From the IMG/VR virus record IMGVR_UViG_650377940_000003, positions 1 to 23,322 of that record: DNA of 23,322 nucleotides; one strand, given 5' to 3'. The stretch is from a virus (lineage: Duplodnaviria; Heunggongvirae; Uroviricota; Caudoviricetes). Below, piece after piece: positions 1-23,322 of this stretch (positions are counted from its first letter, which is position 1; every line of letters starts with the position of its first letter). The notes below the pieces were generated by a model. That model searched no databases. It saw only the letters and a program-made list of their open reading frames with translations, and was not told the origin of the DNA. The position numbers and the translations under genes were made by a program.

Positions 1-753
1 TTATTCTGCTATTGAATCTAACACGGCGTTGACAATATCAAGCCCTATCTGTCCGGGAGCACTTGAGTCTCCAGCGCTGGCAAAAGTCATGGCGGAACCA
101 AATAGCTCTCCACACAATCTGCTGACAATGCCAAGCTTGCCCATGCTAATTGTGATAATAGGAGTAGCAAAATATTTATTTTTCATATCAACCGTAGCGG
201 CCAACAAAGTTAACACATCCGTGCTGTCGTGCGGCATAACTGCTACTTTTGGCAAATCAGCTCCAACTTGCTGCATTTTAACCATACGAGAAATGAGCTC
301 ATTTTTATCAGGCGTCTTCTGGAAATCGTGACTTGAACACACAACTACAACTCCAGAAGAATGTGCATTGTCTATCAGCTCACGAATATCATCTCTGGCT
401 GTAAAGAACTCAATGTCGATAAGGTCGGCACAGTCAGTATCTATTACCGTGTTGATGAAATCCAAATATTCTTTGTGGGTCAAAGACGCTTCTCCGCCCT
501 CTGCTTTGGTACGAAATGTCACCAGCAAGAGCTTGTCTTTCAGTGCCACACGAAGTTTTTGCAAGCAAGATACAACAGAATGTGCATCCATGCATTGCTC
601 AAACCAATCAACACGCCACTCTACACAGTCAATACGAAGCCTTGAAAACTCAAATGCGCGTTCTAAAATTTTTGATTCAGTTGTTTCAACGATTGGAACT
701 ATGACTTTTGGCCTGCCTTCACCGATATGACAATCACGCACAATAATGGACAT
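1..753 (-). CDS. aroD: Type I 3-dehydroquinate dehydratase (250 aa)
   Basis: Motifs VEWRVD, TFRTKAEGG, SSHDF (catalytic His), LPKVAVMP (Schiff-base Lys), SMGxxGxxSR and SAPGQI are all intact. Start moved from 768 to ATG 753 because GGAGG (760-764) precedes it. Confidence 0.95.
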   Translation of the reverse strand: MSIIVRDCHIGEGRPKVIVPIVETTESKILERAFEFSRLRIDCVEWRVDWFEQCMDAHSVVSCLQKLRVALKDKLLLVTFRTKAEGGEASLTHKEYLDFINTVIDTDCADLIDIEFFTARDDIRELIDNAHSSGVVVVCSSHDFQKTPDKNELISRMVKMQQVGADLPKVAVMPHDSTDVLTLLAATVDMKNKYFATPIITISMGKLGIVSRLCGELFGSAMTFASAGDSSAPGQIGLDIVNAVLDSIAE

Positions 754-779
754 AGAGTACCTCCACACATAATAAATAC

Positions 780-808
780 ACTATATCCTATATACATTTA
801 GATGTCAA
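780..808 (-). promoter_or_regulatory. Sigma-70/SigA promoter for aroD
   Basis: Minus strand reads TTGACA (808-803), a 17-nt spacer, then TATAGT (785-780), about 27 nt upstream of the ATG. Confidence 0.85.
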
Positions 809-816
809 CAATCAAA

Positions 817-1464
817 TCAAAACGAACTCCATGTTGCCATTCCGCAGATGCCGTCAGCCGCCAGTCCATGTGCTTTCTGCCATTCTACCAGCTTGGCTTT
901 TGTACCAGCGCCAAAGATACCGTCTACATTCAAGCCTAAATGCCGCTGTAACACGGTCACAGCATAAGATACGCCGCCGATGCAATCTTTAGAGCCCTGA
1001 CGAATCGTAGGCATGATTTTACTCACGACCTGATATGCTGTGCCACTTTTACTGATCCAACGGCTATGAGTCTCACGCACATCAATATGAACAAAGCCGC
1101 CCGTCACCTGTGCTCGACTATAATAGCCAATGCCGCCATGCTTCTGGAAGTAAGGGAGGGAGGCTACGTACAGTGCAATACGAATTGGGTCAACACCATT
1201 GATGTGAATATCTGCTGCCGTGCCAAGACAATGCTGACTACGAGAACTGCCACCGATTGAAATGTTATATGCAGGAGTACGGTAGGCAGAACTGATCAGA
1301 ACCGGCTTTCCAAAGTGGTCACGAATCTGCTGCAGAGTCTCTACCAACTCAGTTGCCACCTTGAACTCGTCGCTCCGGTCATTGCAAGCAAATTCATAGG
1401 CACAGAAGTTCTTGGACAGCTTCTTGTTCCAGTCCTTCTTCATAGAATATGTAATAACGCTCAT
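817..1464 (-). CDS. Endolysin: peptidase M15A-type (Peptidase_M15_3) domain plus C-terminal PG_binding_1 domain
   Basis: LSKNFCAYEFAC, SAYRTPAYN, SQHCLGTAAD and FVHID give the Zn ligands H/D/H. DGIFGAGT...WQKAHGLAADGICGMATW is a peptidoglycan-binding repeat. The gene follows a holin. Confidence 0.9.
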   Translation of the reverse strand: MSVITYSMKKDWNKKLSKNFCAYEFACNDRSDEFKVATELVETLQQIRDHFGKPVLISSAYRTPAYNISIGGSSRSQHCLGTAADIHINGVDPIRIALYVASLPYFQKHGGIGYYSRAQVTGGFVHIDVRETHSRWISKSGTAYQVVSKIMPTIRQGSKDCIGGVSYAVTVLQRHLGLNVDGIFGAGTKAKLVEWQKAHGLAADGICGMATWSSF

Positions 1465-1476
1465 GTCGTCACTCCT

Positions 1477-1797
1477 TCAATCCTTCTTGAATTCCGCATT
1501 GATCTTCTCGTTCTGGATATCCATCTCCTTAACTGCGGCCTCAATCATCATCTCGATAGTAGGAGTAACCTTGATATTCATCTTCTCCAACGCGGCAATA
1601 ACATACTTCTTCTTGTCGGCCTTCTGAATTGCTCCAGTAACACCCAACTTCTCAGCGGCACGCACAGCCATCTGGACGATCTTATACATACCGATCTGCT
1701 TCAGGTAGGGAATGCCATAGGTCATAAATGCGGTGCCAGCAACAGTGATAACCAGTTTCACAATAACAGAGACGATCTCATTAACAATACTTGCCAT
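1477..1797 (-). CDS. Phage holin, LL-H-like family (106 aa)
   Basis: N-terminal hydrophobic helix, then AVRAAEKL...KKKYV...IEAAVKEM. AGGAGG precedes ATG 1797, so the ORF-track start at 1842 is too early. Lies directly upstream of the endolysin. Confidence 0.85.
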   Translation of the reverse strand: MASIVNEIVSVIVKLVITVAGTAFMTYGIPYLKQIGMYKIVQMAVRAAEKLGVTGAIQKADKKKYVIAALEKMNIKVTPTIEMMIEAAVKEMDIQNEKINAEFKKD

Positions 1798-1816
1798 AGT
1801 AATACCTCCTGTTTTG

Positions 1817-1852
1817 AATAAAAAATAAAGCCCGGCACACACGTACCGAGCT
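1817..1852 (-). terminator. Intrinsic terminator between the two holin-type genes
   Basis: Minus strand AGCTCGGTAC-GTGT-GTGCCGGGCT (10-bp stem, two G-U pairs) followed by TTATTTTTT. Confidence 0.75.
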
Positions 1853-1857
1853 ATGTA

Positions 1858-2364
1858 TTAAATGTCTTTTAAATTTTGTCCGTCGATCAGGTAGCTTTCA
1901 AGAGCAGCCTTGGCTTCCTTCATAGGATCGATAGCATTACCATCAATACCGTGACTAAGCAGAGCCAGCAGAGCTTTCATCATCACATTGATACCATGCT
2001 CACTCTTATTTACACGCTGTTCCACGCCAGCGATTTTTCGTCCATGGTCTTCAACTACGATGTCCTGTTCCTTCTGGTGCTCTTCAATAGACAAAAGCTT
2101 AGAGCGATATAAATCCAAAACTTCTTTATCGTTCTTGAGCTTGCGATCGATATCTTCTAAACGCTTGTCGTGTTCAATCAACTTCAGGTTCTGTTTCGTG
2201 TCTGGCTCTTTTGCCTTCTTGATAGCTTTTACAACAACGACAACAGCAGCTGAAATAGCCGTAATACCACCAGCAATACTTAGAATCATTTGCCAAAGCT
2301 GTTCTATTGTAAAGCTGATAACACCCGGAGTATGAGTTGGTGCGGCAGTCAACAAACCAATCAT
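1858..2364 (-). CDS. Single-TM coiled-coil membrane protein of the lysis cassette (holin/antiholin-like, 168 aa)
   Basis: TM segment ILSIAGGITAISAAVVVVV followed by basic residues, a coiled coil and C-terminal GIDGN...AKAALESYL. GAGGTG RBS precedes ATG 2364. Lies upstream of the holin. Confidence 0.6.
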   Translation of the reverse strand: MIGLLTAAPTHTPGVISFTIEQLWQMILSIAGGITAISAAVVVVVKAIKKAKEPDTKQNLKLIEHDKRLEDIDRKLKNDKEVLDLYRSKLLSIEEHQKEQDIVVEDHGRKIAGVEQRVNKSEHGINVMMKALLALLSHGIDGNAIDPMKEAKAALESYLIDGQNLKDI

Positions 2365-2384
2365 TTCATCACCTCGATTCTGTA

Positions 2385-2413
2385 TTGACAAAGATTATAC
2401 AATGTGATATTTT
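2385..2413 (+). promoter_or_regulatory. Sigma-70/SigA promoter oriented antisense to the late operon
   Basis: TTGACA (2385-2390), a 17-nt spacer, then TATTTT (2408-2413) with the extended -10 TGTGn directly upstream. Confidence 0.7.
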
Positions 2414-2419
2414 AAGTTC

Positions 2420-2494
2420 AGTCGTATCCGTCGAGCAGATATGACGAACTTTTCCATCGAGCTCCTGAGCCGCCATCTCAGGAGCTTCTTTTTA
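2420..2494 (+). ncRNA. Putative ~75-nt small RNA with two hairpins
   Basis: Downstream of the promoter: GTCGTATC-cgtcgagca-GATATGAC (extendable by AAGTTC/GAACTT), a linker, then a terminator hairpin with a U-tail. The start position is estimated. Confidence 0.6.
2460..2494 (+). terminator. Intrinsic terminator for plus-strand transcription
   Basis: AGCTCCTGAG-ccgccat-CTCAGGAGCT is a perfect 10-bp stem followed by TCTTTTTATTT. The minus strand has no U-tract after it. Confidence 0.8.
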
Positions 2495-2929
2495 TTTCCA
2501 ATAGTATCGAGGTTTTTCTTCACCAAACAGAATATGCCGAATCCAGTCATCCACGAAGATACAAATCATTGCGAGGAAGAACCACAACACAGTAAAGGGC
2601 AGACAGATTTGACCCAGCAGGTTGAATGGCAGGGAAGAGTAGTCCCAGATGTGTAAGCCCATCATCAGATTCAATGGAATGCCGACAACAAGCTCCATAC
2701 CAGTCACAAATAACGCACCAACAAAACCCTGTTCCCACATGGGCATTTCCCACGGAATATAATTATTCAACCCACCAATGACCACAAAGCAGATGCCGCC
2801 CACTACAGCCATAGTCCAGTGTGAGTGACCACGCCATAAAATTTCGATGCAATAATAAAGCGCCCCTCCTATCAGAAAGAGAAGCGCACATTTCAATAAT
2901 TCTTTATACTTCTTTACGATTTTGCTCAT
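2492..2929 (-). CDS. Membrane protein of the putative ABC transporter permease family (ABC_trans_CmpB-like)
   Basis: FLIGGALYYCIEILWRGHSHWTM, ELVVG and WDYSSLPFNLLGQICLPF match the family; about 4 TM segments. ATGA overlap with the upstream gene. Confidence 0.75.
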   Translation of the reverse strand: MSKIVKKYKELLKCALLFLIGGALYYCIEILWRGHSHWTMAVVGGICFVVIGGLNNYIPWEMPMWEQGFVGALFVTGMELVVGIPLNLMMGLHIWDYSSLPFNLLGQICLPFTVLWFFLAMICIFVDDWIRHILFGEEKPRYYWK

Positions 2930-3570
2930 TCAGCAACCTCCTTCGACCCGGCGGTCTCCAGATATTGCTCCAGAACAGGGTCGTAGTTGATTTCAATTGC
3001 ATCCAGCTCTTCCATGGTAGCACAAGCTTTAATAGCCAACTCCAACTCCTGCTGATGAGATACAAAGGGCTTCACATATGTACCAATTGCCAGTGCAAGT
3101 GCGGCCAGTTTCTCATAAGTCCATTCTACACATTCATCACCAGTTGAATTCCATGTCAGCTTGAACGATTGCCCGGCGGAAGCAGAGATTTGATACAGCG
3201 CCAAATTCGATGTCAGCAATGCTTGTTTTTCACTGGTGACGCTATAATACTTGCCATCCGTCCATTGGAGTGGATGAGAGGCAAGATATTCAGCGAGGGT
3301 TGTCTTAGATTCGGTGACTTTAACTTTTGCGGCCTCAGTTAGTTTAGCCTTCACTTCTTCTTCATTGACAATGATTTCACGTCCCGTCATTTTTGTAACA
3401 GTTTGAACCTCATCAATTTCCTGAACTTCAATATCAACGAACGGGAAGCTTTCTGGAATTGTTACGTTTTTGGGGATAATTGCCCAGCCATCTGGCACGG
3501 TGGTCTCCCACGGGCTGTTGCGGTTCTCGTGTGCACCGCTTGGAAGAGCAGTAATTTTGATTAGATTCAT
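2926..3570 (-). CDS. Tail-fibre-associated protein with DUF4376-like C-terminal domain
   Basis: Follows the fibre gene with an ATGA overlap. W...YSVT..Q....W...EW...L...I...V..Q...AI.AC.T.EELDAIEINY pattern. Confidence 0.6.
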   Translation of the reverse strand: MNLIKITALPSGAHENRNSPWETTVPDGWAIIPKNVTIPESFPFVDIEVQEIDEVQTVTKMTGREIIVNEEEVKAKLTEAAKVKVTESKTTLAEYLASHPLQWTDGKYYSVTSEKQALLTSNLALYQISASAGQSFKLTWNSTGDECVEWTYEKLAALALAIGTYVKPFVSHQQELELAIKACATMEELDAIEINYDPVLEQYLETAGSKEVAE

Positions 3571-5987
3571 ACGACTTCACTTCCTTCCTCATCTGCGTGG
3601 CTAGAAACAAAAAAGCGGTGATCAATATCAATACCGAAGACGTGATAAGTTTTGCCGGGTCTGTCAAGCAACATGTAAGCACCGTTATCTAAATTATTTT
3701 CCGAGCCAGGCTCCCCCAAAGATCCAGAAGGGTTGATTTTTTCCCTTGTCCAGTATCGCTCAATAGATGTCCCGTTTTTGCGATATTTAATGCTTTTTTT
3801 TGGAGAATTCCCATACTCGATGACCGGACCATAAGCAACATCGCCACTGCTTTGAAGTCTCGATAAACCTCTTGTCCATTCGTTCGTAAGTGCGCTCATG
3901 ACCACATACGATTGTGTGAACTCGGTATCATTCATAAGGCATAAAAATGCGTATTTTTCTGGGCAAGTCTCATTCGTTGGGCAACTCCATCCTTCAAGAA
4001 AAACCACAATATCATATTCTTTGGACAAAGTGGTTCTAATAGGGTTTGTCTCTGTGGCGTAGTTTGGGCCATCATTGCTATATAAATAATCTCTACGTGC
4101 CGTCCCAACGTAGCTGCCCTCATAGGTGATGCTGTACGGTAAATTCTTTGCGGTCAATGCCGTCCCAGCTGTTGTAGCGTAATTCACATTAAAATTGCTC
4201 GGATTATATACATACATATCACCAGAGTCATTGCCACCCCATAGCCATGTGGGTTGACCTTTCTGACCAGACCAGTGGAACTTCATATATTTATCATCAT
4301 TATTCAAACACTGGGCATTTGTAGCTGATCCCGCACTCGTAGCAAACTTCACATTCTTATTCTTGTCCGCAGTATTATCCACGTTACCAAGCCCAACCTC
4401 GGCTTTTGTATAAGTAGGTTTTGTAGCTGCTTTAGCCCATGCATATACATCACTTGCAGGCATAGAACTTGGAAAGTCCGTTATTTGGGACTTTGTATGC
4501 TTATGTGAAGTAGGTGCTTTACCATCAACTAATGCTTTCAAAGCTTTACCCTGTGCAGCACTAAGGCTCTGATCTGTACTATCACTTGTCAAATTATTCT
4601 GGATTCCGCGCCATGTGTTTGTATCAGTAAACTTAGCATCCGCTGGGACACTCTTAGCGATTGTGTATCCAATTGCAACGGGCTTACCACCAGAGAAGTA
4701 GACGGGTTGATTATTAGAACCAGCATTAGAGGAAAGTTTTGTAGCTGTTGTAGCGTTTGCTGCATTCGTTGCGTTCGTGGCATTTGTAGCGTTCGTGGCG
4801 TTGCCCGCACTATTGGCATAATTAACAGACTGACTGCCGATAGTAGCACTTGTAATGATAGTACCGGCTTGAGCGGGAAGGTAGACTTGTGATGTGCTAT
4901 TGTTACCAGCATTATAGTTCGCGTCAGTTGAATAATTGAAAATCAGACTCTCATCGCCGCCAAGGTTACCCATAGTCCAGCAACCGTTCTTCGTCGCCAT
5001 AGCAGCAACAGCACCATAAGAACTATCACCCGCATAGCTACTTTTTATTGCAGCGCGGTCTCTATCACCAATCCAAGTACCGCCAGTGGATTTTGTAATT
5101 TGACCACTCATCGTGCCACCGATAAGAGGTAGATAATTCCCCAATCCAATCCAACTCTTCAGAACGTCCTTAGACACATCTTTGATTTTTGTACCATCGT
5201 CTGTGTAACCTGCAATATGAGTTAAATTTGAGGCATTTAAACCAGCGCCAGCGAAACCAATTTTGATGGTTCTATTAGCATCGTTGTAGTCTTTTACACC
5301 GTTAGAGGTTGTCGCGCTATCTGCAGTACCGGCACTTGTGGCATACTTAACTGATTTATTCGCATCGGCAGTATTATCAACATTTCCAAGTCCTACTTGA
5401 TCTTTTGTGTGGGTATGATCTGCGATAGCAAACTGGTTTTTATTGACAGCCCTCAGCTCATATCCATTCCAGCCTGCAAGCCAACTGTAATCTCCATAAT
5501 TCATACCGCTTTTTGAGTAGGCAAATGTAGTAGGTTTATTACTTCCAATATCATTCACATTTTTATGCGTATGGTCTGTATTGCTTTTCCCGGAGAGTTT
5601 TGTGTTCATCTCACTTTCAGTATAATACCTGTCGTCATGAGTATGTCCACTCGCAGCATAACTGCCTTTAGGCTGATATACGCCATCTGTCTTGCCCTTA
5701 ATGTATGTCCACAACGTACTAATTGGACGACGATAATAAGAAGCTGTCTTTCCATCATTGTGTTGACTAATAAAAACAGTTGCATCATTTGGGATGCCAT
5801 CTGCAGTGCTCAGCTTATTGATAAGTCCATTCGCTCCCGCTTCGTTATTATTCACCTTGCTGTTCAACTTGCCATCCATTTCGGCCTCAGTATAGTACCT
5901 GTCGTCGTGGCTGTGGCTCTTCGGAGCAAATTTTTCTTTCAGCTTACCCCACAGATACTGTAAGCCAGCATAATCTAAATATCCCAT
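3567..5987 (-). CDS. Tail fibre / receptor-binding protein (806 aa)
   Basis: HxH motifs, two HDDRYYTE, two VGLGNVDNTAD, YLPLIGGTMSG, NNLTSDSTDQSLSAAQGKALK and FHWSGQKGQPTWLWG are typical trimeric fibre repeats. CAGGAGG RBS. Confidence 0.85.
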   Translation of the reverse strand: MGYLDYAGLQYLWGKLKEKFAPKSHSHDDRYYTEAEMDGKLNSKVNNNEAGANGLINKLSTADGIPNDATVFISQHNDGKTASYYRRPISTLWTYIKGKTDGVYQPKGSYAASGHTHDDRYYTESEMNTKLSGKSNTDHTHKNVNDIGSNKPTTFAYSKSGMNYGDYSWLAGWNGYELRAVNKNQFAIADHTHTKDQVGLGNVDNTADANKSVKYATSAGTADSATTSNGVKDYNDANRTIKIGFAGAGLNASNLTHIAGYTDDGTKIKDVSKDVLKSWIGLGNYLPLIGGTMSGQITKSTGGTWIGDRDRAAIKSSYAGDSSYGAVAAMATKNGCWTMGNLGGDESLIFNYSTDANYNAGNNSTSQVYLPAQAGTIITSATIGSQSVNYANSAGNATNATNATNATNAANATTATKLSSNAGSNNQPVYFSGGKPVAIGYTIAKSVPADAKFTDTNTWRGIQNNLTSDSTDQSLSAAQGKALKALVDGKAPTSHKHTKSQITDFPSSMPASDVYAWAKAATKPTYTKAEVGLGNVDNTADKNKNVKFATSAGSATNAQCLNNDDKYMKFHWSGQKGQPTWLWGGNDSGDMYVYNPSNFNVNYATTAGTALTAKNLPYSITYEGSYVGTARRDYLYSNDGPNYATETNPIRTTLSKEYDIVVFLEGWSCPTNETCPEKYAFLCLMNDTEFTQSYVVMSALTNEWTRGLSRLQSSGDVAYGPVIEYGNSPKKSIKYRKNGTSIERYWTREKINPSGSLGEPGSENNLDNGAYMLLDRPGKTYHVFGIDIDHRFFVSSHADEEGSEVV
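4745..4804 (-). repeat. Degenerate 9-bp tandem repeat encoding (T/A)NA x5-6
   Basis: The protein reads GNA-TNA-TNA-TNA-TNA-ANA-TTA. DNA units are ACGAACGCT, ACAAATGCC, ACGAACGCA, ACGAATGCA and GCAAACGCT. Confidence 0.85.
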
Positions 5988-6018
5988 AATCGACCTCCTG
6001 TCTCAGTAAGAACTGAAA

Positions 6019-7062
6019 TCAGCTTGCCAAAACAGTGTCGATTTCAGTATTTGTAATCTTTGTAATAGTAAAAATTTCGCCAAGTGCGTCCCAGTTAGAG
6101 CCATTCCATGCATAGTTCATACCGTTGCCAACGTCATACACATCACCAATGGTCTGACCGCTCGTTGGTAGCTTGTCCGTAGAAGCAACGGAACCCTTGT
6201 AACGATACATTGCCGTGATATCGCTCTTCAGGGCATAAGTGCTTGCAGCACCAAATCCATCCAGTTTCTTCTTGTCAGAGGTACTCATCAGGCCGTGGAC
6301 GCTCTGTGTTGCGTCATTGTATGTTGTATTGGTTGGAGTAGCCCAAATACCATCGCCACGCAGATATTGACCCTGCTTGCCAGCCGCCGGGGCAGGAACC
6401 AAACCAGAACCACCAGCAGCCGAAGCAGTAGCGGCTTTAAAATCAGAATAGGTGGTATTATAGTCAGGTCCCCAAGTAGCAGAACCATCACCACTCCATC
6501 TTAGAATCTGACCAGACTGACCGCCAGCCGGAATATGTTTGTTGCCAGCAGAGGTCGGGTGTGTATAGTTGTTTGCATTTGCAGCAATACCATCCAGCTT
6601 TGCCTTATCTCCAGCGCTCATCAAGCCAGCAGAGCCAGAGGTTGCGTTATTATAGGTCGTATTTAGTGGGGTTGCCCATGTGCCATCGCCCTTCAAAAAC
6701 TGACCAGCATTATTAGCAGCAGGGGCGGGGACAAGACCTGAGCCACCGGCTGCGGCACTGGTTGCACCCTTAAATGCGCTATAAGTTGTGTTGTTATCAG
6801 CGCCCCACTGTGCCTCACCATCCTTACTCCAACGCAGAATCTGACCAGCAGAACCACCAGACGGAATATGCTTATTACCAGAACTTGTCGGGTGAGAATA
6901 ATTGTTTGCGCCAGCCTCGATACCAGCCAGCTTATTCTTTTCGGCGGCAGTAAAATCGTTGGAGGACAGCCCCTTGCCTTCGACTTTATCAACCTTGTCA
7001 TTTAGCTTTGCCTTTATCTTTTACCAGAAGTAAAGCAGGCCATCATAATCTAACCAAGCCAT
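6019..7062 (-). pseudogene. Fibre-segment gene (347 codons) interrupted by an in-frame TAA at codon 14 (7021-7023)
   Basis: AAGGAGG then ATG 7062 reads MAWLDYDGLLYFW*KIKAKLNDKVDKVEGKGLSSNDFTAAEKNKLAGI... and stays in frame into the ORF-track ORF 6019-6696. KVDKVEGKGLSSNDFT is a classic phage fibre motif. Confidence 0.85.
6268..6933 (-). repeat. Two diverged tandem 333-bp (111-aa) repeats within the fibre gene
   Basis: KLxGI..ANNY.HPTS.GNKHIP.GG..GQILRWS.DG...GSGLVPAPAA...GDG.WATP.NTTYN.AT...GLMS..DK occurs twice. The KL codons at 6933, 6600 and 6267 are each 333 nt apart. Confidence 0.9.
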
Positions 7063-7074
7063 GTATTTCCTCCT

Positions 7075-7542
7075 TTATGTTGATAGAATTTTATCTATGT
7101 CTGAATTCGTTAAAGCCTCAATATACAAGGATGGGTCGCCTGTATTCACAACCAACTCGCCATTCTCATCCGTCATAACGGTGGTGATGCCCGTGCCCTT
7201 GATGGATACAGAACTTTGTTTTGCGCCATCCAGCGTGATTTTTGCCTTACCATTAAGTGCGCTCTTATTTGCACCCAGTGAGAAATTGTTGTCGTTTAAT
7301 AGCGTCCAGTTGCCGCCCAAGTACGCATATAGCTTATCAGGTTTCAGATAATAGATTTTTTCGGCTAGAGGAGCCAATGGTAAGTCACTCACAACCTCTA
7401 AATCGCTTCCGATTTTTACGTGAGTCGTAGCAGTGTCTCGATAGGCGTTTCCGGTATCAAGACAGACAATAAGCTGTCCGTCGATCACTGGAGTCTTGTC
7501 GAGTTGAGATTGTGCAATCTCTAAAAGTGATAATTTTGACAT
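7075..7542 (-). CDS. Small fibre/adaptor protein (~155 aa)
   Basis: AAGGAG RBS (7550-7555) precedes tandem ATGs at 7545 and 7542. N-terminus SKLSLLE...DGQLIVCLDTGNAYRD resembles Mtd_N; the protein ends LTNSDIDKILST. Confidence 0.7.
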   Translation of the reverse strand: MSKLSLLEIAQSQLDKTPVIDGQLIVCLDTGNAYRDTATTHVKIGSDLEVVSDLPLAPLAEKIYYLKPDKLYAYLGGNWTLLNDNNFSLGANKSALNGKAKITLDGAKQSSVSIKGTGITTVMTDENGELVVNTGDPSLYIEALTNSDIDKILST

Positions 7543-7561
7543 CATGAAACTCCTTTTCGAT

Positions 7562-7596
7562 AAAAATAACCCCACACTCCATTACAGAGTGCAGGG
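7562..7596 (-). terminator. Intrinsic terminator inside the fibre gene cluster
   Basis: Minus strand CCCTGCACTC-tgtaatg-GAGTGTGGGG followed by TTATTTTT. Confidence 0.7.
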
Positions 7597-7611
7597 ATTT
7601 ATGTTAGATTA

Positions 7612-8718
7612 TTATGTCTCAGCGTTTGCGCCGGAATCATCAATAGCCTTCCAAGTTAGAGCACCTTCGACACTCTTGACGCGATTATCCATAGCAGTAT
7701 TCAAGCCGTCCGCATAAGTTTTTGCAGCATCGAGAGCGGCATCCGCCTTTTTAGTAGCATCAGCAGCAGCGGCAGAAATTACTTCAGATTTCGCAGCAGT
7801 CAGTTCGTCCTGAGACACCTTTGCATTCCAAGCCTTGCGCTCTTCTGCGGTAATGTGTACCACAGTATCTTTGGAATGACCGTCTAGCTGATCCTGCACC
7901 TTCTTGATTTTTGCATCTGTTTCTACCTTAGTGTAAGCATCCGGCACAGCCACATACAGACCATCCTCTTCAATCGTGATAGAGTTATTGGCTTTTGCAG
8001 ACACACGCACAGCAACACTGATTTTATTATCATTAGAAACGGTCACAGTTGCAGTAGAAGTTGCCACGCCGATGTAGATATCAATCAAAGAACCGACAGG
8101 AATCTTAATGACCTCGCCGGTGGTAATAGTCAGCTCGATCTCATGTGTCTCAGTATTATAAATACCGCTCTTCACCACCAGATCCTTGCCAAGAGCAATC
8201 GTCAGGGTGTCGCCGCCAAACACAGGCAGCTTAATAGTGCGAGTTTCTGCATCATAAGTAGGCTCATGAATAACACCGGTCAGGGTGGTAGTGACTGGTT
8301 CATCTCCCTTTGCCACACTCAACACACCAGCATTATAGGTGACATCTGTAACGAACTTACCTTTAATACCTTCCACTGCTGCAACCTTGGCATTAACATA
8401 ATCAGCGACAGCCTTAGTGGTCGGAATATCGTCATTGGTGGCATCTGCCGGAATCTGAGTAACAGTTGTTTTATTCAGCTGCACAAATTCTGTGCCATTC
8501 CAAATATGCATGGTATAGTCTGTCATGCGGAAATAAATAATGCCCTGAACCTGACCCGCTGCGGGCAGGGAAGACACCATCTTAGTGCTCTTGGTGTACT
8601 CAGTTGTACCCTTAAACATTTGCAGCGTATCGGTCGTGAAGTACAGGGTGTCCATGTCTTTTGGAGCAAGGGCATCGTACCGTGCTTTCGTACCATACGC
8701 AAATTTTACTTGTGCCAT
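7612..8718 (-). CDS. Fibre/structural protein (368 aa) with Mtd_N-like N-terminus and C-terminal coiled coil
   Basis: VKFAYGTKARYDAL...LYFTTDT, PTTKAVADYV, Y(D/N)xETxxIxL beta repeats, HITAEERKAWNAK and ADAALDAAKTYAD. AAGGAGG RBS. Confidence 0.75.
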   Translation of the reverse strand: MAQVKFAYGTKARYDALAPKDMDTLYFTTDTLQMFKGTTEYTKSTKMVSSLPAAGQVQGIIYFRMTDYTMHIWNGTEFVQLNKTTVTQIPADATNDDIPTTKAVADYVNAKVAAVEGIKGKFVTDVTYNAGVLSVAKGDEPVTTTLTGVIHEPTYDAETRTIKLPVFGGDTLTIALGKDLVVKSGIYNTETHEIELTITTGEVIKIPVGSLIDIYIGVATSTATVTVSNDNKISVAVRVSAKANNSITIEEDGLYVAVPDAYTKVETDAKIKKVQDQLDGHSKDTVVHITAEERKAWNAKVSQDELTAAKSEVISAAAADATKKADAALDAAKTYADGLNTAMDNRVKSVEGALTWKAIDDSGANAET

Positions 8719-8732
8719 ATTTTTCCTCCTTA

Positions 8733-9095
8733 TTAGAATTCAGTCCATTGGAAATTTGTAGATTGAGTTTGAAAAGGCTCGACGAAGAACCGCCCTGACT
8801 CCGCGCTTTGCTGCACGACCCACGGTTCATATTTATCGTCTTTGCCTCGTATCATTACGGTCTGACCTGCATAAGTCGCATCATTCTGGTTGATTGCCTC
8901 ATTTGCCGCCGGAATATTATCAAAACAAAGCGTCCGAGGCGCTACCTTTTGAATAGATAAGTCGTCCCGGACGTATATGAATTCTGATGTATCTTTTGTG
9001 ATAATAAGGTCTTTGCCATCAATCAACCCAAGCGCAATCGCGGCTTCTACGTCTTCTGCGTTACCGTAACCAAGCTTCGAGTATTTGTATGCCAT
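8733..9095 (-). CDS. Small tail/fibre protein (120 aa)
   Basis: GAGGTG RBS precedes ATG 9095. N-terminus SKLGYG...LIITKDTSEFIY, internal TYAGQTV, ends FQWTEF. Confidence 0.7.
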   Translation of the reverse strand: MAYKYSKLGYGNAEDVEAAIALGLIDGKDLIITKDTSEFIYVRDDLSIQKVAPRTLCFDNIPAANEAINQNDATYAGQTVMIRGKDDKYEPWVVQQSAESGRFFVEPFQTQSTNFQWTEF

Positions 9096-9121
9096 TCTTT
9101 TCACCTCGCTTTAAACGATGG

Positions 9122-9757
9122 TTAGAATGGGACAACACGCATACTACCATCTTCAGTTTCCACAGTTTCAGTCGTAATCTTAATAGCGTTACCAATGGGT
9201 TTGCCCTCGGAGGTAAGCTGAATACGATGCTCTTCATCGTAAGTGATATTATCAGCCTTGTTAGCCAGACTAGTGTTGAAGCGGTCGGTCATCGCCTTGT
9301 TCAGAGCCTCCAGTGCAATAATACGCTGATCCAGAGTGCTTAGTGCTTCATCGGGGACCAAATCAGACCACTTGCTGATAGGAATAATATGTACAACGCC
9401 GGGCCCAGCCTTACGCACGCGCTGAATTGTCTGTCCTTCAGAGTCCATCTCAACGTGAATGAAGGTCAACTGGAACTCAATGTCACCAGCTTCACTGGTC
9501 AGAACCGTATCAAACGGTAGAAGATACTCCAACCGGTTCTTGTACAGGTCTTTTGATTTTTGTAGAAATTCAGTTTTATAGCGTTTGCTCACAGGCAAAA
9601 CGTACTCCAGCATAACTGTATAGTCACTAATATCTACACCTTTGTAGGTCTGATCGGCAAGAAAGTGCAGATTATCCACTAGCTTGCTTCGCTGCATGAT
9701 ACGCTCAGTCAGACTCGCTGTGATAGTGTTATCCTCGTTAATTAAAAAGGTATACAT
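9122..9757 (-). CDS. BppU-like baseplate/fibre-anchoring protein (211 aa)
   Basis: IMQRSKLVDNLHF...Y.GVDIS...LEY...LTSEAGDIEFQLTF resembles the BppU N-terminal (DUF2479-like) domain, followed by a short coiled coil. AAGGAGG RBS. Confidence 0.6.
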   Translation of the reverse strand: MYTFLINEDNTITASLTERIMQRSKLVDNLHFLADQTYKGVDISDYTVMLEYVLPVSKRYKTEFLQKSKDLYKNRLEYLLPFDTVLTSEAGDIEFQLTFIHVEMDSEGQTIQRVRKAGPGVVHIIPISKWSDLVPDEALSTLDQRIIALEALNKAMTDRFNTSLANKADNITYDEEHRIQLTSEGKPIGNAIKITTETVETEDGSMRVVPF

Positions 9758-9758
9758 A

Positions 9759-9908
9759 TCACACCTCCTTTCCGTTCACGATGTACAGGTAATCATCCAA
9801 TGAGATCTTCTTGCCCTCAAGCAAGTTCTCCACAAATTTGTCCTGTACCATTCCATTCTTATAGAGTCGGTGCATACTCTCGACGAACTCAGTGAAAATC
9901 TTCTCCAT
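9759..9908 (-). CDS. XkdX-like small phage protein (49 aa, absent from the ORF track)
   Basis: MEKIFTEFVESMHRLYKNGMVQDKFVENLLEGKKISLDDYLYIVNGKEV. It has a TGATG overlap with the upstream stop, a GGAGG RBS, and fills the gap exactly. Matches the XkdX pattern Y..G.....V.....G.I...(D/E)Y..I. Confidence 0.75.
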   Translation of the reverse strand: MEKIFTEFVESMHRLYKNGMVQDKFVENLLEGKKISLDDYLYIVNGKEV

Positions 9909-10222
9909 CACAGTAGACCTCCTTGAATTAACGTCAACGTATAAGCATCAATAATGGCCTCAGGAGTTGTACCTCCCAAGGCCATGATTTGGTCATATTC
10001 ATATTTGTCAATCGGCTCAAGCGTTACGGTATCATATTCCGGGGACGGAATCAGGTAGTAGCCTTCAACGTGCCAGATATATTTGCCGTTGCTGCTGATA
10101 ATACCCTGTGCGTCATCTTCGGTGCAATTCACCATGATATCGTGCTTGGGCTGATACTTTACAAACTGAAGGCGGTCAAGAGCATCGATCACTCGACCGT
10201 CTTTAAGTACCTTGTAATACAC
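9908..10222 (-). CDS. Small tail protein preceding the XkdX-like gene (XkdW-like position, ~104 aa)
   Basis: AAGGAGG lies 8 nt before GTG 10222. Ends IIDAYTLTLIQGGLL. Sits between the giant tail protein and the XkdX-like gene. Confidence 0.65.
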   Translation of the reverse strand: MYYKVLKDGRVIDALDRLQFVKYQPKHDIMVNCTEDDAQGIISSNGKYIWHVEGYYLIPSPEYDTVTLEPIDKYEYDQIMALGGTTPEAIIDAYTLTLIQGGLL

Positions 10223-10235
10223 TCTCAACACCTCC

Positions 10236-13200
10236 TTAAATGCTGAACATCACGGCTACCCCTAACTGCTCAGAGGGATAATGGAAGCCATACAGCTCAC
10301 CAGTTTCCTCAATTGCATAGAAGTATCCATCATAGGTCGCAAACGGGCTGCGCAGCCAATACTTTGTTGCCTTGCCCTCTGCATTGTGCTTGATACGAGA
10401 ATCATTGCCGGTCATGTAGCTGATTGTTTGACCTTCATAAACGTAAGGCTCGTCAATCATCGAAGAGCTAACTTCAATAGCAGATGGAATGAAGAAATAA
10501 CAATCCGAAGTTACAATTTCCTTACTCTTATTTCCGGCAGAACTCGGCACTTTGACCTTCTTGATAAGCTGTTTCCAACCAATCGGCAAAGCATCAACCA
10601 GACGAGAATCAAGATACTCACGCAGAGAAGTGCTACCCCAACCGCCAGCATTATTTGCAGCAGAACTTAACATCATATCCTGACCTAAAGTGTCTTTCTG
10701 CAAGAATGTCATGGAACAACGCTTATTAGAATTGTCGCTCAGGTAGTAGTTCTTAAAGCTTGCCACCTCAACGATCAAATCATTGTGTGTCCATGCGGCC
10801 AATTCGCGACAAGCAGCATCACCAAGGTCTGCATACCAAAGTTTAGACCAATAAACCGTACCTTTAGCGTGGCGTTCGTAAGCACCATCGTCTGCTTTTG
10901 CACATCCAAATACCAGAGTGGCATTCGTCTTTGTGGAGCGGGTACGAGTAATCTTTGTATAACTCAGTGCAGAGCCATAGATATTAGAGGAATAGACATA
11001 CAGTCCGTTATCACCCTTAATGTGCCGGATAACAGTCATATCGCGAGAACCTGCAGCAACGCCATTTGCAGAGTCGATACCCCAAGTCATCTTGACGCCA
11101 GTTGAGTTCCATAGACGGATACCATTCATACCGTTCTGCTCAAAGCACTGCATTAAAACAGTGTTATTTGCATTTGTGACATCCATCTTGTAGTCAACAG
11201 CCAGCACAAAATCCCTGTCCTCTTCAAACAGTTTGAGGTCGGTATCAATGTAGTTCTTACCATCAAATACCTGCGGTTTACTAATAAGAACCTTTTCAGT
11301 GATGTCCTCATAAGAGAAATCATTGCCGAGCTTAATAGAAACTTCGTCTTTTGCTTCGGCAACATTTTGTTCAACACCAACCTTGTTCATCGCATAGATT
11401 TCAACAGGGCGAAGCTGACCGATTTCCTTACCATCAAAATAAGTAGAAGAATATTCGCAGCTATCATAAACAGCATTGATATCCTTATCGCCGGTGACGT
11501 AACCGCCCTTATCCCAGCCACTGAACAGGTAATACTTAAAAGCAGTTTCCTCAGAAGTGTAAGTCGGAGTATCGCCATCATACAGCACCATAGAGCCATA
11601 CGGAGCAACAGTTTCCTTCAGCACAGCGCCACGATTCATATAACGAACCGTGTATTTGCGCACAGATTCAGTATAAGTTGCGGTAATTGTCTGATTGCTG
11701 AAAACAGTCGTAAACTCGGTGTCCCAGCCACTGAAAGTAAAATCTGTAGAAATTGTGCTCTTAGCAGTAGGTGTCGGAATCGGATTCTCTTTACGGGTAA
11801 CAGGGTCAACGGCCTTGTCGCCCTTATCAATGTACTGGACATCCAACACCGTGCCATCCTTGTTCACGAACGTCCAGACAAACTGCTGAACAAGCGTGTT
11901 GTAAGTGATATTCAAATCAGGCCACTGTGCGTTGTAATCGGCCAGCTGACGCTCGCGCATGATAGGAACATGAACGCTACCATCAACGACAGAATGGTCA
12001 GTGTTATAGCCATTCTCATCCAGACCTGTCATCTTCAGCAGACGATCCAGCAGAGAAGTGTCATCCAACTGCCAATCAATACCAGTCAAACGCACACGAC
12101 TCAAGTTCGTGCACTTTGCTAACATGCCCGTCAGGTCAATGGTTGGGCACTTCTCTACCGTCAGTGTGGTGATGTTTTTATAATCTGTAACCTTTAGGTC
12201 TGTCAGATAATTCAGGTTCTTAGCGCTCAGACTTGCGATCGCAGGCAATTCAGCTTTTCGAATCTTGCCGCCCTTAGCAAACGCGACACCAGTAATTCCA
12301 GAGCCGCCAGCATAGAACTCTTCCAGATTCGTACAGCCTGTCAGACTGATAGACTTCTTCAGGTTCGGCACGTTCTGCAGGTTCAAATGCTCAAGCAGTG
12401 TGTTGTTACCAACCGCGAAGTCAGTCATATTCGTATTTTTGTAGCCCTCGGCGGCAGAACCAATCTTCAGGTCAGTCAACTTTACGCCGTGGCTGAAATC
12501 AACATAGCCGGGGTAGAAACCAGAAATATCACCAATACTCTGGATGATAGAAGCATTGTAAACATAAACCTCGGTATCATTCATGGCTGCAATCGGGCAC
12601 TGAATCTCGTAAGTCTGCCCGCGCTTACCACGCACCTTCACAGGGTTAGAACCATACCGCACAGAGACATAAGTATCTGCATAGGGGACAATATGGAAAG
12701 TGCCATCGGGTTTCACACCTGTCCAGTTGGTCGGAGTATAACCACGAATAGTCATATCGTCAGAGGTACAAGTGGCACCCGTATACTTAGATGCCATGTA
12801 TTTTTCTTGATAACGCTGGAACTGACGACGCTGATGACGCTTATTGCCGTGCATCATAGGCAGATAGCTAGTTGTGCCATTGTCCTCATAAGTACGGAAA
12901 TATTTGCGCCGCATATCCATGATCCACAGCTTTTCAGGCTTTACGTCCTGATAGTCCTCGAACTTTTTCAAAATACGAGTAGCACTCCATGCCAAAGCAC
13001 TCTCACGGTTCAGGAACATCTTTGCGAGATCATCTGCAAATAGGTCACGAATCTTACACCACAGCTTAGAGTCATGTGCGTTAAACACGCTCTTTGTGCC
13101 GATAGTGTCCATATCTTCGTAGCCGTAACTCAGCGTTAGACCACCCTCGTTATCGTTGCCCATTGCAGTGTCGTTATCGTAGTCAAAACAGAAATCCCAG

Positions 13201-16200
13201 TGCACAAGGTCAGTCGTGTGCGGGAATACGTTCTTTGCACGGTTATCGACCATGGTATGACGCTCGGTAAACAGATAGTGGAACAGGGCAGAATCCTTAA
13301 CAAAATAATTCTCAAAATTCTTCTTGAATTCGGCATCATCTGCATTCACAACCCAGTTCTGTACGCGAATCCACGCATTTTTAGCTGCCTGAATCTCTTC
13401 ATCAGTACAATTCTTATTGATGTAACGGAACTCAAAGCTGTGGTCACCATCCCAAGTTTCCTCAGAGAAGTCGCCGCTCAGGAAACGGGTCTGTGCATCG
13501 GTGTTATTATCAATCTCAATGATAACTTCCTTGTGGTTGTTCGGATCCATACCCATCGTGTCGCTGTTCTTTTTGGAATTGCCAAAATCACCACAAGCAT
13601 AGAAATGCCACTGACCATCCTTAAAGACGGTTGCATTTGTGGTGTCGGTCTCCTGAATAAAAACGACACAAGGGTAGAATGCCATGGTGTCACGCACTTT
13701 CGGGTTGTCCTTGCGAGCCTGACGAATGTACGGATTGAACTCGTTGAACTCGTCTGCCAGCAGAGCATTGTTTGCATTCTCAGAAGAAGCAACATTGACT
13801 TTGATGTTAAAATACTTCTCACCGACGCTGTTTTCTGTAAATGCATACTTGCTACCAGTGCTCTCATCACCAAAGGTGAAACCACCAGAGCAGTTGATAT
13901 CAATATTACGACCGGATTCACCGTATGCGTTAGAGCTGGTGCCCTGTCCCTTGTGGGAGCCAGTAGCAGTCCAGTTATCTTCCACAGCACGACCATTCTT
14001 GTAAATGTGTTGAATAGTTGTGTTTGGCACTTCGTTCTTTTTGCCAGTCGTAAAGGTCGGAGCTGAGATCTTGATAATGCGCAAGTCTGGGCACTTCTCA
14101 GCCAGTAGGTCAGGATTCAGCTCGCCGCTCACGTCCGTAATATCATTGCGGGTGTAGCGCTCAATCATTTCCTCTGCGTTCTTTGCGTCTGCAATAAAGT
14201 TGTCAAGGATCTCGTCATCCGTCAAGTTCATCATGTAGGACTTCATCCGGTAAACTAGCACGTCACAATCAGGAGAACCAATCGTAATGCCTACCGGAGA
14301 AGCCTGTGTAAAGTTGTCGCTTGCGTCATACAGCTCAACACGACAGGGAATACCGTCCAACCATAGAACCATTTCTTTGTACTGACTGTCTGGCAGAATA
14401 TTAAATTCAAATTCCATAAAGTCGTCTTCACAAGTCGGTAGGGAAATACTGTTCTGCTCACTGGTCAATGTGACCTTCTGCGCCTGAATATTCAAACCGA
14501 TACCACCGTTCAAGCAGGTCAGCGCCGTAGCATCGTAGTTCTTGACATTCGTAGTCTTAAATACGAGCTTGAAATTCTTACCCAACTTCTTTGCGTCATC
14601 ACCAAACAGCTTGTAGCTGATATTTGCAGTTGTACCAGCCTTCACACAGAAGTATGTATCGCCATCTTCGTCTAGCTGATAGCCACCGTTAGACCAGTCA
14701 AAATTATCGCTTACAGTCAGCCTTGTATTGCCATCAGACCACAAGCGGGTCTCGTCAGCGTTAGTCTTGCCAGCAGGGTTAAAATCAAAAGCCAGATTTG
14801 TCTTAACTGGCTCAATCGTAATACCAAGCTCTTTAATCTCGACACTAATCTCCTTACTCACGGAGCCACATACGATTTTCAACGTATGAGTGCCAATATC
14901 AGCGGACTTCCAAGTCCATGTCTGCATGGTGCGTCCAACAGTCAAGGTAGCAGTCTTAGCGCCGTCAACCTCCAACGTTACAGTGGTTGTAGAGCTAGAA
15001 GGGTCATAAACGGTATAGTTGATTGCAACGTTGCTGTACTGTTTTGCACTTGCTGTCTTTGTGGCGCAGCTGATAATAGGAGTCGTATTACCTTCGATTG
15101 CCCACATGATATCTTTGACAACCTTATTACTGGTGATCTGTTTCCCATTGATTTCAGCAGTCATGGAAACTTCTACCAAATGTGCGCCGTGGGTCTGTGC
15201 AGGAATAGCATAAGTCAGCTGTCTGCCGGTAACGCTGCTTGTGGTAGAGCCAAGAATCTTTCCGTCAATCGTAAAGTTGATAGTCTTGGAAATATTGCCA
15301 TACGGAGTGTAGCGGAAGGTTACCTCTCCACTATAAACCAGTGTATCATCAAAAGAACTCTCCAGATAGAACTCAACGACATTGACAGTCCAAGTCTTTG
15401 TACCAACACTGCCAACACTATCAGTCACCTGTAGCTTAACAGTATTGTCACCGCTGTGCAGATATTGTGTTGCGTCAAAGCTGTTCTTTCCCTGGATAAC
15501 GGTCTGCGTACCAACTTTTGTATTGCCGACATACCAGACGCCAGTAGCAGAACCAGTGTCATCGCCAGAGTTGTCCACAGAAGAGAACTTGAAATTGATA
15601 ATAGCTGGATCTCCAGCAACAACAGTCAAAGCAGACCCATCCAGACGCTCGATCTTGATAACGCTTGTGTTGCCACCAGTGCCGCCACCTCCACCACCTT
15701 GAATGACCACGGTAGTCTTAACAGTGCCATTCTCTAACAGGTTCAGCTTGGAATCCTCATAAGTAATGTCATACTCGCGTCCAGCATTCGGGTCTGGTTT
15801 CACATTCTTCAACTGCTCCTGAATTTCAGAAATATCGCCATTGATAGTGTCAATGCTGTTCTGCAAACCGGAAGCAGTGTTTTTCACCACGGTCAAATCA
15901 TTTGCTACGGTCTCAACGCTGGTCTTTTCAGCCTTTGCTTCTAACAGCTTGTCGGTTGCCTGTTTATTGTAATAATCACTTTGCAACGTCTCAGGCAAGT
16001 TACCTACGCTATCCTGCAGATTCTTTACGGCAGCATCATTACTGGTCTTATACTCAGTCAATTCGGTCTTAACGGGCGCAATCTTTTCATCGATTTTTGC
16101 TTCAACGGTTTTATTAAAAGCTGTCACCCAATCAGCACTCGGGTCAGTATTCAGAGTGATGGTTTTAATAACCTTTTCGCCATTCAGGAACTTGATCGTC

Positions 16201-17039
16201 TGTGTTTCAGCATCATACTGCACATCAAACTTTGCCAGACCGTCAACCTTGGCGATATCATCCCGAAGCAGAGTAACAAAACCGTCAACCTCTTCCTTGG
16301 TGTAGTAGTTTGCCAGTGTGTCGGCCAGACCATCTACGACAGCCTGTGCTTCTTGTGCGCTCTGTGCGGCCTGAGTTGCAGCAATTTGTGCCTCACCAAC
16401 CTTCTGACTCATGGTAGACAAGAACTGTGTATACCAATCGTCATCGGTCGGGTTATTCATTGCGGTGCCGGTAAGCGCTTTCAAAACATTCAGCTTTTCG
16501 TTCGGCTTTGTACGCCATAGATAATTCTTCGATTCACCGCTGTTCGGTACAGTAATTGCACCAGTCGCCATAATTTCAAACTTCAGCACACCCTCTTTGA
16601 TAGTGGCATAATTACTGACCATCCAGTAAAACCGGATCTTATCAGTACTATAGCTCACGTTGATGGGTGCGGTATAGTTCTCAGCATTATTAGCGTTAAC
16701 ATAGTGGATCTGAATCGTCATGCTCATCAGGTCAACACCATCATAATAACGCGGCATCTCAAACGGAATGACCTGACTGTTGTTTTCCTGTGTGATATTT
16801 ACCTGAGTCGGACTCAGTGTGATTTCTTTATTGGTATCAACCGTAGAAAAATCATTGTCCGAGAAGGTATCAAACCACGTATAGTTGCCACTTCTGGTGA
16901 AATTCTGGTCTTCCACAGAGAAGGTTGCCACATCCTCATCACAATCAACTACTGGACGAGCATCTTCTATGGAAGCCTCCAGCGTCATTGCGGGGCTTGC
17001 AGCGACCATACGTTTGGATTCTTCAAATGATAATGCCAT
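10236..17039 (-). CDS. Giant multidomain tail protein (2267 aa): BppU-like N-terminus, coiled coil, Ig/LamG-like domains, CotH-kinase-like domain, LRR, two B-repeats, DUF6273-like C-terminus
   Basis: QENNSQVIPFEMPRYYDGVDL (BppU-like); KGQGTSS, KVNVASSE, DNRAKN and DYDNDT (CotH-like); LEHLNLQNVPNL...LTGCTNLEEF (LRR); two F.GWD...ITATY/INAVY (B-repeats); NAGGWGSTSLREYL and YWLRSP (DUF6273/CLec-like). Confidence 0.8.
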   Translation of the reverse strand: MALSFEESKRMVAASPAMTLEASIEDARPVVDCDEDVATFSVEDQNFTRSGNYTWFDTFSDNDFSTVDTNKEITLSPTQVNITQENNSQVIPFEMPRYYDGVDLMSMTIQIHYVNANNAENYTAPINVSYSTDKIRFYWMVSNYATIKEGVLKFEIMATGAITVPNSGESKNYLWRTKPNEKLNVLKALTGTAMNNPTDDDWYTQFLSTMSQKVGEAQIAATQAAQSAQEAQAVVDGLADTLANYYTKEEVDGFVTLLRDDIAKVDGLAKFDVQYDAETQTIKFLNGEKVIKTITLNTDPSADWVTAFNKTVEAKIDEKIAPVKTELTEYKTSNDAAVKNLQDSVGNLPETLQSDYYNKQATDKLLEAKAEKTSVETVANDLTVVKNTASGLQNSIDTINGDISEIQEQLKNVKPDPNAGREYDITYEDSKLNLLENGTVKTTVVIQGGGGGGTGGNTSVIKIERLDGSALTVVAGDPAIINFKFSSVDNSGDDTGSATGVWYVGNTKVGTQTVIQGKNSFDATQYLHSGDNTVKLQVTDSVGSVGTKTWTVNVVEFYLESSFDDTLVYSGEVTFRYTPYGNISKTINFTIDGKILGSTTSSVTGRQLTYAIPAQTHGAHLVEVSMTAEINGKQITSNKVVKDIMWAIEGNTTPIISCATKTASAKQYSNVAINYTVYDPSSSTTTVTLEVDGAKTATLTVGRTMQTWTWKSADIGTHTLKIVCGSVSKEISVEIKELGITIEPVKTNLAFDFNPAGKTNADETRLWSDGNTRLTVSDNFDWSNGGYQLDEDGDTYFCVKAGTTANISYKLFGDDAKKLGKNFKLVFKTTNVKNYDATALTCLNGGIGLNIQAQKVTLTSEQNSISLPTCEDDFMEFEFNILPDSQYKEMVLWLDGIPCRVELYDASDNFTQASPVGITIGSPDCDVLVYRMKSYMMNLTDDEILDNFIADAKNAEEMIERYTRNDITDVSGELNPDLLAEKCPDLRIIKISAPTFTTGKKNEVPNTTIQHIYKNGRAVEDNWTATGSHKGQGTSSNAYGESGRNIDINCSGGFTFGDESTGSKYAFTENSVGEKYFNIKVNVASSENANNALLADEFNEFNPYIRQARKDNPKVRDTMAFYPCVVFIQETDTTNATVFKDGQWHFYACGDFGNSKKNSDTMGMDPNNHKEVIIEIDNNTDAQTRFLSGDFSEETWDGDHSFEFRYINKNCTDEEIQAAKNAWIRVQNWVVNADDAEFKKNFENYFVKDSALFHYLFTERHTMVDNRAKNVFPHTTDLVHWDFCFDYDNDTAMGNDNEGGLTLSYGYEDMDTIGTKSVFNAHDSKLWCKIRDLFADDLAKMFLNRESALAWSATRILKKFEDYQDVKPEKLWIMDMRRKYFRTYEDNGTTSYLPMMHGNKRHQRRQFQRYQEKYMASKYTGATCTSDDMTIRGYTPTNWTGVKPDGTFHIVPYADTYVSVRYGSNPVKVRGKRGQTYEIQCPIAAMNDTEVYVYNASIIQSIGDISGFYPGYVDFSHGVKLTDLKIGSAAEGYKNTNMTDFAVGNNTLLEHLNLQNVPNLKKSISLTGCTNLEEFYAGGSGITGVAFAKGGKIRKAELPAIASLSAKNLNYLTDLKVTDYKNITTLTVEKCPTIDLTGMLAKCTNLSRVRLTGIDWQLDDTSLLDRLLKMTGLDENGYNTDHSVVDGSVHVPIMRERQLADYNAQWPDLNITYNTLVQQFVWTFVNKDGTVLDVQYIDKGDKAVDPVTRKENPIPTPTAKSTISTDFTFSGWDTEFTTVFSNQTITATYTESVRKYTVRYMNRGAVLKETVAPYGSMVLYDGDTPTYTSEETAFKYYLFSGWDKGGYVTGDKDINAVYDSCEYSSTYFDGKEIGQLRPVEIYAMNKVGVEQNVAEAKDEVSIKLGNDFSYEDITEKVLISKPQVFDGKNYIDTDLKLFEEDRDFVLAVDYKMDVTNANNTVLMQCFEQNGMNGIRLWNSTGVKMTWGIDSANGVAAGSRDMTVIRHIKGDNGLYVYSSNIYGSALSYTKITRTRSTKTNATLVFGCAKADDGAYERHAKGTVYWSKLWYADLGDAACRELAAWTHNDLIVEVASFKNYYLSDNSNKRCSMTFLQKDTLGQDMMLSSAANNAGGWGSTSLREYLDSRLVDALPIGWKQLIKKVKVPSSAGNKSKEIVTSDCYFFIPSAIEVSSSMIDEPYVYEGQTISYMTGNDSRIKHNAEGKATKYWLRSPFATYDGYFYAIEETGELYGFHYPSEQLGVAVMFSI

Positions 17040-17055
17040 CTACTCACTCCTCTCA

Positions 17056-19869
17056 TTAAGTATCTTTCTTATTATCGATATATTTTTCTTTGAGGACATT
17101 CTCATAAGTGATATAAGGATAATACGGATAATAGCGGCTCAATGTAACATTCATTGTGCCTTCTCCAATGTTTTTATCTATCTTTTTAATAATCCACTCA
17201 ACTGCAATATCAGACTTCAGGTACTTCGCTGCGTATTTTACCTTTTCATTCACATCAAGCCACGGGATCATGTGCATACTCAACGTGATGGAATCCGTTA
17301 GTCTGCAATTTTTCCATAGCGTGTATTTGCATACTGTCATGGCTGATTCGTCTGATGTATATCCGTCAAACTCGCTACCCGAGCACACAAGGTTTCTTCG
17401 CCCGATTTTATCAATTGTCAACCGACTGTTGTACAAGTCATCAATGCGGTTTGGGTCATTTACGACAACGTACTCAAGGTTGTCACATGCCTCCGCAATT
17501 TTGTCTGCCTCAATTTGTTTTGCGGTCGGCATCGCATCCACAAACTTCGTCATAGCATGAGACTGAGACTGACCAATAAAATAGACCCGGCTCTCAACAA
17601 GAAGAGCAGGGTCTGATATCTCAGTCTCGGTATTTGTGGCTGGATTGTACTTTATATATTTTGTTTCGTAACACTTTGTTTCTGTGTTGTAAACTTCTTT
17701 CGGGTAATAACGCACTTGTGGGTCGCGAGGTTCCTTTTCATATTTGCCAGTAAGTGTGTTGAATTTGTATGTGAACGCGCCGTCAGTTGCCTGATTTAAC
17801 CAACGTTCACCATATGTGATAACATAATAACGTCCTTTTTTAAGTATTGATGTATCTTCTGGCTCGTCCTCGCCGTTCTCATTCGTAACGGCTTGGAACA
17901 GCATCATTGGAGCATAAACTGCGCGACTGACGTCTTTATATTCGCTATTATCTTTAGGATTTGTCTTAATAGTCGTAATAAGATTTTCAATACAAATGCG
18001 TGCATCTATCGAAATATCTTCAGGACACACAAATGAAAATCTTGTGCCGTCGCTGATGGATGCCTGCTTCAATTTTAACCACAAAATAGATGCGCCCGTA
18101 TCGTCAGGGTCCATATTATAACTCATATTCAGTTCGTTATTTTTGATAAGCGCTACAACATCATCCCACTCTTTTGTTCCTTTTTTACAATACACGACCT
18201 CGCCAGTACCATCTGGGTCGTTCTTCTCAAGTTTGTCTTTGTCTTTGCAGAAGTAATCGCTGGAGTTTGATGCACCCCATACTTCTACACAGTTATGGAT
18301 CTGACTGTAATCAACACTGGCATCTTCACTGATAACCATACTCTTAAATGTATCCTCATCCAGAACAACGGGGTCGTCATAACCTGACGGAATTTCTTTG
18401 CACACAAAAGTATCGTCATCAAAATACATTTCGAAAGGAAAGTATAGGTCTCTTAGTTCCGTAAGAATATTCCAGATAGTCGTGCCGGTATTATATTCTA
18501 GGTCGTGCGGAATACGTCGTACCCAGTAGTCTACCATACTCTTTGTCAGCCCTGAAAGCTCAAATGTCTCCTTAATGGAATCGCGAACATAGTGCGGCTT
18601 CTTTTTGTCATCTTCGTAATAGTTGACCCCATCCTTAACCACAAGCTTGCGGTCATACATCGGAATGCGCGTTGCGTATCCGGTCAGTGTTCCACCAAGC
18701 GTGCCGTCAAGCAAACAGGTCATATCAAGGCAAGAAAGACTCAGTTTATTCGTTGTTGCGTTATAACTGTATCCGTTCTGCTGTATTGCGTATACGCCAG
18801 CGCCATACCAGTGTACACCATCTGTATCCACAAAGTTCGTGCCAGTTCGTATTTCAGCTTCACCAGAGTATAAAGCGTGATAGAAGTTATATATCTGAGT
18901 TAAACCATCCTTCAGTTCCCATATTGTCTCTTGAATATCGTGCATAGAGTAACCAACAAATACACTTGTGTCATGGAAATATTTATCAAGCTCATCTTTT
19001 GTACAGCCAGCAATCGCTGCAACGTCAGCTGCAGATAATGTTTTCCCGGCTGCGATGCCACCCTCTACAGCAGCAATCATATTCTTTACACGTACTGTTT
19101 TCCCATAAATCGTACAGTCAACACCAAAACTATCAAGTTCAAGTATTTTACTTTGTAAAGTTGTACTATCTCTTTGAACTGCATCACAAGCCGCATTGAA
19201 AATCACTTCAATATAAGACCTGATATCTGCATTCAGCAGCGGAATAATAACATCTCCTCCGCCTATCAGTAGTGGAGTGTATGCAATCTCATACGTCTTG
19301 CCATTTGTTGTATAACCATCCGAAGATGCAACAACGGTCGAATAGGTTCCAACATCTCCTTGCTCTTTCACAAAAGATGCATATTTCTTTTTGTTCTCAT
19401 CGGTCCAAATAATACGCTTACGGTTTATATTTTCGATATTGCCATACTGTTCATAACCGCCAACCTTGTATCTCCACTTTGCTTGCCTTAACTCTGTGTC
19501 CTTTTCTTTGTATATCGCACTATTTTTGATTTTTGCATCGATCTCTTCTTCTGATATTCTTACCGCATCAGCTCCAACTAGTGGGATGCTCGTTGGAGCT
19601 TTCATACCAATCTGTAGGCGCAACATCTTGCTCGTCCACTCCTCTGTGGAGAACTGAGAAATGGAGAATCCACTCTTCGGGAAAATATCAAGATTGAAAG
19701 TGCGCCGTGTATCTGAGTCTGCGTCAATCGAGTTAGAACCACTTAATGCAAGCCCCTCGATCGTATCAATAATCTGGTAGTCCTTATTCAGCAGTTCAAT
19801 ACGACAATATAATCTTTTTGACCGGCTTTTCAGTAAGGCCAGATCTTCTTCTGTAGGTAAGTAAGTCAT
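17056..19869 (-). CDS. Tail hub / Tal-like minor structural protein (DUF5048-like N-terminus) with a large insertion
   Basis: DSDTRRTFNL, WYGAGVY, LSLSCLDMTCLLDGTLGG, IWNILTELRDLYF..EMYFD, IHNCVEVWG and IPWLDVNEKV...WIIKKI...TMNVTL fit prophage tail hub proteins. Position in the tail operon agrees. Confidence 0.65.
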   Translation of the reverse strand: MTYLPTEEDLALLKSRSKRLYCRIELLNKDYQIIDTIEGLALSGSNSIDADSDTRRTFNLDIFPKSGFSISQFSTEEWTSKMLRLQIGMKAPTSIPLVGADAVRISEEEIDAKIKNSAIYKEKDTELRQAKWRYKVGGYEQYGNIENINRKRIIWTDENKKKYASFVKEQGDVGTYSTVVASSDGYTTNGKTYEIAYTPLLIGGGDVIIPLLNADIRSYIEVIFNAACDAVQRDSTTLQSKILELDSFGVDCTIYGKTVRVKNMIAAVEGGIAAGKTLSAADVAAIAGCTKDELDKYFHDTSVFVGYSMHDIQETIWELKDGLTQIYNFYHALYSGEAEIRTGTNFVDTDGVHWYGAGVYAIQQNGYSYNATTNKLSLSCLDMTCLLDGTLGGTLTGYATRIPMYDRKLVVKDGVNYYEDDKKKPHYVRDSIKETFELSGLTKSMVDYWVRRIPHDLEYNTGTTIWNILTELRDLYFPFEMYFDDDTFVCKEIPSGYDDPVVLDEDTFKSMVISEDASVDYSQIHNCVEVWGASNSSDYFCKDKDKLEKNDPDGTGEVVYCKKGTKEWDDVVALIKNNELNMSYNMDPDDTGASILWLKLKQASISDGTRFSFVCPEDISIDARICIENLITTIKTNPKDNSEYKDVSRAVYAPMMLFQAVTNENGEDEPEDTSILKKGRYYVITYGERWLNQATDGAFTYKFNTLTGKYEKEPRDPQVRYYPKEVYNTETKCYETKYIKYNPATNTETEISDPALLVESRVYFIGQSQSHAMTKFVDAMPTAKQIEADKIAEACDNLEYVVVNDPNRIDDLYNSRLTIDKIGRRNLVCSGSEFDGYTSDESAMTVCKYTLWKNCRLTDSITLSMHMIPWLDVNEKVKYAAKYLKSDIAVEWIIKKIDKNIGEGTMNVTLSRYYPYYPYITYENVLKEKYIDNKKDT

Positions 19870-19880
19870 GGCCCACCTCC

Positions 19881-21236
19881 TTAAATCAACCCAGCGTTCT
19901 TCATATTGTCGCCGTTATTCAAATCGCCAGTCTCTACAAAATCAAACGAAATTGCTACCTTATCCGGGTGCTCATCGTCTGAGTAAGAAACATTTCCATT
20001 CACATTCATCAGCCATGCACGGCCATCGTACATCTTCAATACTTTTGGTTTTTTGTTCGTTAGCCAATTGATAAAAGTTTCCCGATAGTCAATAGATCCA
20101 TCAAAATCAAACGCATCATTGGCGCGATCCCACTTGATAATAACACCAGAGAAGTTGCCGCTATAATAATTTGCCTCACTACCATAAAATACGATGGGAT
20201 ACTTGCTTCCCAAGGTCGTCTCCACAGACGCTTCTTGATTGCGCGTAATATTCGTGACGGCTGGCTCAAGACCAACATAATATGATATGTCTTTATCCAT
20301 TAGCCATGCTCCGTCAAAATCGCTTACGGCACTTGTAGATATGTACACTTGTTCAATTTCATCCACAACAGGAACTGCCATGTATTGATATTTCGTCTTC
20401 CTGCCGCGTGCGAATTTGTCATAGCATACAATCAAAATAGGCTCAACGGAACTTGTGATTTTCTTTTCATAAATCGTAATCCAGTCGTATTTGCCAACCT
20501 CTCTACGTTTTACGCGAATAGAGTCAAAATTATTAGGCTCGTCCGCGCTTTTCGTAACGGTAAGCTTGATTCTACCTTCTCTTTTTTCATTTTCTGCCAC
20601 AATTTCAAGCTTCTGCAGTTGTCCGTCATACTCAATTCTGAATGCGCAAAAATCCGTGTCCAGAACATATCCGTTCACAGTTTCTCCAACTGCTCGCACA
20701 TAGTACACCTTATTATTATCAAGGCTTTCTACGTTGAACGCATGTGAAATAGAGCCGTGGTATATCTCCTCGTGCAGCAAAGTCTTGTCTGAATCATAAA
20801 GCTGATATTTATAAAGATTCAGTGTCTCGCCCTCTTCTTCGATGTTTTTATATTCGACATTAAAGGAAAAAGCAGGGAAGGGAATCGTCTTTTCAGCGCG
20901 CGCTTCCACATCAACAAACTTTAACACCGGTTTTTCATGGCAATAAAAAAGAACGGCATCGCTTAAATCACTTTTCTTGCCGTTCTGATTTGTTACTGCA
21001 ATTTTAAGATAGTAGGGGAGTAGTCTGTTATGTACAAGGTTCGCTGGCAGCATAAACATACGCACAGAAGATGAACCACTGGTTTTCACTGTCTGGTCAA
21101 CAATAATATTGCCGGAGGCGTTGTCGTAGATAATATACTCCACTTCATTGATCGTGTCATCGTAGCATGTGTACCGCACGATATTTTCCCGCGTAGCGTC
21201 TATCACGGAAAATTTTGAAATTATCGGTTTCGCCAA
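19881..21236 (-). CDS. Distal-tail (Dit)-like protein with N-terminal FN3/Ig-like domains
   Basis: TTG start with an AGGAGGT RBS. FN3-like YYVRAVGET and YQYMAVPV; C-terminal TLGSKYPIV...WLTNKKPKVLKMYDGR...ISFDFVETGD. Confidence 0.55.
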   Translation of the reverse strand: MAKPIISKFSVIDATRENIVRYTCYDDTINEVEYIIYDNASGNIIVDQTVKTSGSSSVRMFMLPANLVHNRLLPYYLKIAVTNQNGKKSDLSDAVLFYCHEKPVLKFVDVEARAEKTIPFPAFSFNVEYKNIEEEGETLNLYKYQLYDSDKTLLHEEIYHGSISHAFNVESLDNNKVYYVRAVGETVNGYVLDTDFCAFRIEYDGQLQKLEIVAENEKREGRIKLTVTKSADEPNNFDSIRVKRREVGKYDWITIYEKKITSSVEPILIVCYDKFARGRKTKYQYMAVPVVDEIEQVYISTSAVSDFDGAWLMDKDISYYVGLEPAVTNITRNQEASVETTLGSKYPIVFYGSEANYYSGNFSGVIIKWDRANDAFDFDGSIDYRETFINWLTNKKPKVLKMYDGRAWLMNVNGNVSYSDDEHPDKVAISFDFVETGDLNNGDNMKNAGLI

Positions 21237-21248
21237 TTTAACACCTCC

Positions 21249-23099
21249 TTATTTTACGCCATATATCTCACATGGAATAATCAAATCGTTATTTGTTGTA
21301 ATGGCCGTCTCACCAGAGCTTTGTGCGTCAAAGAATGTAATTTCAGTGCAATATTTATTATTCTTTTCATATGCTTTTACATAGAACGGACGGAAAGCAC
21401 TTTTTATACTTGTGTCAGAATTGTATGATACATTTGGAGTAGAATTGTCGCCAGTGCTCAAATCATAAATCATACACAGCTTCGGCGTATTCATAGTGGC
21501 GCAATGATATTCTGCACCACTCCATTCACCTGCGACTGGTTTCGACACAATAACAGAAACTTTGCTCAAATATTCGAGCACCCGTTTTGTTGCAGCACTC
21601 TCTGAATCAATCTCAACAACTTCTCTCTCTTTGTAGCCACGGAAGACAAAAATATATTCTGAATAATCGCTGTCCGCTTCAAAAGTCAACTTGTTCTCTT
21701 CGCCAACAGCAGAGTATGCATCTTTTGAATCGTTCTTCCATAATGGCTGGAAAATCTGCCCAGCCTTCAACTTATCCACAGTAATAGTATCAGTGGTGAT
21801 TTTATCCCCAGAAACTTGCGTAAGGCTGTTGTTTACAGAGGTGGAATCAAGCGCCACTTTACCATTTTTGTCAACAGATATAGCACCAGTCAAGTTAAGC
21901 TTTGTCGCCTTGATTTTTACAGTATTTGTACTCTGGTTTATCAAAGTAGCAATGTTTTTTCCAGTATAATCTGTCTTAGCCACCTTTGAATCAATGCTTT
22001 CAGTTGCTGTTTTGATGTGCTCTTCGAGCTTTTTATTTGCGTTCAGTTCTGCAGTATCCGCATACTTTTGAGCTTCAGTTTTTGTGGCACACAGTACGAT
22101 GGCATTCTCGTTTTTTGAAATTTTAGATTCTGTCAGCGAAATTCTTGTATTTAGCCCGCTCATGTCCTCGTTGTATTTTTTAGTGGTTACGCGGGCTTCA
22201 ATCTGCTGCTTTGTACTCTCCAAATCAGAATTATATTCCGTTTTAAAACTTACAAGGTCACCATCTATTTTGCCAGCGGCATCCAATGCCTCGTCTGCTT
22301 TTGTATCATCCGTATATTTTAGTGCCACAGCCCAGTCCGTTCGGCTAAAACTTTCAGTCGTGGTTCTTGTTGTCTGGCATACGAGCATTTTATTATCGCC
22401 AGAACTATTTGCCCAGATATCGCCACGACTATACGGGGGAGCAGGTGTCATAAAGAAAACACGTTTCGAACCATTCGCGGTCTCGTCTTCAAGGCTTGCC
22501 GCTCTTAAAACTTTCAGTAAGTTTTTATCTTCAAGACTCACCCATACAAAAGTATCCTCCCACCTGTACGCATCGCCAGCCTTTATGTCATAATAAAGAT
22601 CTCCAACGTGTAGTCGTTTTGCATCATCGGTTGCCCAGTTTACTGTTGGCACTGTGTCTATAGAAGGCGCTCCGTTGTAAAACCACAAACTAAGCTGTCC
22701 GTCTATCTGGTCTTTTAGCGTTAAAAATTCACTGACATCTGTGTATTTGACAATCGTATCAGCAAAATCTGTATCAATAAAAGTGGACAGCTGATTGCCA
22801 ACCACGTTAACTTTGCTATCCACTGTTTTCATTGTACCAATATTATCGGGGGAACATACCAGCCGCTTCATATCGCCCTGCAACGCAGTCACAACCACAC
22901 TTTGTCCAACCGTATAAATCTGGTCAGAAGTAATGTTGTATTGGCTTCCAAACACGGATATCGTGTATGTATTCCCATTCACCGCAGTTACCACGCCAGT
23001 CTGCGATTTGTCAAATTTTGCATCGTTGAGTTTCTTTTCAATCGTGTCTATGATGACTTTGCTCAAAACGTCGATTGCATCTTGACTATTTTGTGACAT
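21249..23099 (-). CDS. Tail spike/fibre-like protein (616 aa): N-terminal OB-fold-like domain, coiled coil, gp58-like segment
   Basis: FDKSQTGVVTAVNGNTYTISVFG (OB-like); QIDG...HVGDLYYD...AYRW...PPYSRGDIW...KYTDDT tail motif; LINQSTNTVKIKATKLNLTG. AAGGAGG RBS. Confidence 0.65.
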   Translation of the reverse strand: MSQNSQDAIDVLSKVIIDTIEKKLNDAKFDKSQTGVVTAVNGNTYTISVFGSQYNITSDQIYTVGQSVVVTALQGDMKRLVCSPDNIGTMKTVDSKVNVVGNQLSTFIDTDFADTIVKYTDVSEFLTLKDQIDGQLSLWFYNGAPSIDTVPTVNWATDDAKRLHVGDLYYDIKAGDAYRWEDTFVWVSLEDKNLLKVLRAASLEDETANGSKRVFFMTPAPPYSRGDIWANSSGDNKMLVCQTTRTTTESFSRTDWAVALKYTDDTKADEALDAAGKIDGDLVSFKTEYNSDLESTKQQIEARVTTKKYNEDMSGLNTRISLTESKISKNENAIVLCATKTEAQKYADTAELNANKKLEEHIKTATESIDSKVAKTDYTGKNIATLINQSTNTVKIKATKLNLTGAISVDKNGKVALDSTSVNNSLTQVSGDKITTDTITVDKLKAGQIFQPLWKNDSKDAYSAVGEENKLTFEADSDYSEYIFVFRGYKEREVVEIDSESAATKRVLEYLSKVSVIVSKPVAGEWSGAEYHCATMNTPKLCMIYDLSTGDNSTPNVSYNSDTSIKSAFRPFYVKAYEKNNKYCTEITFFDAQSSGETAITTNNDLIIPCEIYGVK

Positions 23100-23115
23100 C
23101 TCGTCCCTCCTTTAT

Positions 23116-23174
23116 AAATATATACTCGATCTCAACCTACCCAACCCACCCTGAGCCAAGTATACTTCGTATTT
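23116..23174 (-). promoter_or_regulatory. Stem-loop with a G-quadruplex-like loop in the leader of the 616-aa gene
   Basis: Minus strand TATACTTGG-CTCA [GGGTGGGTTGGGTAGGT] TGAG-A-TCGAGTATA forms a 13-bp stem with one bulge and ends just upstream of the RBS. Confidence 0.55.
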
Positions 23175-23194
23175 ATTTTTGCTTATTGCACTGC

Positions 23195-23322
23195 TTAACG
23201 TCTATTCAGTTCCTGTACAACCTTGTTCGGCAGACGATTTACTAACTCACGAGCCAGTGCATCGCTATCACCAACAGGATTGTTTACATTCACATCACCA
23301 ATAGACAGAGAAATACCACCGG
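23195..23322 (-). CDS. C-terminal fragment of a probable tape-measure protein (partial)
   Basis: Reads ...GGISLSIGDVNVNNPVGDSDALARELVNRLPNKVVQELNRR* (TAA 23195-23197). A beta-strand then amphipathic helix is typical of tape-measure C-termini, and the position precedes the tail-tip genes. Confidence 0.6.
   Translation of the reverse strand, partial: GGISLSIGDVNVNNPVGDSDALARELVNRLPNKVVQELNRR

Follow-up and report, generated by a model that had tools for sequence, protein, structure and literature searches.

A conserved, structured small-RNA gene oriented against the late operon just before the lysis genes in a Faecalibacterium prophage lineage

In a gut prophage, the intergenic DNA that precedes the lysis genes carries a conserved, structured, non-coding RNA gene on the plus strand, with a promoter of the host type. 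The gene belongs to the stretch of 23,322 nt analyzed here and referred to as the window, with which the 151-kb IMG/VR provirus record IMGVR_UViG_650377940_000003 begins. The RNA family is new, while its layout, a self-contained prophage small RNA (sRNA) facing the late operon, is known from E. coli prophages and phage lambda. Regarding function, the tentatively preferred explanation, to which somewhat less than an even chance is given, is that an antisense RNA from the host-type promoter dampens late read-through into the lysis genes. Expression of the RNA, passage of the late transcript through the gap and an effect on lysis are inferred.

The last 8.3 kb of the record are 91–97% identical to Faecalibacterium chromosomes, and their G+C content is 50–55%, compared with 42.5% for the whole record. 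Since the record end matches these chromosomes and differs in G+C, the host was assigned to Faecalibacterium. Few beneficial gut bacteria are as abundant or as intensively studied as this genus, and its large prophages are uncultured. To our knowledge, no phage-encoded regulatory RNAs have been described for it.

According to the ORF map and the annotation, all real genes of the window are on the minus strand, which fits the initial annotation of the sRNA gene as the sole plus-strand unit in 23 kb. All the elements described there were found where it had placed them, and together they make up a self-contained small-RNA gene on the plus strand (Table 1). The unit is housed in a gap of 127 bp between the gene for a CmpB-like membrane protein and that for a 168-aa protein, which is followed by an LL-H-type holin and then an M15 endolysin. 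The ribosome-binding site of the 168-aa gene is at 2370–2375, and 9 nt separate it from the −35 box of the sRNA. On the other side, the start of the CmpB-like gene and the stop of the upstream tail-fibre-like gene share 4 nt, which suggests that translation of the two may be coupled. As in the sRNAs of the moron slot, the gene is thus a convergent small-RNA gene in the late region, ahead of the lysis genes. Its earlier description as the entrance to the lysis cassette is roughly right for the position, but the gene that comes next differs among relatives, coding for either the 168-aa or a 73-aa protein.

Table 1. Coordinates of the sRNA unit and its neighboring genes in the window.
Feature	Position	Strand	Details
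aroD, type I dehydroquinase	1–768	−	annotation
M15 endolysin with peptidoglycan-binding domain	817–1464	−	
LL-H-type holin	1477–1842	−	
168-aa membrane/coiled-coil protein	1858–2364	−	ATG at 2364; first gene past the sRNA unit
Promoter, sigma-A/sigma-70 type	2385–2413	+	sequence scan, conservation in relatives
Predicted transcription start, A2420 or G2421	2420–2421	+	promoter geometry, 7–8 nt past −10
5'-terminal hairpin H1, GTCGTATC/GATATGAC	2421–2445	+	8-bp stem, one G-U pair, 9-nt loop
Conserved box CGTCGAGC, consensus C-R-T-C-G-R-G-C	2429–2436	+	H1 loop
Single-stranded linker	2446–2458	+	13 nt
Intrinsic terminator	2459–2497	+	stem 2459–2487, T-tail CTTTTTATTT 2488–2497
CmpB-like membrane protein, 145 aa	2492–2929	−	PF06541, phrog_20274; convergent with the sRNA
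Tail-fibre genes and 2267-aa tape-measure-size protein	upstream of CmpB-like gene	−	

The promoter consists of a −35 box TTGACA (2385–2390), a 17-nt spacer, a TG dinucleotide (2405–2406) and a −10 box TATTTT (2408–2413), which gives a match of 10/12 with an extended −10 (TGaTATTTT). The promoter match alone was at chance level, with 13 promoter-like matches seen in 6 kb and 11.7 expected. The strict form TTGACA-N14-TGnTAnnnT had only four matches on both strands of the 151-kb record, located at the sRNA locus and at 66288, 68676 and 147968. The sites at 66288 and 68676 are at the start of the plus-strand early block, and the one at 147968 lies in the G+C-rich record end, read as host flank. 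Since the strict form is rare, the RNA folds well below its shuffled controls and the unit is conserved as a whole, the unit was considered to stand above chance.

A palindrome of the CGGTTTAACCG kind is located within the spacer of the promoter at 66288, and a second TTGACA/TATAAT promoter, some 150 bp further upstream, has one in its spacer too; from the sequence, this arrangement resembles operator control. No palindrome of this kind is present in the spacer of the sRNA promoter. The initial annotation had proposed expression in the lysogen, and this appears plausible from a promoter that shares the host sigma-A consensus with the two early promoters of the phage but does not carry the operator-like palindrome seen at 66288.

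The predicted RNA of the window is 77 nt long, with a folding energy of −27.9 kcal/mol and z = −5.3 relative to shuffled sequences. A second copy of the box, CATCGAGC, is present at 2455–2462 and is confined to the window's own sequence type. In the relatives, an additional middle hairpin occupies the position of the linker and the RNAs are 83–104 nt long. The terminator stem has 11 pairs, 6 of them G-C, with a loop of 7 nt, and its T-tail overlaps the stop codon of the CmpB-like gene (2492–2494). On the minus strand, this hairpin precedes GATGGAAAAG and has no T-tail; therefore, it can terminate transcription of the plus strand only.

Searches with the two flanking proteins gave about 110 IMG/VR contigs, mostly of 70–150 kb with some shorter fragments, and mostly from human gut samples. 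About 100 related gut phage contigs of 85–150 kb present the same unit layout on the same strand: behind TTGACA come a spacer of 17 nt and a −10 extended by TG, the hairpin begins at +1, and a long terminator and its T-tail close the unit. Using a simple pattern, the promoter was found at the same place and strand in 117 of 129 related loci, where TTGACA, the 17-nt spacing and TGnTA are constant and the spacer sequence is free to differ. The apparent misses were mostly positional or carried the −35 variant TTGAAA. The initial annotation had staked its proposal on the conservation of promoter and hairpins in relatives, and both are clearly conserved. The site of the unit is constant too, with the CmpB-like gene on one side and the leading gene of the lysis module on the other, be that the 168-aa or the 73-aa one, and the −35 box is 6–9 nt from the ribosome-binding site of the next gene in the types measured.

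The transcribed parts fall into six types, A–F, which are barely alignable with one another. Type A (two hairpins, 77 nt) is represented by the window plus two close relatives, type B by about 40 contigs (about 97 nt, three hairpins) and type F by about 40 contigs (about 103 nt, three hairpins), with fewer contigs in types C, D and E. Every type folds, with z from −5 to −8, into a +1 hairpin and a long terminator that ends in a T-tail, in most cases with a middle hairpin between the two. The 5' hairpin begins at the predicted start in every type, and the T-tail is on the plus strand in all of them. The box C-R-U-C-G-R-G-C is constant in all six types, in or beside the loop of the 5' hairpin. 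The T, C, G, G and C of the box are invariant columns in the cross-type alignment, and the only other invariant positions of the transcript are two at the start of the terminator stem and two in the T-tail.

With respect to distribution, a megablast search of the region against phage records gave no match. When the 937-aa hub protein was used as a query, the only matches were distant Enterocloster phages and a single faecal phage without annotation. A signature for types C–F gave 53 matches among 2.9 million viral contigs, many of them overlapping contigs already collected, of the same phage lineage. In the covariance-model and signature searches, the sRNA family was confined to one phage lineage and one slot.

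Conservation of the structure was evaluated with a covariance model built on type B alone. This model recovered the remaining types at the expected place and strand, with no further matches in the loci that were searched; the window's two-hairpin type fell below threshold, and its close type-A relatives scored 13–14 bits. Covariation among relatives, suggested in the initial annotation as a check, was supported, since 24 of 30 pairs changed on both sides (9/10 pairs in the 5' hairpin, 3/5 in the middle hairpin and 12/15 in the terminator). The pairing alignment comprised 34 distinct sequences, many of them close kin, and was fitted to the model's structure. Standard pairs occupied 95.6% of its pair cells compared with 75.7% in shuffled controls, none of which reached that value (0/500). 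When partners were slid, 35–54% were paired as opposed to 95.6% in the fitted alignment.

An alignment-free check gave the same strand. All 24 sequences fold better as the window's plus strand than as its reverse complement, with mean energies of −39.4 and −24.8 kcal/mol, respectively, and the same direction in the six types. The plus-strand folds contain 2–10 G-U pairs, while the complement contains 0–3. Since 24/24 sequences fold better on the plus strand and G-U pairs are in excess there, the plus-strand RNA is the selected object. This folding bias rules out a DNA inverted repeat or a hairpin of the late mRNA as the selected object. The locus therefore represents a structurally supported sRNA family with about 100 natural variants in six types, and the variants amount to a mutational series in which the stems vary and the 8-nt loop box stays constant.

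The same data bear on whether the RNA itself is needed at all. The unit could be a DNA-level insulator against antisense read-in from the prophage end, or act purely by transcriptional interference with the RNA as a by-product, as a strong convergent promoter interferes without its RNA and the terminator would also halt plus-strand read-in. However, the 5' and middle hairpins are kept by compensatory or G-U-preserving changes on the RNA strand and the box is invariant, and neither hairpin upkeep nor the box is needed for interference or insulation. An explanation without a functional RNA is thus considered quite improbable.

A coding function of the gap was also considered. When gap ORFs of at least 15 aa were compared, none was conserved between types. 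They differ completely from type to type and are not hydrophobic, and a small protein or type I toxin encoded in the gap was discarded on these grounds. For the antitoxin mimic raised in the initial annotation, the lack of a conserved small toxin ORF counts neither for nor against it. A related possibility is that the RNA works as an antitoxin-like antisense RNA for the CmpB-like gene, in a manner similar to type I toxin–antitoxin systems, through the 3' end of the mRNA. The RNA is convergent with this gene and, in the window's type, its T-tail lies over the stop codon. Moreover, relatives without the RNA also lack the CmpB-like gene. In most relatives, nevertheless, the terminator ends about 40–60 nt before the stop, leaving no coding overlap. 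The CmpB-like protein, with 145 aa and a start overlapping the upstream gene, is not a small toxin with its own promoter, and no small hydrophobic ORF is conserved.

Chromosomal CmpB-like genes of Ruminococcus and Porcipelethomonas seemed to favor such an antitoxin role, as they have a conserved convergent consensus promoter 12–55 nt past the stop, but these promoters may just drive the divergent malQ through a long leader. The chromosomal loci were therefore discounted as support for pairing by the sRNA. Type I antisense RNAs are known in Firmicute prophages (reviewed in PMC6563280 and PMC6562991). The sRNA is similar to them as a stable, structured antisense RNA with a constitutive promoter, placed beside genes for membrane proteins that are lethal if untimely. 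It differs in that no hydrophobic toxin ORF of less than about 60 aa was found beside or under the RNA, and its neighbors are late proteins of 145 and 168 aa and a normal lysis module. Overall, an antitoxin-like role is regarded as improbable, only slightly less so than a unit without a functional RNA.

Regarding the preferred mechanism, the sequences of the window and its relatives were read for signals on the sense strand, and no conserved minus-strand sigma-A promoter was found in the gap. Since the gap has no conserved sense promoter or terminator, the mRNA of the lysis genes most likely includes a sequence complementary to the RNA, and a cis effect on late transcription that reads through into these genes is plausible on this basis. 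In such a mechanism, host RNA polymerase would transcribe the sRNA without phage factors, and the product would probably be present in the lysogen and in early infection. It would be a stable RNA of about 77 nt (83–104 nt in relatives), with a protective 5' hairpin and a strong terminator end, fully complementary to the late minus-strand stretch that is crossed on the way to the 168-aa gene, the holin and the endolysin. The RNA and head-on transcription would jointly lower lysis-gene expression for as long as late transcription is weak or absent. The RNA would pair with the read-through transcript about 55–135 nt upstream of the first lysis gene, after which the duplex may be cut or the downstream mRNA destabilized, and polymerases may collide within the overlap of about 100 bp. 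Strong late transcription would afterwards override the block.

Several results are consistent with this cis mechanism. The promoter is conserved though the spacers differ, six types share one architecture, the structure is selected on the plus strand with no ORF conserved, and the slot ahead of the lysis module is the same whichever gene follows. In addition, no trans target stands out in the phage genome. The relatives that do not carry the unit (L123–L127) have a sense-strand intrinsic terminator at the same junction, a few bases before the same ribosome-binding site. Since a sense terminator is placed there, the junction is a control point for entry into the lysis genes in this lineage. 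The sRNA thus sits where a prophage must silence its lysis genes, which makes the control of leaky lysis in Gram-positive anaerobes testable.

Precedents for the cis mechanism are lambda OOP and PAK_P4as15 (PMC12197685). OOP is a cis-acting RNA of 77 nt, and it promotes degradation of the cII mRNA in an RNase III-dependent manner (summarized in PMC12197685). Similarly, the sRNA is a short discrete RNA of about 77 nt, self-contained, with its own host-type promoter and intrinsic terminator, both kept in about 100 relatives, and it very probably lies opposite a long phage transcript. By analogy, action through a perfect duplex and RNase III would be expected for it. It has no sequence or Rfam relationship with OOP, however, and it would oppose an intergenic stretch before the lysis genes, whereas OOP opposes the 3' end of a regulator gene. 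Its host is a Gram-positive anaerobe, and its invariant loop box has no known counterpart in OOP. For PAK_P4as15, from the Pseudomonas phages PAK_P3/PAK_P4, a delay of lysis by repression of the endolysin gene has been proposed (PMC12197685, PMC5563952). This is also a phage antisense RNA proposed to restrain lysis via a lysis gene, but it is about 550 nt long, overlaps the endolysin gene itself and belongs to a virulent myovirus, while the sRNA has about 77–104 nt, would overlap the upstream untranslated stretch only and belongs to a temperate phage.

Some observations do not fit the cis mechanism easily. The duplex would end about 45–55 nt upstream of the ribosome-binding site, so direct masking is not expected, and no antisense-induced terminator was seen in the sense strand. 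The window also has a perfect TATAAT on the minus strand (2399–2394), not kept in relatives, which could privately drive the lysis genes and escape the overlap. Above all, a pure cis RNA needs no constant sequence, yet the 8-nt box is invariant across unalignable types, and this conservation points to a fixed partner. E. coli prophage sRNAs in the analogous slot, moreover, act in trans (PMC4104026).

The alternative is a trans-acting prophage sRNA, a moron-type cargo whose box would serve as seed for host or phage mRNAs or for a sponged host sRNA. This is doubtful in itself, although about nearly as likely as action in cis. Equally doubtful is its corollary that position and orientation reflect only a permissive insertion slot clear of the late transcript. 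A short invariant single-stranded motif plus a terminator, with the remainder free, is the pattern of a trans-acting sRNA, and the promoter looks constitutive, without an operator. Both variable positions of the box are A/G, and each of these bases would be able to pair with a U of a fixed target 5'-GCUCGAUG-3', which is a weak indication. Against a trans role, the box is neither C-rich nor anti-Shine–Dalgarno, as many Firmicute sRNA seeds are, and the family is limited to one phage lineage and one slot.

Target searches did not favor a partner in trans either, since no target was found in the 151-kb record. Exact complementary 10–12-mers occurred there at about chance level, and duplex scans of the phage ribosome-binding regions with four types gave nothing consistent, with none in the lysis module standing out. 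The strong matches of these scans were artefacts of spurious ORFs inside the cis site. The complement of the box occurs 8 times in 151 kb. In the late region and on the late-gene strand, it is found in this gap only, and the box was therefore rejected as a recurring late-promoter or activator site. In the host, a scan for GGAG-N2-8-GCTCGATG gave about 5 matches per genome with no sign of a common target and was uninformative. If the RNA does act on host transcripts, it would be the first sRNA-based lysogenic conversion in this group.

The closest parallels for action in trans come from E. coli. AgvB and AsxR (EcOnc01-03) are anti-sRNAs encoded by convergent genes in the lambdoid moron slot; they bind Hfq, and some sponge host sRNAs (PMC4104026). 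The Pas RNAs of EPEC are likewise prophage-encoded, Hfq-binding and trans-acting (PMC8550237). Like AgvB and AsxR, the sRNA has a short gene in the late region of a prophage, directed against late transcription and ended by a terminator, with a variable 5' part, a conserved remainder and presumed expression in the lysogen. Hfq binding and trans targets or sponging have been demonstrated in E. coli, whereas the Faecalibacterium sRNA is known from its sequence. Their slot is downstream of Q/PR', unlike that of the sRNA, between the tail-fibre/CmpB-like and the lysis genes of a Faecalibacterium prophage of about 140 kb. There is no homology between them, and Rfam gave no sequence or structure homology to the AgvB, AsxR and PasA/C families.

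The pattern of variation admits a further explanation, based on type-specific interference between phages. Here, the resident RNA would pair with the late transcript of a superinfecting relative and block its lysis genes, which is thought unlikely, and selection for escape would drive the cassette into discrete specificity types, which is just as unlikely. A precedent is the antisense RNA c4, by which the immunity specificity of P1 and P7 is determined. The RNA cassette is indeed a sharp island of divergence. Between the window and the relative L004, identity is 92–100% in both flanks and 12–76% across about 2395–2600, and the island spans the RNA and the final 100 nt or so of the CmpB-like gene, an extent that would also agree with pairing to the 3' end of that gene's mRNA. 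The six types are discrete and mosaic with respect to the alleles of the 168-aa gene (one allele is found with types A and B, another with types B and C), and the structure is kept throughout. Recombination mosaicism, however, yields divergence islands without selection, and what a lysogen would gain from blocking lysis alone is unclear. It is even less probable that the six types with their shared first-contact loop box are the product of an escape race, in which the resident prophage's RNA silences the lysis genes of incoming phages with the same cassette type. If true, such silencing would be an RNA-based layer of immunity acting on lysis and not on the lysis–lysogeny switch.

The initial annotation had also noted that the first 29 nt (GTCG...GAAC) loosely resemble a CRISPR repeat, and an RNA anti-CRISPR was considered, in which the 5' hairpin would act as a solitary repeat mimic soaking up Cas proteins. 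Of 12 regions retrieved, all from different genomes, 11 had a CRISPR array beside cas1. The host repeats are of three kinds, a main one of 33 nt, which we take to be type I-C, and others of 29 and about 36 nt. The RNA and the type I-C repeat both begin with GTCG and both contain a hairpin. The likeness did not withstand comparison, as the 5' parts of seven variants of the six RNA types aligned with the host repeats no better than shuffled controls (best shuffle fraction 0.03 among seven tests). The 25-nt hairpin was absent, allowing up to 3 mismatches, from 91 Faecalibacterium genomes. A CRISPR repeat is not expected to have varying stems with a constant loop, as the sRNA does. The best match to a CRISPR repeat in Rfam had 14 bits, compared with a gathering score of 39, and was on the wrong strand, over the terminator. 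With no repeat likeness, no such hairpin in the host genomes and a sub-threshold match on the wrong strand, an anti-CRISPR role was rejected as very improbable. A search of the 91 host genomes for CRISPR spacers matching the window brought up only homologous prophage genes; few candidates per genome were scored, and spacers could be missed.

Finally, the RNA was compared with known families and with host genomes. The Rfam search proposed in the initial annotation gave no family at its gathering score for the window, and a permissive search of 2300–2600 (301 nt) gave chance-level matches only, with a best E of at least 5.6. In Faecalibacterium genomes, the promoter-plus-box pattern retrieved only unrelated promoters, and the covariance model gave five weak matches, four of which were ordinary terminators. 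The fifth, L280, is a candidate sRNA with three hairpins that looks unrelated.

The window aroD looks like phage-borne cargo and not host flank. The endolysin is likewise followed by aroD in at least 38 related loci (among them L002, L004, L022 and L042), with 86–93% protein identity, while the Faecalibacterium chromosomal aroD is only about 65% identical to the phage gene, and both the phage-type and the Faecalibacterium-type copies are present in one MAG. The positions of the gene and its promoter are collected below with those of the terminators at the lysis module. As a separate observation, many Faecalibacterium contigs end at most a few hundred bases from their own aroD.

Coordinates of aroD, its promoter and the terminators at the lysis module
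Feature	Position	Strand	Remarks
aroD	window 1–768, within the region 1–816	minus	directly after the endolysin
aroD promoter, near-consensus (TTGACA-17-TATAGT)	window 808–780	minus	promoter scan
Terminator-like hairpin with T-run	window 1829–1852	minus (gene strand)	between the 168-aa gene stop and the holin start
Sense terminator of L123–L127	just upstream of locus position 3001	sense	

At the other end of the full 151-kb record (G000), between 140 and 151 kb (L261), G+C climbs from about 42% to 50–55%, and the final 8.3 kb show 91–97% identity to Faecalibacterium chromosomes. Therefore, the right prophage boundary was placed near 140–143 kb, with a prophage size of about 140 kb and a G+C content about 13 points lower than that of the host.

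Terminators were also found at the lysis module of five related loci (L123–L127), which combine a 68% identical homologue of the 168-aa gene with a different tail-fibre module and have neither the sRNA nor the CmpB-like gene. In these loci, an intrinsic terminator on the sense strand lies a few bases upstream of the ribosome-binding site that serves the opening gene of the lysis module; it consists of a G+C-rich hairpin followed by a run of 7–9 T in L123–L125 and L127, and differs in sequence in L126. The terminator-like hairpin in the window could be a second attenuation point directly upstream of the holin.

In Ruminococcus, Porcipelethomonas and further Oscillospiraceae, cellular CmpB-like genes were located on the chromosome (L132, L134, L135, L137–L139 and L141–L145). 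Each has a divergent malQ on one side; on the other side, several loci have an ORF of about 420–455 aa, identified as purA in L143. A conserved consensus promoter (TTGATA-N-TGyTATAAT), directed back into the CmpB-like gene, is found 12–55 nt beyond its stop codon in 11 of 16 chromosomal loci. This convergent promoter could drive an antisense RNA; alternatively, it could be a distant malQ promoter with a leader of about 500 nt spanning the entire CmpB-like gene.

The covariance model of the sRNA family gave a weak match on the minus strand of a Faecalibacterium genome (G004, contig 66; L280:1501–1601), considered a distinct candidate sRNA about 100 nt in length. Its promoter is TTGACG-17-TACAAT, and of its three hairpins the third is a long terminator; the TCGAGC box, the conserved loop box of the sRNA 5' hairpin, is absent from it.

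The junction between minus-strand late genes and plus-strand early genes in G000 lies at about 65.8–66.3 kb (L262:1800–2320), in a stretch of about 2 kb where all ORFs are short (<85 aa). Motifs of the TTCCTAGCA type recur within this stretch, which is probably the early promoter region under repressor control. In addition, it contains two strong tandem promoters, each with a palindrome of the CGGTTTAACCG kind.
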